Source: Bdellovibrionales bacterium
GTDB taxonomy: Bacteria > Bdellovibrionota > Bdellovibrionia > Bdellovibrionales > UBA1609
Assembly: GCA_965203095.1 (NCBI GenBank)
Contig: OZ241877.1
Location: 992,001 to 1,056,000 of the forward strand
DNA: 64,000 nucleotides
Direction: 5' to 3'
Shown here: in pieces, positions 1 through 64,000 of the stretch
Layout of the letters: every line of letters starts with the position of its first letter
Numbering within the stretch: the stretch's first letter is position 1
Notes under the pieces: model-generated
Database searches by the model: none
The model's input: only the letters and a program-made list of their open reading frames with translations
Told to the model about the DNA's origin: nothing
Position numbers and translations under genes: made by a program

Positions 1-1
1 C

Positions 2-550
2 CTTAAAGAAGGAGGGATTATCATTCCTCGAAAAGGTCTTCAAGAGGTAAAAAAAATGCTGGCAGGGGCTGAAGATAAAGAAAAATTAGAAGTTTCTATT
101 GAAAAACCCAGAATACTCTTTAAATTCAAGAATCAGATGATCAATATTCGCTTGATTGAGGGGAAATATCCTGAATATAAAAAACTTTTGCCTAAAAAAC
201 AGGAAAAAGAAATACTTATATCCACAAAGGATTTTCTATCTTCTTTAAAAAGAATCTCTGTTTTAACAAGTGCTCGATTTAAAGGTGTAAAATTCACTTT
301 TAAAGATAATTTATTGAATATTCATTTTTCTCATCCCGATGGGGGGGATGAGGCTAAGGAACAGTTGGTTTGCAAATATGAAGGAAAAGAACTGGAAATT
401 CGTTTTAATTCCAAATACATTTTAGATATTTTACATTCTATTTATGAAGAGGAGTTAAAAATTATCTTAAAGAACAGTGTTTCACCAGGGCTTATTCAAC
501 CAAAAAACAAAAACAATTACACTTGTTTAGTGATGCCAATGAAGCTTTAA
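2..550 (+). CDS. dnaN: DNA polymerase III beta sliding clamp, 5'-truncated by the window edge
   Basis: Frame is open from base 2 (IIIPRKG...). Motifs RLIEGKYPEY, FNSKYILD and the C-terminal LVMPMKL are typical of the beta clamp. Confidence 0.95.
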   Translation, partial: LKEGGIIIPRKGLQEVKKMLAGAEDKEKLEVSIEKPRILFKFKNQMINIRLIEGKYPEYKKLLPKKQEKEILISTKDFLSSLKRISVLTSARFKGVKFTFKDNLLNIHFSHPDGGDEAKEQLVCKYEGKELEIRFNSKYILDILHSIYEEELKIILKNSVSPGLIQPKNKNNYTCLVMPMKL

Positions 551-580
551 TTTAAAATAAGCAAAAAATAAACAAACTTA

Positions 581-1597
581 CTATTTAAAATCAATCCTTG
601 GATCTATAACAATATAAGCAAAATCACTTACAATTCGTCCTAAAACAAAAATAAAGGATTGAATAAATATCAAAGCCATAATTACATTATAATCTCTGGC
701 TATAGCAGAGTTAAAAGCCAAAAGCCCAATCCCATTGATATTAAAAATTTTTTCTATAATTAAAGCTCCAGCCAAAAAAATCCCAAAAATACTACCTAAG
801 CCTGTAGCTAAAGGAACTAAAGCATTTCTTAAAGCATGTTTATATATTACAACTTTTTGCGATAGCCCCTTAGCACGAGCTGTTTTAATGTAATCTTTAC
901 CAATTTCCTCTAAAAGATTGTTTTTCATAAACTGTGTGAGAATGGTAAAAGCCCCTACAATATAACACAACATGGGCAATATAAAATGATGCAAACGATC
1001 TCCTATTCGCCCCCAGAAGCCTTTTTCAAAATACATATCAGAAAATAAATCACCAACAGGAAACCAATCCCATCGCCCCGCTAAAAAAACTTTGAGCAAT
1101 ATACCCAACATAAGAGGTGGGATAGAGTAAAGAATAATAAGAACAGTGCTGGCACCAACATCAAAAGCACTGGATTTTTTAACTGCCATGCTGACACCTA
1201 AGACAATACAGATTAAATAAGTGAGCAACAAGGATATAAAACCAAATTGCAGGCTAATCGGCACCCTTTCTAAAATGAGATGGACCACTGGTTCTTCATA
1301 GATAAAGCTATCTCCAAAATCTAAAGTGATGGCGTTTTTAAGCCATATCAAATATTGAATAGGGAGGGGTTTATCAAAGCCATACTGTTTTTTTAAAGCG
1401 GAAATGGCCTCCATAGAGATTCCATAATGGCTTGCAGAATTATTATCTTCTTCTACTCCTCCAGCAAATTTTATTTGAGCCAGTTTTTGCTCAATAGGCC
1501 CGCCCGGTGCGGTCATAGTTATAATAAAACAAGCCAAGGTGACACCAAACAATGTGGGCACAATTAAAAGCAATCTCTGGATAAAGTATTTGAACAT
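581..1597 (-). CDS. Oligopeptide ABC transporter permease (OppB/YejB family)
   Basis: N-terminal YFIQRLLLIVPTLFG, APGGP, EAA loop DYIKTARAKGLS and C-terminal IDPRI. Confidence 0.92.
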   Translation of the reverse strand: MFKYFIQRLLLIVPTLFGVTLACFIITMTAPGGPIEQKLAQIKFAGGVEEDNNSASHYGISMEAISALKKQYGFDKPLPIQYLIWLKNAITLDFGDSFIYEEPVVHLILERVPISLQFGFISLLLTYLICIVLGVSMAVKKSSAFDVGASTVLIILYSIPPLMLGILLKVFLAGRWDWFPVGDLFSDMYFEKGFWGRIGDRLHHFILPMLCYIVGAFTILTQFMKNNLLEEIGKDYIKTARAKGLSQKVVIYKHALRNALVPLATGLGSIFGIFLAGALIIEKIFNINGIGLLAFNSAIARDYNVIMALIFIQSFIFVLGRIVSDFAYIVIDPRIDFK

Positions 1598-1624
1598 CTG
1601 AAAAATTAAAGTTTTATGAAATAT

Positions 1625-2809
1625 TTATTTATAAAGCAAAAAATCTTTTCTCTCCTTTTTCCACAAGCCTTCCTCATGTGAAAGGAACTCATCCCACTCT
1701 TTATTAGTGAAGTCGCTTTCTACCCAGTTTTTTAATTCTTTTCCTCCACTAATAATATCAATAGGATCTTTTTTTTGTTCATATTCATAAGGAGGATCTG
1801 TTTTCCAAGAAAGAGAGGGATAAAACCTCTTAAAAGCCTTTAAAAAAAGGCTTATTAGACGATAAGGCCGAAAAAGACCCAAACTCGCCCATGGCCCTTC
1901 TGTATGAATTTGAAAACCAATACATTGCCTTTTCTTAAATTTATCAAAAAAAGGCTCAAAGGCCATCTCCCTTAAAAAACAACCCTCTAAAAATGAAGGG
2001 GATTGATCTTGCATGAATTGTTTAATTTTAGCTCCTTCAATAATGGGATGTCCAAAAAGCTCAAAGGGCTTGACTGTCCCTCGGCCCTCAGAAATGACAG
2101 TCCCCTCTAATAACACTGTCCCAGGGTAGCATTGGGCACAAGATAAACTGCTCATATTAGGGCTGGGAAGAGCCCAAGGTTCACCGGGTTTCCAAGGTTT
2201 TTGAGCTTTGTAATTTTTCATAGGGATCACTTGCAAATTGGTTTTTAAACTTTTCTTGTTTTTATGCCAGAGGGCCAGCTCCCCTAAGGTTAAACCATGC
2301 CTCATAGGAAGGGGTCCGGCCCCCACAAAGCTTTCAAAGCCTTTTCTTAAAATACTCCCCTCCACAACACGCCCCAAGGGGTTGGGGCGATCTAAAACAA
2401 TAATAGTTTTGTTTGTTTTTTCGCAATCCTCTATCAAGTAAAACAAGGTGCTCAGGTAAGTATAAACTCTTGTGCCCACATCTTGAAGATCAAAAAGTAA
2501 GACATCAAAAGAATTTTTCATCTCCTTATTTAATCTTCTGGTTTTTTCAGAATAAAGACTGTAAAGCTTTAAGCCTTTGTAAGAGCTGTTTTTTGTTGCT
2601 ATCATATTGGCTTGCTTGGTGGAAAAAAGGCCATGTTGAGGGCTAAAAAGAGAGCTTAAGACTATCTCTTTTTGCTTTAACAAGTGGGACAAGATCCATT
2701 GGCCCTTTTGATCTGTGCTGGCAGAATGCCCTAAATAGGCCACTTTTTTATTTTTTAAGCCTTTTTTCCATTGAGAATGGCTTAATAAAACCTCAGCACC
2801 AGTGAGCAT
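1625..2809 (-). CDS. Exo-beta-N-acetylmuramidase NamZ-like protein (DUF1343)
   Basis: Motifs FSPQHG, FDLQDVGTRVYTY, LDRPNP, RHGLTLGELA, PSPNM and SEGRGT. Confidence 0.9.
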   Translation of the reverse strand: MLTGAEVLLSHSQWKKGLKNKKVAYLGHSASTDQKGQWILSHLLKQKEIVLSSLFSPQHGLFSTKQANMIATKNSSYKGLKLYSLYSEKTRRLNKEMKNSFDVLLFDLQDVGTRVYTYLSTLFYLIEDCEKTNKTIIVLDRPNPLGRVVEGSILRKGFESFVGAGPLPMRHGLTLGELALWHKNKKSLKTNLQVIPMKNYKAQKPWKPGEPWALPSPNMSSLSCAQCYPGTVLLEGTVISEGRGTVKPFELFGHPIIEGAKIKQFMQDQSPSFLEGCFLREMAFEPFFDKFKKRQCIGFQIHTEGPWASLGLFRPYRLISLFLKAFKRFYPSLSWKTDPPYEYEQKKDPIDIISGGKELKNWVESDFTNKEWDEFLSHEEGLWKKERKDFLLYK

Positions 2810-2816
2810 GGGGCTG

Positions 2817-2845
2817 ATTATAACAGCCTAAAACCTCCCTTTCAA
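2817..2845 (-). promoter_or_regulatory. Sigma70-type promoter directly upstream of the start codon (leaderless arrangement)
   Basis: TTGAAA-N17-TATAAT, then 7 nt, then ATG of 1625..2809. Confidence 0.7.
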
Positions 2846-2944
2846 GCCTGTCTCTGTTTAAAAAAAGAGTCCAACTTTTTGCTTGACCCCTTTTCTTTTT
2901 CTATAATAAATAATAAAACTTAAGTTCATAAAAAAGGAGGCTTT

Positions 2945-3316
2945 ATGAAAAAAACAATTTATGGCTTGGCTGTTTTAATGTTGGCCTTAAGCCTTTTCTC
3001 TTGTGGAGACAGTAAGAAAAACGGAACCAGCGATCCAGAAAAGGAACCTGACGCGAGCCCAACAGCAGAGGAGCCTAAGGAGTCGGTTGCCTCACAAGTA
3101 AAAATTTTCTGCTCCTGCCAATATAGAATAAAAAAAACTGTTGGTGGAAGAGGTGCAAGCCCTGTCTCTCAAACAGCCCTTTCGGTTTCAGGAGAGGGAG
3201 CTGATGAGGAAACAGCAGAGAAATCCGCTTTAGACAAATGCCGTGCCTTGGTTAAAGAACGGTTTAAAAACGACTCAGGCTTTGTGACGGGTTGTTCTGT
3301 TCCAGAAGAGGAATAA
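2945..3316 (+). CDS. Hypothetical lipoprotein
   Basis: AGGAGG RBS, signal peptide with lipobox LFSC, low-complexity linker and a small Cys-containing domain. Confidence 0.75.
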   Translation: MKKTIYGLAVLMLALSLFSCGDSKKNGTSDPEKEPDASPTAEEPKESVASQVKIFCSCQYRIKKTVGGRGASPVSQTALSVSGEGADEETAEKSALDKCRALVKERFKNDSGFVTGCSVPEEE

Positions 3317-3814
3317 TTAAAGAAGGTCTTTTAAGTTTTTGTTGGATTTTAAAGATCTGATCTTTTGCTTTTTTTGAAACTGCTGAAGTTTTTTTCTAAG
3401 CAAAGGGTCTTGAATAGAGAGGATTCGAAGGGCTAAAAGCCCAGCATTGTAACTGTTGTCTATGGCCACAGTGGCTACAGGGACCCCCTTAGGCATTTGT
3501 GCTATAGACAGAAGAGAGTCCAGGCCTTTTAAGTTTTTTAAAGAGATAGGAACTCCAATCACTGGCAGAACTGTAAATGAGGCTATCATTCCCGGCAAGT
3601 GAGCGGCTCCTCCGGCCCCGGCAACAATCACCTGAATCCCACGATCCATAGCAGAAAGCGAGTATTCCCGCATAAAATCGGGCGTTCTATGAGCTGAAGC
3701 CACCCGCACCTCTACAGGCTCTTTCCAATCTTGAAACAGCTTGATGGCGGATTGCAGGACCTTCAAATCGGAAGGACTTCCCATCACTACAGATAATCTT
3801 TGTTTTTTAGGCAT
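3317..3814 (-). CDS. purE: N5-carboxyaminoimidazole ribonucleotide mutase
   Basis: [24 protein letters not shown] and [11 protein letters not shown]. Confidence 0.97.
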
Positions 3815-3937
3815 ACTTATATATTTGAATATTTACTTTAAAATTTCAATGTATTTATCCTGAAAAAGCTTTTATAATATTATGGTCACTTATGAAAAAG
3901 CGAGGAGCGGAAATAACCGGCCTAAAAGAGGGATAAA

Positions 3938-4624
3938 ATGAAAATCAGAGAATTTTTAAAAAATCAAAAGCTGTTTTGTTTGTTTGTTTTCTTTTTGAGC
4001 TTTTTTCTCTTTCCTGCATGGCCCCTTCCCACCTCAGAGAAGACGAAAGCACCTTTAGCAGAAACAGAGGCCAGCCCCTCTAAACAAGCCCTGCTCAATT
4101 TAGAAAAAATGGCTCAAACCAGCTCCCCTTCAGAGCTTCACAATATAGCCTTAAAACTTTTAAAGGACCGAAAAAAAAATCAAGCCACTCTTTTATTAAA
4201 ACGGAACAGCTATAAAAATCTTTTCCCCCTCTCTGTTTTGGCCCTTTGGCAGTTAAATGTCCCTGTTTTTTTCCCTGTTTTTTTATGGCATTTTGGTTTT
4301 CTCCTTATTACTTGTTTTTGCTGTTTTTCGCTATTTCTATCTATTAAAAAACTATCAACTGCTCGCTTAAAAACCATGGCCTTCGGCTTAAGCCTTTTGG
4401 CTCTATCCCTTTTTATTCACTCTGTTTTTTTAAAAAAAAGAGCAGAATCACTTCAGTTAGAGGAATTAAAATCAGCCCCCTTTTTGTCTGCCCCTACCCG
4501 GAGCCAGATTCAACCGGGGGAAGTGCTTGTGATTTTAGGACAAAACAAGAATTGGCTTAGAGTAGAGGGGAGGAGCAAAACAAAAGGCTGGATTCAAAAA
4601 CAAAAGGTTTTTCAAATTTTTTAA
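3938..4624 (+). CDS. Membrane protein with C-terminal SH3b-like domain (BatE-like)
   Basis: Signal peptide and transmembrane segments; C-terminal GEVLVILGQNKNWLRV...KGWI fits an SH3b pattern. Confidence 0.65.
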   Translation: MKIREFLKNQKLFCLFVFFLSFFLFPAWPLPTSEKTKAPLAETEASPSKQALLNLEKMAQTSSPSELHNIALKLLKDRKKNQATLLLKRNSYKNLFPLSVLALWQLNVPVFFPVFLWHFGFLLITCFCCFSLFLSIKKLSTARLKTMAFGLSLLALSLFIHSVFLKKRAESLQLEELKSAPFLSAPTRSQIQPGEVLVILGQNKNWLRVEGRSKTKGWIQKQKVFQIF

Positions 4625-4659
4625 ACTGTTTTATAGCTGAAATAAACAGGGCTTGAACA

Positions 4660-5163
4660 ATGCTGGAAATTTTTTTTGATAATTTTTTTAAAAAAGAAGA
4701 AGAGGGAGAACTTAAGCTCATTAAAAAGTGCCCTTTATTTTTTGATCTGAAAAAAAGAGAAATGGCTTTTTTAAGAGGGCTTTTGCACCAAAGGATTTAT
4801 GCTGATGGAGAAATTGTTTTTAAACCCTCTTCAGGAATGGGAATGTATATTATCCTTAAAGGCCGGGTTAATATTCTTCAAGGGAACCCCTCATCTCAAG
4901 AAGAGCCCTCATTAATATCCTCTTTAAAGGAAGGAGATTTTTTTGGAGAGCTGGCTTTAGTGAGCCAAGGGGCTTATCGCAACATGTTCGCTCAGTCAGC
5001 TTGCGATTCCAAGCTTTTAGGCTTTTTTCAGCCCGATCTTCAACTTGTTTTGGAGAATTATCCCTTAATGGGCATTAAAATTTTGAAAAAGATTTGTGAG
5101 ATTTTAAGTCAGAGGCTAAAAAAAGCGGAGCAAAAAATTTTACAAAACCACTCTTCTTCATGA
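4660..5163 (+). CDS. Stand-alone cyclic nucleotide-binding domain protein
   Basis: MYIILKGRV, GDFFGELAL and the following RNMFA phosphate-binding cassette; no HTH seen. Confidence 0.88.
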   Translation: MLEIFFDNFFKKEEEGELKLIKKCPLFFDLKKREMAFLRGLLHQRIYADGEIVFKPSSGMGMYIILKGRVNILQGNPSSQEEPSLISSLKEGDFFGELALVSQGAYRNMFAQSACDSKLLGFFQPDLQLVLENYPLMGIKILKKICEILSQRLKKAEQKILQNHSSS

Positions 5164-6218
5164 TATCTTCTATAGAAAAAAGCAGACGGATCCGCCGGTT
5201 AAATTTTTTTCGACTGATTTTTTTTCTTTTAATTTTTTCCTCTTTAGTAGCAGGCTTATTTGTAATTAAAGGTCTTTTTATTACTTTATTACTGGCTTTT
5301 ATTATCAGTTTTATCTTGTTGCCATTGGTCAATTGGCTGTGCCGGATAGGGCTTTCTCGATCACTATCCGTCCCCTTGGTGTTTTTTAGTTTTTTTGGAG
5401 GTTTGAGCACGGCTCTTTTTTGGTCTTTGCCTTTTCTCTCTAAGCAGTTTCGAACTTTGCAAGAGGAATTTCCCGCTTATATTGAGCAAATATCTGATTT
5501 GACAAGCCATTGGCAGAATCAACTGAAAAGCCATTTTTTCTTTCTAAAAGATATGAATTTGTCTGACCGCTTTGCTCAGCTTTTATCCTCTTTTGGCGGG
5601 GCTTTTTTACAAGATTTGCCCTCCACTTTGGCACAGTCCTTTACTGTTTTGTTGTTGGCCCCATTTTTTGCTTTTTTTATGATGAAAAGCCGTTTGGGCC
5701 TAACCAGAAACCTTTATCCTCTTGTGCCCAACCATGTTTTTGAGATGGTTTTGAGCCTCCACTATAAAATCAATAAACAGATTGGAATTTTTATTCGAGG
5801 GCGAATATTAGAAGCGGCTATTGTGGGGTTGATTGTAGGAACGGGCCTTGTGATATTAGATTTTCCTTTTGCCATTCTCTTAGGGCTTTTTGCCAGCTTA
5901 ACCAACCTTGTCCCTTATATTGGCCCTGTAATAGGAAGCTTGCCTGTTTTATTAGTGGCTTTGGTGAATGACTATGAGACCAGCCAAATTCTGCTTGTCA
6001 TGGGGCTGTTCTTTTTTACACAAATCATTGATTCTATGGTTTTAGTGCCTATTTTTTTAGCTCGCATAGTAAATCTTCATCCCCTCACCGTGATTGTGAT
6101 TATTATTGCCGGTGCTCAATTTATGGGAATTATTGGCATGATTATCAGCATTCCTTTAGTCAATGCTCTTAAAGTGTCAGTGATGGCTGTTTATCAGCAC
6201 ATTACAGAAAATATTTAA
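5160..6218 (+). CDS. AI-2E/PerM family transporter
   Basis: Multi-pass membrane protein with NLVPYIGP, LHPL and GIIGMIISIP motifs. Confidence 0.9.
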   Translation: MISSIEKSRRIRRLNFFRLIFFLLIFSSLVAGLFVIKGLFITLLLAFIISFILLPLVNWLCRIGLSRSLSVPLVFFSFFGGLSTALFWSLPFLSKQFRTLQEEFPAYIEQISDLTSHWQNQLKSHFFFLKDMNLSDRFAQLLSSFGGAFLQDLPSTLAQSFTVLLLAPFFAFFMMKSRLGLTRNLYPLVPNHVFEMVLSLHYKINKQIGIFIRGRILEAAIVGLIVGTGLVILDFPFAILLGLFASLTNLVPYIGPVIGSLPVLLVALVNDYETSQILLVMGLFFFTQIIDSMVLVPIFLARIVNLHPLTVIVIIIAGAQFMGIIGMIISIPLVNALKVSVMAVYQHITENI

Positions 6219-6273
6219 TTATGATTTTGTGGCTTGCAAGCTGGCACAAAGAATCAAAAAGGCCAGCACGAGC

Positions 6274-7275
6274 CTAAAACCCAATAGTTTTTTTGATTTC
6301 TTTTAAAAAGGGCTGAGCAGAGTTTCTGGCTTTCTCTGCCCCATTTTTAAAAAACCTTTCCAACTCTAAAGGTTGCCGAATGTATTGATCATAAAGGAGC
6401 TTTTTTTCTTTAAAATAATCCCTCAACTGCTCAAACAATCGGTTTTTAGCCTCCCCCCAACCAATGCCTTTAGCGTAAAGAGCCTTTAAAGATTGAACTT
6501 CTCTATCATCGGCAAAGTGTTTGAAGATTTGAAAAATCAAACAAGTTTTTGTATCCTTAGGGGCGTCCATTGGAACAGAGTTGGTTTTTATTTTTTTAAT
6601 CAGCTTATAGAGCGAGTTTGATTCTAAAAATAAGGGAATTTCATTATTATAACTTTTACTCATTTTTCTCCCGTCCCGTCCCGGCAAAACTTTATTTTCC
6701 CTAAAAAGGGCTTGAGGAATAGTCATAAGGCTTGTTTTATAAGTCCGATTGAATTTTTGAGCCATATCTCTAATCATTTCTAAATGCTGAGCCTGATCAG
6801 GCCCTACCGGCACTTGATCTGGGGAGAAAAGCAAAATGTCTGCCCCCATTAAAATAGGATAATTGTAAAGCCCCATATTGACTTTATCATCCAGATCTTT
6901 TTTTTCTGCCTGCTGATTTTGATCTTTTTTGGCTTTGTAAGAGTGTGCCCGATTCATTAAACCCTTAGGGGTAATACAGGACAAAATCCAACTCAATTCA
7001 AAAAGCTCAGGAATGTCCGATTGACGATAAAACACCACATCCTCTGGATCCAAGCCACAAGCCAGCCAAACCGCCGCCACCTTATAAACGGAATCTTTTA
7101 ATGCTTGAGGAGGGGGGGGTGAAGTTAAAGCATGGCTATCAGCCACAAACAGATAGGATTTTGTGTTTTGTTGTTTTGCTAACTGGAGAGAGGGGAGTAT
7201 CGCCCCCACAAAATTTCCAAGATGAGGAGAGCCTGTGGGCTTAATTCCCGTAAGAATTTTTTTTTGATCGGGCAT
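6274..7275 (-). CDS. trpS: Tryptophan--tRNA ligase
   Basis: TGIKPTGSPHLGN (HIGH), YPILMGADIL, VPVGPDQ and KMSKS. Confidence 0.97.
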   Translation of the reverse strand: MPDQKKILTGIKPTGSPHLGNFVGAILPSLQLAKQQNTKSYLFVADSHALTSPPPPQALKDSVYKVAAVWLACGLDPEDVVFYRQSDIPELFELSWILSCITPKGLMNRAHSYKAKKDQNQQAEKKDLDDKVNMGLYNYPILMGADILLFSPDQVPVGPDQAQHLEMIRDMAQKFNRTYKTSLMTIPQALFRENKVLPGRDGRKMSKSYNNEIPLFLESNSLYKLIKKIKTNSVPMDAPKDTKTCLIFQIFKHFADDREVQSLKALYAKGIGWGEAKNRLFEQLRDYFKEKKLLYDQYIRQPLELERFFKNGAEKARNSAQPFLKEIKKTIGF

Positions 7276-7354
7276 GCTTTTAAATCATGAACAAATTTTT
7301 AGAAAAGTCAAAAGCCTCTTTTATAAAGAATCTGATCAACAGCTCATTTACAGC

Positions 7355-8443
7355 TCAGTCAAAGAAGAGATCCTTAGGGTAAAGGGATTTTGAAATTTCA
7401 TTAAACAGCTCTTCTGTTAAGTTGGGAGAACAAATATTTAAGGGCTTGCTCCCTAAATGTTGGGACAGTTCTTTTAGCTTAGAGGAACGGTGAGACATAT
7501 TTTGAAACTTTAAACCGCAAAGAAGGGAGGAATTATCTTCAGCTGTCACAAGAATTAATTTGACTCTTTTTTCTGATCCAAAAAAAGACTTTAAATTTTG
7601 CTCTACATCCTTTGGTTTGATAGAATATTGCATATCACGGACAGTAAACAGAACATAAACAATTAAAGAATCCTCCCTAAAAAAAGCCTTACCTGGTTGA
7701 GAGCCCTCAGATTCTTTAGGAGGAGAATGCCCCCGGATCATAGAAAGGGCTACAGCCATAAAAGGATAAGAATCGAGAGCTTTTTGTTCTGGAGCATCAT
7801 AACTGCCAAAGTTTTTTAAGCGAAAAGTGTGATCAAAAACGGAATTGTAATTCTCAACGGCAGGTGACAACTCTGCAAAACCTCCTTGTTTTTTTATTTT
7901 TTTGCCTTTATATTCAAAAGGCAGAAAATCGCCATTGGCATAGCTCTTTTTTGATGACTCATCCCCTTCAAATAGGTTTATAACACAGTCACCCAAGCTA
8001 TCTAAGCCCCATCCCGCCATATTCACAGCCCCTGCCAGAATACCTAAAGGGAAAAGGATAATCCCACTTAACAGATTGCAACCTCCTTCCTCTTTGCCTC
8101 CCCCGCCTTCCACCTCTTGTTGGCCTATTTTTTTCATGTCAACAGACATGTCTGTCCAGCCCAACTTCCAATCATAAATATTGAGACGGTTTGGAAAATC
8201 AGGACCAAGGATGGGCTTTTGATAAAAAGCCTCCATACCGTGGCCGGTATCCATTATAAAAACCATATCTAATTTTTCACTTAAGAAAATATCTCTAAAT
8301 TCTTTTTGAAAAGATCGGGAGTTAAAAGATTCCGAATCTTCTAAGCCTGGCTCTGAGGACGAAAGCACAGCATACTGCAAGGGTTGGCAGGCCGGCAAAA
8401 ACAACAAAAGAAGATAAAAATGTTTAAGAAAAATGAACTGCAT
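7355..8443 (-). CDS. Lipoprotein with degenerate vWA-like domain (Bdellovibrio-type), paralog of 57332..58492
   Basis: Lipobox LPAC; LDMVFIMDT...M strand, DWKLGWTD, FFREDS and C-terminal NICS are shared with the paralog. Confidence 0.6.
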   Translation of the reverse strand: MQFIFLKHFYLLLLFLPACQPLQYAVLSSSEPGLEDSESFNSRSFQKEFRDIFLSEKLDMVFIMDTGHGMEAFYQKPILGPDFPNRLNIYDWKLGWTDMSVDMKKIGQQEVEGGGGKEEGGCNLLSGIILFPLGILAGAVNMAGWGLDSLGDCVINLFEGDESSKKSYANGDFLPFEYKGKKIKKQGGFAELSPAVENYNSVFDHTFRLKNFGSYDAPEQKALDSYPFMAVALSMIRGHSPPKESEGSQPGKAFFREDSLIVYVLFTVRDMQYSIKPKDVEQNLKSFFGSEKRVKLILVTAEDNSSLLCGLKFQNMSHRSSKLKELSQHLGSKPLNICSPNLTEELFNEISKSLYPKDLFFD

Positions 8444-8468
8444 TACAAAATCTCCAGTCTCAAAGGCT

Positions 8469-8496
8469 AAATCGGCAAATCTGGTCTTTAATCTTA
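8469..8496 (-). promoter_or_regulatory. Putative sigma28 (FliA) promoter
   Basis: TAAG-N16-GCCGATTT upstream of 7355..8443. Confidence 0.5.
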
Positions 8497-8632
8497 AAAA
8501 ATCTTAAAATACAAGCCTTTAGTCTTAAGACTTTGGACAAAAAACCAATAAGTGGCTTTTTAGTGAGTAATGAGGGCCCAAGGGAGTTGGATTCTCACTC
8601 AAAGAAGGCTGGGCTTTAAACAAGACTAAAGT

Positions 8633-9643
8633 TCAGATGGAATCAGATATTTCGACCTTAATCCTTTGTTTTTGAAAATTCAGCCAGGAATCTAAAAATC
8701 GGACAGACTTATCAAAAAATCTTTGGTTTAAAAGTTTTTCTATTTTTTGCTCTTGCGGAGACATATTTTCTTTTTTAAATGACAGGACTTGGATAATATA
8801 AATTTTGTTGTTTTGCCTCAACCACCGGGGAATAAGACCTTTTGAGGGCAGATGATGGATAAGGGCCTCCATAAGATTTTGATTTTGGACTATAGGATTT
8901 CTAAAGGCCGGAGCTATAGAAAAGGGAGCGGGCTCTTCCCACTGAATCTGTTTTTCTTTTAAAAACTCATTGATTTTTTTTAAATTTCCTTTTTGAACTA
9001 AAGGCTTTAAGCTCTCTTCCTCTGCTTTTTCCGTTGGAATCGGAGCATAACGGATACGGGTTTTGTAGCTCTGCCTCTCTTTTTGCTTTTTTTTCTCTAT
9101 TTTGTTGGAAAAGATCGCCTTTTCAGAGAGATCTATCCAGTTTTTAACTAACTTGTCTTTACGGATCAGATTCTCAAACCGTGAGACTTTTAGCCTTTGA
9201 CTTTTTAAAATGTTGAGGTATTTAGAATATAAAAACTGCCCATCTTTTTGAAAATCAGGGAAAGCTCGGATCTCTTCGATAAGTTCTTTTTTACCAATGA
9301 AAAAGCCGTTTTTTTGAGCCCCTTGGTCAATCAGGCTGGAGCTTATAAACTGTTGGATCGCTTGTTTTCGAATCTCTTTTTTTATCTGTGCATGTTTTTC
9401 ACCCTCTGCCTTTTCTAAAAAGTTTTGTCGCCGGTTCAAATGCTCTTCAATTCGCCGGATGTCCCCAGCTCGGATGGGCACCTTACCCACATAGCCCAAA
9501 ATACTTTCCCCCGCGAATCTTGAGCCTACAGGGGCTAAAAAAACAAATACCAAACAGATGGTTCCGAAGATGATATAAGAAAATAGTTTTTTTAAGGACC
9601 CCTCTTTTCGAGAGCGACCCGGCCTTCGCCATTTTTCAAACAT
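8633..9643 (-). CDS. SurA N-terminal domain / PpiD-like periplasmic chaperone
   Basis: N-terminal membrane anchor IIFGTICLVFVF and PDFQKDGQF..KY, as in the PpiD N-terminal domain. Confidence 0.75.
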   Translation of the reverse strand: MFEKWRRPGRSRKEGSLKKLFSYIIFGTICLVFVFLAPVGSRFAGESILGYVGKVPIRAGDIRRIEEHLNRRQNFLEKAEGEKHAQIKKEIRKQAIQQFISSSLIDQGAQKNGFFIGKKELIEEIRAFPDFQKDGQFLYSKYLNILKSQRLKVSRFENLIRKDKLVKNWIDLSEKAIFSNKIEKKKQKERQSYKTRIRYAPIPTEKAEEESLKPLVQKGNLKKINEFLKEKQIQWEEPAPFSIAPAFRNPIVQNQNLMEALIHHLPSKGLIPRWLRQNNKIYIIQVLSFKKENMSPQEQKIEKLLNQRFFDKSVRFLDSWLNFQKQRIKVEISDSI

Positions 9644-9701
9644 AAAAAATCCTTAAACGATTATTGGAATAAAAGCATTTCTCTGCTAACTTGTCAAGAG
9701 C

Positions 9702-10550
9702 GTGAGATCTGTTCACCTTAAAAAACATTTTTTTATCCTTTTAGCCCTTCTATTTTTAGGAATGGTTTGTTTTCAGTTTTTTCAAGAAAAAACAAAAACA
9801 GATCCTCTGTTTTGGCTTTCTGAAATTCAAACAGCTGGGGCCAATGCCCGAAATGGAGTTTTAAACCTATCAAAAAAATATCTTTTTCTTTTAAATCGTT
9901 ATGAGGAAAACAAAAAACTCAGTGAGGAAAACAAAAAACTTCACACCCGCCTTCAGCTTTTTGAAGAGATTTTAACAGAAAACGAAAGGCTTAAAAAGCT
10001 TTTTCAGTTTTCTTCTGACAAAGCTTTCCGCCTTCTTCCTGCACAGATCACAGGGACAGACTTTTTCTCTAAAAATGAGTTGTTATTCATCAACAAAGGG
10101 CAGGCCCAAGGGCTTCAAAAATTTATGGGTGTTTTACATCCCACCGGTGTTGTGGGTCATATTTTCCGGGTCAGCAGGAACTCTGCTCAAGTCATTACTT
10201 TGAGAAACCCTTTATCTTCCCTTCCGGCTCGAAATAGAAACTATCGAGGCAAGGGCTTGGTATCCGCTGGGAGAAGCCCTTTGTTGGTTTTAAGCTCAAT
10301 CGATGGGCCCTACTTTCAAAAAGGGGACGCTATTGTGACAATAAAATCAGACGAGTTTCCCGGCGGTTTCTTGGTGGGGACTGTTTTGTCTTTAGAATCC
10401 TCTCCACACAACCTAAACCCTAAAGCCTATATTCAACCTGCCGTTCATTTTGACTCCTTGGAGGAGGTTTTAGTTGTTTTGCCCTCTCTTCCTCCTTCTG
10501 AAAAATCAGAAACAAAAGCAACTGTAAAGCAGGAAAAAGAGGAATTATGA
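9702..10550 (+). CDS. mreC: Rod shape-determining protein MreC
   Basis: Transmembrane segment, coiled coil ENERLKKL, INKG..QG, GVVG and FPGGFLVG; precedes mreD and mrdA. Confidence 0.92.
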   Translation: MRSVHLKKHFFILLALLFLGMVCFQFFQEKTKTDPLFWLSEIQTAGANARNGVLNLSKKYLFLLNRYEENKKLSEENKKLHTRLQLFEEILTENERLKKLFQFSSDKAFRLLPAQITGTDFFSKNELLFINKGQAQGLQKFMGVLHPTGVVGHIFRVSRNSAQVITLRNPLSSLPARNRNYRGKGLVSAGRSPLLVLSSIDGPYFQKGDAIVTIKSDEFPGGFLVGTVLSLESSPHNLNPKAYIQPAVHFDSLEEVLVVLPSLPPSEKSETKATVKQEKEEL

Positions 10551-11050
10551 AAGCAAACAATGAAAAACCAGTTGTTTTTTGGCTGATTTTTTTAAGCCTT
10601 TTGACTATTGCTTTTATGTTTCAAAGTGCTGTTTTTTTAGGCAAATATAATGGATGGCCTTACTTAGTTTGGCCTCCAGTCTTGTATTTTTTCCTCCATT
10701 ACAAGGGTTTGTCTTCTTTGTTTTTTTTGTTGTTTGTAAGCCTTTTGTCCAGCCTTTTTCTTTCTCTATCACTCATCAAAATTTTTTGTCTGTATCTTTT
10801 TTGCTTGTGGATGATTTCTTTTGTTAAAATACTGTTTTTTTCTAAATCTTCTGCTTTGTTTTTTGTTTTTGTTTTTGCATTCAGTTTTTGTTTCCCTTTT
10901 CTTACTGCTCTGGCTTATGATTTTTCAATGGATAGCTTTTTTTTAAATTCTGTTCCATTTTATTTTTTAAAAGCTTTTTCCACTTTGATTTTAGCTTTTC
11001 TTATGTTTCCTTTTTTAAAAAAATGGCTTTCACCCCCAGCAAGTTTTTGA
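10547..11050 (+). CDS. mreD: Probable MreD
   Basis: Very hydrophobic 167-aa protein between mreC and mrdA; assigned mainly by position. Confidence 0.65.
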   Translation: MKANNEKPVVFWLIFLSLLTIAFMFQSAVFLGKYNGWPYLVWPPVLYFFLHYKGLSSLFFLLFVSLLSSLFLSLSLIKIFCLYLFCLWMISFVKILFFSKSSALFFVFVFAFSFCFPFLTALAYDFSMDSFFLNSVPFYFLKAFSTLILAFLMFPFLKKWLSPPASF

Positions 11051-11054
11051 AAAT

Positions 11055-12920
11055 ATGAGTCAGAAACAAGAAATAGAAGTCAAATCACAAGCCCTTAAAA
11101 TTCAGTTCCTTATTGTTTGGATAGGAGCTTTATTTCTTATACTATGGCTAAGGCTGGCCTTCCTTCAAATACGACAAGGAGAGGCTTTAAAAAATTTTTC
11201 TGACAGCAACCGGTTTAGAAAACAACTTATTGTTGCCCCCAGAGGTTTAATTTTGGATCGCTATGGTGAAATTTTAGCTGGAAATAAAAAAATCACTCAG
11301 GCAGTTATGTTGGCTGGTTCTTTTCAAAATTTAGATGACAGTTTACAGCAGATAGCAGATATTTTTCAAGTTCCCTTAGATCATTTAAAAAGAGAAATTA
11401 AAAAAAGTGAAAAAAAACAAGGCCCTTTTCATCCTTTGGTTTTAAAGGAAAACCTATCTTTAATGGAAATTCACAAGCTAAAGCAGATTCAGTGGGATCA
11501 TGCGGAAATTCAAGTTCGGGAAGCAGATAAAAGAATTTATCCTTTAAAGGAAAACGGGGCCCATTGGATAGGTTATATTGGTCCTATTTCTAAAAAAGAC
11601 ATTCAAAATCTCAAAAAGCAAAAAAAAATTTTTTATCTTTTGGATGTTGTAGGGAAAAGTGGGTTGGAAAAACTTTATGATGAAAAACTTAAAGGGAAAA
11701 ATGGCTTTTCTATAGTTGAGGTGGACGCTAAAAACCGTCTTTCTGGGAAAAGGCTTTCTCATCCTTTTGATTTTTTAAAAATCGATCCTATAAAGGGAAA
11801 AGATCTGGTTTTGACTATAGATAAAAAATTGCAGGACTTTGCCTTAAAAGCTTTTCAGAGAAAAGACTCTGTTGGCCCTCGATCCGGTGCCCTCATAGTG
11901 ATGAAAACCAATGGCGAAATTCTGGCTCTGCTCAGCCAGCCCAGCTTTGATCCCAACAAGCTCAGCTCAAACATAGATCAGTCTTTGTGGGAGAAATGGG
12001 CAGGAAGAGATTCAAAAGTGTTTATTCACAAAGGCTTTCAAGAGCATTACTCTCCTGGTTCTGTTTTTAAACCTTTTGTTGCTTTAGCGGCGTTAGAGGA
12101 GAGGCTTATAGACAAAGACACTTTATTAAACTCTCCGGGAACTTTTAAGCTGGGCCGGAGGACTTATCATGATCATAATCCTAAAGGCCATGGAGAGATC
12201 AATGTGATTACAGCTATTGAAAAATCGGCTAATACTTTTTTTTATCAAATTGCCGATCAAATGGGGATAGAAGCCATATACAAATATGCCCGTTTGTTTG
12301 GTTTTGGGCAAAAAACAGAGTTTTTAATTCCAGGGGAAAGCCACGGAGATCTCCCTCATCCTTCAAAAAAAGATCTTCGTTTGAAATGGCAAAGGGGAGA
12401 CACGGTCAACTTGTCCATCGGGCAGGGTCGCCTGCTGGCCACACTTTTACAGCTCACCCTGGCCTATAATGCTATAGCTACTCAAGGGCTTATGGTTCAT
12501 CCTTTTATTGTTAAAAAAGAGCCTGGGGGGGAAATCAATGAGCCGGTGGTTTTAAATAGTTTGACTGATCAGATCAGCAGAGATCACTTTGCCACAGTTA
12601 AAGAGGGTTTAAGGCGGGTGATTGAAGGGGCACAAGGGACAGCTCGAAGGCACCGGTTAGCTCAATGGTCTTTTTCCGGGAAAACAGGAACAGCCCAACT
12701 TATCTCTTTAGGACGAAACAAGCTTTACAAAGATTGCCGAACACTACCTAAAAAACTGAGGCACCATGGCTGGTTTTTGAGTTTTGCCCCCAGTAGCTCG
12801 CCGGAAATTGTGGTGGCTGTATTTACGGAAAACTCTTGTTCTGGCACAAGGGGATCAGCTCCTGTGGCCAGGGACATTATTCAGTATTATTTTAAAACTA
12901 AAGAATCTGAGGAAAAATGA
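11055..12920 (+). CDS. mrdA: Penicillin-binding protein 2
   Basis: APRGLILDR, VGKSGLEK, SxxK (PGSVFK), SxN (SAN) and KTG; followed by rodA. Confidence 0.95.
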   Translation: MSQKQEIEVKSQALKIQFLIVWIGALFLILWLRLAFLQIRQGEALKNFSDSNRFRKQLIVAPRGLILDRYGEILAGNKKITQAVMLAGSFQNLDDSLQQIADIFQVPLDHLKREIKKSEKKQGPFHPLVLKENLSLMEIHKLKQIQWDHAEIQVREADKRIYPLKENGAHWIGYIGPISKKDIQNLKKQKKIFYLLDVVGKSGLEKLYDEKLKGKNGFSIVEVDAKNRLSGKRLSHPFDFLKIDPIKGKDLVLTIDKKLQDFALKAFQRKDSVGPRSGALIVMKTNGEILALLSQPSFDPNKLSSNIDQSLWEKWAGRDSKVFIHKGFQEHYSPGSVFKPFVALAALEERLIDKDTLLNSPGTFKLGRRTYHDHNPKGHGEINVITAIEKSANTFFYQIADQMGIEAIYKYARLFGFGQKTEFLIPGESHGDLPHPSKKDLRLKWQRGDTVNLSIGQGRLLATLLQLTLAYNAIATQGLMVHPFIVKKEPGGEINEPVVLNSLTDQISRDHFATVKEGLRRVIEGAQGTARRHRLAQWSFSGKTGTAQLISLGRNKLYKDCRTLPKKLRHHGWFLSFAPSSSPEIVVAVFTENSCSGTRGSAPVARDIIQYYFKTKESEEK

Positions 12921-14026
12921 ATTTTTTGTTTTTTTTAAAGACAATTAAAAAAAATAACCTCTTTTTTTTATCCTGTATTTTGGCTTTACAGGTTTTAGGT
13001 TTGCTCTCTCTTTACAGTGCCGCTTATGGGGCGGATGGTTCTCACTTGTTTCTTTTTAAAAAACAGCTCCTTTGGTTTTTTCTTTCCTGGGTTCTGTTTT
13101 TTATTATAAGCTATAGTCAGATTCATTTTATTGCTAAAATTTTATGGCCTTTGTTTTTTCTCAACATGCTGGCTCTTGTTTTGGCTCTTTTTGTAGGAGA
13201 GGAGCTTTATGGAGCTAAGCGATGGCTGGATTTGGGCTGGTTTCATTATCAGCCTTCTGAAACTTTAAAATGGGTCTTAATTCTTTTACTGGCTAAAAAA
13301 TTGGCACAAAAACCAGTGGGGCAAGTCCTGTCTTTTAAAGATATTCTGCCACTGTGCTTTTTAATTCTCCCTCCTGTTTTTTTGATTTTTTCTCAACCAG
13401 ACTTGGGCACAGCGGGAATAATTCTGTTGATGACAGGTTTTTTGATTTTATTTAACGGTATTGAAAAAAAGGTCCTGTTCAGTTTAAGCCTAACTTTTTT
13501 TATTAGCACGCCCTTAGTCTGGCAATTTCTTTTAAAACCCTATCAAAAAGCAAGAGTCATTAGTTTTGTCAAGCCCACAGCAGATCCTCAAGGAAGTGGT
13601 TATAATGTGATCCAGTCTAAAATTGCCATTGGAAGTGGCCAATTTTTTGGCAAAGGGTTTAGAAAAGGGACTCAAAACAAGCTGGAGTTTTTGCCAGAGC
13701 GACACACGGATTTTATTTTTAGTGTTCTTAGCGAAGAGTATGGTTTTGTGGGAAGTTCCATCACTCTGATATTGTTTTTTTTAATGATTGCTTTTATTTT
13801 TAAATTGGCAGGGCAATCAAGAGATCGTTTAAACTGTTATTTTTGCCTGGGAACAGGAGCTTTCTTTCTCTGGCACACAGTTTTAAACTTGGCAATGACT
13901 GTGGGGTTTTTTCCTGTAGTGGGCATTCCCCTCCCTTTGTTTTCTTATGGAGGTTCTCACACGCTGACAGCTATGGCTTTTTTAGGTTTGATAGCTTCTG
14001 TCTATAAAAACAAAGACTTATTTTAA
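12917..14026 (+). CDS. rodA: Rod shape-determining protein RodA (SEDS family)
   Basis: GAKRW, QPSE, QPDLGT, GYNVIQSKIAIGSG and LPERHTDFIF. Confidence 0.96.
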   Translation: MNFLFFLKTIKKNNLFFLSCILALQVLGLLSLYSAAYGADGSHLFLFKKQLLWFFLSWVLFFIISYSQIHFIAKILWPLFFLNMLALVLALFVGEELYGAKRWLDLGWFHYQPSETLKWVLILLLAKKLAQKPVGQVLSFKDILPLCFLILPPVFLIFSQPDLGTAGIILLMTGFLILFNGIEKKVLFSLSLTFFISTPLVWQFLLKPYQKARVISFVKPTADPQGSGYNVIQSKIAIGSGQFFGKGFRKGTQNKLEFLPERHTDFIFSVLSEEYGFVGSSITLILFFLMIAFIFKLAGQSRDRLNCYFCLGTGAFFLWHTVLNLAMTVGFFPVVGIPLPLFSYGGSHTLTAMAFLGLIASVYKNKDLF

Positions 14027-14070
14027 GTTCACTCTATAAAGAGAGAATTTTTAATAAAAAGAGGATTATA

Positions 14071-14979
14071 ATGATGACTTTTTTTCTTCAACAAACAAAA
14101 CAAAACCCTGTAACAAAGGCCAGACTTAAGCTGGGGTGGCTTTTTTTGGCTTTTCTAATATTGGCCGGGGTGGGCTGTCAAGCGGGCAATTATAGTTATA
14201 GAGAAGGAACTTTGCAACAGCTGGTCTCACAACCGTTGAGCTTTAATATTTTAGGTTTAAATACCTGTGTTTTTGACCCTCAATATTTTATTCTTCATTT
14301 CCCCATGCATCACTTTCCCACTTATGGTCATTATACAAGGGAGACTTATGAAAAAGTGGCAAAATCTCAATTTCAACTTTTGCACACAGTGATAGACTAT
14401 AATCGGTCAAAAAGACTTCTTGCACTTTTTGATGAGCAAGTGAATGACGACTTCTATAATAAAACTTTTTTTCAAAATCTAACTACTGGTCGAGCTGGTG
14501 ACAGCACTTATGAACGAATCGATGGTCAGGTCTTTTTTGTGTCACAATTATTTCAACAAGCACAAAGGCTATTTTCTTCAGGATTTCCCAGGTATTATGA
14601 GCAGTTATCTTTGCCCCAAAAGGGTTTTCTTTTTAATTTTGGAGCGAGTCTTTTGCTTTATTTTACAGGAGAAATCTCAAAAATCCATAAGGTGATATCT
14701 GAAGAAAAGTTTGAGATAGTTAAAGCCAATCTACGGGACGCCAGCGGGGCCATTCAGTTGAAAAATAATGACTATTGGCTTTTTGATGTGCGAGAAGAGG
14801 AATTAAAAAAAGAAGTTTTATCCTTTTATCAAACAAACTTTCAAGCCAATAAGCTGATTTTGATAGCTTATGGTGCGGATCACGACTTTTCTAATGAGTT
14901 TGCTGGCTGGCCTTTTCAATCCGGCCATAAATTTTGCCTCAACTGGATAGATCCAGTAAGCCCAGCACTTATCCCTTAA
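14071..14979 (+). CDS. Hypothetical lipoprotein
   Basis: Long ORF with GAGGA RBS and lipobox-like GVGC; C-terminal IAYGADH. Confidence 0.65.
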   Translation: MMTFFLQQTKQNPVTKARLKLGWLFLAFLILAGVGCQAGNYSYREGTLQQLVSQPLSFNILGLNTCVFDPQYFILHFPMHHFPTYGHYTRETYEKVAKSQFQLLHTVIDYNRSKRLLALFDEQVNDDFYNKTFFQNLTTGRAGDSTYERIDGQVFFVSQLFQQAQRLFSSGFPRYYEQLSLPQKGFLFNFGASLLLYFTGEISKIHKVISEEKFEIVKANLRDASGAIQLKNNDYWLFDVREEELKKEVLSFYQTNFQANKLILIAYGADHDFSNEFAGWPFQSGHKFCLNWIDPVSPALIP

Positions 14980-14984
14980 AAAAC

Positions 14985-15012
14985 TTAATTTTGGTTCAGA
15001 TTTGTCCGATAA
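14985..15012 (+). promoter_or_regulatory. Putative sigma28 (FliA) promoter
   Basis: TTAA-N16-TCCGATAA, 7 nt before ATG 15020. Confidence 0.45.
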
Positions 15013-15019
15013 ATACAAT

Positions 15020-16906
15020 ATGAAGGTTCTCATTTTAGAAGATAACATGGTTTTAGCTCAATCTTTGCAAGAGATTATTCAAAGTGAAGGTGGGGGGGTG
15101 AAGATCTGTAACTCCTACAAAGAGGCAGATCGCGAGCTCAATAAAGAGCTTTTTGATCTCTTAGTTTTAGACTATTTGCTCCCGGACAAAAAAGGTTTTG
15201 AAGTTTTAAATGCTTTGTCTTTTAAAAAACAGCACCTTACTATGAAAATCGCGATTATCAGTGGTTTTGTTGATCCCGCTTTGGTTTTACAGAACACCCC
15301 TGACAAATTCAAAAATCAAACCACTTTTTTCAAAAAGCCCATTGATGAAAAAAAACTTATTGAGTTTTTACAAGAGATCAAAACCACAGAGTCTAATCAC
15401 CATGAAAAGGCTTTTTTTGAAAAGGATTCTCTTGAAAATCCCTTGAGTTTTTATTTGCCACGAGATCAAGTTTTTACTTCTGGCAAACTGATTTCTATTG
15501 TTTTTATAGCCTATTTAAAACAATTCACTGGGGAATTAAAACTCAAGAGAGACAACAACATTACCTACATTCGATTTTATGAAGGGAGTATTGTGCAAAT
15601 CACCGGAAACGACAAAAAATCTTTTCTTGGAAATTTACTGATCGAGTATGGCCTGTCCTTTTCAAAAGATATTTCTGATTCGCTAAAAACCAAAGACCCT
15701 GATCACCTGTTAGGGAAAAAACTGCTGGAAAAGGAGTTATTGAACCCATACATGCTCAATCTCATGCTTAAAGAACAGATCCGGATCCGTTTGTCTGAAG
15801 TTATGTCTTATCCCTCTTTTACTGTGGAGATTTTAGAGAAAGAAAACCAATTTTCTGCAAACAGGGTGATTTTTGATGAGATAGATTTAATGGAATGGTT
15901 GGCCGGCAGTGTTCAAACAGAATTAACTGATGATTTTTTTAAAAAATTTTATTTGGAATTTCAGACTTGTCTTGTCTATAAGGCAAAGCCTGTTCGTAAA
16001 AATTTTATCCAACAAGCACAGTTTTTAAAAAAATATAATCTTTGGTTTGAAAATTTTAAAGATGGCACAACATTATCTGCCCTGATACATCATCCGGTAA
16101 ACCCCCTTATTGGACCTATTCTCTACTTTGGGCTTTGTTCTAAATCTCTTTACTTGCAGAAAGAAAAAAGCTCTGAGTCAAAACACTTAGAACACCTTTT
16201 AGATTCTATTATAGAGCAGGATTCTAAAGACCTCTTTGCCGTGCTTAAGCTACCTTGGGCGGCAGAGCCTTCAGCAGTGGAAAAAAGCTATAAACAGTTG
16301 ATTCAAAAGGTTCATCCCGATCTTTTGCCCTCTTCAGTTAGCCAAGAGTTAAGAGATAAAGCCAACAAAGCTCTTTCTTGTGTTTTTAAAAGCTATCAAA
16401 CTTTAAGAGACGAGAAAAAAAGGGAAAAATATATTAAATCCCAAAAAGAGCATAGTGTCATGTTTGTAATGAACAAGTATAATGAAGGGATTAACAAAAT
16501 CAAAAAAGAGCAATACGAAAAAGGGGTCAATATTCTTTTAAAAATCACCAATAACGAATATTCTCCCAGGGACACTTGTCTTTATATTTTATGGGGACGT
16601 ATAAAATCTATGTCTTTTGATGAGGCAGAGAAACAAGAAGAAGCAGTAAAGCTTAAAAAAGCAATTGATTTTTGCCCCGCTTCTTTAAAAATTACTCCTC
16701 TGTTTTGGTTTGTCAAAGGCTTATTTTTCGTGAAAACAGAGCAATATGAAAAAGCAGAAGAGTTTTTTAATAAAAGCCTCACAGCTAAAGAGGATTTTTT
16801 TGCTGTGAAAAAAGAATTAATTTTTGTCAGACAAAAGATTAAAAGTTCTCAAGCCAAAAAATCAGAAAACAAATGGCTTAATTTTTTATTTAAAAAATCC
16901 AGTTAA
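15020..16906 (+). CDS. Response regulator receiver + J-domain + TPR multidomain protein
   Basis: N-terminal REC (VLILEDN, LVLD, ISG, KKP); J-domain HPD in YKQLIQKVHPD; C-terminal TPR-like helices. Start moved to the ATG at 15020. Confidence 0.8.
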   Translation: MKVLILEDNMVLAQSLQEIIQSEGGGVKICNSYKEADRELNKELFDLLVLDYLLPDKKGFEVLNALSFKKQHLTMKIAIISGFVDPALVLQNTPDKFKNQTTFFKKPIDEKKLIEFLQEIKTTESNHHEKAFFEKDSLENPLSFYLPRDQVFTSGKLISIVFIAYLKQFTGELKLKRDNNITYIRFYEGSIVQITGNDKKSFLGNLLIEYGLSFSKDISDSLKTKDPDHLLGKKLLEKELLNPYMLNLMLKEQIRIRLSEVMSYPSFTVEILEKENQFSANRVIFDEIDLMEWLAGSVQTELTDDFFKKFYLEFQTCLVYKAKPVRKNFIQQAQFLKKYNLWFENFKDGTTLSALIHHPVNPLIGPILYFGLCSKSLYLQKEKSSESKHLEHLLDSIIEQDSKDLFAVLKLPWAAEPSAVEKSYKQLIQKVHPDLLPSSVSQELRDKANKALSCVFKSYQTLRDEKKREKYIKSQKEHSVMFVMNKYNEGINKIKKEQYEKGVNILLKITNNEYSPRDTCLYILWGRIKSMSFDEAEKQEEAVKLKKAIDFCPASLKITPLFWFVKGLFFVKTEQYEKAEEFFNKSLTAKEDFFAVKKELIFVRQKIKSSQAKKSENKWLNFLFKKSS

Positions 16907-17949
16907 AGTTTGCGAAAATTTAAACGCCAAGACTTAGACCCACCGTTTTTAACCTGACTCCAAAGAAGCCCCCTCCTTTTTTGAGCCGGTGACCAAAGTG
17001 AAGAATGGACTACCTTTCCTAAATCAATCAATTCCTCTTCAGGAAATAAAGAGAATAATGATTTTTTATTTTGGACAATAAGAACAAGGCCCAATCCGCA
17101 ATTAAAGGTTTGCAAAAGTGCTCTCCATGATAAATTTGCCTTTTGTTTCACATCCAAAAAACAAGAGGGAATGAGCCAAGGTTTGAGATCGGCCACTAAA
17201 CCTTTAGGCAAAATGCGGGACAGATTATCTAATCCCCCCCCGGTAATATGGGCTATAGCCCTAAGCCCTCGAATTTGATGGAAATGATCAGATAAAAAAG
17301 CATAAAGCTTTGTGGGGCGGATTAAGTTTTTTTTATGTTTTTTTAATTGAGATGGAGAATTATAAATTTTTCGCAACAAAGAGTAGCCATTGCTGTGGAA
17401 GCCAGAACTTTTAAAGGCAACAATGTCATCCCCTGGGCGAACCCGATGAGGCTTTAAAATTTTTGATTTTTCAACCACTCCCACACAAAAACCCGCACAA
17501 TCCACCTCTCCGGCAGGATAAAAACCAGCCATTTCCGCTATCTCTCCACCAGATAGAGGGCAGGTCGCCTCATGACAAGCTTTTTTCAAACCTTTAAGAA
17601 AAGCCTTAGCTTGAAGAGGTTTCAGTTGCCCGCAAGCATAATAATCCATGAAAAAAAGTGGTTTAGCCCCTACACAGATCAGATCATTAACGCACATAGC
17701 GACCAGATCTTGGCCAATGCCTTCCCAAGTTTTAAAATGATGAGCTATCTTAAGCTTAGTTCCCACCCCATCTGTGGTGGCCACTAAAACAGGCTTTTGA
17801 AATTCTGCGGTTGGGAAAGGCCATAAAGCGGCATAATCGCTGGCTGAAAAAGCATGAGGAGAGGGATTGGTTTTTTTAATCCACCTGACAAGCTTTTCTG
17901 CTTTTTGAATGTTCACTCCCGACTTTTTATAATTTAATTTTTTTGGCAT
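16903..17949 (-). CDS. purM: Phosphoribosylformylglycinamidine cyclo-ligase
   Basis: YKKSGVNI, TDGVGTK, DLVAMCVND, SSGFHSNGYSL, HITGGG and TFNCGLG. Start moved to the ATG with an AGAGG RBS. Confidence 0.96.
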   Translation of the reverse strand: MPKKLNYKKSGVNIQKAEKLVRWIKKTNPSPHAFSASDYAALWPFPTAEFQKPVLVATTDGVGTKLKIAHHFKTWEGIGQDLVAMCVNDLICVGAKPLFFMDYYACGQLKPLQAKAFLKGLKKACHEATCPLSGGEIAEMAGFYPAGEVDCAGFCVGVVEKSKILKPHRVRPGDDIVAFKSSGFHSNGYSLLRKIYNSPSQLKKHKKNLIRPTKLYAFLSDHFHQIRGLRAIAHITGGGLDNLSRILPKGLVADLKPWLIPSCFLDVKQKANLSWRALLQTFNCGLGLVLIVQNKKSLFSLFPEEELIDLGKVVHSSLWSPAQKRRGLLWSQVKNGGSKSWRLNFRKL

Positions 17950-18179
17950 TATACCTCTTGCTGAATAGTTTTTGCTTATTTTTTTAAAGCTTTTTAAGAG
18001 GGAAGATCTCCTCACTTTTTAAAACTTAAGCCATAAAACAAGTTTCTCATTGAGCGAGAAAAAAATCAAAAACAAATCTCAAGGATCTTCATGGGACAAT
18101 AGTCTAAAAAACATTAAAGGGACTTAAAAGGCCAGCAGAGAATCAGACTTTTTATAAAAAACCTGATAAAATCCAAAAT

Positions 18180-19157
18180 ATGAAGTTTTTATTATTGATA
18201 TGTTTTTTTGGGGGCCAAGCCCTTCAGGCAGAATTAGAGTCGTTTTCCCTGCAAAACAAGCCCTCCCCACAACAACAGGAATCCAAGAAAGATCAAGCCC
18301 TTCAAGCAGGACCAAAGCGTTGGGTTTTAGCTCAAAACGAGATGAGCACTTTTGACCCTTTTATTGATTATGGGGAATTTCAAGACAATGTGGCTGAGGA
18401 AGAAAGCATTAACTTTTTTAGAAACGGTCGATCTTTATCCGTTCTTCTTTTTGGAGGTTATGAAGCCGTCACAATGAATATGAGATATATTTACGGGGAC
18501 AATCCTTTTCTTTTAGGAGCTGGCCTTGGCTTTTTTTTAGATCTTCGTTTTGCTATTCAGGTTAATGGGACTTTTTCCTCTGAGCATTATGATAGTTTGC
18601 TTAATTCTCTCTCCCCATTTGCTCATTATGGGCTGAATTTAAAATATTACTTTAACAGGCAATATATCAATCAAGATAAGGATTTTTTTAATCCCTATCT
18701 GATTTTTGGCCCCTTCTGGATAAACATTAAATCCAATATTCCTAAGCCGGAAAACCCCTTTCCTCCTCCAGCCCTACCGGTAGCTCCAGCCTCTCCTAAT
18801 AACCCGCAGGCAGGCCCCGCAACAGTTCCCCTTGCTCAGCCATCGGGAGTGCCGGAAGAGGACAAGAAAGCCTTGGCCGCTTACAACGCGGCAGGGATAA
18901 AATTGGGCTTTGGTTTTGAATTTGCCTTGATCAAGCAGAGTTTTGTAGGTTTAGAAGTCTCATATCTTTACACAGTTTTAGAGCATGAAAACCAAGACTT
19001 ATCCGCTAATAAGTTTAATTGGCCCCCCCCGGCTCAAAGCCCTGCCAATCAAAGCTGGTTTAATAGGCTGAGGTTTCCACAAAGGCCCGCACTGGAGGGG
19101 ATTCGCTATTTTGGTGATTTAATTGATGCTGTTGTGGTATTTGGTGTTAATTTTTAA
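18180..19157 (+). CDS. Outer membrane beta-barrel protein with Pro-rich loop
   Basis: Signal peptide, alternating beta-strand pattern and C-terminal Phe. Confidence 0.65.
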   Translation: MKFLLLICFFGGQALQAELESFSLQNKPSPQQQESKKDQALQAGPKRWVLAQNEMSTFDPFIDYGEFQDNVAEEESINFFRNGRSLSVLLFGGYEAVTMNMRYIYGDNPFLLGAGLGFFLDLRFAIQVNGTFSSEHYDSLLNSLSPFAHYGLNLKYYFNRQYINQDKDFFNPYLIFGPFWINIKSNIPKPENPFPPPALPVAPASPNNPQAGPATVPLAQPSGVPEEDKKALAAYNAAGIKLGFGFEFALIKQSFVGLEVSYLYTVLEHENQDLSANKFNWPPPAQSPANQSWFNRLRFPQRPALEGIRYFGDLIDAVVVFGVNF

Positions 19158-19228
19158 GTGGACAAAGCCGAAAAGATATTATAGAAGGTATTGTGGGTCT
19201 ATTTAAAATTATTAAAAAGGGGCAATCC

Positions 19229-19822
19229 ATGAAAAAGCTTTTGATATTATCCTTAATCCTTATGTCCTCTTCCTGGAGTGGGATAGCCTATTCTGCCAAG
19301 AAATACCGCTATATTAAAAGAGAACATGGCGTCCGGTTCCAAGGGAATATTCCTATAGAAATGGGAGCAGGAGGTTTCGCGGTGAGAGTGGAACTCAAAG
19401 GAGCTTATACTTACAACTGGAGAGGCTGGCTGGAGTTTGGGCCTTATTTTGAAATGGCACCTCAAATTATGCCTCAATTTATGTTGGGGAGCTTAAATGG
19501 TGGAATAATGACTGAATACAATATTATAAAAAACAGAGGTAAGAGAAAGATCATTCCCACTGTGGGGGTGAAAATAGGGATGGATAAAAGTGGCGGCGCC
19601 CCTGTGGGGCTGGAATCTGCTGGAGGGGGGCAAACTCTTATCGCCGTAGGGCCTTATGCGGCTTTAAAGCTTTTTGTTGGGAAAAGAACTCCCTTTACAG
19701 TCAGCTTGGATTATCTTATCCGAATGCCCATGAACTTTATGTCTCTGCCGGGGATGGGGATGACACATCACCCTCGGATCACTATGGGCTTTTCTTATTA
19801 TTTTGATTTTTATAAAAATTAG
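19229..19822 (+). CDS. Small outer membrane beta-barrel protein
   Basis: AAGGGG RBS, signal peptide MKKLLIL, amphipathic strands and aromatic C-terminus GFSYYF. Confidence 0.6.
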   Translation: MKKLLILSLILMSSSWSGIAYSAKKYRYIKREHGVRFQGNIPIEMGAGGFAVRVELKGAYTYNWRGWLEFGPYFEMAPQIMPQFMLGSLNGGIMTEYNIIKNRGKRKIIPTVGVKIGMDKSGGAPVGLESAGGGQTLIAVGPYAALKLFVGKRTPFTVSLDYLIRMPMNFMSLPGMGMTHHPRITMGFSYYFDFYKN

Positions 19823-20628
19823 TAGGTTTTTTTAGGGCTAAAGGTGGGTTTTTTAACTTCTTTTGGCCATTGAAACACTTTTTCTATATCCGATTCTCTC
19901 AATCTTTTAAAAGTCCCTAAAGTTAATTTATTCATTTTGAGACGACCAATGGCTGTTCGCCTCAATCGGCGGACGGGAAAGCCTATTTTTTCAAACATTT
20001 CCCGGATCTGTCGCTTTTTCCCTTCACTGATAATGATTTTGACCCATACATTGGACACTGCTTTTTGGCCGACCTTTTGGATAAACAAGGCTTTTCGCTT
20101 TCCCGTCCCACCGGGAAGGCTGACCCCGCGGAGCAACCGTTTTAAATGGCTTGGCTGAGGGCAACCTTTAAGTTTAACAAGGTAAGTTTTTGGAATCTGA
20201 TTTCTGGGATGAAGAATTTTAGCAGAAAGGGAACCATCATTTGTTAAAAGCAAAAGCCCTTCTGAATCCCAATCCAGTCGGCCTATGGGGAATAAGCCTT
20301 TCTTATGTTTTTTAAAATAATCTAAGACTAAAGGTCGCCCTAATGGATCATAACGACTGCTTAAAACTTTTTGTGGTTTGTTGAATAGAAAACAGACAGA
20401 TTCTGGTTTTTTTGAGCTGAGTTGGTATTTTTTAATTCGAACCCGATCTTTTTTAGGATCGACAAAAAAAGCTCCCTGAGCCACTTTCTGGCTATTGACA
20501 AAAACCTCTCCTTTTTTAATGGCCTCATCGGCTTTTCGGCGGGATAGCCCCGCTCGTTGTGAGATAAACTTGTTTAATCGAACAGAAAGAGGATTTTTTG
20601 ATGATTTTGATAAAGCTTTACTCTTCAT
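19819..20628 (-). CDS. RsuA/RluB-family rRNA pseudouridine synthase
   Basis: S4 domain RLNKFIS..SRRKAD, GRLDWDSEGLLLLTNDG and EGKKRQIR. Start moved to MKSK, which overlaps the lspA stop. Confidence 0.93.
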   Translation of the reverse strand: MKSKALSKSSKNPLSVRLNKFISQRAGLSRRKADEAIKKGEVFVNSQKVAQGAFFVDPKKDRVRIKKYQLSSKKPESVCFLFNKPQKVLSSRYDPLGRPLVLDYFKKHKKGLFPIGRLDWDSEGLLLLTNDGSLSAKILHPRNQIPKTYLVKLKGCPQPSHLKRLLRGVSLPGGTGKRKALFIQKVGQKAVSNVWVKIIISEGKKRQIREMFEKIGFPVRRLRRTAIGRLKMNKLTLGTFKRLRESDIEKVFQWPKEVKKPTFSPKKTY

Positions 20629-21121
20629 TTTTGTTTTTAGATAGACGAATATCTTGAATATAAAAGAACAATAAAATAGAAATGCCAACCACAATAAAAG
20701 AATCCGCAATATTAAATGTGGGCCAGTGAAAAGCCTTAACATGCCAATCAATAAAATCCACAACATAGCCCAAACGGACCCGATCCAAAAAATTCCCAGC
20801 GGCACCACCGAGGATAAAAGACAAAGCCATCACTTGAAGTCGATTTTCCGTCTCCTTTAACATAGCAAAAATGAAAGCCACGCAGACAATAGGTAAAAGT
20901 AAAAACAACACAAAACGCACCCCATAAGGGCTGGAATTAAAAAGGCCAAAAGCCCCACCCGCATTAGTGATATAGGCAATGTTAAAAAAACCATTTATCA
21001 CCACATAAGGTTCTTCCAGTTGAATTTTAGAGCTGACAAAAATTTTTGTAGCCTGATCCAAGCAGAGCACAGCAGAGCTGAGGACAGCAGTGAATAAGTA
21101 TTTTAAAGAGGGATGAGACAT
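20618..21121 (-). CDS. lspA: Lipoprotein signal peptidase II
   Basis: LDQATK, NAGGAFG, GAAGNFLDR, VVDFI and TFNIAD. Confidence 0.97.
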   Translation of the reverse strand: MSHPSLKYLFTAVLSSAVLCLDQATKIFVSSKIQLEEPYVVINGFFNIAYITNAGGAFGLFNSSPYGVRFVLFLLLPIVCVAFIFAMLKETENRLQVMALSFILGGAAGNFLDRVRLGYVVDFIDWHVKAFHWPTFNIADSFIVVGISILLFFYIQDIRLSKNKNEE

Positions 21122-21351
21122 TTTATATGCTTATAGTTAAAGGGGAAGACATTATTCATTATTATATAATTTGTTGCCTTTGGTTTTTTGTAAGCTTTTA
21201 CCTTATGATAAAATCCACTCAATAAAAACATGAAACTCCTCGCCCGCCAATGCAAAAATCCCAACACAAAAATCATGAGGCAAGAGCATTCTTCAGTATT
21301 TTTAACAGACATAAATTATCCTGTCTATAATTATTTCTTCGTGAAAAAACT

Positions 21352-24120
21352 TTAATCTTCTTTTAAATTTTTATCACATTTCAGGCAGAGATTTTTAGAA
21401 TTTAGTTTTTTGCTTATAAACCAGCAACGAGGGCATTTGCTTCCCAAAGCGGGTTCTGCCTCTATTTGAAGTGCTTCCCCCTTCATAATCTGTATTTGAG
21501 AGATAGAGAAAAACTCCAACATTTCCTGCTCATTCAAAAACGGGCTTATAAAATCTTCTGTTAAAATGATTTTTGCCTGAGCTTGTAAATTGGAACCTAT
21601 TTTTCCCTGTCTTCTTAGTTCTTCTAACTGTTTATTTAACTGCTCTCTGAGAGGGAAAAGCCGGGCAAAAAAATTATTCAAGCCCTCATCCTGCCATTCA
21701 GCAGTTTCTGAGGGAAAATCTTTTAAAAACACACTCACTTCTGTTTTTTTAGGCAAATGGGAGTAAGCCTCTTCAGAGAGAAAACTGGTGACAGGTGCCA
21801 TAAGAGGCAAAAGTTTGTCTATAAGATGATATAAAACAGTTTGTGCTTTTTTCCTCTCTAAACCGTGTTTAGGGAAAGTGTAAAGGCGATCTTTTATAAT
21901 GTCTAAATAAAAAGCAGACAGTTGAACTGTAAAAAAACGATTCCATAACTGATAGACTTTGTGAAAGACAAACTGGTCAAAAGCTTTTGTGCTTTCTAAA
22001 ATCAAGTTGTTGAATTGCCCTAAAATCCAGCGATCTCCACAGTTTAATTTTTTAAAACTTAACAGTTCTTTTTCCGGATTAAAGTCGTTCAAATTACCCA
22101 ATATAAAACGAAAGGTATTGCGAAAACGGCGATAACTTTCCTTCACCCTTTGAAAGCTCTCTTCTCCAGCATTAATGTCAAGAGAAAAGTTTTCACTGGC
22201 AGTCCAGAGCCTTAAAATTTCTGCCCCATTTTTATCAATGATATTTTTGGGATCTAAGACATTCCCCCGGCTCTTGCTCATTTTTCGCCCTTGTTTGTCA
22301 TTAATAAATCCATGGGTGAGTAAACTTTTAAAAGGAGGCTCACCGTTTAAAGCTAAAGAGGAAAGAAGGCTGGTTTGAAACCAGCCTCTATGCTGGTCAC
22401 TTCCTTCTAAAAAAAGATCTGCTGGAAAGCTCAAGCCCAACTCTTTTTCTTTTTTTGAAAAAAAAGAGTGCTGAATCCCACTGTCAAACCAAACATCTAA
22501 AATATCTTCTCCTTTCTGAAAGTGCTCTCCCTTACAATCGGGACACTTTATGCCTTCTGGCAAAAGCTCTTTAGCTGATCTTGAAAAATAATACTCTATC
22601 CCCTCTCCTCCTTTTTCCATTTCATCAGCGATTTTTTCTATAACTGAAGGATCTAAGAGAGCTTTTTTACAGTTCACACAGTAAAAAACAACCAAAGGCA
22701 CGCCCCAAAGCCTCTGCCGGCTCAAGCACCAATCAGGACTGGTTTGAATCATGGCTTTAAGACGAGCTTTCCCCCAAGAAGGGATAAAATGAATGTCTTT
22801 TTCACAAGCTTTTAAGGCTTGAGATCGAATACCGGAAGAGCTTTTTTTACCCAAAGACAAAAACCACTGAGGGGTTAGACGATAAATCAAAGGAGAATCA
22901 GAGCGAGGGTTATAAGGGTAGCTATGGGAAATCTCCTTATGACTTAGGAGATGCTTTGATCTTTTCATCATATCAATAATTACTCGGTTGCCTTTAAAAA
23001 TAAAAAGCCCTCTTAAGCTTTCCGGAAGATCAGAGCTGAAATGCCCCCTCTCATCCACAGGGCAATAGGCTTTGAGCTGGTATTTTTCCCCCATGAGATG
23101 ATCTTCTATGCCATGGCCAGGAGCTGTGTGCACTAAGCCTGTTCCCATTGATAAATTGACATGTTCTCCTAAAACCCAAGGGGAAGTTCTATTCATAAAA
23201 GGATGAAGGCTGACAAGCCCCTGGAGCTGTTTTCCTTTAAAAGTTTTTTGTTTTTTTAAAGAGGGAAGGCCCACTTCTTTAAACACAGCTTCTGCCAGCG
23301 AACAGGCCAGAATATAAAACTCTTTTTCCCCCTTATAAAGGCCATACTCCAGATCAGAATGAAGACAGATGCCGGAATTGGCCGGCAGGGTCCAGGGAGT
23401 AGTGGTCCATATCAGCCCAGCTGTGGGTTGGGGAACAGATAGTTTTTTTTCCGACAGAGGGTCTAAATAAAATTTTACATAAATAGAGGGGCTTTTATGG
23501 GTTCTGTATTCTGCTTCAGAAAAGGCCAAAGCGGTTTTTAACTTAAAGCACCAGAATACGGGTTTCTCCCCACGATAAATATAACCTTTTCGCACCAAAC
23601 GGGCAAAAGCCCGGACCTCTTCGGCTTCATAGTCGTAAGACATGGTAAGACAGGGCTTTTCCCAATCGGCTAAAACGGCTAACCTTTGAAAACTTTGCCT
23701 TTGATTTTTCATCCAGAAAAGAGCTTCTCTCCGGCAAAGCTCTCTCAAGCTTTTTGCTGTTGGATAGGGCTTTGAAGTGGGGATTTTTTTAAGAGTTTTT
23801 AACTCAATAGGTAGACCGTGGCAATCCCATGAAGGGATAAAGGGGGCTTTAAAACCCTTAAGATTTTTGTATTTGATCACAATGTCTTTTAAAATTTTAT
23901 TAAGGGCATGGCCGATATGGATAGGCCCATTGGAATAAGGAGGGCCATCGGGAACAAAAAAAAGTGGGGAGCTTTTTCTTTTATTTAAGATTTTTTTATA
24001 AATTTGATTTTCATTCCATTTTTTGATGATTTTTGGTTCTGTTTCTGGCAAACGGGCCTTCATCGGAAAATTTGTTTTAGGGAGATGGAGAGTTTGGCTA
24101 TAGTGATCTGGCTTTTTCAT
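21352..24120 (-). CDS. ileS: Isoleucine--tRNA ligase (type 1)
   Basis: DGPPYSNGPIHIGH, WTTTPWTLPAN, DWCLSRQRLWG, EGSDQHRGWF, KMSKS and C-terminal CPRCW zinc finger. Confidence 0.98.
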   Translation of the reverse strand: MKKPDHYSQTLHLPKTNFPMKARLPETEPKIIKKWNENQIYKKILNKRKSSPLFFVPDGPPYSNGPIHIGHALNKILKDIVIKYKNLKGFKAPFIPSWDCHGLPIELKTLKKIPTSKPYPTAKSLRELCRREALFWMKNQRQSFQRLAVLADWEKPCLTMSYDYEAEEVRAFARLVRKGYIYRGEKPVFWCFKLKTALAFSEAEYRTHKSPSIYVKFYLDPLSEKKLSVPQPTAGLIWTTTPWTLPANSGICLHSDLEYGLYKGEKEFYILACSLAEAVFKEVGLPSLKKQKTFKGKQLQGLVSLHPFMNRTSPWVLGEHVNLSMGTGLVHTAPGHGIEDHLMGEKYQLKAYCPVDERGHFSSDLPESLRGLFIFKGNRVIIDMMKRSKHLLSHKEISHSYPYNPRSDSPLIYRLTPQWFLSLGKKSSSGIRSQALKACEKDIHFIPSWGKARLKAMIQTSPDWCLSRQRLWGVPLVVFYCVNCKKALLDPSVIEKIADEMEKGGEGIEYYFSRSAKELLPEGIKCPDCKGEHFQKGEDILDVWFDSGIQHSFFSKKEKELGLSFPADLFLEGSDQHRGWFQTSLLSSLALNGEPPFKSLLTHGFINDKQGRKMSKSRGNVLDPKNIIDKNGAEILRLWTASENFSLDINAGEESFQRVKESYRRFRNTFRFILGNLNDFNPEKELLSFKKLNCGDRWILGQFNNLILESTKAFDQFVFHKVYQLWNRFFTVQLSAFYLDIIKDRLYTFPKHGLERKKAQTVLYHLIDKLLPLMAPVTSFLSEEAYSHLPKKTEVSVFLKDFPSETAEWQDEGLNNFFARLFPLREQLNKQLEELRRQGKIGSNLQAQAKIILTEDFISPFLNEQEMLEFFSISQIQIMKGEALQIEAEPALGSKCPRCWFISKKLNSKNLCLKCDKNLKED

Positions 24121-24180
24121 TGAGGATTCAGTATATCAGAAAAAATCTTTAAATTGTCAAATAGGGATTTAAGTTTTTGT

Positions 24181-24467
24181 GCTCACAAGCGAAACCAGTT
24201 TGTTCGCGGGAACAAGTGCCTTGACCCCTCACCGTTGGTTTTTGCTTACAGAGCTTTTTCATAGACAATTCTTTAGTTTCTTTGCCCAAAAGCTACAGCA
24301 TTTCGGGACGGAAATACCTTGGACCCTCATGCTGTGGCTTTGGGCAAAAGAAGTTAAAAGGATAGTTTTAGTAGCCTTCCCATAAAAAGCTTGCTTTTAA
24401 TAGATTGCATAAGTGAAACCAACTTGTTTGCGGGAAAAGCACCTTGGCCTCTCACCGGTGGGTTTTT
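24181..24467 (+). repeat. Three degenerate hairpin-embedded repeats; candidate structured ncRNA
   Basis: Core CGGGA-(6-7 nt)-RCCTTG-(4-5 nt)-CTCA occurs at about 24207, 24304 and 24431. Each core sits inside an inverted repeat. Units 1 and 3 align over about 55 nt. Confidence 0.6.
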
Positions 24468-24486
24468 AAAGCCAAAGATTGAATTT

Positions 24487-25035
24487 TTAGTTAGAGGGTT
24501 TTAATTCAAAATTCTTTGTCTGCTGGTTATAAGTGACTATGTTTTTATGTCGGCGAAAAAACTTATCAAAAGTGGGAGCTATCAGATCCAGCTGGCCATC
24601 CCCATCATCATCCTCTATAAAAAGGGAGAACATCTGTTTTTTTTCTAAAGGATGGTAGTGATAAGCCTCTCTTTCTCCTTTCAGGAGGATTTTATTGATT
24701 CTCAAAAAAGAGTTATCCGGCTGAGGGCTTAAAAAATCCAGATGGATTTTGTTTCCACTCTGAACTTTAAGCACACGAACATCTATACCAAACTCAATCA
24801 AAGGCCCCTCCATCCTTTGAAGTTCTTTTAGAAAGGGAGGCTTATAGAGGAATGAAAGCCATGGGACTTTTTTTAAAGACGGAGTTTGAGTGATAAAAAT
24901 AAAATGAGAAGCAAAAGTTAGAATTAGCAAAAGGCCAATGAACATTGTTTTTTTGGAAAAGATGAGAGATCGCTTTTGCCTTAATAAGGCCATCCCGTTT
25001 TTCCATTTCAAAAAAAATTTTTGTTTTGTGCTCAT
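24487..25035 (-). CDS. Hypothetical membrane-anchored protein with FG-GAP/Ca-binding-like motif
   Basis: One transmembrane segment and DDDGDGQLDLIAP. Start moved to ATG 25035 (AGAGG RBS) because the TTG start overlaps the promoter. Confidence 0.65.
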   Translation of the reverse strand: MSTKQKFFLKWKNGMALLRQKRSLIFSKKTMFIGLLLILTFASHFIFITQTPSLKKVPWLSFLYKPPFLKELQRMEGPLIEFGIDVRVLKVQSGNKIHLDFLSPQPDNSFLRINKILLKGEREAYHYHPLEKKQMFSLFIEDDDGDGQLDLIAPTFDKFFRRHKNIVTYNQQTKNFELKPSN

Positions 25036-25088
25036 CTTAAACCTCTGCTTTTTTGCAAAAAAGAGACATAAAAGCCAATCAATAAATC

Positions 25089-25116
25089 TTATCGGCAAAA
25101 AAAGAAATTTTATTGA
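25089..25116 (-). promoter_or_regulatory. Putative sigma28 (FliA) promoter
   Basis: TCAA-N16-GCCGATAA; the -10 box is a perfect sigma28 match. Confidence 0.6.
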
Positions 25117-25318
25117 ATCTTTTTATAACAAAAACAAGAGCACAGGCTTTAGTCCAAGATATTTAATGAGCTGAGCAGAATAAATTAGAAAAAAAGACGA
25201 TTCTACAGTGAATTTAACATTGATTATTTGCCACAAAAGAATATTATACTATATAGTTGCAATATGGCATTTTCAGAAACACCAACAAAAACAATAAGCA
25301 TCAGGGAAACAAGCCAAG

Positions 25319-26368
25319 ATGAACGCAGATATTTTAGAAGATTTTGAGAGTTTGATGTTAATCTCAAAACAAAAAGGCCGGCACAAACGGATTAACGGAA
25401 AACAAGCTGTGTTGGGAAAGTTTTTTACTCAAAAAATGTCTTGGTTTGCTGAACCAGTGAGAGAGTTTTTTGAATTTTGTATTAAAAACAACAAACATGT
25501 TTTAGATCCTTTTGCCGGAAAAGGCGATATTTTAAAAAGTCTGTCTCAAAGATATAAAATTATTTGTAAAGGTTATGACCTGTTAGAGAAGAGATGGCCT
25601 GCTAACAACAGTCTTGTCCATATTCCTAACCCCCATTCCGCTCTTATTTGCACTAATCCTCCTTATTTGGCTAAACACAGTGCAAAACGAAAAAACTTGT
25701 TTGAGAAGGTTAAGAGATATTATGCTGAATACTATGATTTATACGAATTGGCCATTGCTCGTGCTATGGAAACCGCTCGATGGGCTATTTTCATTATTCC
25801 TGAAACCTTTTTACATTCCGCTTTTCCAAAAAGCCAATTAAAAACAGCATCTGTAATTACAGAAAATCCTTTCAATGATACAGAAAACCCGGTTTGTGTT
25901 GCTTGTTTTGATTCCACATTTCAGGATGGGGAAAATAAGGCTAAAATATATATTGGAAATCATTATGTTTGTCCCATGTCGGCTATTCGCAGAAAGAGAA
26001 AACGGACAAATTTTAGCAGGCCAATAGTATTCAATGATCCGTCCGGAAGCATTGCATTAAAGGCTGTTGATGGAATGGATCCCGATGACAAAATACGATT
26101 TGAGCGAGCAGAAAGCTTTTATTATGGAAGAGAAAAAATCAAACATTCCAGCAGATTGCTGACATATATAAGCATAAAAGACTTAAGCCAAAGAGAAACC
26201 GATAGGTTTTTAAAAATTCTCAACCAAAAATTAGAAAAAATAAGAGAAAAAACTGCTGATCTTCTTTTATCTCCATTTAAGGGAAACAACAAAACTGGCT
26301 GTCGCCGTCGCCGATTAGATTATGCTTTGGCTCGTCATTTAATAGAACAATCTTTAAATTGTAAGTAA
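25319..26368 (+). CDS. Amino (probably N6-adenine) DNA methyltransferase, gamma-type motif order
   Basis: GKFFT (motif X), VLDPFAGKG (motif I), ICTNPPY (motif IV), DLY and FIIPETFL. Confidence 0.85.
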   Translation: MNADILEDFESLMLISKQKGRHKRINGKQAVLGKFFTQKMSWFAEPVREFFEFCIKNNKHVLDPFAGKGDILKSLSQRYKIICKGYDLLEKRWPANNSLVHIPNPHSALICTNPPYLAKHSAKRKNLFEKVKRYYAEYYDLYELAIARAMETARWAIFIIPETFLHSAFPKSQLKTASVITENPFNDTENPVCVACFDSTFQDGENKAKIYIGNHYVCPMSAIRRKRKRTNFSRPIVFNDPSGSIALKAVDGMDPDDKIRFERAESFYYGREKIKHSSRLLTYISIKDLSQRETDRFLKILNQKLEKIREKTADLLLSPFKGNNKTGCRRRRLDYALARHLIEQSLNCK

Positions 26369-26372
26369 AAAA

Positions 26373-27366
26373 TTGATTATGTTGCCAGATCCAAATGATC
26401 TGTTCTTAGAATGTTTGCAAAATCCAGAACCTTTGATTGATAAGGCTTACTGTAATGATGAGTTGATCATTTCCAAAGGAGTCCATTGTTTGCCAACAGA
26501 AATTATGAAAGTTCATATACAAGTAATAGAAAGAATTTGCTCATTAAAAATAGCAAAAAAAGATCGCCTGTTTGATAATTACAAAAAACATATTCAAGCT
26601 TTAGATCAGCTTTTAATTGGAAACGAATATGCTCAATTTCTTGAGCTAACCTCTTTTTTCCCCTGCATTAGATGTGAGCTTCTCAGCATATAAAAAACTG
26701 AATTTACCTAACCGGCTTAAATTTTTAGAAATTATCGTTGAGCATTATTTGTCTTGTAGACATGATGCTTACATGTCGCACGGATATTCAGCAACCACAA
26801 TACAGGTGCGGAAAGATTTTGCAAAACATAAAAAACAAGGAGGGCTTGCAAACAAAAAAATTAAAAAGATTTGTGAAGAGTTAGGATATAAACCAGTCCC
26901 TCAAGGCAAAACAATAGGGGAGTTAGAAAGAATGTATTGTTTTATTGATCAAAAACAAGGAAAAAAATCATTACTTGGTTTAGAGAAAAAAGGAGAATCT
27001 TGGTATAGAAAATGGTCAAAAAACCATGAAGGCAAACAAGCGGACTTCTTATTTTCAGGAAATAAAGAAAAATATTTTATTTGTGAGGCAAAACACATTA
27101 AGGAAAGTGGAGGCGGACAAGATAAGCAAATAAACGAGCTGATAGCATTTATAAATAATAAAGATCATAAACAAAAGTTCAATAATATTTTTTATATAGC
27201 TTTTCTTGATGGCGTATACTTTAATAAATTCAAGGAGAAAAACCCTTCAATCAAAATTAAAACACAGAGCCAGCGAATCAAAAAATGTTTACAAAAAAAA
27301 GATAAAACCAATTTTTTTGTAAATACTTATGGATTAAAAAAACTTTTAGCCATAGCTATAAAGTAA
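26373..27366 (+). pseudogene. Putative type II restriction endonuclease split by a +1 frameshift (ORFs 26373..26693 and 26674..27366)
   Basis: Follows the methylase by 4 nt. The downstream part carries the PD-(D/E)XK-like ADFLF...ICEAK, GGGQDKQ and FLDG. The two frames overlap only in 26650..26693, which contains TTTTTTCCCC. Confidence 0.65.
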
Positions 27367-27371
27367 AAGGT

Positions 27372-28331
27372 TTAGAAGTGTAAATAATTCAATAAGGCTT
27401 TCATATCTGGGGGCCAAGGAGATTTAAAAATGATCTGTTTTTTAGAAACAGGATGAGGAAAGCTCAAGCTGTGGGCATGAAGAGCTATCCGTTGGAGTTT
27501 TTTCACCTGCTCTTTTAATCGGAGATCTTTAATAAAAGAGAGTTTTTGCCCGCCATAAGTTTTGTCTCCCACTACAGGGCAAGAAATAGAGTTGAGATGA
27601 AGCCTTATTTGATGAGTTCGACCTGTTTTTAGCCAACACTTCAGCCAAGAAAGGCCACTTTCATGTTGGCAAAACAGCTTGTAAAAGGTTAAAGCAAATT
27701 TGCCTTTGTCTTGATTTTGTTTTAAAGAGATAAACTTTTTTCTGTTTGAGGGATGGCGTGCGATCCTGCTTTTTATCTCTCCCTCAACAGGAGAAGGCCC
27801 TCGGAGGCAAAGTGCCCAATACTCCCTTTGGATATTTCTTTCTTTAAACTGTTGGATCATGAAATCTTGAGCTGATTTTGTTTTTGTTAAGACTAAAAGC
27901 CCGCTCACATCTTTATCTAAACGATGAACTATCCCTGGCCGAAGAGCCCTCGATCCGGGAGAGAGCTTTTTTTTATGGAATAAAATATTAACTAAAGTTT
28001 TCTCCTCATGTCCAGGGGCTGGATGAACCACTAACCCTGCGGGTTTATTAACCACTAAAAGCTCTTTGTCCTCAAAAAGAATTTTTAAAGGGAAATCCCA
28101 TGGTTTTAAATTTAATGTTTTTTTTGGTGGGAATGTGACTCTCAACTGATCTCCTGCTCGCAAACGATAAGAGGCTTTAAGAGGACGATTGTTTAAACAG
28201 ACTTGTTTTTCTAAAATGAGTTTTAAGGCTGATGATCGGCTATCAGTCCATTTTTTTAAGAAAACATCCAGCCTTAAACCTTCAAACTCTTTTTGAACAG
28301 GAATTTTTTTTGTTTGAGAAGACTTTGTCAA
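27372..28331 (-). CDS. rluD: RluA/RluD-family pseudouridine synthase
   Basis: S4 domain RLDVFL, VNKPAGLVVHP, RPGIVHRLDKDVSG, TGRTHQIR and LHA. Confidence 0.9.
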   Translation of the reverse strand: MTKSSQTKKIPVQKEFEGLRLDVFLKKWTDSRSSALKLILEKQVCLNNRPLKASYRLRAGDQLRVTFPPKKTLNLKPWDFPLKILFEDKELLVVNKPAGLVVHPAPGHEEKTLVNILFHKKKLSPGSRALRPGIVHRLDKDVSGLLVLTKTKSAQDFMIQQFKERNIQREYWALCLRGPSPVEGEIKSRIARHPSNRKKFISLKQNQDKGKFALTFYKLFCQHESGLSWLKCWLKTGRTHQIRLHLNSISCPVVGDKTYGGQKLSFIKDLRLKEQVKKLQRIALHAHSLSFPHPVSKKQIIFKSPWPPDMKALLNYLHF

Positions 28332-28344
28332 AGGTTATTCCAGT

Positions 28345-29040
28345 TTATGTTAGATCCACAGGAGATCTGAGGTAAAAGGCTTGAAGTTGAGACCAGCTTT
28401 TTGCTTGCCTCATGTTTTTTTGTCGGAAAATGATCTGACTCAAATGGAGAGCGGAAGGATAGAGGTTTTTAAATAAAAAAGCTTTAGTTAAGTTTTGAGG
28501 TAAAGGGAAGAAGTCCTTTAAATCAGAAATACAAAACCTCTTTTTTTCTCCCTTTTGTGGAGCTAAGCCTTCCATCTGCTGGAGCCAATCGGGAAAAGGG
28601 AGAAGATGAGCCCGCCCATCTTGATCTTGAAGAGAATTGAATTTTGCAAAATAAACATGGCCCTTAAAGCCATTAAAAGCCACTAAAACAGGCTGAGTTT
28701 GAAGCAAAAGGGCTTCGGCACAAACTCTAAGGGAATTGACAGGGTAGATAGGTAATTTTAAACAAAAGGCCATCGATCGGATAGCCTGAACCCCTGCCCG
28801 GACCCCGGTCCAGCGTCCTGGCCCTATTCCCACAGATAAAAAGCTCAAATCAGAAAATTTTATCCCTCCTTTTTTTAAAGCTTGATCCATTGAGAGAGGA
28901 AGTTTGTCGCTATGAGAGCTTTTAGAGCCTTTTTTGTGCATCCATTTTTTAAAAAAAAGACAGTCTAACTTATCAGATATTTTTGATAGAGCTAAAGAGC
29001 CTTGAGCAGAAGAGCATTCCACAGAGAGGAAATAAGACAT
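28345..29040 (-). CDS. tsaB: tRNA t6A biosynthesis protein TsaB
   Basis: LSVECS, HSDKL, VGIGPGRWTGVRAG and C-terminal FYLR. Confidence 0.88.
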   Translation of the reverse strand: MSYFLSVECSSAQGSLALSKISDKLDCLFFKKWMHKKGSKSSHSDKLPLSMDQALKKGGIKFSDLSFLSVGIGPGRWTGVRAGVQAIRSMAFCLKLPIYPVNSLRVCAEALLLQTQPVLVAFNGFKGHVYFAKFNSLQDQDGRAHLLPFPDWLQQMEGLAPQKGEKKRFCISDLKDFFPLPQNLTKAFLFKNLYPSALHLSQIIFRQKNMRQAKSWSQLQAFYLRSPVDLT

Positions 29041-30707
29041 TACCAGGCCTTAAGCCAATTATAAATATCATTAAAAAACACAAAAGCCATAAAAGAGAGG
29101 AGAAAAAATAGACCTAACTGCTGAGCCACAAGAATTTTTTTAACAGACAGAGGTCGCCTTAAAATCCCCTCCAGTGTAAAAAATAAAAGATGCCCCCCAT
29201 CCAACATAGGGATAGGCAAGAGATTGATAAAAAATAAATTAAGAGAAATAAAGGCCATCATATAAAGAAAAGAAGACAAACCCTGATGAAATTGGCTGTG
29301 AGCCACCCGGCCAATAAGGACAGGCCCTCCCATAGTTCTTAAAGAAATTTCCCTTTGTGCCAGCCGGACAAGCCCTGCTGTGATATGGTTCAGTTGCTTC
29401 CATGTCTCTTGCACAGAATAAAGCCCTGCCTTTGATAGAGGTCGCTTCCATATAATCTCTTCAGGCAAAACAGTAGTTCCTCCAGAACCAATGCCTAACA
29501 TAAAGCGGGTTTTAATGTTATTTTCCACAAAGAGAGGTTTTGGAGAGATAGACACTGTTTTTTCCTGATTTTCCCGGCGGTATTTTATAGAAAGGGCCTG
29601 CCCTTCAGAACTCTCCACTGTTTTTAAAATTTGTTTCCAGCCTTTAATCATATTTCCATTTATGGCAATAATGCGATCCCCCCGGAGGAGGCCCGCTATT
29701 TCTGCCGGCGTGCCAGGGCCTATGCGATCAATATACAGATCTGCTGGTTCTATTCCTAAAAGAAGAAGTGAGGCTTTTTGTCCTGATTTTGCAGGGAGGA
29801 CAATAGTTTTCTCTTGGCTTAACGAGGTTTTTTTTGATGTTGCTTTTTTGTTGGCCTTTAGCTCTCTTTTCACTGTAAAGGACAAAATCTCATTCTCGTT
29901 TTGGATAAAAGCTTTTAAATCCCTCCAATACCTAAAGCCCCGGCCATTCACTTTCGTGATTTCATCAAAAGATCTCAATCCCGCCCGATGGGCTGAGGAA
30001 TCGTGAATCACACCTATTCGCAAGCCCTTAGAGGCAGGACTTAAGCCTTTAATGGAACCAACAGATCGATTCCATTCCCATGGAAGAGGGTTTTTCCTTA
30101 AAACAGGAGCGATGGTCACAGTTTTTATTTCATTAGTTTGGGATTTAACTTGAAACACAAGCCTTTCCCCCGCTTTTTTTTTGATGATTTGAGAGATCTC
30201 CTCATAGTGGGATAGGCTTTGGCCGTTTACAGATAAAATTTTATCTCCTGATCGAAAGCCAGCAGAATGAGCCGGGGAGAGGGGATCTATATCCCCCACT
30301 ACTGGAGGAATAGAGGGTGAGCCATTAAGAGCTACAAAAAGAAAGAGCAAAAGGCTAAAAATCAGATTCATCAAAGGGCCCGCAAAGGCAATTATCCATT
30401 TTTCATGAACTTTTTTATATAAAAAGCCTTTGGATTTTTCTTTATCCGGCACCTTTGTCAAAGGGTTATCGCCAAACATTTTGACATAACCGCCTAAAGG
30501 AAAAAGAGAGATACAGTAAGTGGTATCACCTTTTTTGTATTTTAAAATTTTAGGCCCAAACCCCAGGCTAAAAACTTCCACTTTGACGCCAAAATACCGA
30601 GCCGCTAAAAAATGCCCCAATTCATGGATAAAAATTAAAACTCCAAGGAGCAGAAAAAAAGGCCCACTGGCAAAAATAAATTTTTGAATTGTAAGCAGAA
30701 AAGACAT
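29040..30707 (-). CDS. rseP: RIP metalloprotease RseP with three PDZ domains
   Basis: HELGH, FSLGFGP, GGYVKM, AGPLMN and NLLPIPMLDGG; three SPA/SSA/TPA..AG..GD-type PDZ repeats. Confidence 0.95.
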   Translation of the reverse strand: MSFLLTIQKFIFASGPFFLLLGVLIFIHELGHFLAARYFGVKVEVFSLGFGPKILKYKKGDTTYCISLFPLGGYVKMFGDNPLTKVPDKEKSKGFLYKKVHEKWIIAFAGPLMNLIFSLLLFLFVALNGSPSIPPVVGDIDPLSPAHSAGFRSGDKILSVNGQSLSHYEEISQIIKKKAGERLVFQVKSQTNEIKTVTIAPVLRKNPLPWEWNRSVGSIKGLSPASKGLRIGVIHDSSAHRAGLRSFDEITKVNGRGFRYWRDLKAFIQNENEILSFTVKRELKANKKATSKKTSLSQEKTIVLPAKSGQKASLLLLGIEPADLYIDRIGPGTPAEIAGLLRGDRIIAINGNMIKGWKQILKTVESSEGQALSIKYRRENQEKTVSISPKPLFVENNIKTRFMLGIGSGGTTVLPEEIIWKRPLSKAGLYSVQETWKQLNHITAGLVRLAQREISLRTMGGPVLIGRVAHSQFHQGLSSFLYMMAFISLNLFFINLLPIPMLDGGHLLFFTLEGILRRPLSVKKILVAQQLGLFFLLSFMAFVFFNDIYNWLKAW

Positions 30708-30948
30708 ATAGAGAAAATAAATGAACAGGCACTAAGGTCAAGGGATTTTTTATAAATAAACTTGAGCTTCCTGTCAACACTTAAAAAATTTCTGTCCTTG
30801 CTTTATATTTCAGAAGAGATGAGGAGACTTGTCATAGCTTTGCCGCTCAGGCTTTATGGGCTATTTCTGGTCCAATGTCCTAATAGGCTCAAAAGGGATA
30901 GCCCTAAAACTTGAAAAAACTTTAGAATGTTCATAAGATTTTAAAATC

Positions 30949-31299
30949 ATGTTTAAAGGAAATATCTTAAAGCTTTTTATTGTTTTATTTTGTTTTTCAT
31001 CTTGTGATTCTTTTGATGATTCCGACTCGACCACTGTGCATTCCACAACAGTTTCTCAAACAGCTGTGACAACAAAACAGGTCTCAGTCAGTTGTCAGTG
31101 GGATCTCCTTGGCCCTAAGAAGTCGAAATGCAATGATCAGACTTTTTGTGTGGGTTCAGTATCTTGTTCCCCCAGTGGTCCTTTTTTAAAGCTGGTGATT
31201 TGCAAAGAGCAACACTGTTCTACCCCCCAAAGTTGTATAGCGGATCAGTCCCCAGATACAGCTTTTTGTGGATGGCAGTTGGGATCTAAAATCCAATAA
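30949..31299 (+). CDS. Small Cys-rich lipoprotein
   Basis: Lipobox FSSC and eight further cysteines; upstream TTGAAA-N17-TAAGAT promoter. Confidence 0.65.
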   Translation: MFKGNILKLFIVLFCFSSCDSFDDSDSTTVHSTTVSQTAVTTKQVSVSCQWDLLGPKKSKCNDQTFCVGSVSCSPSGPFLKLVICKEQHCSTPQSCIADQSPDTAFCGWQLGSKIQ

Positions 31300-31409
31300 G
31301 CTTTTTCAATAAAAAAGAGTTTTCTTAAACCCTGACAAGTTTTGTTTTCTTTAATTTGTCGCCTGTAAAGTTATGACATAAAAATCCCGAAGTTGAGAGT
31401 CTAACAGAG

Positions 31410-31434
31410 CTGGATTCCCGCTCAAGGCGGGAAC
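31410..31434. repeat. REP/dRS3-like palindrome, possibly a terminator between convergent genes
   Basis: CTGGATTCCCGC-TCAAG-GCGGGAAC, a 7-bp stem. Confidence 0.5.
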
Positions 31435-31460
31435 GGCTAACTAAGATTTTTAGAGAAATA

Positions 31461-32825
31461 TCAAAAGGCAGGGCTGTCTATATCCTTAGGCAGAGGGGGC
31501 ATGGCCTCTTCTGAGGGGATGTGGTTTTCAAAACAACCAAACTCTGCCAGCCACTTAAGCGTCACTTTTCCTGTAGGGCCATTCCTTTGCTTGCCGACGA
31601 TCACTTCGGCCAGCCCTTTCCCCTCCCCCTCTTCATAATAATCCTCCCGATAGAGCATCATGATCAGATCAGCATCCTGCTCAATGGCCCCAGATTCCCT
31701 TAAATCAGAGAGTATAGGCCGGCGGTTGGCTCGCGATTCTACTCCTCGGTTAAGTTGCGACAAGGTAATAATGGGTATTTTTAGCTCTTTAGCAAAGGAT
31801 TTTAACAGGCGAGACATTTCTGAAACCTCCCTTTCCCTGGTCTCGCTTTTTTCCGGCAGTTGCATCAGCTGTAAGTAGTCCACAACGATTAGGTCTAAGC
31901 CTTGTCGGGCTTTTAGCCTTCGGGACTTGGCTCGAATTTCATAAGGGGAAAGAGGGGAGGAGTCATCAATAAAAAGATCTGTTCCGCTGAGTTGGCCGGC
32001 ACAGTTGATCAGATCACTCCACCGGCCTTCAATTTGCCCACTCATGATTTGTGACAAATTGATACGGGAAAGGGAGGAGAGTAGTCTCATTACAATTGCT
32101 TCTTTAGACATTTCTAAAGAAAAAAAAGCCACTTTCTTTTTTTCGTGAAGAGCATTATGAAGGGCAATGTTTAAACTGAGGGCTGTTTTTCCCATAGAAG
32201 GGCGAGCGGCCAAAACAATAAGATCAGAGGGATGAAAGCCAAGAGTGATGCTGTCTAAAGCTTGAAAAGAGCTGGGAAGGCCAGTAAGGGATCTTTTTTT
32301 GTGGTAAAGATCTTCTAGGTTTTTTAAGCCACTATCCACAAGCTGGCTTATAGGGGCCAGCTCTGCACTGTTTTGTTTGTCCCCTAATTTAAAAATTTCC
32401 GCCTCCAAGTAATCCATAAAATGTTCTATCTTGGAGTAATCCTCTTTGTAGGCTTTTTGAATAAACTCCTCAGATTTTCGAATCACTTTTCGGAGTAAAG
32501 ACTTCTCTGCTGTGATATCGGCATAAGCCTTAATGTTGGCTTTTGAGCTAAGCTGATGGACGAGATCGCTCAAGTAAGAAGTCCCCCCCACCTGATCCAA
32601 TTGCTTGGTTTTTTTTAAGGAATTGGCCACAGTTACAGGGTCTGCACTTTGTCCTTTTTTGTAAAGTTCTTGAATATGAAAAAAAATGGTTTTATGAGCG
32701 GGTTGAAAAAAATCTTCTTCTTTTAACTCAGTTGCTACCTCATCCCAATCCGCTTCTTCCCCCATGAGGAGGATCCCAAGAAGAGCCTTTTCAGCAGAAA
32801 GATGAGATGGAAGAGTGCCTTTCAT
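31461..32825 (-). CDS. dnaB: Replicative DNA helicase
   Basis: AARPSMGKT, FFSLEM, VVDYLQLM, LSQLNR and SDLRESGAIEQDAD. Confidence 0.98.
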   Translation of the reverse strand: MKGTLPSHLSAEKALLGILLMGEEADWDEVATELKEEDFFQPAHKTIFFHIQELYKKGQSADPVTVANSLKKTKQLDQVGGTSYLSDLVHQLSSKANIKAYADITAEKSLLRKVIRKSEEFIQKAYKEDYSKIEHFMDYLEAEIFKLGDKQNSAELAPISQLVDSGLKNLEDLYHKKRSLTGLPSSFQALDSITLGFHPSDLIVLAARPSMGKTALSLNIALHNALHEKKKVAFFSLEMSKEAIVMRLLSSLSRINLSQIMSGQIEGRWSDLINCAGQLSGTDLFIDDSSPLSPYEIRAKSRRLKARQGLDLIVVDYLQLMQLPEKSETREREVSEMSRLLKSFAKELKIPIITLSQLNRGVESRANRRPILSDLRESGAIEQDADLIMMLYREDYYEEGEGKGLAEVIVGKQRNGPTGKVTLKWLAEFGCFENHIPSEEAMPPLPKDIDSPAF

Positions 32826-33404
32826 TTAGCTTGCCTTTGCCTTAAGCTTTATTTTTTTCTTAAGAGTGTTGCGGTTAATGCCAAGAGCTTCAGCGGCTCG
32901 AACCTGATTGCCTTTGCAAAACTCCAAGACTTTTTGAATGATTTTTGCCTTTACCGACTGGCTTATTCGCTTTAGAGCCTTATCTTTTAAAATTTGATGG
33001 GCATTCTCTTCAGACAGTTGGGCCTGACAGGCTGATAGTAAATCCATGGAACGGGCTGAGCTGAGGAAGATACCACTTTTAGGGCCTTTATGCTGGCTTT
33101 TTTGCATGAGGAGTTGCTCAATATTTAAATTGTAAGCCTTTATTTTTTTCTTAAGAGTGTTGCGGTTAATGCCAAGAGCTTTAGCTGTTTTAAGTTGATT
33201 GCCTTTTAAATTTTCTAAACCAAACTCTATAAGTGCTTGTTCAATAGGTTCATAAAATCTTTTTAAAACATTGGTTTGTGCTTGTAAGGGATAAAATTTT
33301 AAATAGTGATCCAGCTTACTTTCCACAATATCTTCGATTTGAACCCGATCCAAGTGAATCACTAAGGCATTTTGTGAAGAATGGATAAAATGATTGGGCG
33401 TCAT
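32826..33404 (-). CDS. Protein with two tandem Fis-type HTH domains (start uncertain)
   Basis: KGNQLKTAKALGINRNTLKKKIK and KGNQVRAAEALGINRNTLKKKIK. Confidence 0.85.
   Translation of the reverse strand: MTPNHFIHSSQNALVIHLDRVQIEDIVESKLDHYLKFYPLQAQTNVLKRFYEPIEQALIEFGLENLKGNQLKTAKALGINRNTLKKKIKAYNLNIEQLLMQKSQHKGPKSGIFLSSARSMDLLSACQAQLSEENAHQILKDKALKRISQSVKAKIIQKVLEFCKGNQVRAAEALGINRNTLKKKIKLKAKAS
32847..33181. repeat. 44-bp identical direct repeat inside the tandem-Fis gene
   Basis: 32847..32890 equals 33138..33181 (ctttatttttttcttaagagtgttgcggttaatgccaagagctt). Confidence 0.9.
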
Positions 33405-33538
33405 CAAAAAAAATCTAATACTATCCTGTGCAAAAAGCAATAGAAGATATTTTTTTGCGGGAAACTTTGTGGAAAATCCTGTTAAAAAACAAAAAACCAG
33501 CTTTTTTTTTATAAAAAATCGCTTATACTGAAAAAGCT

Positions 33539-35887
33539 GTGGTTTGGAGCAAAAAAATTCAACGAGAAATAAGGCGAAATCGCCTCAAAGGGGCTTTACT
33601 CTTAAGCGGGACTTTGTTTTTGGGTCTCAGTTTTTTTAGCTATAAGCCTCAAGATCCTTCTTTAAACTTTTTTGGTTCATCCCTTAAGGTTGAAAATTAT
33701 TGTGGTTTTATTGGGGCCAGCTTGGCGGATTTATTTTATCAGTTTTTTGGCTTCTCCTCATGGTTTTTTATTTTAGGAGGCTTGATTTTAGCCTACAAAT
33801 TTTTTACAGGACGCTTGCGGGAATCGGCTATAGAGTCCAGCCTTTTTTTTGGTTTATTTGTTCTTTCTTTTATGAGCTTGAGCGAGCTGTATTTTTCAGA
33901 AGTTCGCTTTTTTAACCATTCTGTTAGTTGGGGGGGAGGCTTGGGAAAAGTGATTATCTCTTCCCTTAAACCCTTGTTTCATACCACGGGCACAGCTGTT
34001 CTTCTATGGTCTTCTTTAGCTGTGATTTTTATATTTTACAGCCCTACAGTTTTTTTGAGAGCTTTTGGCCTCTGGCCGATAAAAATTTTGATCACTTTTT
34101 GGAAACTCTTTAAAGTTAGCCCTCATATTATAGGCAAAGCCGGGCTTAAAGTTAAAAAGGGGATTCAAAAACTTTCGAATTTTTTAAAACTTTCCCTTTC
34201 CTTTTTTGGAAAGATATTTTCCTTTATTCGAAAACTTAAACATAGCGAGACTCCCTCCCCTAAAGCTTTAGATTCTCAAATCAATAAAACAAAAGAGGCC
34301 CCGCAGTTTGTCTTTCAAGACAAATCCTTTTTACATAAGGAAAAAGAACCGCCTCCTTCTCAAAGCTTAATGGCTCCTAAAATTGAAAAGCCTTTTTTAC
34401 ATAAAAAATCTTTTGATAAAGGCCAACTCCCCTCTGTGGATATTTTATCAGATATCCCTCAAAAGCCAGAAAAAATCCATCGCCAAGATGTGGAGGAGCT
34501 GTCTAAAAAACTAATAGATAAACTCTCTCAATTTTCTATACAAGGGGAGATTAAAGCCATTAAAACCGGCCCCGCATTAGTGTTATTTGAATTTAAGCCA
34601 GAAAATCATGTAAAAGTCAGCCGGATCCGTGAAATGGAAAGTGATTTGAGTTTGGCCTTGAGCAGTGAGTCTGTTCGTATTATTGCCCCCATCCCCGGGC
34701 GAGATGTGGTGGGAATTGAAGCTTCTATGCCCTATAGAAAAATGGTGCATTTAAAAAATCTTTTAAGGTCAGAAAGTTTTTTTAAAGCCGATTTGCCCTT
34801 AGTTTTAGGAAGAAGAGCAGATAATGTAATAGGGATTAAAGACTTGGCTCGCATCCCGCATCTTTTGGTTGCAGGAACTACCGGATCAGGAAAATCCATG
34901 TTCATTATTAGTTTTGTGATTAGCCTCTTGTTTCGCCACAGTCCGGATTCTTTAAAAATCTTGTTGATTGATCCTAAACAAGTGGATCTGTCGGCCTTTA
35001 AGGACATTCCTCATCTTTTATCTCCCATTATCACTTCTTCTCATTTAGCTGTCCAAGCATTGCATTGGGCTGTGATGGAGATGGAAAAAAGATATCGCTC
35101 TCTCGCTCTTTTTCAGGCAAGAGATCACAAGTCCTTTAATACTGTAGCCAGAGGATTAAGCTCTAAGGAAAAAAGTTTGCATTCCAAAAAACAGGAGTCC
35201 GCTCGTCCGCAGGACTCTTACTATTTTGAGCCTTTGCCCTTAATATGTATTGTGATTGAAGAGTTTGGAGATCTGATGGCGGATAAAAATATTCGAAGGC
35301 CACTGGAAAGTGCAGTGGTGCGGTTAGCTCAAAAGGCCAGAGCCAGTGGCATTCATCTGATTTTAGCGATGCAAAGCCCCAGAAAGGATGTCGTCACAGG
35401 CTTAATTAAAACCAATATTCCTGGGCGGATTAGCTTTAAGGTGGCCAGTGGGACTGATTCCCGCGTGATTTTAGACGAGACAGGGGCAGAAAAGTTGTTG
35501 TCCCACGGAGATATGCTGTTTTTGGAACCTGGCCATATCAAAGCCCTTCGCTATCATGGGCCTTTTGTTCGGGAAAGGGATGTGGAAGAAGTGGGAAATC
35601 ACTGGAGAAGTCAGGCAGAACCTATTTATGAGAAGGCTTTAATCCCTGGATCAGCTCAGCTGGCTCATAATACGGTAGACTCCAGCATGAATATAAAAGA
35701 GGATCCTATGTATGATGAGATTTTGGAGTTTGTAAAAACTTGCGATGTGGTGAGTGCATCTTTTTTACAAAGAAAATTCCGTATTGGCTACCCTCGTGCG
35801 GCCCGCATGATAGAGATCTTATTTGAAGAAGGGCAAATTGGTCCGCCTCAAGGAAGCAAACCCAGAGAGGTCTTGGCACACAAATGA
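33539..35887 (+). CDS. ftsK: DNA translocase FtsK
   Basis: N-terminal transmembrane domain, PHLLVAGTTGSGKS, IDPK, RLAQKARASGIH and gamma domain LQRKFRIGYPRAAR. Confidence 0.96.
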   Translation: MVWSKKIQREIRRNRLKGALLLSGTLFLGLSFFSYKPQDPSLNFFGSSLKVENYCGFIGASLADLFYQFFGFSSWFFILGGLILAYKFFTGRLRESAIESSLFFGLFVLSFMSLSELYFSEVRFFNHSVSWGGGLGKVIISSLKPLFHTTGTAVLLWSSLAVIFIFYSPTVFLRAFGLWPIKILITFWKLFKVSPHIIGKAGLKVKKGIQKLSNFLKLSLSFFGKIFSFIRKLKHSETPSPKALDSQINKTKEAPQFVFQDKSFLHKEKEPPPSQSLMAPKIEKPFLHKKSFDKGQLPSVDILSDIPQKPEKIHRQDVEELSKKLIDKLSQFSIQGEIKAIKTGPALVLFEFKPENHVKVSRIREMESDLSLALSSESVRIIAPIPGRDVVGIEASMPYRKMVHLKNLLRSESFFKADLPLVLGRRADNVIGIKDLARIPHLLVAGTTGSGKSMFIISFVISLLFRHSPDSLKILLIDPKQVDLSAFKDIPHLLSPIITSSHLAVQALHWAVMEMEKRYRSLALFQARDHKSFNTVARGLSSKEKSLHSKKQESARPQDSYYFEPLPLICIVIEEFGDLMADKNIRRPLESAVVRLAQKARASGIHLILAMQSPRKDVVTGLIKTNIPGRISFKVASGTDSRVILDETGAEKLLSHGDMLFLEPGHIKALRYHGPFVRERDVEEVGNHWRSQAEPIYEKALIPGSAQLAHNTVDSSMNIKEDPMYDEILEFVKTCDVVSASFLQRKFRIGYPRAARMIEILFEEGQIGPPQGSKPREVLAHK

Positions 35888-36588
35888 AATCTCAGAAAAA
35901 AACCATTCGCATTGCCTTGAGCGGAGATAGAGGGCGAATGGGCAAAAGCCTCTCTCGCCTAATTAAAGAAAAGCCTTTTATGCAGGTGACGGCTGGAGCC
36001 AACAAAACGAGGGCACCGGAGAGCTGGCCCACTGGCCAAATTGACGGGGTGATTGATTTTTCTCTTCCTGAACTCTTTTCACAAAGTTTAGATTGGGCTT
36101 TTCAGCATAAAAAAGCCTTTGTCAGCGGGACTACAGGTTTAAGCTCAAGCCAAAAAAACTCTTTAAAATCCGCAGGAAAAAAAATCCCTGTTTTTTACAG
36201 CGAAAACATGAGTGGAGGGATTTTTCTCCTCTCCCGGTGGCTAAAAGATATTTTTTATGAAGAGTTTAAGGTTCGGATAGAGGACATTCATCATAAAGAC
36301 AAAAAAGACAAACCCAGCGGGACAGCCTTAAGGCTAAAAGAGAGCCTTCCTCGATTTTTAAAAAATAAAGCTAAAATCCAAAGCTTGAGACAAGCACAAG
36401 AGTTTGGGACTCACCGGGTTTTTCTTCAAAGTGCGGAGGAGATTTTGATTTTAGAGCATCAGGCTTTAAACCGGGAGCTTTTTGCTAAAGGAGCTTTGCA
36501 GGCCCTTTTGTTTATTTTAAAAAAGAAAAAAGGATTCTATAGCCTTTCTGATCTCTACCAACAGAAAAAAGCCCTCCCATTTTTTTGA
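35884..36588 (+). CDS. dapB: 4-hydroxy-tetrahydrodipicolinate reductase
   Basis: GRMG, IDFS, GTTG, HHKDKKDKPSGTA and FAKGAL. Confidence 0.93.
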   Translation: MKSQKKTIRIALSGDRGRMGKSLSRLIKEKPFMQVTAGANKTRAPESWPTGQIDGVIDFSLPELFSQSLDWAFQHKKAFVSGTTGLSSSQKNSLKSAGKKIPVFYSENMSGGIFLLSRWLKDIFYEEFKVRIEDIHHKDKKDKPSGTALRLKESLPRFLKNKAKIQSLRQAQEFGTHRVFLQSAEEILILEHQALNRELFAKGALQALLFILKKKKGFYSLSDLYQQKKALPFF

Positions 36589-36632
36589 TTTTTCACTCTG
36601 TTTTTTCTGAAAATCTGGTTCAAAAGCCTATT

Positions 36633-39257
36633 TTAAATTTTGATTTTTTGTTTTTTAAAGGCGGATTGCCGTCTTCTTTGCCGGCGGTTCAATGGCTTTT
36701 CCCTTTGAGGGGGGATCGCCTCTTTAGGAGTTTGTGCAAAAGCAGAGCTTTCTAAAGCTTTTTCATTATAGATTAAACTTTCCTCTTCTTTTTGAGGCTT
36801 ATCCCACTTTGTTTCCTCAGTGATTTGAATTTTAAAAAACTTCTCCACAACCTCAATAGCCACAGCCAAGTTAAGGGCTTCAAACATATAAAAAGTTTCT
36901 TTTTTATATTCCACCAAAGGATCTTTTTGGGCAAATGCCCTCAGGTTGATCCCTTCTCTGAGATGGTCCACATTTTCTAAATGCTCTTTCCAGCGGGCAT
37001 CTGTAGTTTGCAAGAGCAAAAACTGAATTAAAGGCTCAAAATGCTCTCCTAACTCTTGCTTTTTCTTTTCGAACTTGGCTTGAACAGAGAATTTTGTTGA
37101 ATTGTTAATATCTTCTAAAGTCAGATTCTCCAAAGGGGGAAAGCTTATATCTAAATCTAAAGTTCGCTGGCAAAAAGTTTGTAAACCTTTGAGATTCCAC
37201 TCCTCTTTTTTCATATTCTCATTAGCTGTTTGATCCAAGCCTTCAGATATTACATCGGAGAGGCGATCTAAAAAGAGTCTTTCTAAATGATCTTTTTTCA
37301 TCACTTCTTTTCGCATTTTGTAAATGGCAGTTCTTTGTTGATTCATCACATTATCGTATTCTAAAAGATGTTTTCTGATCTCAAAGTTATGCCCTTCTAC
37401 CTTTTTTTGTGCACTGGCTATAGCACGAGTCAAAAGCCGATCTGTGATAGGGGCCGATTCGTCCATTTTTAAAGTGGTCATTATTTTTTGCATTCTCTCC
37501 CCTCCAAAAACCCTCATCAAATCATCTTCTAAAGACAAATAAAATTTTGAAGCTCCGGGATCACCTTGTCGGCCAGAGCGACCTCTCAGCTGATTATCAA
37601 TCCGGCGGGCTTCATGCCTTTCTGTCCCGATGATAAACAGACCACCAGCAGAGATCACATCTTCCCTTTCCTTTAGGCACAGATCTTGAAATTTTTTGAG
37701 CCTCTTTTGATAACTCTCTTCCGAATCTTGTTTTCCCTTTGGCCCGCACAAAAACTCTGGGTTCCCGCCCAGGATAATGTCTGTCCCTCGTCCCGCCATA
37801 TTGGTAGCAATAGTGATGGCAGATTTTCTTCCCGCCTGAGCCACAATTTCTGCCTCTTTGTCATGATGTTTTGCGTTTAAAACTTTATGAGGGATATTTT
37901 CTTGAGAAAGGATTTGAGATAGTCTCTCTGATTTTTCAATACTGACAGTCCCCACTAAAACAGGCTGGTTTTTTTTATACAGCTCTTTTATGAATTGCCC
38001 AATATATTTGTATTTTATAGCCGAGGTTTTGTAGATCACATCCTCATAATCTTCCCGGCGGATGGGCTGGTTGGTGGGGATGACTTTGGTTTGAAGTTTG
38101 TAAATTTTTTTAAACTCTTCGGCCTCAGTTTCCGCCGTGCCTGTCATGCCCGCCAGCTTGTTATACATTCTAAAATAATTTTGGAAAGTGATGGTGGAAA
38201 GGGTTTGGTTTTCTGTTTTGACTTTAACCCCCTCTTTGGCCTCGATAGCTTGATGAAGCCCCTCACTCCATCGCCTCCCCGGTTGAAGACGGCCCGTAAA
38301 TTCATCCACAATTACCACTTCACTTCCTTGAACCATATAGTCCACATCTTTTTTATAAAGGTAATGGGCCTTTAGTGATTGGTAGATATTGTGTAGAAAC
38401 TCAATATGAGCCAAATCGTAAAGATTGTTAATGCCTAAAAGCTTTTCTATTTCTGCATTGCCTTCCTCTGTGAGGGAGACTGTTCGGGATTTTTCCTCCA
38501 TTGTGAAGTGCTTATCTTTTTTAAGATGTGGGATGATTTTTTTGACAGCGTGATATTTGTCTGTGGAGCGGTCTTTAGGCCCGGAGATAATTAGAGGAGT
38601 CCTGGCCTCATCTATTAAAATGGAATCGCACTCATCTACAATCGCATAATTGAGATCCCTTTGAACACAGGCTTTAAGGGAATATTTCATATTATCTCTT
38701 AAATAATCAAAACCAAATTCATTATTAGTTCCATAAGTGACATCGGCTAAGTAGGCTTTTTGCCTTTCTCTATCATCCATATCATGAATGATCGCCCCAG
38801 CACTCAAGCCCAAAAAGTTGTAAAGTTGGCCCATCCATTCCCTATCTCTTTTAGCTAAATAATCGTTGACTGTGACAATATGGACACCTTTTCCCGAAAG
38901 AGCATTCAAATAAACCGGGAGAGTAGCCACCAGGGTTTTTCCTTCACCGGTTTTCATTTCAGCAATTTCCCCTCTGTGAAGGACGATCCCTCCAATCACC
39001 TGAACATCATAATGCCTCATGCCCAAAACCCGTTTAGCGGCCTCTCTGCAAACCGCAAAGGCTGAAGGCAAAATGTTTTCTAAACTTTGCCCTTGATCTA
39101 TTTGCTCTTTAAAGTGAGAGGTTTTAGCCTGTAAGCCCTTCCGGCTCAGCCCGGAGAGCGATTTTTCCAAATGGCCAATGTGCTGGACAAGGGGCCTTAT
39201 TTTTTTCAAATCCCGTTCATATTTTGTTCCAAAAATTTTAGTTAAGAGAGAAAGCAT
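36633..39257 (-). CDS. secA: Preprotein translocase SecA
   Basis: EMKTGEGKT, VTVNDYLA, DECDSILIDEARTPLIISG and IDNQLRGRSGRQGD. Confidence 0.98.
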   Translation of the reverse strand: MLSLLTKIFGTKYERDLKKIRPLVQHIGHLEKSLSGLSRKGLQAKTSHFKEQIDQGQSLENILPSAFAVCREAAKRVLGMRHYDVQVIGGIVLHRGEIAEMKTGEGKTLVATLPVYLNALSGKGVHIVTVNDYLAKRDREWMGQLYNFLGLSAGAIIHDMDDRERQKAYLADVTYGTNNEFGFDYLRDNMKYSLKACVQRDLNYAIVDECDSILIDEARTPLIISGPKDRSTDKYHAVKKIIPHLKKDKHFTMEEKSRTVSLTEEGNAEIEKLLGINNLYDLAHIEFLHNIYQSLKAHYLYKKDVDYMVQGSEVVIVDEFTGRLQPGRRWSEGLHQAIEAKEGVKVKTENQTLSTITFQNYFRMYNKLAGMTGTAETEAEEFKKIYKLQTKVIPTNQPIRREDYEDVIYKTSAIKYKYIGQFIKELYKKNQPVLVGTVSIEKSERLSQILSQENIPHKVLNAKHHDKEAEIVAQAGRKSAITIATNMAGRGTDIILGGNPEFLCGPKGKQDSEESYQKRLKKFQDLCLKEREDVISAGGLFIIGTERHEARRIDNQLRGRSGRQGDPGASKFYLSLEDDLMRVFGGERMQKIMTTLKMDESAPITDRLLTRAIASAQKKVEGHNFEIRKHLLEYDNVMNQQRTAIYKMRKEVMKKDHLERLFLDRLSDVISEGLDQTANENMKKEEWNLKGLQTFCQRTLDLDISFPPLENLTLEDINNSTKFSVQAKFEKKKQELGEHFEPLIQFLLLQTTDARWKEHLENVDHLREGINLRAFAQKDPLVEYKKETFYMFEALNLAVAIEVVEKFFKIQITEETKWDKPQKEEESLIYNEKALESSAFAQTPKEAIPPQREKPLNRRQRRRQSAFKKQKIKI

Positions 39258-39263
39258 GAAAAT

Positions 39264-39292
39264 AACATAAGGCTTTTGTTGGCAAAAGTCTA
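39264..39292 (-). promoter_or_regulatory. Sigma70-type promoter of secA (leaderless arrangement)
   Basis: TAGACT-N17-TATGTT, then 6 nt, then ATG. Confidence 0.55.
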
Positions 39293-39363
39293 TAAAATAG
39301 TCCCTTGTGAAACAGACGGGCTTTTGTCCCTCAAAAATTCTGGATTTTTAATTTTATATAGGG

Positions 39364-39392
39364 CTTGACAAAGCTCGGTTTTGTCTCATTAT
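39364..39392 (+). promoter_or_regulatory. dnaK promoter, sigma32-like or sigma70
   Basis: CTTGACA-N13-TCTCAT resembles the RpoH consensus CTTGAAA-N13/14-CCCCAT. Confidence 0.4.
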
Positions 39393-39440
39393 TAAGTTTT
39401 ATATTGAGCTTGCACTTTAAACGGGAAAAGGAGTGAAGAC

Positions 39441-41345
39441 ATGGGCAAAATCTTGGGTATTGATTTGGGCACAACCAATTCTGTTGTCTCTATTATTGAA
39501 AATGGCCAGCCTAAAGTTTTAACCAACACAGAAGGAGCTTACACTACCCCTTCTGTTGTGGGTTTTGGCAAAAAAGGGGAGATTCTTGTAGGACAAATTG
39601 CCAAAAGGCAGGCGGTCAGCAATCCCATCAACACCATTTTTTCCTCTAAAAGATTTATTGGCCAACAATTTTCTGCAATTCGTGGGGAAGTTGACAGCTA
39701 CCCATTCAAAACTGTCAAAAAATCCAATAGTGAAAGTTGTGCTTTCCTTATCAACAATGAGGAGGTTTCTCCTGAAAAAATAGCCTCTCTCATTTTATCC
39801 AAGCTAAAAAAAGACGCTGAGGCTTACCTGGGTCAAGAGGTCAAAGAGGCTGTAATTACAGTCCCAGCTTACTTTAATGATCTTCAAAGGCAGGCTACAA
39901 AAGACGCTGGCAAAGCGGCCCGGCTGAATGTCAAAAGGCTTATCAATGAGCCTACTGCCGCGGCTTTAGCTTATGGCATGGATAAAAAGGAAAATCGGTT
40001 GGTGGCTGTTTTTGACTTTGGTGGTGGCACTTTTGACATTTCTATTTTGGATATTAACGACAAACTTTTAGAAGTGAAGGCCACAAATGGAAACACAAAA
40101 CTGGGAGGAGATGACTTTGATGAAGCCCTGTTAAATTGGTTAGCTGAAGAGTTTAAAAAAATGGAAGGCATTGACTTGAGGGAAGACAAAATGGCTTTGC
40201 AAAGGCTGAGGGAAGCGGCGGAGAAAGCTAAGATTGAATTGAGCGTTTCTCAAGAAGCAGTAGTCAATTTGCCTTTTATTACTGCGGGGGCCTCAGGAGC
40301 TAAACATTTAGACATTTCCTTAACTCGATCTAAATTTGATCAGTTAACAGAGCATTTAATTGAAAGTGCTTTAAAGCCTTGTCAGGTAGTTTTAAAAGAT
40401 GCTGGCATTACTACCAACGATATCCATGAGGTGATCATGGTTGGGGGGAGCACACGTATTCCCGCAGTTCAGGAGGCGGTTAAAAAATTTTTTAACAGAG
40501 ATCTAAATCAATCGGTTAACCCCGATCAAGTGGTAGCTATGGGGGCCGCTGTTCAGGCCGGGGTTTTGTCCAGCGAAGTTAAAGATATTTTACTTTTAGA
40601 TGTGACTCCTCTGTCCCTGGGGATAGAGACTTTAGGCGGTGTGATGACTAAACTCATCTCTAAGAACACAACCATCCCCACAAAAAAATCAGAGGTATTT
40701 TCCACTGCGGAAGACAATCAAAGCGTTGTGTCCATCCATGTTCTTCAAGGGGAAAGAGGCATGGCTAAAGATAACAAAACTTTAGGCCGTTTTGATTTGA
40801 GGGACATTCCTCCCGCCCCCAGAGGAGAACCTAAAATTGAAGTTTCTTTTGACATTGATTCCAATGGAATCATTCATGTTTCTGCTAAAAATCAAGCTAC
40901 AGGGAAAAGCCAAAACATTCGTATTGACAAACCCAGCCTCAATGAAGAGGAAATCAGCCACATGATTAAGTCGGCTCAAGTTTATGAGGAGCAAGATCGA
41001 AAAAGAAAAGAGATCATTAGCATAAAAAATGAGATGGATCAAATGATCTATCAGTCGGAAAAAATGATAAAAGAAAATAGCGATAAAATTTCTGATGACC
41101 TAAAAAAAGAATCAGAAAGTGCTATTACACAAGCCAAAGATTTTTTGAAGAAAGACGACTTGGAAGTGAACATGGATGAATTAAAAAAGCTGAAAGACAA
41201 AGTCAAACAACAGTTTCAAGCATTAGGGCAAGAAGTTTATAAAAAAAGTGCTCAGGAAAAAAGCCCGAAGGATCCTTCTCCAAAGAAAAAAAACAAAAAC
41301 GATGGAGAAACCATTAACGCAGACTATGAAAAGAAAGAGGATTGA
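39441..41345 (+). CDS. dnaK: Chaperone DnaK (Hsp70)
   Basis: [36 protein letters not shown] and LVDVTPL-like [13 protein letters not shown]. Confidence 0.98.
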
Positions 41346-41418
41346 GATTCTTCCTCAACAAACAATGAAGAAAAATCTTACAATATCAGTTAAAGCGGGC
41401 TTTTTTCATTAAAAAAAC

Positions 41419-41447
41419 TTGAAAAGCCCAACAGTTTTATATAAAAT
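41419..41447 (+). promoter_or_regulatory. Sigma70-type promoter of relA/spoT (leaderless arrangement)
   Basis: TTGAAA-N17-TAAAAT, then 6 nt, then GTG. Confidence 0.65.
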
Positions 41448-41453
41448 GTCTTT

Positions 41454-43652
41454 GTGGCACTTTTAAAACTTCCTTTAGAAAAATCCTCTACTATCACTAT
41501 AGAGGATTTAAAACTCAAGCTAAAAAGCCACAGCTCTAAAATCCAATGGGCTGAGGTTTTTAAAGCTTACAAATATGCTCAAAAAGCCCATAAAGGCCAA
41601 AAAAGACTCAGTGGAGAGCCTTATATCACCCACCCTTTGAGCGTGGCGGATATTCTTTTGGATTTGGGCATGGATCAAGAAAGCCTGATCACAGCTCTTC
41701 TTCATGATGTTGTGGAAGACACCAGCACTTCTCTTCAAGATATAGAAAAAGAATTTGGCCCCACCATAGCTTTTTTGTTGGATGGAGTCACCAAAATTTC
41801 CAGAATTAAATTTCGCAACATTTATCACAAACAAAGTGAGAACATTCGTAAAATGATTGTGGCTATGGGAAAAGATGTCCGGGTGATTTTAATTAAGTTA
41901 GCGGATAGACTTCATAACCTCAGAACTCTCCAATATATGCCCAAAGCTCGGCAAAGGGCCATAGCTAATGAAACTTTAGAAGTTTATACCCCTCTGGCTT
42001 CTCGTTTGGGCATGAATGAAATCAAGGTGGAAATGGAAGATCTGTCTTTTAGTTTTGCCCGGCCAGAGGAATTTACTGAACTGACAAAAAAAATGGCAAA
42101 ACTCAATAAAAATAAAAGCACTTATATAGAAAACACGGCTCGTATTTTAAAAAAGGATCTGCAAAGTCATGGTATTTGGAATTGTGAAGTTCAAGGTCGA
42201 TATAAAAACCTATATTCCATTTACCGCAAAATGCTTTATCAGAGCATTCCTTTTGAGGAGATACATGACATTGTGGCTTTTCGAATCTGTGTGGAGGAAG
42301 TGCATGAGTGCTATGAGGCTTTGGGTTTGACTCATGCCCTTTGGAAGCCGGTTCCTGGCCGATTTAAAGATTTTATTGCTATGCCTAAGAGGAATAACTA
42401 CCAGAGCCTTCATACTACTGTAATAGGGCCTGAAGGGCATCAAATTGAAATTCAAATACGGACACAGGATATGCAGATAATGGCAGAAAGAGGGGTGGCG
42501 GCCCATTGGATTTATAAACTGAAAGGACAAAAAGAGAAGATCAAAGAGAGTCATTTGTCTAAGTTTAACTGGCTAAAGGAGGTTTTGCTCTGGCATCAAA
42601 ATTCTGATGATTCAGAAGAGTTTTTAGAAAATGTCAAAGGAGATCTTTTTGAATCGGAGATTTATGTTTTTACTCCTGAGGGGGATATTAAAGAGTTTCC
42701 CAGTGGTGCCACTCCGGTAGACTTTGCTTATTCCGTTCATACTCAGTTAGGAGAGAGAGCTGTTGGTGCAAAAGTCAATGGCCGACAAGTTTCTTTAGAC
42801 TATCGTTTGAATAGTGGGGACACGGTAGAAGTTGTCACAACAAAAAAGCCCAAGCCATCTAAAGACTGGCTCAAAACCTGCGTGACCTCTAAAGCCCGAT
42901 CCAAAATAAAAAACTTTTTTAAAACAGAGGAGAGAAAAAAATCCCTTGAGATAGGTAAAAAAATGTTTGAAAAAGGTTGTCATCGTTTTAAAGTTTCTGA
43001 GAAATATATTTTATCACATGCCAGCTTTTCTGAATTTATGAAATCCAAAGGCTTAAATAAGAAAGAAGAGCTTTTTATAAGTTTAGGTTTTGGAAAAATC
43101 GTTTTTAAACAAATTTTAGAATATTTTGGAAAAAACAAACAAGGGGAGGCTTTAACCTCCTTAAGTGTCTCATTAAATACAGAGGAAAAAGACCCCTCCA
43201 CTTCTCCTTTAGAGATTGAGGGGGCGGATAATGTCATGGTTCATTTTGCCCGGTGTTGCTATCCGGTAGCAGGAGACCGTGTGAAAGCCTATGTAAGCCG
43301 AAAAAGAGGGATCGTGGTTCACAGGCAAGTATGCAAGGCTTTAGATCAGATATCCTCTGATCGTTTTATAGAAGTGAATTGGAAAAGCGATCAAAGCCAA
43401 AACAATGATTACACTATTTCTTTAAGCACAGTTTGTGCTGACAAGCCGGGAACTTTATCTAAGATCAGCTCTGCTTTTAATTTCTTTGATTTAAATATTA
43501 CCAATCTTAAAGTGAATCGGGCCGACTCTCTAAAGGTTTTTGTGGTTTTTGACACTAAAGTTAAAGGTTTAAGGCAGGCCAATCAACTGCTTGTCCGTTT
43601 ACGGCAAATTGACAATGTCTTGAGTGTTAAAAGGAAGACAGATTTTGATTAA
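41454..43652 (+). CDS. spoT: Bifunctional (p)ppGpp synthetase/hydrolase (long RSH)
   Basis: HD domain LLHDVVED, KLADRLHN, YQSLHT, EIQIRT; TGS domain VFTP..GATPVDFAY; CC motif; C-terminal ACT. Confidence 0.95.
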   Translation: MALLKLPLEKSSTITIEDLKLKLKSHSSKIQWAEVFKAYKYAQKAHKGQKRLSGEPYITHPLSVADILLDLGMDQESLITALLHDVVEDTSTSLQDIEKEFGPTIAFLLDGVTKISRIKFRNIYHKQSENIRKMIVAMGKDVRVILIKLADRLHNLRTLQYMPKARQRAIANETLEVYTPLASRLGMNEIKVEMEDLSFSFARPEEFTELTKKMAKLNKNKSTYIENTARILKKDLQSHGIWNCEVQGRYKNLYSIYRKMLYQSIPFEEIHDIVAFRICVEEVHECYEALGLTHALWKPVPGRFKDFIAMPKRNNYQSLHTTVIGPEGHQIEIQIRTQDMQIMAERGVAAHWIYKLKGQKEKIKESHLSKFNWLKEVLLWHQNSDDSEEFLENVKGDLFESEIYVFTPEGDIKEFPSGATPVDFAYSVHTQLGERAVGAKVNGRQVSLDYRLNSGDTVEVVTTKKPKPSKDWLKTCVTSKARSKIKNFFKTEERKKSLEIGKKMFEKGCHRFKVSEKYILSHASFSEFMKSKGLNKKEELFISLGFGKIVFKQILEYFGKNKQGEALTSLSVSLNTEEKDPSTSPLEIEGADNVMVHFARCCYPVAGDRVKAYVSRKRGIVVHRQVCKALDQISSDRFIEVNWKSDQSQNNDYTISLSTVCADKPGTLSKISSAFNFFDLNITNLKVNRADSLKVFVVFDTKVKGLRQANQLLVRLRQIDNVLSVKRKTDFD

Positions 43653-43716
43653 AGTTCCCGCAAAGCTTTTCAGCTGGCCCCCGGCAAGTGAGGTGAGGGA
43701 AAAAAGTGGACTCTTT

Positions 43717-44697
43717 TTAAGGTGTTTGATTTTTTAAGGCTTTTGTAAGTTTGGGGACAATATCAAACAGATCACCCACAATTCCATAAGAGCATTTTTT
43801 AAAAAAAGGAGCCGAAGGGTCTTTATTTATCACTACAACGACTCGGCTATTTTGCATTCCGGCCAAGTGCTGAATGGCTCCAGAAATGCCACAGGCAATA
43901 TACAATTTAGGTGAAACGGTTTTGCCCGTTTGCCCCACTTGCCGGCTATAAGCCTGCCAGCCGGCATCGGTGACGGCACGAGAGGCCCCTACAACTCCGC
44001 CTATAGTTTGAGCCAGCTCTTTTAACATTTTAAAATTTTCCCCATTCATCAGACCCCGGCCCCCAGAGACAATGATCTCTGCCTCACTCAGATCTTGAAC
44101 AGGCTTTTCCGGGCTTTTAAAACTTTTATGTGTGATAGGGTTTAGGGGCAATTTGAGATCTAAGGCTGAGGCTTGGGATCCTCCTTTTTTAAAAGCTCCT
44201 TTGAGCCGGCCGGCTGGAATGAGACAAAAAACAGGTTCTTGGCTTGAAACCTTAACTTCAAAATGCCCGACCAGCTTTCCCGCATAAAGAGGTTTAAAGG
44301 CATGAATCAATTCTTTTTTGAATTTTAGATCTTGAACTTCATTTAAAAAAGGAGCATTCAAAATGGCAGAAAGCCATGGGAAATAATCTTTATTTTTTAA
44401 TGTGGCTGTGGAGATTATGCAGTTTGCCGGTTCTTTTTCTAAATAAAGCTTTAAAGCGGTCCCATAAGCTTTGGGATTATAAAATTTGAGTTTTTCGGAA
44501 AAGAAAAAGTGCCGGACAGCAGTCGGTAAATTCTTTTCAGAAAAATTCTCCGGTCTCTCGCCTAAGGCCAAAGCAGAAACTTGAACAGAACCTTCTCCCT
44601 CAAAACAGGAGTCAGAAGTTTCAAAAAAACCCAATAGGTCCAAGTCAGAAGGCTTTAATCCTTCTTTAGAACTGTCTATAAGGATTAAAAGTTTCAT
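43717..44697 (-). CDS. etfA: Electron transfer flavoprotein alpha subunit
   Basis: IVSGGRG, GASRAVTDAGW, QVGQTGK and GISGAIQH. Confidence 0.96.
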   Translation of the reverse strand: MKLLILIDSSKEGLKPSDLDLLGFFETSDSCFEGEGSVQVSALALGERPENFSEKNLPTAVRHFFFSEKLKFYNPKAYGTALKLYLEKEPANCIISTATLKNKDYFPWLSAILNAPFLNEVQDLKFKKELIHAFKPLYAGKLVGHFEVKVSSQEPVFCLIPAGRLKGAFKKGGSQASALDLKLPLNPITHKSFKSPEKPVQDLSEAEIIVSGGRGLMNGENFKMLKELAQTIGGVVGASRAVTDAGWQAYSRQVGQTGKTVSPKLYIACGISGAIQHLAGMQNSRVVVVINKDPSAPFFKKCSYGIVGDLFDIVPKLTKALKNQTP

Positions 44698-45449
44698 AAA
44701 ATTTTTTCCTTTTCTTTTAAAATTTGGATCAGTTGAGCCACTTTCTCCTCACTGTTCCCTGGAATTATATAAGGAGCTTGTTTTTCCGGAGGAAGACTCA
44801 AGCTTTTAAGCCTTATTCTCTCTTCTTTTTTTATGTCCACCGGAAAGGAGCGAAAGGGCTTTTTTTTTGCTTTCATAATGCCTGGAAGTGAGGGATAGCC
44901 GGGCTGATTAAGCCCCTTGTCTGCTGAAAGAAGTAGGGGAGGAGTGGCGGTTAAACTCTCTTCCACAGCCTGCCCGCATTCTCTTACTAAGTGGAATAGG
45001 CCCTCTTGAAACTCCAGTTTATTTACATTGGTGACAAAGGGAAGATCTAAAAGCCCGGCGAGCATTTGAGGGACAGCAAAGTTGTTAGAATCTGTCGATA
45101 ACTTCCCACAAAAAATCAAAGACAGGCTAGGAATTTCAACAATTTTGTTTTTTAAAATTTGAGCAATGATCAAAGGATCTCTTAGATTTTGATCAACAAC
45201 AAGATGAAAAGCCTCATCTGCCCCAAGGGATAATGCAGTCATCAGTGCCTCTCTGGCTCGTTTTGGCCCTAAGGTGATGACAAAAAGTTTTCCTTGGAAT
45301 TGGCTTTTTAGTTTTAAAGCCTCTTCTAAAGCAAATTCATCATAAGGAGATATGACCCATTTGAGTAAGCTTTCATCCACTTCACCATTTTGAATTTGAA
45401 GATTCAGGCCGGTGTCAGGGACTTGTTTAATGGGGACAAGAATGTTCAT
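44694..45449 (-). CDS. etfB: Electron transfer flavoprotein beta subunit
   Basis: MNILVPIKQVPD, PYDEFALEEAL and SLPGIMKAKKKP. Start moved to ATG 45449. Confidence 0.95.
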   Translation of the reverse strand: MNILVPIKQVPDTGLNLQIQNGEVDESLLKWVISPYDEFALEEALKLKSQFQGKLFVITLGPKRAREALMTALSLGADEAFHLVVDQNLRDPLIIAQILKNKIVEIPSLSLIFCGKLSTDSNNFAVPQMLAGLLDLPFVTNVNKLEFQEGLFHLVRECGQAVEESLTATPPLLLSADKGLNQPGYPSLPGIMKAKKKPFRSFPVDIKKEERIRLKSLSLPPEKQAPYIIPGNSEEKVAQLIQILKEKEKIL

Positions 45450-45602
45450 CAATCTTGATTTATAAACCAGTTGAAGGCTAAAGGACAAGTTTCAGCTTAA
45501 AAAAATTGCCCATGTTCATGATTTCGCTGACAAAATTTAGTTAAACTTTTGTCCAAAGAGCATTCCATTTCGTGGAAAAAAGCCTGAGTCAGGCTGTTTT
45601 TA

Positions 45603-45632
45603 TTGTCTATTTTAGGATTTTTATGTTATAAT
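45603..45632 (+). promoter_or_regulatory. Promoter of nuclease-pilin cassette 1
   Basis: TTGTCT-N18-TATAAT with an extended -10 TG; conserved in cassette 2. Confidence 0.7.
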
Positions 45633-45705
45633 GTTTCTCAAAAGTGGTTGGTTTTTTACCTTAAAAACTGAAAATATGGCTTCTTAAAAAGATGGAGGAG
45701 AAGGG

Positions 45706-46548
45706 ATGAGTAAAACACCTACACCAGATGAAATCTGGAAAATTTTAAAAGAAATTGCTCTCAATCAAAAGGAGTGGGAAAAGAAATGGGAAAAGAAAAG
45801 TTTAGAAGAGGCTCGGCAAGAAAAGAAGAGGGCAGAGGAAGAGGCTCGGCAAGAAAAGAAGAGGGCAGAGGAAGAGGCTCGGCAAGAAAAGAAGAGGGCG
45901 GAAGCAGAGGCTCGGCAAGAAAAGAAGAGGGCAGAGGAAGAGGCTCGGCAAGAAAAGAAGAGGGCGGAAGCAGAGGCTCGGCAAGAAAAGAAGAGGGCAG
46001 AGGAAAAAGCACGGGAGGAAAAAGAATGGGCGGAGTGGAAAAAGAAAGACCAGAAAAAAATAGAGGAAATTCGCATTTTACAAAAAGAAGCAGAGTTGGA
46101 ATCAAAAAAAACGGAGAAGTTGCTTCATAAAGTAATTGGAGATTCTGGAAATCGCTGGGGGAAGTTAGGTGAAAACTTGGTTAAGGGCCAGTTGGCTCAG
46201 CGATTAAAAGAGAGAGGGATTAAAGTGGAAAGGGTAATTACCAATGCAAAAGGCCCTTTTTCAGAGTTTGATCTTATCGCTATCAATGGGAAGGAGGTTG
46301 TAGTTGTGGAAGTTAAAGCCACTTTAGATCCTTCTGATGTTAATGAATTTGAAGAAAATATTAAAAACTTTAAAACTTGGTGGCCAGAATTTAAAAACAA
46401 AACTCTTTATGGTGGAATGGCTTTTTTAATAAAATCTAATCGACAGGCGGATAGTTTAGCACAAAAACGAGGTTTTTTTGTGATTGAGGCGACTGGTGAT
46501 GTGATCTTTCAAAATGAAAAGGATTTTAAGCCCAGAGTCTTTTCTTAA
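45706..46548 (+). CDS. Coiled-coil VNTR + PD-(D/E)XK nuclease-like protein (DUF3782-like), copy 1
   Basis: GGAGG RBS; EIWKILKE N-terminus; coiled coil; GNRWGKLGE; EFDLIAINGKEVVVVEVK (D...ExK); FKPRVF C-terminus. Confidence 0.8.
   Translation: MSKTPTPDEIWKILKEIALNQKEWEKKWEKKSLEEARQEKKRAEEEARQEKKRAEEEARQEKKRAEAEARQEKKRAEEEARQEKKRAEAEARQEKKRAEEKAREEKEWAEWKKKDQKKIEEIRILQKEAELESKKTEKLLHKVIGDSGNRWGKLGENLVKGQLAQRLKERGIKVERVITNAKGPFSEFDLIAINGKEVVVVEVKATLDPSDVNEFEENIKNFKTWWPEFKNKTLYGGMAFLIKSNRQADSLAQKRGFFVIEATGDVIFQNEKDFKPRVFS
45805..46002 (+). repeat. 33-bp coding tandem repeat x6, (E/A)EARQEKKRAE
   Basis: gaagaggctcggcaagaaaagaagagggcagag units read directly. Confidence 0.95.
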
Positions 46549-46613
46549 TTTCTTTTAATTTGAGAGAGATTAAAGGGGGTTCACTATAAAGGAGAAAAAA
46601 GAGAGTTTAAACG

Positions 46614-47306
46614 ATGAGACCAGCTTTAAAGTTTTTTTATTCTTTTTTTCAATCAGAAAAAGGTTTTTCTTTAACGGAACTTTTAGTTGTTGTGGGCATT
46701 CTTGGGGTTCTTTCAGCTGTGGCTATTCCTACTTATAGCAAATACAAAATCGGTGTTTTACAGACCATTCAAAAATCAGAGCTTGTGGCTGTTTCCAGAG
46801 TCTTAGATCATGTTCATAATGTGGACGGTGGCTACCACCAAAAAATCTATGCGGCCGGCTATCGCCCCAGTAAAGTCATGAAGGTTAATGTTGGATTCAG
46901 ATACAACAAAACCGATCCCCTTTGTTGCTCCAGCCATCCTCAAAGTGCCACGGGAGATTTTAGTTCTTATCTCACTTTATCCTCAGATGTTTATATCGCC
47001 GGAAAAATAGATTCCTCGGTTTCATCATCTGATATATGTGGCCATGCCGATGGCAACTGCACAGAGAAAGGAAACCAGGGACGAACAAAGAACAGTCATC
47101 TAAGCCCCAGCGGTAGTGACTCCAACTGTGCTACTGCTTTTCACAACAAAGCCATTGAATGTGCTTGCAACAGTTTTGTAGTTTTATCGGGAACCAGACC
47201 AAACCCCAAATCCGGGGGGGCCTTATACAGAGCCTATATCAATCAAGACGGCCTGCTTTGCAAAGGGCTATCCTCAACCAAATCAGCCCCCCTAAAACCT
47301 TTTTAA
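46614..47306 (+). CDS. Type IVa prepilin, variant 1
   Basis: KG|FSLTELLVVVGILGVLSAVAIP prepilin cleavage site with Glu+5; 8-Cys globular head. Confidence 0.92.
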   Translation: MRPALKFFYSFFQSEKGFSLTELLVVVGILGVLSAVAIPTYSKYKIGVLQTIQKSELVAVSRVLDHVHNVDGGYHQKIYAAGYRPSKVMKVNVGFRYNKTDPLCCSSHPQSATGDFSSYLTLSSDVYIAGKIDSSVSSSDICGHADGNCTEKGNQGRTKNSHLSPSGSDSNCATAFHNKAIECACNSFVVLSGTRPNPKSGGALYRAYINQDGLLCKGLSSTKSAPLKPF

Positions 47307-47533
47307 CAAAACCTTTCCACACACTATTAAATTTATATCCTAATATCACAAACTAAAGTCTTGAATGTAGTGACCCAAGCCCCTCGAAAACCCTTGATAA
47401 TACTGGATTCTTGATCACAAAATACGGAAGTTAGGTGAATTATCCCATTCTTATTACTGATAATTTGCCCTATCCTTGAAACCTGAAAACTCCAACAAGA
47501 TGGGTATAAGTTTCTCTGATCAATCCATTTTTA

Positions 47534-47563
47534 TTGTCTATTTTAGGATTTTTATGCTATAAT
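47534..47563 (+). promoter_or_regulatory. Promoter of nuclease-pilin cassette 2
   Basis: TTGTCT-N18-TATAAT with an extended -10 TG; one mismatch to the cassette 1 promoter. Confidence 0.7.
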
Positions 47564-47634
47564 ATCTTAGAGTTTTTGGTTTTTTTATCTAAAAACGGAG
47601 AAATTGGCTTTTTGAAAAAATTGGAGGAGAAGGG

Positions 47635-48390
47635 ATGAGTAAAACACCTACACCAGATGAAATCTGGAAAATTTTAAAAGAAATTGCTCTCAATCAAAAG
47701 GAGTGGGAAAAGAAATGGGAAAAGAAATGGGAAAAGAAAAGTTTAGAAGAGGCTCGGCAAGAAAAGAAGAGGGCAGAGGAAGAGGCTCGGCAAGAAAAGA
47801 AGAGGGCAGAGGAAGAGGCTCGGCAAGAAAAGAAGAGGGCAGAGGAAAAAGCACGGGAGGAAAAAGAATGGGCGGAGTGGAAAAAGAAAGACCAGAAAAA
47901 AATAGAGGAAATTCGCATTTTACAAAAAGAGGCAGAGCTGGAATCAAAAAAAACGGAGAAGTTGCTTCATAAAGTAATTGGAGATTCTGGAAATCGCTGG
48001 GGGAAGTTAGGTGAAAACTTGGTTAAGGGCCAGTTGGCTCAGCGATTAAAAGAGAGAGGGATTAAAGTGGAAAGGGTAATTACCAATGCAAAAGGCCCTT
48101 TTTCAGAGTTTGATCTTATCGCTATCAATGGGAAGGAGGTTGTAGTTGTGGAAGTTAAAGCCACTTTAGATCCTTCTGATGTTAATGAATTTGAAGAAAA
48201 TATTAAAAACTTTAAAACTTGGTGGCCAGAATTTAAAAACAAAACTCTTTATGGTGGAATGGCTTTTTTAATAAAATCTAATCGACAGGCGGATAGTTTA
48301 GCACAAAAACGAGGTTTTTTTGTGATTGAGGCGACTGGTGATGTGATCTTTCAAAATGAAAAGGATTTTAAGCCCAGAGTCTTTTCTTAA
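47635..48390 (+). CDS. Coiled-coil VNTR + PD-(D/E)XK nuclease-like protein (DUF3782-like), copy 2
   Basis: Identical to copy 1 except WEKK x3 (vs x2) and 11-aa repeat x3 (vs x6). Confidence 0.8.
   Translation: MSKTPTPDEIWKILKEIALNQKEWEKKWEKKWEKKSLEEARQEKKRAEEEARQEKKRAEEEARQEKKRAEEKAREEKEWAEWKKKDQKKIEEIRILQKEAELESKKTEKLLHKVIGDSGNRWGKLGENLVKGQLAQRLKERGIKVERVITNAKGPFSEFDLIAINGKEVVVVEVKATLDPSDVNEFEENIKNFKTWWPEFKNKTLYGGMAFLIKSNRQADSLAQKRGFFVIEATGDVIFQNEKDFKPRVFS
47704..47844 (+). repeat. 12-bp repeat x3 (WEKK) and 33-bp repeat x3
   Basis: tgggaaaagaaa x3 at 47704..47739; 33-mer x3 at 47746..47844. Confidence 0.95.
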
Positions 48391-48455
48391 TTTCTTTTAA
48401 TTTGAGAGAGATTAAAGGGGGTTCACTATAAAGGAGAAAAAAGAGAGTTTAAACG

Positions 48456-49139
48456 ATGAGACCAGCTTTAAAGTTTTTTTATTCTTTTTTTCAATCAGAA
48501 AAAGGTTTTTCTTTAACGGAACTTTTAGTTGTTGTGGGCATTCTTGGGGTTCTTTCAGCTGTGGCTATTCCTACTTATAGCAAATACAAAATCGGTGTTT
48601 TACAGACCATTCAAAAATCAGAGCTTGTGGCTGTTTCTAAATATTTATATCATACTCATAATGTGGACGGTGGCTATCATCAAAAAATTTGGGCAATGGG
48701 CTATCGCCCCAATAAAATAATGCAGACTCAAATTGGAATGGACTATGCCAGAGGTGTGGCCAGCCCCATCTGTTGCAATAAATTTCCTCAAGACGCTACA
48801 ACAGCAACAAACCGAGCGAGCAATTATTTCACCCTTACAAGCAATATTTATACCGTAACCCATGATGATTCATTTACTAATATTGAACAGATGTGCACAG
48901 GAGGAAAATGTGAGTTAAAATACTATAAGCACCATTCCCAATGGGCGATTAAACACTCCGGCCTTGCTGGCGATTGCTGGTCTGATTTCAACCAAAAATC
49001 AATTAAATGCACATGTGATACATTTATTTTACTTGCTACAAATAATATTAAGGGTAATATACCGAGGGCTTTCATGAATAACAAAGGGCTTATTTGCAAA
49101 TCTACAGGAAATATCACTACTAACATAAATAAATTTTGA
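48456..49139 (+). CDS. Type IVa prepilin, variant 2
   Basis: First 61 aa identical to variant 1; divergent head with the same eight cysteines. Confidence 0.92.
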   Translation: MRPALKFFYSFFQSEKGFSLTELLVVVGILGVLSAVAIPTYSKYKIGVLQTIQKSELVAVSKYLYHTHNVDGGYHQKIWAMGYRPNKIMQTQIGMDYARGVASPICCNKFPQDATTATNRASNYFTLTSNIYTVTHDDSFTNIEQMCTGGKCELKYYKHHSQWAIKHSGLAGDCWSDFNQKSIKCTCDTFILLATNNIKGNIPRAFMNNKGLICKSTGNITTNINKF

Positions 49140-49223
49140 TTATATTGCCGGTAAATTCAGAGATAAAGGAGAGTCAATTTAAGTTTTTAGAGTCTTTTAC
49201 CTTAAGGAGGCTTTATTTATCCA

Positions 49224-49895
49224 ATGAATATTTTGATTTATTTTTTGCAAAAAACTATCGGTCAAAAAATTGTTGTGGCCTTAACTGGACTGGGGCTTTG
49301 CCTGTTCCTCTTGATCCACATGGCCGGCAATTTACTGATTCTCTCCGGGCCTTCAGCTTATAACAAATACGCCTATAGCCTTCATGAATTTCCCTTATTT
49401 ATTCTGCTGGAGATGGGCTTAGCCCTTTTTTTTGCCGGACATATTTTGCTCAGCTTTTTGCTCTTGATGAAAAACAAAAAAGCCCGCGGATCAGAGGATT
49501 ATAAAATATTCCATAGTAGTGGGGGGAAAGCCAGCCCTTGGAGACACCGTTTTTTATGGTTTCAAGCTGGCGGACTGTTTATTTTTTTGATCCTTCATCT
49601 GCTGTCTTTTAAATTTGGCCCCTATTATGAGACTCAACTGGAAGGGCAAGTGGTTCGGGATATTTATAGATTGGTTGTGGAAAATTTTAAAAAACCCATT
49701 TACCCTATTGGCTACAGTCTGGTCCTTTTGATTTTATTTGTCCATCTGTTGAGGGGCTTTTCCGCCAGCTTTAAAAGTTTAGGGCTGTCTCGTCCCATCT
49801 ATGTTTTTTTTGTGGAAAAGCTGGCTTGGCTGTTGGCTTTAGTCGTCACCTTTGGCTTTCTTGCTCCAATATGGTATGTTTTTATTTGGATATAA
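49224..49895 (+). CDS. sdhC: Succinate dehydrogenase/fumarate reductase cytochrome b subunit
   Basis: IGQKIVVALTG, HMAGNL, five transmembrane helices with His ligands; AGGAGG RBS. Confidence 0.93.
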   Translation: MNILIYFLQKTIGQKIVVALTGLGLCLFLLIHMAGNLLILSGPSAYNKYAYSLHEFPLFILLEMGLALFFAGHILLSFLLLMKNKKARGSEDYKIFHSSGGKASPWRHRFLWFQAGGLFIFLILHLLSFKFGPYYETQLEGQVVRDIYRLVVENFKKPIYPIGYSLVLLILFVHLLRGFSASFKSLGLSRPIYVFFVEKLAWLLALVVTFGFLAPIWYVFIWI

Positions 49896-49957
49896 TATGG
49901 TTTTTGTTGGGAAAACCTATTAGACAGTCTTTCGTGAAAAAGCTTAGAATATAAAAC

Positions 49958-51895
49958 ATGATAAAAGAAAATTTTTTTAATAAGCACAGTGCTCGCATTC
50001 CTGAAGGCCCTATAGAGGACAAGTGGGACAATGCCAAGCTCTCCTATAAGTTAATCAACCCTGCAAACAGGAAAAAGTTTGATGTGATTGTTGTAGGTGC
50101 TGGTTTGGCCGGTGCTTCTGCAGTGGCCAGCTTAGGGGAAATGGATTACCGAGTAAAGCTCTTTGTTTTGCATGACAGCCCTCGCCGGGCCCATTCCATA
50201 TCCGCTCAAGGAGGAATTAACGCGGCTAAAAATTATCAAAATGATGGAGATTCCATTCAAAGATTGTTTTATGACACTATTAAAGGGGGGGATTTCAGAT
50301 CTCGTGAAGCCAATGTTTTCCGTTTAGCTCAGCTTTCGGGAAACATTATCGATCAATGTGTAGCTCAAGGGGTCCCTTTTGCCAGAGAGTATGGAGGAAT
50401 GTTGGCCAACCGTTCTTTTGGCGGGGCACAAGTGTCCCGAACTTTTTATGCCAGAGGCCAAACAGGACAACAACTTCTTTTAGGAGCTTACGGTGCACTT
50501 TTAAAACAGGTTCAGGCCGGCACTGTTCAACTTTTTACTCACCATGAAATGCTTAATCTTGTTGTTTATAAAGGTCAAGCCCAAGGGATTGTGACTCGCG
50601 ATCTCCTCACTGGAAAAATCAAAAGCTTTAGAGCACAGGCAGTGGTTTTATGCACAGGGGGTTATAGTAATGTTTTTTACCTTTCCACCAATGCGATGAA
50701 CTCCAATGTCACGGCCATCTGGCGATCTCACAAAAAAGGGGCTTTGTTTGCCAATCCCTCTTTTGTTCAGATTCATCCCACTTGTATCCCTCAAAGCGGG
50801 GATCATCAATCCAAACTGACCTTAATGTCTGAGTCTTTAAGAAATGATGGGCGAGTTTGGGTCCCTCTTAAAAAAGGAGATAACCGTAGGGCTGAGAATA
50901 TTCCGGAAGAGGAGAGAGATTATTACTTAGAAAGAATTTACCCTGCTTTTGGAAACCTTGTCCCCAGGGATGTAGCTTCTCGTCAAGCCAAGTTTCAAGT
51001 GGATAAAGGACATGGTGTGGGGGCCACCAGCCAAGCAGTATATTTGGATTTTGCACAAGTTTTGAGGGAAAAAGGCCAAAAAGCCATAGCAGAAAAGTAT
51101 GGCAATCTTTTCAGCATGTATCATCGTATCACTGGCGAAGATCCTTATAAAAAACCTATGAGAATTTATCCCGCTGTTCATTACACTATGGGCGGTTTGT
51201 GGGTGGATTACGATGGACAAAGCTCACTTAAGGGCCTATTTGTTTTAGGAGAGGCTAATTTTTCCGATCATGGGGCCAATCGGCTGGGAGCATCGGCTTT
51301 AATGCAGGGGCTGGCTGATGGTTATTTTATCCTTCCTTATAGCTTAAGTCATTTTTTAGCTCAAAGTGCTGGGTTGGAGTTTAAAAAGCAAGCTTTTAAA
51401 GAGGCCGAAGAGGAGAGTCAAGAGCATTTACAAAAGATTTTAAATTTAAAAGGTTCTCAAACAGTGGATCAAATTCATAAAAAATTAGGAAATCTTTTGT
51501 GGGAACATGTGGGGATGATTCGCTCTAAAGAGGGCTTAACAAAAGCTCAAGACCAGATCCTATCCTTGAGGCAGGAGTTTTGGAATGATATTTTTGTTCC
51601 CGGTGAGAAAAATTATAAAAATCAAGAGTTAGAAAAAGCTGGCCGAGTGGCTGATTTTTTAGAGTTAGGAGAGTTAATGGCCATTGATGCTTTAAAAAGA
51701 GAAGAGTCTTGTGGTTGTCATTTTCGTGTGGAGCACCAAACCCAAGATCATGAGGCTTTAAGAAATGATAAAAACTTTTCCCATGTTTCGGCTTGGGAAA
51801 TGCAAGAGTTCTCTTTTTCTCGCCTTTTATGGCAAGAGCATAGAGAACAGCTTTTATTTAAAAAAGCACAACCCGGCCAAAGGAATTACAAATAG
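49958..51895 (+). CDS. sdhA: Succinate dehydrogenase/fumarate reductase flavoprotein
   Basis: [38 protein letters not shown] and REESCGCH. Confidence 0.96.
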
Positions 51896-51921
51896 AGGCT
51901 CAAAAGCTCTGAAGGGGAATC

Positions 51922-52671
51922 ATGAACTTTACATTAAAAATATGGAGGCAAAAAGGGCCAAAGGCCAAAGGCTTTTTTCAAACAGTTCTTGTGGAGGATA
52001 TTTCACCTGACATGTCTTTTTTAGAGATGTTGGATCAAGTCAACCACAATATGATTTTAAAGCGGGAAGAACCGGTGGCCTTTGATCATGACTGTCGAGA
52101 GGGGATTTGCGGGACTTGTGGTCTGGTAATTAATGGAGAGCCTCATGGCCCGCAAAAAGCAGTGGCGACCTGTCAACTGTATATGAGACAGTTTAAAGAT
52201 CAAACTGAAATTTGCATTGAGCCTTTCAAGGCCAAAGCCTTTCCCATCATTAAGGATCTGATTGTGGATCGTTCCAGCTTGGATCGTATTCAAAAGGAGG
52301 GAGGCTACATTTCTGTCCGGACAGGGAGTGCCCCCTCAGCCAACGCGATTCCTATTTCTAAAAAACAGGCTGGCGAGGCTTTTTCTTCAGCTCTTTGCAT
52401 TGGTTGTGGAGCTTGCGTGGCCAGCTGTAAAAATGCCTCTGCCAGCCTGTTCACCGCGGCGAGAATATTTCACTTTTCTAAACTGCCTCAAGGGCAAGCA
52501 GAACAAGAGGATCGTGTTTTAAATATGACAGCTCAAATGGATAAAGAGGGTTTTGGTGCTTGTTCGCATGCGGGAACTTGCTCCTCAGTTTGTCCAAAAG
52601 AGATTCGATTAGAGACTATTGCTGAAATGAATCGACTTTGGAGAAAATCCCTTCTTAAAAGACAAAACTAA
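51922..52671 (+). CDS. sdhB: Succinate dehydrogenase/fumarate reductase iron-sulfur subunit
   Basis: CREGICGTC, CIGCGACVASC and CSHAGTCSSVCP. Confidence 0.96.
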   Translation: MNFTLKIWRQKGPKAKGFFQTVLVEDISPDMSFLEMLDQVNHNMILKREEPVAFDHDCREGICGTCGLVINGEPHGPQKAVATCQLYMRQFKDQTEICIEPFKAKAFPIIKDLIVDRSSLDRIQKEGGYISVRTGSAPSANAIPISKKQAGEAFSSALCIGCGACVASCKNASASLFTAARIFHFSKLPQGQAEQEDRVLNMTAQMDKEGFGACSHAGTCSSVCPKEIRLETIAEMNRLWRKSLLKRQN

Positions 52672-52703
52672 AAAAGGTCTCATCAGACAATGAGACCTTT
52701 TTT
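52670..52703. terminator. Bidirectional intrinsic terminator
   Basis: AAAAAAGGTCTCAT-cagaca-ATGAGACCTTTTTT between convergent genes. Confidence 0.9.
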
Positions 52704-52722
52704 AAATCAAAAAATCAAATTA

Positions 52723-52911
52723 TTATCTTTTTTTACGCCCTGCCTTTTTTCTTCCGGTTTTTCTGCGAGTCACTTTTTTGCGTCCCGCCTTTTTTCTTCC
52801 GGTTTTTCTGCGAGTCACTTTTTTGCGTCCCGCCTTTTTTCTTCCGGCTTTTTTACGGGTCACTTTTTTGCGTCCCGCCTTTTTTCTTCCGGCTTTCTTT
52901 TTTGCAGGCAT
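52723..52911 (-). CDS. Histone H1-like/protamine-like Lys/Arg-rich repeat protein
   Basis: AGGAGG RBS; MPAK followed by 11 pentapeptides (KKAGR/KKVTR/RKTGR); 37 of 62 residues are basic; followed by a terminator. Confidence 0.85.
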   Translation of the reverse strand: MPAKKKAGRKKAGRKKVTRKKAGRKKAGRKKVTRRKTGRKKAGRKKVTRRKTGRKKAGRKKR

Positions 52912-53074
52912 AGTTAACCTCCTGTTGTTTTTTTAGCTGAAGAATAACAACTTCAGCTTTTACTTTTTTAGTGTTGACTCAAAAAACCTCCCCGTCAAAT
53001 CTTTTTTTAATTATTTTTAATTTTTTTTCAATTTAAGCCTTTATGGAAAGTTTTTTGCTAATACATTTATTAGG

Positions 53075-53803
53075 ATGCTGATAGCCATTCAAACTGTGTT
53101 TTTTGGATTTTTATCTCGAAATCTTATCAAAGAGATGTTTTTTCTCCATCTGATAACTCAAAATGGGAGGCGGATTTTAGAGTTTTTCCTTCTTTTTTAT
53201 TTTTTATTTGTGTTTCTTCTTCAAAAAAGCTTGGTTTTTTCTCTTTTTCTGTTTCTCATACCTTTGATTTTTACCCTGATATTGTTTATTTTCTTAAAAA
53301 AACAAGAGGAAAAGAATTTCTTGTCCCAGCTCTGTTCTCTTCTTCTTCCTTTAGAATCTCAAATGAAATCAGGTATTAGTTTTATCAATGGTTGGCAAAA
53401 AGCCCAAGCAGAGCTGAAATCAGAAAAAATAAGAACCAAGGTTCAAAATATTACTGAGATTTTAAAATTTCAACAAAAATTCCATTATCCAGACAAAGAT
53501 GTTGAAAATTTTGTTCAAGATCTTCGTCTCATCCATCAAAGTGCTCATCCTTTGCAAAAATTAAAACATTTGAAGAGAAAAGTAAAAATTGAACAGTCAT
53601 TTCAAATCAAATCCAAAAGAGCTCTTCTTCAAATTCGAATCCAATCTGGCATTTTAAGCCTCTTTTATTTTGGACTTTTGGCTTGGACGGTCACAGCTCA
53701 TTCTGGCAAATACATTCATTTGATAGCTTTTTCATTTATTTTGTTTTTTTCTGGTTTGTTATGGATTTTTCAAACAGGGAGGAAAATGAAATGGTCTGTT
53801 TAG
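53075..53803 (+). CDS. TadB/GspF-like inner membrane protein
   Basis: Transmembrane segments, cytoplasmic QMKSGISF helix and QIRIQSGIL followed by two transmembrane segments; the similarity is weak. Confidence 0.5.
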   Translation: MLIAIQTVFFGFLSRNLIKEMFFLHLITQNGRRILEFFLLFYFLFVFLLQKSLVFSLFLFLIPLIFTLILFIFLKKQEEKNFLSQLCSLLLPLESQMKSGISFINGWQKAQAELKSEKIRTKVQNITEILKFQQKFHYPDKDVENFVQDLRLIHQSAHPLQKLKHLKRKVKIEQSFQIKSKRALLQIRIQSGILSLFYFGLLAWTVTAHSGKYIHLIAFSFILFFSGLLWIFQTGRKMKWSV

Positions 53804-54222
53804 CACCACCGTTAAAAGCAGTTTTAGAGATTCGCCTTCATATTGAAAATGGCGTTTCTGTCTCGCAAGCCATTCGTATTTATTCTCAAAGGAATGTGTT
53901 TGAGCCTTTTGCTAAGGATTTAGGGCTTTGGCTTTTTGCCCAGGAGACGGGAAAAAGCTGTCCAGCAAAAAGTTTCAATACTTTTTACAGAAAACGGCTT
54001 ATCGATATTTTAACTTGTGGTTTGCAAGGAGAACCTATTTTGTCAGCACTTTGTGATTTGGAAAAAGATCTGATTTTTGCTGTGAATGAGGATATCGAGC
54101 AACATTTACAGAAATTGCCTTTGCTCAGTTTGATTCCCTTAATGTTGTTGGAATTTCCTGCTTTTTTTCTGCTTTTAGTTGGCCCTTTGCTTTTGAATCT
54201 TTTGTCGGCTCTGCAAAATTAA
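53791..54222 (+). CDS. TadC/GspF-like protein
   Basis: IENGVSV, GEPILSAL and LIPLMLLEFPAFFLLLVGP (TadC-like terminal helix). Start moved to ATG 53791. Confidence 0.55.
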   Translation: MVCLAPPLKAVLEIRLHIENGVSVSQAIRIYSQRNVFEPFAKDLGLWLFAQETGKSCPAKSFNTFYRKRLIDILTCGLQGEPILSALCDLEKDLIFAVNEDIEQHLQKLPLLSLIPLMLLEFPAFFLLLVGPLLLNLLSALQN

Positions 54223-54235
54223 AAAAGGATAACTT

Positions 54236-54622
54236 ATGTCATCTCTAAAAATTTTTTGGAAAAGCAGTTTATTTTTTTTCTTTTTTTTCAGCTCCCCTTG
54301 TCCGGCAGAGTTTTTGGATCGCATTCTCCGATCAGAAACCATAGAGACTTTGACGCTAAATATCAAAAAGCAAGAACAGGATATGTTTTTGAATAAGCTT
54401 TGTGAAAAGCAAAAAGCCAGCAAAAAAGCTCCAATAGCTTGTTATGAGCTGGATTTATCGGGAGATAATTGGTGTTTGAGCTTGAAAATAGAAGATTTTA
54501 GCCTTGAAAGCTTGAATAAAGCTCTCAAGTCTTCTTTTTTATCTTCCACTTGTCGCAAGTATTTGAAAGAGAAACAAAAAATTTTGATTTATAGAGAAAA
54601 GGATCTTCTTTTGCTGAAATAA
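54236..54622 (+). CDS. Hypothetical exported protein
   Basis: AAGGA RBS, signal-like N-terminus and several cysteines. Confidence 0.55.
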   Translation: MSSLKIFWKSSLFFFFFFSSPCPAEFLDRILRSETIETLTLNIKKQEQDMFLNKLCEKQKASKKAPIACYELDLSGDNWCLSLKIEDFSLESLNKALKSSFLSSTCRKYLKEKQKILIYREKDLLLLK

Positions 54623-54641
54623 AAAAACTATTGGACAAGTA

Positions 54642-55793
54642 GTGGGCCTATCCCTTAAAAAAAGCAGGATGCCCTTTAAAATTAAAGTCCCTGCCAAAAG
54701 GAATCTTTTGGCACAAGGCTTGCCTTATCAAATTCTTTTTTCTTTTAAAAAAGACTCTTCTAAACAGATTTTTAAAGCTTTGAGAAAAGACTTAAGAACT
54801 GGGGTTCAACAAGAGGTTTTAGTTAAAATCTTTTTAAAGGACAGTTCTTCTTTCCGGGAAGAGTTTGAGTCGCTTTCTCAAATATCTTCATCTTATTGTG
54901 TTCGTTTGATTGGTTTTGAAAGTTTTGCTGGAAAAAACAGTTTGATTTTAGAATACATTCCAGGGGTCAGTCTTTTTAAACTGATAGAGAGCTTTTCGCT
55001 CTCATCTGAAGAGATAGGGCATATTTTGGTTTCCATTTATAAAGGGCTTTTGGATTTGAACCGGCAGAACCTTTGCCATGGGGATCTCAGTTTGGACAAT
55101 GTGCTCATTGATGAGAAGGCTCATATTAAGCTTATCGATTTTGGAAAAGCCAATTATGAGCGAGGCACTCAAGGGACAGCTCCTTTTATGGCTCCGGAAA
55201 TTTTAAAAGGAGCACGAGCCAATTTCCTTTCCGACTTATATTCTTTAGGTGTTATAGAGACTTTACTTCGAACACCCTGCCCGCTCACTTCCCTAAAAGA
55301 TTTGAAGGCGGAAGATTTAAGTCAAAACAACCCTCTTTTATTTAAAGATCCAAAAAAAAGATTTTTTCCAGAGAGTTTAAAAAATCAGGATATATCTTTT
55401 GAACAGCTGAGATTTCTCAGCTATAAGGTTAAAGAGCTGTTGTCCCTTGCAGAATGTCGCCGACAGCCCACTTTAAAAAACTCTTGTTCGAAAAGGTCTG
55501 CTTTTTTTCCTGCTTTTGTGAAGAGTATGGTTTTTTTTCTTTTTTTGCTTTTTGCCGGTATGGCCAGCTCCCCGCCTTATATCTCTTACGGTTGGGTTAA
55601 AGTTTATACTAATGAATGGTTTGTTGTTCGTGTGGATGGTTTTCAATCTTACACACCTCTTGCTCTTCCTTTAAAACCGGGTTGGCGATTTATTGAATGG
55701 AGAAACCGTCAATCCCAAGGCATTAAAAAAATTTTTATATCTGAAGGAAAGGCTGTTTTTTTAAATGATCAAAGTTTTTTATCCGATAAATGA
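54642..55793 (+). CDS. Hanks-type Ser/Thr protein kinase, membrane-anchored
   Basis: VLVK, LILEY, HGDLSLDNV, LIDFG, GTAPFMAPE and SDLYSLG; transmembrane segment and short C-terminal domain. Confidence 0.88.
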   Translation: MGLSLKKSRMPFKIKVPAKRNLLAQGLPYQILFSFKKDSSKQIFKALRKDLRTGVQQEVLVKIFLKDSSSFREEFESLSQISSSYCVRLIGFESFAGKNSLILEYIPGVSLFKLIESFSLSSEEIGHILVSIYKGLLDLNRQNLCHGDLSLDNVLIDEKAHIKLIDFGKANYERGTQGTAPFMAPEILKGARANFLSDLYSLGVIETLLRTPCPLTSLKDLKAEDLSQNNPLLFKDPKKRFFPESLKNQDISFEQLRFLSYKVKELLSLAECRRQPTLKNSCSKRSAFFPAFVKSMVFFLFLLFAGMASSPPYISYGWVKVYTNEWFVVRVDGFQSYTPLALPLKPGWRFIEWRNRQSQGIKKIFISEGKAVFLNDQSFLSDK

Positions 55794-55861
55794 AATTTTT
55801 ATATTTTTTTGAAAATATAAAAGATCTTTTTACGGATGGCTAATTACAAGAGGGAAATCTA

Positions 55862-56647
55862 TTGGATTGGACTGATATAGGCTTGGGTTTTTTACAAGGA
55901 GCGACAGAGTTTTTGCCAGTATCCAGTTCTGGCCATCTGTTTTTGTTGGAAAGTTTTTTAAATACTGGTTCCAGTTCTCTTTATTTTGTCTTACTGCTAC
56001 ATTCAGCAACTCTTTTTTCTATATTTGTTGTGTTTTTCAAAGATCTCAAAGTTTTTATTTTAAAATGGCCCTCTAAAAGCCATCGCCAATTATTGTTTAA
56101 GGTCTTGTTGTCCCTTATGCCATTGTTTTTAGTGGGTTTGTTTTTGAGATCTTTTGTTGAGCAAAGTTTTGAAAAAAGCACTGTGGCTTGGGGCTTTTTC
56201 AGCTCTGGCTGTATCCTTTTCTCTCTTTTTTTTGTTCGAAAACGAAATCGAACTTTACAGGAAATAAACTATTTTCAAGCTCTGTTGATTGGCACAGCCC
56301 AAGCTTTCGCTGTTTTGCCGGGTTTTTCCCGCTCGGCATGGACTATTGCTACCGGCCTTTACTGTGGCTTGTCTGGTCGGAGTGCTGTCTATTTTAGTTT
56401 TTTGATTTCCATCCCCGCGATTGCTGGTTCTGCTTTAATGGCTTTAGTTTTAAATTTGAAGACTCCACCGGAAAGTGCGGTGGCAGGTTGGACCTCAGTA
56501 ATGTCATTTTCTTTGGCTTTTCTATCTGCTTTTTTAAGTGGGCTTTTAAGCCTACTTTTAGTTTTAAAAATGACTCAGGAGAGGAAACTTCCGTTTTTTG
56601 CCTTTTACCTCTTGCCTTTAAGCTTGATAGTTTATTTGTTCTTATAG
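55862..56647 (+). CDS. uppP: Undecaprenyl-diphosphate phosphatase
   Basis: QGATEFLPVSSSGH, AVLPGFSRS and FSFLISIP. Confidence 0.95.
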   Translation: MDWTDIGLGFLQGATEFLPVSSSGHLFLLESFLNTGSSSLYFVLLLHSATLFSIFVVFFKDLKVFILKWPSKSHRQLLFKVLLSLMPLFLVGLFLRSFVEQSFEKSTVAWGFFSSGCILFSLFFVRKRNRTLQEINYFQALLIGTAQAFAVLPGFSRSAWTIATGLYCGLSGRSAVYFSFLISIPAIAGSALMALVLNLKTPPESAVAGWTSVMSFSLAFLSAFLSGLLSLLLVLKMTQERKLPFFAFYLLPLSLIVYLFL

Positions 56648-56671
56648 GCGATTTTTAGAACGTATCAGATC

Positions 56672-56863
56672 TTATAATAGGACATCTAATGGGGGAATAT
56701 GACTGGCTTTTATAATTTTGAGCTTGTCTGCTGTCACATTATCCACAGCTTTTAAGCACAGCTTTTCCAACTCCTTGTTGATCTGATCGATAGCTTGTTT
56801 TGAGGTTTTCATTCCTTTCTGTTTAAAAAGATTTTTTATGTTTTTTGTGACGACTAAATGCAT
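56672..56863 (-). CDS. Bacterial histone-fold protein, homolog of B. bacteriovorus Bd0055 (HBb)
   Basis: 63 aa with AGGAG RBS. LVVT..IK.L.K.KG-M.TS...ID...K..E.LCLK.V....AD aligns with the Bd0055 sequence as I recall it. Confidence 0.85.
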   Translation of the reverse strand: MHLVVTKNIKNLFKQKGMKTSKQAIDQINKELEKLCLKAVDNVTADKLKIIKASHIPPLDVLL

Positions 56864-56909
56864 ATCTCCTCCTTATACTTCATGAAATATTGTAGCTCCA
56901 AAGATCCCC

Positions 56910-57149
56910 TTATCTTTGCCCTGTGCTACTCCCACCACTTCGTCTTTTACTTCGTTTTCTTTTTTGTTTTTTGCCAGATCGGTAGTCTCCTCTCCTCACC
57001 TGAGCTAAAAGTTCAGCATAAGAATTGACAGTAAAATCAGTATCTTGATGGGCATAATCGCATTGTTCTGTTGTGGATTGGAAATCTGTTTTTTTAGCTC
57101 CTGCCAAGGGCAAACAGATAAAAACACCTAAGACAAAGATATATTTCAT
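56910..57149 (-). CDS. Small secreted protein with basic C-terminal tail
   Basis: AGGAGG RBS, signal peptide and KKQKRKRSKRR tail. Confidence 0.7.
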   Translation of the reverse strand: MKYIFVLGVFICLPLAGAKKTDFQSTTEQCDYAHQDTDFTVNSYAELLAQVRRGDYRSGKKQKRKRSKRRSGGSSTGQR

Positions 57150-57331
57150 TTTAACCTCCTTATATGTGATAGCTATTTCATGGTTTTATGAAACCTAAAA
57201 AGATCTCTCACAAATTCTCATTCATCAGAGATGCATATAAATTATAAATGTTTTTCAAAAAATAAAAAGAAAAAACATAAAAAATTAACTAAAAAAAGTT
57301 TTTTCAGGCCAAAAATCAGCTTTTTTGAAGT

Positions 57332-58492
57332 TTATTTTTGAACCTGATAAGATATTTGCACATGGATGGGGCGGGAGTCTGTGTTTTTAAAGATGATATT
57401 TCTCCCATATTGCCTCCATTCCTTTTTAGCTCCTTTGATAAAATCCACCCTCACAGTTCCGGGAACAGGCTCTTGGCTTAATAAAACACTATTCTCAAGA
57501 GAGTTTTTTATATGTTGAGACAGTTTTTTCAACTCCTGCCCATAATCAGAACTGCATATATTGATATTATGGCCTCCTGTCAGTTCTGCCAGCTCAGCTA
57601 TAGAATGCGAAACATGAGCCACATGGGATTTTTCCCTTTCTGATTCTAAACAAGATGAGGATGAAGAATCATCTGTGACAAGAATGTTAAAGGCAATAAA
57701 CTTTTTATCTAAATGGCCGAAAACTTTGTTAAAAGTTCGGACAACATGTTCAGCGGTGGTGGCTCTTTTGCTGTCTTCTTTTCTCTCCGGTTCATTGGTA
57801 ATAATGATAGAGACAAAGTCAGCAGAAGGACGAAAAAGAGATCGATTATCTAAAGAGGCCCTTTGCATAGCCGACTTCAAAGAGCGAAGAGGTTGTTCCA
57901 GCCCAGAGTGGCAGTAAGGTGGTCTTTTACAGTTTAAAGATGGCAAATGAGAGATAGTGTGCAAAAACACTTCTTCATAATTAGAGATTTTTGGGCTTAA
58001 AATTTTAGATTTTAAAATACGATGTCCATCTTCTAAGTTCATCAGCCCCCCATATTGTCCATAAGGATTTAAGACATGATCTTTCCAGCTCTGTTGAAAA
58101 GCATGAAAATTTTGAGAATCTCCATGGTCAGCTGAAGTGAAACCTATTTGCCAATTATAGTTAGAGATAAAAGACAAGGCACTTGACAGAGAATGGCCCA
58201 ACTGTCCTAAGTGATGATACATTGAAGGGGATGTATCTACAATGAAAAGCATATCTAATAAGGCCTTTTTTTCCTCCAAAAAAAACTCCTCTTTAACATA
58301 AACCCTTTTAAAAGAACTTTCTTTTGATAAAGAAGCCATAGAGAACCTCCCATCGGCTTCTTTTAAGCTTTGAAATCCTGAAGAGTTGCAAGAGGCCCAC
58401 AAACTGCTGGAAAAAAGCAACAGTCCTGCTCGTTTTAAACACCAGTTTTTGTATTTGTTAGACAAAGGCTTTTTTTGATATATAGTTTTCAT
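57332..58492 (-). CDS. Lipoprotein with vWA-like domain (Bdellovibrio-type)
   Basis: Lipobox WASC; LDMLFIVDTSPSM (MIDAS-like DxSxS); EQPL, IIITNE and NICSSDYG. Confidence 0.7.
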   Translation of the reverse strand: MKTIYQKKPLSNKYKNWCLKRAGLLLFSSSLWASCNSSGFQSLKEADGRFSMASLSKESSFKRVYVKEEFFLEEKKALLDMLFIVDTSPSMYHHLGQLGHSLSSALSFISNYNWQIGFTSADHGDSQNFHAFQQSWKDHVLNPYGQYGGLMNLEDGHRILKSKILSPKISNYEEVFLHTISHLPSLNCKRPPYCHSGLEQPLRSLKSAMQRASLDNRSLFRPSADFVSIIITNEPERKEDSKRATTAEHVVRTFNKVFGHLDKKFIAFNILVTDDSSSSSCLESEREKSHVAHVSHSIAELAELTGGHNINICSSDYGQELKKLSQHIKNSLENSVLLSQEPVPGTVRVDFIKGAKKEWRQYGRNIIFKNTDSRPIHVQISYQVQK

Positions 58493-58507
58493 AATTTTTA
58501 TTAGAAG

Positions 58508-58564
58508 CGAGCTGAGACGGGGGCCAGGGAGGATGATCCAAAACCCCCCGCCATTAGTGCTCGC
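58508..58564 (-). promoter_or_regulatory. GC-rich hairpin in the 5' leader of 57332..58492
   Basis: GCGAGC/GCTCGC outer stem and GGCGGGGG/CCCCCGTC inner stem. Confidence 0.55.
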
Positions 58565-58582
58565 ACTTTCATACCACTTTCT

Positions 58583-58610
58583 TTTTCGGCAAGTTTTTAT
58601 GAAAAATTTA
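58583..58610 (-). promoter_or_regulatory. Putative sigma28 (FliA) promoter
   Basis: TAAA-N16-GCCGAAAA. Confidence 0.55.
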
Positions 58611-58664
58611 GCATTTTTTGCCTTAGAATTTGCTCTATTCCAATAATTTTCATAGTCTAAGAGG

Positions 58665-59303
58665 ATGAAAATGCTCAGTTGGCTTTTTGTGAGTTTTTTT
58701 TCTTTACCTCAAGAACCTCAGACAACTTTTCTTTTGCAGGCTCAGCAAGCCCTCAAGCAGGCCCTTAAAAGCTATCGTTTTAAAGCTATGCAGATCTCAA
58801 CCGATCAAGAGATTTTTTTATCCTCTGCTAAAACCAGTATAAAAAGTCAGGGAATTTTAAACATCAAAGGCAAAAAATTCTATCTTTACTTAAAAGGGCA
58901 CCCCTCCTCCACTGTTCTTTTTGATGGAAAGGTCTTATGGTATCAAGCGGACATGAGTGAAAAAACTGTTTTCAAGTTAAAAAATCCGCCTCAAATTTCC
59001 ATTTTAACCCATTGGTTTAACGAGAAGAGTTTTTTTGATCATTTTCTTATTCAACAGGCTCAGGTAAAAAATAAGGATTATATCCTTCAACTCTCACCAA
59101 AACGGGAAATTGCTGGACTAAAGGCTATTTATATAAAACTCAGCTCTCACATTACAGAGCTGAGAATAGTATGGGAAGATTTAGACAACTGGCAAAAGTA
59201 TCATTTTGCAAGACCGATTCCAAAGAATATTCCTGATAAAAACTTCCAATTTTCCATAGAAGGCTTTCAAGTGATCACAAAAGAGGCTTTGAGCCTGTTT
59301 TAA
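58665..59303 (+). CDS. LolA-like outer membrane lipoprotein carrier
   Basis: SQGILNIKGKKF, VLFDGKVLWY and LQLSPK strand pattern, about 210 aa. Confidence 0.7.
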   Translation: MKMLSWLFVSFFSLPQEPQTTFLLQAQQALKQALKSYRFKAMQISTDQEIFLSSAKTSIKSQGILNIKGKKFYLYLKGHPSSTVLFDGKVLWYQADMSEKTVFKLKNPPQISILTHWFNEKSFFDHFLIQQAQVKNKDYILQLSPKREIAGLKAIYIKLSSHITELRIVWEDLDNWQKYHFARPIPKNIPDKNFQFSIEGFQVITKEALSLF

Positions 59304-59308
59304 GCTCT

Positions 59309-60256
59309 CTAACCACCATTTTTATTTTTCATTTCCAAAACCATTTTTTTAACTGAATTTGCTGAGTTTTTAAATTGTTTTTGCTCTTCAGAGTTTAATG
59401 GGACTTCTATAATCTCTTCCAAGCCCTTTCCCCCCAATTTACAGGGGACTCCTACAAAAACATTTTCTTCCCCATACTCTCCTTTCAACAAGGCGGAGCA
59501 AGGCAAAATCCTCTTTTGGTCTTTTAGAATGGATTCCACCATTTCCACCACTCCCATTGCTGGAGCATAATGAGCAGAACCCCGTTTTAAAAGAGAAACC
59601 ACCTCTCCGCCTCCTTTTTTAGTTCTCTCCACAAGCTCCTCCTGATCTTTTTTGCTTATTAAGACGGAGAGAGGGATCGCCCCTACAGAGCAGTAGCGAA
59701 TTAAGGGGACCATGTTGTCTCCATGTCCTCCCAGGACTAGAGCGGAGATGTCTTTCACTGAGCAGTTCAGCTTTTCCGCAACAAAGCTTTTAAACCGCAA
59801 GCTGTCTAAAACACCGGCCATGCCAACAATTTTTTCCCTTGGAGGTTGGAGAATTTGATAAGCCAAAGAAACCATTGCATCTAAAGGGTTAGAAACCACA
59901 ATAAAAATAGAGTGAGGCGAGTGTTTTTTTAGTTCCTCACAAACACTTTTCATAATTTGCCCATTCATGGCCAAAAGATCTGAGCGACTCATCCCTGGCT
60001 TTCTGGGCTGGCCAGCGGTAATGACTACAATATCTGAGTTTTTTGTTAGGTTATAGTCTGCCCCGCCTTGAATGGATATGCTGGCCCCCAATGCTGGAGC
60101 TGAAGACAAAAGATCCACAGCTCTGCCCCGGGCCAAGCCCTCATTAACATCAATTAGGCTTATGTCGGCCAAATCCTTGGACAAAATCCAATGGGCTGAG
60201 CTTGAGCCTACAAAGCCACTACCTATAATGCTCACTTTTTTTCTTTTATGGGTCAT
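59309..60256 (-). CDS. mdh: Malate dehydrogenase (LDH-like)
   Basis: IIGSGFVG, ITAGQPRKPGMSRSDL, VSNPLDAM, GVLDSLR and LGGHGD. Confidence 0.96.
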   Translation of the reverse strand: MTHKRKKVSIIGSGFVGSSSAHWILSKDLADISLIDVNEGLARGRAVDLLSSAPALGASISIQGGADYNLTKNSDIVVITAGQPRKPGMSRSDLLAMNGQIMKSVCEELKKHSPHSIFIVVSNPLDAMVSLAYQILQPPREKIVGMAGVLDSLRFKSFVAEKLNCSVKDISALVLGGHGDNMVPLIRYCSVGAIPLSVLISKKDQEELVERTKKGGGEVVSLLKRGSAHYAPAMGVVEMVESILKDQKRILPCSALLKGEYGEENVFVGVPCKLGGKGLEEIIEVPLNSEEQKQFKNSANSVKKMVLEMKNKNGG

Positions 60257-60502
60257 AAAAACTCCTGAACATCCCTCTGATAAGCTTATTATGCAGTAGG
60301 GACAGGCTCTAAAATTTTCCTTTTAATAAGAATTATCAGAAAAGCAAGGACAATGGCAAAGCTCTTTTTTAAAAATTATTTTAAAAAATATATAGACAAT
60401 GGCTTTTTTTTACTTTATGTTAGCTCCATTCGCCAAGCTTTTTACAATCTCACAAAAAAGGGTGAGGGGGCAAAATCAGCGGGCCATAAAAAAGAGGGAA
60501 AT

Positions 60503-60742
60503 ATGATAGATCAATTAAAAAAAAATCCAAAGGATACAGGTAGTGCTCCGGTGCAAACGGCCCTATTGACACAAAAAATAATTCGGCTTACAAAACACTT
60601 TAATACTCATAAAAAGGACTTTCATTCTATGAGAGGGCTTATGAAAATGGTGAGCCAGAGGAAAAAACTGCTATCCTATATGAAAAAAACAGAACCTAAA
60701 ATTTGGCAAAAAACTGTTGAGAGCTTATCTCTAAGAAAATAA
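60503..60742 (+). CDS. rpsO: 30S ribosomal protein S15
   Basis: DTGSAPVQTALLT, HKKDFHSMRGL and LSLRK; upstream of pnp; GAGGG RBS before ATG 60503. Confidence 0.95.
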   Translation: MIDQLKKNPKDTGSAPVQTALLTQKIIRLTKHFNTHKKDFHSMRGLMKMVSQRKKLLSYMKKTEPKIWQKTVESLSLRK

Positions 60743-60789
60743 AAAAAACTTAAACCCAACTATTAAACGAAAGGATAACCTTAATTATT

Positions 60790-62877
60790 ATGAACAAAAA
60801 ACACACTTCTGAATGTGAAATTCAGGGCCAAAAAATTAAAATTGAAACAGGGTTTATGGCTCGTCAAGCGGATGCAGCGGTTCTGGTCAGTTGTGGTGAC
60901 AACCGCGTTTTATCTGCTGTGGTTTCATCTAAAAAGCTCCCTTCAGTGAATTTTTTCCTTTTAACTATAGAGTATCAGGAAAAGTTTTATTCTGTGGGTC
61001 GTGTGCCCGGAGGCTTTTTTAAAAGGGAGGGACGACCCAGTTATGAATCCATTTTGCGTGGCCGGCTAATCGATCGGTCCATTCGCCCGCGCTTCCCAGA
61101 GCATTATCGCTCGGAAACGCAAATAGCCACAGTGATTTTAAGCTCAGATGGGCTTTTCCCAGTGGAAGTTTTAGCCGGTATTGGGGCAAGTTCCGCTTTA
61201 CACATCAGCGATATACCCTTCGAAGGCCCTGTTGCTTTTTTAAAAACCACTTTAAATAAAGGGAAATGGCTTTTGAATCCACAAGAAGAAGGGGAACCAT
61301 CCGATATGGACCTTATTGTTGCGGGAACATTTAAAGGACTGCTTATGGTGGAAGGATCTGCACGATTTGTGTCAGAGGCTCAAGTTTTGGAAGGGTTGAA
61401 ATTTTCTCACCAATCTATGCGACCCATTTTGGAAATGCAAGAAGACTTGAGGCAAAAAACAGGTCAAAAAGCCAAAAGAGATTTTCCCACTATTGAGATA
61501 GAGGAAGAGTTAAGAAAAAAAGTTCAGGAGTTTGTATCCTCTGATTTAGATAAAGCTCTCTTACAAAAAGACAAAAAGACAAGATATTGTATTTATGATG
61601 AGATTGAACAAAAGGCTTTAGAGGAGTTTGTATCTGAAGAAGAGGATCTTACAAAAGAGGTCATATCCATTATTGAAGATTTAAAACACAAAAAAGCCAG
61701 AGATAAGCTCACAAAAAAATCCGAACGGATTGATGGTAGAAGAAACGATGAAGTTCGCCCCATATCCTGTGTGGCGGATATTTTGCCAAGAGCTCATGGT
61801 TCAGCCCTGTTCACGCGGGGGGAAACTCAAGTCCTTGGAGCTGTGACATTAGGAACAGGCGAGGATGAAAAGGTCATCGATAACCTCTGGAACTCTCATA
61901 GCAAAAAGTTTTTCCTTCATTATAACTTTCCTCCTTATTGTGTGGGGGAAACGGGCCGTTTTGGTGGTCAAAGCCGAAGAGAAATTGGGCATGGCTTTTT
62001 AGCCGAAAAGGCTTTGACCGCGGTGATCCCCTCGCATGATAAATTCCCTTATACTATTCGAGTGGTTAGCGAAGTTTTGGAGTCCAACGGTTCCAGCTCC
62101 ATGGGCACTGTTTGCTCTGGAATGATGGCTTTAATGTCAGCAGGGGTCCCTGTCACTGATCAGGTTGCGGGGATTGCCATGGGTTTGATTAAAGAAGGAG
62201 ATCAGGTGATTGTGCTGTCGGATATTCTTGGAGATGAGGATCATCTTGGGGATATGGATTTTAAAGTAGCTGGTTCTAAAGAGGGAATTACAGCTCTACA
62301 AATGGATATTAAAATAGATAGCATAGGTTTTGACATAATCAAAAGGGCACTTGAACAGGCTTTAAAAGGCCGACGGGAAGTTTTAAGTGAAATGCAAAAA
62401 GCCATCTCTGAGCCACGAAAAGAGTTGAGTCAATATGCTCCCAGGATTGAAATTCTAAAAATTGACCCGGAGAAAATCCGCGAAGTGATTGGAACAGGAG
62501 GCAAAACCATCACTGCCATCACTGAGGAAACAGGGGTAAAAATTGATATTGAAAATGACGGAACTTTGTTTATTGCTTCCGTGAAACAAGAGAATTTGGA
62601 AAAAGCAATAAAACTCATTGAACGTATATGTGAAGAGGTAGAAGAGGGGAAGGTTTATGAAGGCTTAGTGACTGGGATTAAAGAGTTTGGAGCATTTGTT
62701 GAGATACTTCCTAAAACCTCTGGTTTGCTTCATGTCTCTCAAATATCTCATAAGAGGGTTGCCAAAGTGTCCGATGTTTTAAAAATGGGAGATAAAATAA
62801 AAGTGAAAGTTGTAAATATAGATAACAGTGGCCGAATCCGCCTCAGTGCCAAAGCAGTTGAGAAAAAAGACAACTAA
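60790..62877 (+). CDS. pnp: Polyribonucleotide nucleotidyltransferase
   Basis: PGGFFKREGRP, HGSALFTRGETQ, ESNGSSSM and EDHLGDMDFKVAG; KH and S1 domains. Confidence 0.98.
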   Translation: MNKKHTSECEIQGQKIKIETGFMARQADAAVLVSCGDNRVLSAVVSSKKLPSVNFFLLTIEYQEKFYSVGRVPGGFFKREGRPSYESILRGRLIDRSIRPRFPEHYRSETQIATVILSSDGLFPVEVLAGIGASSALHISDIPFEGPVAFLKTTLNKGKWLLNPQEEGEPSDMDLIVAGTFKGLLMVEGSARFVSEAQVLEGLKFSHQSMRPILEMQEDLRQKTGQKAKRDFPTIEIEEELRKKVQEFVSSDLDKALLQKDKKTRYCIYDEIEQKALEEFVSEEEDLTKEVISIIEDLKHKKARDKLTKKSERIDGRRNDEVRPISCVADILPRAHGSALFTRGETQVLGAVTLGTGEDEKVIDNLWNSHSKKFFLHYNFPPYCVGETGRFGGQSRREIGHGFLAEKALTAVIPSHDKFPYTIRVVSEVLESNGSSSMGTVCSGMMALMSAGVPVTDQVAGIAMGLIKEGDQVIVLSDILGDEDHLGDMDFKVAGSKEGITALQMDIKIDSIGFDIIKRALEQALKGRREVLSEMQKAISEPRKELSQYAPRIEILKIDPEKIREVIGTGGKTITAITEETGVKIDIENDGTLFIASVKQENLEKAIKLIERICEEVEEGKVYEGLVTGIKEFGAFVEILPKTSGLLHVSQISHKRVAKVSDVLKMGDKIKVKVVNIDNSGRIRLSAKAVEKKDN

Positions 62878-63086
62878 ACAGAGGCATGCTTCTTTTAAAA
62901 ACGGGTTCAATTTCTCCATCTTCACGCAGGAAATAAAATAGGATCCAGCCCATAGGCGGTTGTTTTTCTCCTCTTATTATATTCCTTATCCTTTTACTTA
63001 TAGACATTAAACTTTAGTCCATGAACTCACATGACACACAAAATAAAAGATTAACTTACAAGGGCATTAGAGATTAAAATAAGGAC

Positions 63087-64000
63087 ATGCCACAAGGCGA
63101 CATGACTCCCTTTTTATTTAAAGAAACATTTGAAGCTAAAAAAGAATCTCTTTTAAATCAGTTATCGTCTAAAAACAAAAGATATAAATATAAAAGGTTG
63201 TGCCTTTCACCAATAAGATATGCTGGGGGAAAGTCTTTAGCTGTTGGCCATATTATTGAAAATTTACCTAATATAAAAAGGCTTATTTCTCCGTTCTTTG
63301 GTGGGGGAAGTGTTGAGATTGCAATAGCTCAAAAATTAGGCATTAAAGTAATAGGTTCAGATATAGATAAGCCTCTTGTGAACTATTGGAAGTTCCAGTT
63401 AAAACACCCGGAAAAACTATACAGATCTTTAAAGAGACTTCAGCCGGACAGGGAGACTTATTATAAAGTCATGAGGATATGCAGGAAATGGAGAAGTGGG
63501 GAAAAGAAATTAACGGATCTTCAACTGGCCACATATTTCTTTTTTAATCACGCTTTAAGTTATGGCCCCAGCTTTATAGGCTGGCCGTCAAAAATTTACC
63601 TTAATAAAGAAAGATATTTAAAATTATTGAGTAAATTAAGAAATTTTAAGGCAGAAATAAAAATTTATAATCTTTCTTTTGAAAAACTTTTTAAAAAATA
63701 TCCTAATGATTTTTTTTATTGTGATCCGCCTTATTTTTTAAAAGAAGATTGCCCGTCAAGCAAAATGTTTAACGGAGTATATCCGGAAAGAAACAAACCC
63801 GTTTATCATAATAATTTTGACCATGATTCGTTAAAAAATTGCTTAAAAAAACATAAAGGCGGTTTTATTCTTTCTTATAATAACTGCGATAAAGCTATCA
63901 AGTATTACGAAACATACAAAATAGTTTATCCTGATTGGCAATATACAATGGGTCAAGGGGAGACCAGGATTTCAAAAATCTTAGGGAATAGAAACATATT
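63087..64000 (+). CDS. Dam-like (D12 class) DNA adenine methyltransferase, 3'-truncated by the window edge
   Basis: Not in the ORF track because it has no stop in the window. Manual translation gives SPIRYAGGKS, ISPFFGGGSVE, FYCDPPY and FILSYN. Confidence 0.9.
   Translation, partial: MPQGDMTPFLFKETFEAKKESLLNQLSSKNKRYKYKRLCLSPIRYAGGKSLAVGHIIENLPNIKRLISPFFGGGSVEIAIAQKLGIKVIGSDIDKPLVNYWKFQLKHPEKLYRSLKRLQPDRETYYKVMRICRKWRSGEKKLTDLQLATYFFFNHALSYGPSFIGWPSKIYLNKERYLKLLSKLRNFKAEIKIYNLSFEKLFKKYPNDFFYCDPPYFLKEDCPSSKMFNGVYPERNKPVYHNNFDHDSLKNCLKKHKGGFILSYNNCDKAIKYYETYKIVYPDWQYTMGQGETRISKILGNRNI

Follow-up and report, generated by a model that had tools for sequence, protein, structure and literature searches.

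Tandem nuclease–pilin gene pairs with a near-identical 5′ block in an uncultured member of the Bdellovibrionota

Two pilin genes with a common stalk and very different heads, each preceded by a gene for a predicted nuclease, raise the question whether the nuclease belongs to a dedicated device for exchanging pilin heads or has travelled with a duplicated segment. The genes lie in the window (the whole stretch of 64,000 nucleotides analysed here) between two genes which, from their translations, we take to be etfB (left flank, minus strand) and sdhC (right flank). The gap holds two tandem units, each in the order promoter, coiled-coil PD-(D/E)XK gene, type IV pilin gene; open reading frames and promoter-like sites bear out the preliminary description of two complete units. 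We consider it likely that an ordinary tandem duplication, reshaped by homologous recombination, produced this arrangement, with the nuclease as a passenger and no dedicated machine for swapping pilin tips.

Layout of the locus and support from reads

On the plus strand, unit 1 comprises a coiled-coil PD-(D/E)XK gene similar to DUF3782/DUF8196 proteins (45706..46548; 280 aa, with six 33-bp repeats; identified by ORF and homologues, its fold taken from the twin in unit 2) and a type IV pilin gene of an eight-cysteine DGGYH family (46614..47306; 230 aa), the 3′ end of which overlaps an IS1634 remnant. Unit 2, on the same strand, comprises a coiled-coil PD-(D/E)XK gene (47635..48390; 251 aa, the catalytic domain identical to copy 1; identified by ORF, conservation and predicted fold) and a second pilin gene of the same family (48456..49139; 227 aa); both pilins were recognised by ORF, profiles and motifs. 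Sigma-70-like promoters on the plus strand at 45603..45632 (unit 1) and 47534..47563 (unit 2), each with a 10/12 match and TG before the −10 element, are the two best such sites within 45400–49400, an interval in which the number of sites (n=10) is not above that of shuffles (8.5 ± 3.0). With both pilin genes complete and a promoter-like site in each unit, the claim that every unit has its own promoter, unlike silent pilS copies, appears sound, and the cell probably makes two pilin variants from two promoters. Among the runs listed as containing parts of the window none was of RNA, which carries no information on expression. Upstream of unit 1 lies the truncated left half of a MITE-like, genome-wide hairpin repeat (45521..45580, plus strand; BLASTN to C1:910082 and C1:1369410), longer copies of which are present elsewhere in the genome.

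In three related genomes (G002, G008, G009) etfB lies directly beside sdhC in divergent orientation; in G007 the gap contains an unrelated gene and in G005 it is rearranged. As this synteny shows, a two-gene segment, consisting of a self-contained PD-(D/E)XK gene, equipped with a promoter, and an accessory eight-cysteine pilin gene, was inserted into the etfB–sdhC gap in this lineage.

The tandem arrangement might be an artefact of assembly, either because two strain alleles were joined end to end or because both copies were given one block sequence; the source seems to be metagenomic, with parts of the window found in sponge and marine metagenome runs, and no contig reaches across the whole locus. 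Against this, in run X1, which may be the source sample, the contig of the shared block has a depth of 34, about the sum of the 15.6 and 21.4 of the two head contigs; exact contigs in X1 and X4 cover the unique junction from head 1 across the IS ends and spacer to promoter 2; and the copies differ in their leaders, in repeat numbers and at two SNPs. The assembly collapse considered in the preliminary description is not borne out by these depths, an artefact of either kind is very improbable, and the short-read contigs support two real block copies.

No recombinant or third head was present among the 23 loose ends of read contigs listed. In run X7, from a diverged strain of another study, the nuclease–pilin junction is kept, with 25 differences in 232 letters at a depth of 4; the joint 45804>47779 in the same run, supported by 31 letters within the 33-bp repeat, is no evidence of a deletion. 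In run X5, the flanks and the nuclease are covered and neither head is, at a depth of 2–5 that is too shallow to prove anything. A rearranged pilin locus in X4, suggested by a 1335-letter contig leaving at 48450 and another ending at 48389, was rejected, since four contig ends (48389, 48450, 49282 and 49772) fall exactly on T^TAA cut or fill-in positions; we take this pattern to be that of a proximity-ligation library, assuming the enzyme specificity.

The shared block, the heads and the origin of the duplication

The block, delimited by BLASTN and alignment, includes the ribosome-binding site, the whole nuclease gene, a 65-bp spacer and pilin codons 1–61, and extends from 45693 to 46795 (copy 1) and from 47622 to 48637 (copy 2), both on the plus strand. 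Over 1.0–1.1 kb the copies differ by two substitutions (46089 and 46096), both synonymous, by an additional 12-bp unit in unit 2, and by the number of 33-bp units, six in unit 1 versus three in unit 2; the described near-identity of about 1 kb, covering the nuclease gene and pilin codons 1–61, thus holds apart from these two SNPs and repeat-number changes, and it ends in codon 61, the third base of which is the first mismatch after the block (46796/48638). Homology between the units begins further upstream, at 45597 and 47528; the 5′ leaders are identical at only 76/97 positions, a point overlooked earlier. Divergence is stepwise, which had likewise been overlooked, from two SNPs in the block and 76/97 in the leader to a pS of 0.34 in pilin codons 62–95 and saturated synonymous sites from codon 96 to the end. 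The great difference in age between adjoining segments means that the pilin locus must, judging from the sequence, have undergone recombination anchored in its conserved 5′ part.

Both pilins have a class III signal peptide (G|F, E5) followed by a hydrophobic helix, score above the cut-offs of PF07963 and TIGR02532 and match solved pilins at their N-termini; two PilT-family genes are present in the genome. The heads are, as had been noted, heavily diverged (identity 36–37%), yet keep all eight cysteines and the HNVDGGYHQKI and GYRP motifs. In the head tree, the two heads are sisters (90/91, not starred) on branches of 0.77 and 1.26 versus 0.24–0.27 for three relatives. The head family has 55 representatives, none of them named. 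The dN/dS of the heads (codons 62–230), proposed as a check in the preliminary description, was obtained as about 0.4; it is unreliable because dS is saturated, and no positive selection is demonstrable. The pilin model (pLDDT 38) was too low for a fold search. A search of the genome contigs for loci related to pilin 2 gave a single weak unrelated locus, and metagenome contigs searched with the head alignment and with a degenerate stalk pattern gave no match.

The spacer between the units, also passed over earlier, consists of two IS ends on the plus strand. The first (47302..47435) is the right end of an IS1634-family element including its terminal inverted repeat; over 131 nt it shares 93.9% identity with intact copies, one of which was assigned to family NF033559. 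Abutting the last base of this IS1634 end is a right-end remnant of the IS630 family (47436..47511; about 81% identity to intact copies, family NF033545 for an intact copy). The left end of IS1634 is deleted, and 92 bp, the IS630 tail, separate the right end from the start of homology. The segment was then duplicated in tandem, a step that the two copies themselves display, and this duplication was probably, with somewhat better than an even chance, a long target duplication of IS1634, the right end of which survives between the copies. Target duplications of IS1634/IS1549 are reported to be long and variable, 8–514 bp (PMC2266710); in keeping with such an origin, the right end lies between the units and all four intact IS1634 copies in the genome are flanked by long direct repeats (1371, 1162, about 3350 and 85 bp). 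The likeness is incomplete, as repeats of up to 1.2–3.3 kb exceed that reported range, only part of the element survives at the locus, and the repeat is not demonstrably in contact with it. Against the IS1634 step, moreover, the remnant is 6% diverged and looks younger than the divergence of the leader (22%) and of the heads (saturated), and other IS1634-family elements have duplications of only 5–6 bp. The duplications of up to about 3.3 kb at IS1634 are a by-product of this analysis that may matter more than the pilin pair.

After duplication, gene conversion may have homogenised 45693–46795 and 47622–48637, or a diverged allele may have replaced one head by a crossover in the conserved stalk, or both; the stepwise divergence shows recombination as such, whichever of these routes it took. 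Recombination tracts would stop where homology stops, at the start of the head, and the nuclease would be a passenger which lengthens the shared homology; nothing shows that it triggers exchange.

The nuclease family and its linkage to pilins

Both nuclease genes encode DUF3782/DUF8196-like coiled-coil PD-(D/E)XK proteins, predicted from sequence and model to be nucleases. Among 52 rows, E127 is invariant, and D160, E173 and K175 are conserved in at least 90%. The predicted model of the unit 2 protein has a long N-terminal helix (7–118, mean pLDDT 86) which represents a coiled coil, and its closest folds are NucS/EndoMS and Hjc-like nucleases (NucS 2vld: Z 11.4, rmsd 2.7, 106 aligned; Foldseek E 8.5e-4); together with the conserved E/D/ExK residues this agrees with the fold first proposed from sequence. 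Hartmann et al. 2016 (PMC4786415) describe DUF3782 (PF12644) and DUF8196 (PF26618) as coiled-coil PD-(D/E)XK proteins. The window proteins share their N-terminal coiled coil and PD-(D/E)XK domain, and homologues bear these Pfam labels; the window proteins themselves score under the DUF3782 cut-off (20.9 versus 24.4 bits), with Hjc and NERD above cut-off. The local Pfam scan gave no match to PF26618, although all 120 homologues listed carry it as a precomputed annotation, and Atlas matches at 0.95 are named DUF8196. PADLOC profiles matched the locus only weakly (best E 0.0036); with the nuclease alignment, viral contigs gave no match and solved structures searched by sequence gave coiled-coil noise only. 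Literature searches found no published activity or pilin link for DUF3782/DUF8196 proteins.

The preliminary description regarded the nuclease-plus-stalk block as a dedicated handle, the linked nuclease starting head swapping between loci. In favour of this, the block shows very little variation and ends where the stalk passes into the head, the head branches are long and the nuclease–pilin link survives in the diverged strain of X7. What stands of the proposal is recombination anchored in the conserved 5′ part; nuclease-coupled swapping is not supported, as the nuclease family is scattered and BLASTN finds the block in exactly two copies in the genome, no further copy being followed by another head. 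Both are, in large part, outcomes that the preliminary description had named as refuting it. The family occurs in 24 of 109 genomes of the taxonomic family with 1–20 copies each. This genome (G000) has 13, of which three are directly upstream of a pilin and ten are not, which speaks against a nuclease dedicated to the pilin; other copies occupy duplicated blocks in which the accompanying gene is unnamed or encodes a serine protease. The closest relatives of the nuclease, in G000, G001, G005 and G007, are mostly beside unrelated genes, and the closest pilins in three congeners (G007, G002, G005), which are orthologous, have no adjoining nuclease. Further points against a dedicated handle are the absence of silent or truncated donors and of a third head among the contig rows listed, and that both genes are intact with promoters, so that a head swap between them would change little. 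We regard this reading as quite improbable. A cytoplasmic nuclease would not be expected to bind a membrane pilin.

A looser link is kept alive by a weak enrichment, at the level of the genus, of PD-(D/E)XK genes on the 5′ side of pilins. Of the 157 nucleases outside G000, 153 lack a pilin motif directly downstream, and none of the 115 outside the genus has one; direct co-oriented linkage was found for 4/157 versus 0.55 expected (p about 0.003). Within the genus, a pilin motif follows at ≤2 kb on the 3′ side of 8/55 nucleases (null 0.96) and of 9/81 Rpn-type PD-(D/E)XK genes (null 1.43), but of 0/61 control DUF4143 genes, the null being uniform and ignoring shared residence in variable islands, and the control being one family. 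Pilin-linked nucleases are polyphyletic (8 rows need 7 changes, against a mean of 7.7 after shuffling).

Solo PD-(D/E)XK genes (DUF3782/8196, Rpn) might act on neighbouring DNA by nicking or resolving it and increase recombination there, linked pilin loci diversifying faster and being kept by phage, prey or host selection. Such non-dedicated stimulation would accord with two unrelated PD-(D/E)XK families being enriched 5′ of pilins where a non-nuclease control is not, with a link that arose independently about seven times, with the conserved catalytic residues and modelled NucS/EndoMS- and Hjc-like fold, and with G009, where five dispersed cassettes carry an Rpn gene, a pilin stalk with a variable head and, downstream, a conserved gene, the flanks being for the most part 80–98% identical. 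However, the uniform null leaves shared residence in variable islands out of account, many Rpn matches are copies of one cassette, three DUF3782 matches are weak or truncated pilin-like motifs, and the lack of direct links outside the genus and the single control family also weigh against it; we consider it unlikely. A stronger version, in which such genes were repeatedly recruited 5′ of pilins in this small-genome, apparently sponge-associated genus as local triggers exchanging heads among paralogues or strains, is less likely still. Were the link causal, a widespread nuclease family that lacks characterisation would gain a function, and pilus variation would be seen to have a further, new route; were the local-trigger version true, the window would be an instance of undescribed nuclease-driven pilus diversification and provide a first function for DUF3782/8196. 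No description of nuclease–pilin coupling was found in the titles and abstract openings of the open-access literature searched.

Comparison with other systems of pilin variation

Pilin-head diversification is widespread in this family. Tandem or dispersed paralogues with a near-identical 5′ region and a diverged head, and with no nuclease found nearby, occur in G002 (58+79 nt shared, head 38%), G027 (121+240 nt, 57%), G105 (116–194 nt, heads 41–70%) and G008 (197+370 nt, 66%). They and the cassettes of G009 differ from the window pair in that their tracts are shorter or less identical and most lack this nuclease; no nuclease-free pilin pair examined matches the block length and identity of the window pair.

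In Neisseria pilE/pilS variation, a constant 5′ pilin end is joined to a variable head by recombination anchored in conserved sequence, and the window pair is alike in these respects. It differs in that it would comprise two complete promoter-bearing genes and two variants only instead of one expression locus, and in the much greater divergence of its heads, which would make exchange within them difficult. Silent 5′-truncated donors were not found, tblastn detecting complete pilin genes only in this genome (90% complete by markers). Palindromes of a pattern we take to be dRS3-like number 38 in the genome, with none in the window and no proximity to nucleases (p 0.55).

In the plasmid pilV shufflon, the Rci tyrosine recombinase joins variable C-terminal segments of the pilin to an N-terminus that stays constant. 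The window pair shares the constant N-terminus and variable C-terminal part; its repeat is, however, a direct one of 1 kb and not a set of short inverted sites, and both heads lie on the same strand in complete genes. No recombinase gene was recognised among the ORF translations of 40000–55000, and the clear tyrosine recombinase checked in the genome (C1:557915) is away from the locus. With the preferred reading of duplication and recombination, the locus illustrates cleanly how duplication driven by an IS may combine with homologous recombination to build a pilin repertoire in an uncultured lineage of Bdellovibrionota, a useful rather than surprising case.

Searches of the open-access literature, in the parts of the texts covered, found neither an account of pilins in Bdellovibrionota from sponges nor one of integrative elements that target pilA. 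One relative of interest in this respect is G017, in which integrase-linked cassettes replacing the pilA head form an array of integrative elements. The nuclease of the window lies beside 4/8 of its truncated pilin cassettes, which the Pfam-based count had overlooked and which speaks against the nuclease as a mere passenger. This array is closer in kind to the pilV/Rci shufflon than the window locus is and, although a by-product, may matter more than the pilin pair.

The two units and their divergence

As the preliminary description had stated, two nuclease-pilin units lie between etfB and sdhC, the first with a nuclease-like gene at 45706-46548 and a pilin at 46614-47306, the second with the corresponding genes at 47635-48390 and 48456-49139. 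The near-identical blocks (45693-46795 and 47622-48637) differ by two substitutions, both synonymous, plus 12-bp and 33-bp repeat-number changes; they stop inside the pilin, in codon 61, and the two heads that follow have retained all eight cysteines. A putative promoter, one 10/12 sigma-70-like site, precedes each unit. The leaders, outside the block, are alike at 76/97 positions; pilin codons 62-95 show a pS of 0.34 with 62% of amino acids identical, a share that is 30% over codons 96-230, where 9/11 fourfold sites differ. An insertion was followed by tandem duplication, and since the segments are of unequal age, recombination after the duplication is required as well. Judged from gene order, the 3.6-kb cassette is a lineage-specific insertion because three of five congeners examined have etfB and sdhC directly divergent; the gap holds an unrelated gene in G007, and G005 is rearranged.

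The source genome, G000, comprises 1.80 Mb (GC 38%, completeness 90% by markers); named homologues carry the labels Bdellovibrionales or Oligoflexia, and parts of the window were found in sponge and marine metagenome runs. Contigs (not raw reads) from four of the ten listed runs were compared with the window. In run X1, which may be the source sample, depth is 34 over the block and 15.6 and 21.4 over the heads, and exact contigs cross the inter-unit junction; both copies are therefore real. A collapse of the block, envisaged in the preliminary description, is thereby contradicted, and an assembly artefact is scarcely credible. Exact pieces of both heads and of the junction also occur in X4, a second sample from the same study. 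X7, from a different study, holds a diverged strain (depth 3-4.5 over these pieces) with 7 differences in 357 letters of pilin 1 and 14 in 376 of the nuclease; across the nuclease-pilin junction, 232 letters show 25 differences and 4 gaps. No third head was seen among the 23 contig loose ends listed, beyond which there are 121 more; contigs lose rare variants.

Origin of the tandem

Between the units lie an IS1634-family right end (47302-47435, 93.9% identical to intact copies) and an IS630-family tail (47436-47511). All four intact IS1634 copies of G000 (C1:173889-178550, 969961-974204, 1224243-1232868 and 1350868-1352969) stand between direct repeats of 1371, 1162, ~3350 and 85 bp abutting the IS ends. 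In G007, two of six intact copies have flanking repeats of at least 45 bp (54 and 289 bp), as does the only one in G009 (300 bp). The accessible part of PMC2266710 gives duplications of 8-514 bp for IS1634 and IS1549 and puts most family members at 5-6 bp, and that of PMC8024623 gives 6 bp; the G000 repeats reach six times the 514 bp of the former, and entire genes are duplicated. That IS1634 made the tandem is slightly the better bet, the cuts then falling in an IS630 tail 5′ of the promoter and beyond the pilin. Against this, 92 bp separate the IS end from the start of homology, the left IS end is missing, and the remnant seems younger than the divergence of leaders and heads.

The nuclease-like gene and its link to pilins

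The nuclease model (pLDDT 86) combines a helix of 112 residues with an alpha/beta domain, for which the fold comparison proposed earlier predicts a resemblance to NucS/EndoMS (Z 11.4, rmsd 2.7, 106 aligned), other best folds being AF1548 and Can2/Card1. Residues E127, D160, E173 and K175 are kept across 52 aligned rows. Among Pfam models, Hjc and NERD pass the cut-off and DUF3782 falls under it; homologues bear PF26618 (DUF8196), often with PF12644. DUF3782 is a coiled-coil stalk in a prokaryotic PD-(D/E)XK endonuclease family according to the accessible part of PMC4786415, which states no nuclease activity for the DUF3782 family. The family has 13 matches in G000, the majority with their own -10 box and ribosome-binding site as judged by eye, and the copies have varied neighbours; the preliminary description had held that scattering beside unrelated genes, with no pilin linkage, would refute its proposal. 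In two further pairs the co-duplicated neighbour is a serine protease or an unnamed 470-aa gene. Family-wide, 24/109 genomes carry the gene in up to 20 copies each, with dense pilin-free arrays in G044, G113, G031 and G009; at G044:C2:342000-401000 (L100-L103), ~19 near-identical DUF3782-like genes lie within 60 kb among other repeated genes and transposase-like ORFs.

The preliminary description had proposed that the linked nuclease might start the exchange of heads. The adjacency test took in 19 nuclease-bearing contigs of 17 near-complete genomes (G001, G005, G006, G011, G099, G044, G104 and G112 being left out), which hold 170 nucleases and 293 N-methylation motifs; the nucleases were listed by two queries, with one G002 copy absent and some contig sizes approximate. 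Seven nucleases lie directly upstream of and co-oriented with a motif (three in G000, two each in G007 and G009). Without G000, such links number 4/157 against 0.55 expected (p about 0.003), three of the four involving weak or truncated pilin-like motifs; within 1.5 kb in either orientation the count is 7 against 4.6 (p 0.19), and outside the genus 0/115 nucleases are directly upstream. In the 66-row nuclease tree the eight pilin-linked rows form no clade and need seven changes. Pilin paralogues of G002, G008, G027 and G105, at loci chosen because they hold such paralogues, have a constant 5′ end and a variable head, and a search of their surroundings found no nuclease of this kind; their shared tracts are, however, shorter or less identical than the window block. 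The nuclease is thus neither required nor a dedicated partner. Nuclease-started exchange is unsupported, and dedicated nuclease-driven head swapping is most improbable.

Within 2 kb 5′ of pilin motifs in five congeners, DUF3782-like genes (8/55 vs a null of 0.96) and Rpn PF04754 genes (9/81 vs 1.43) are enriched and DUF4143 is not (0/61 vs 0.96), the Rpn matches being mostly one cassette (five copies in G009, two in G007). This modest nuclease-pilin enrichment persists unexplained; joint residence in variable islands could cause it, and a non-dedicated stimulation of recombination by PD-(D/E)XK genes is unlikely, if less so than a dedicated role. The nuclease is probably a passenger of ordinary duplication and recombination. 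Dispersed cassettes (G009 L181-L185; G007 L046, L047; G000:C1:559591-561493; G001 L048) begin with an Rpn-type PD-(D/E)XK gene or, in its place, a DUF3782 gene or an integrase, followed by a constant-start variable-head pilin and a conserved ~140-aa gene.

Pilin variation and related loci

The cysteine-rich DGGYH pilins, with 55 representatives at 50% clustering, occur in 8/109 genomes, every one in this genus. The nuclease is absent beside the closest relatives of the window pilins, in G007, G002 and G005, which are single genes in differing neighbourhoods, and the two window heads are sisters on long branches (90/91, not starred). Conversion and/or allele import may have acted, with tract ends fixed where homology is lost; the two variants would be co-expressed, and phage, prey or host might be the selecting agents.

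The pilE/pilS type of variation uses silent donors, and shufflons use a recombinase and inversions. The window locus is similar in outcome to pilin variation by recombination over a constant stalk. Having no silent donors (no truncated donor copies were found in G000), it is no pilE/pilS system, and with neither recombinase nor inversions it is no shufflon. No published description of nuclease-pilin coupling was found in titles and the starts of abstracts, and the locus is real but ordinary.

A better candidate for pilin swapping than the window locus is the array at G017:C1:411277-506779 (L207-L212, L193-L201), with one complete pilA and eight copies lacking the first 21-23 codons. The truncated copies, in both orientations, all start at one short core within the gene; one is 99% identical to the complete pilA and the rest 52-56%. 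A convergent tyrosine integrase lies 3′ of 7/9 pilA copies, and a nuclease of the DUF3782-like family divergently adjoins 4/8 truncated cassettes. The array looks like stacked integrative elements inserting into pilA, each with a replacement head; no description of such pilA-targeting elements was found, again in titles and the starts of abstracts.

Other repeats occur in G000. The entire contig C2 (17,191 bp) is a tandem array of a ~1.1-kb unit at 98-99% identity, and 45-bp tandem repeats lie between sdhB and the following gene (window 52729-52911). Tandem arrays of a 319-323 aa family with signal-peptide-like starts (~88-92% identity) are found at C1:204081-208586, 512092-517540 and 1593382-1595648, and several multicopy 800-950 aa pilin-motif proteins with partly common blocks at C1:188827-191902, 472328-475870 and 977976-981021. 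A 2.2-kb tandem duplication (C1:1728325-1732723, 99.96% identical) takes in the start of a gene that we take from its translation to be proS-like, and tRNA-Ile(GAT) stands three times in tandem at C1:1739312-1739573, the third one shortened.
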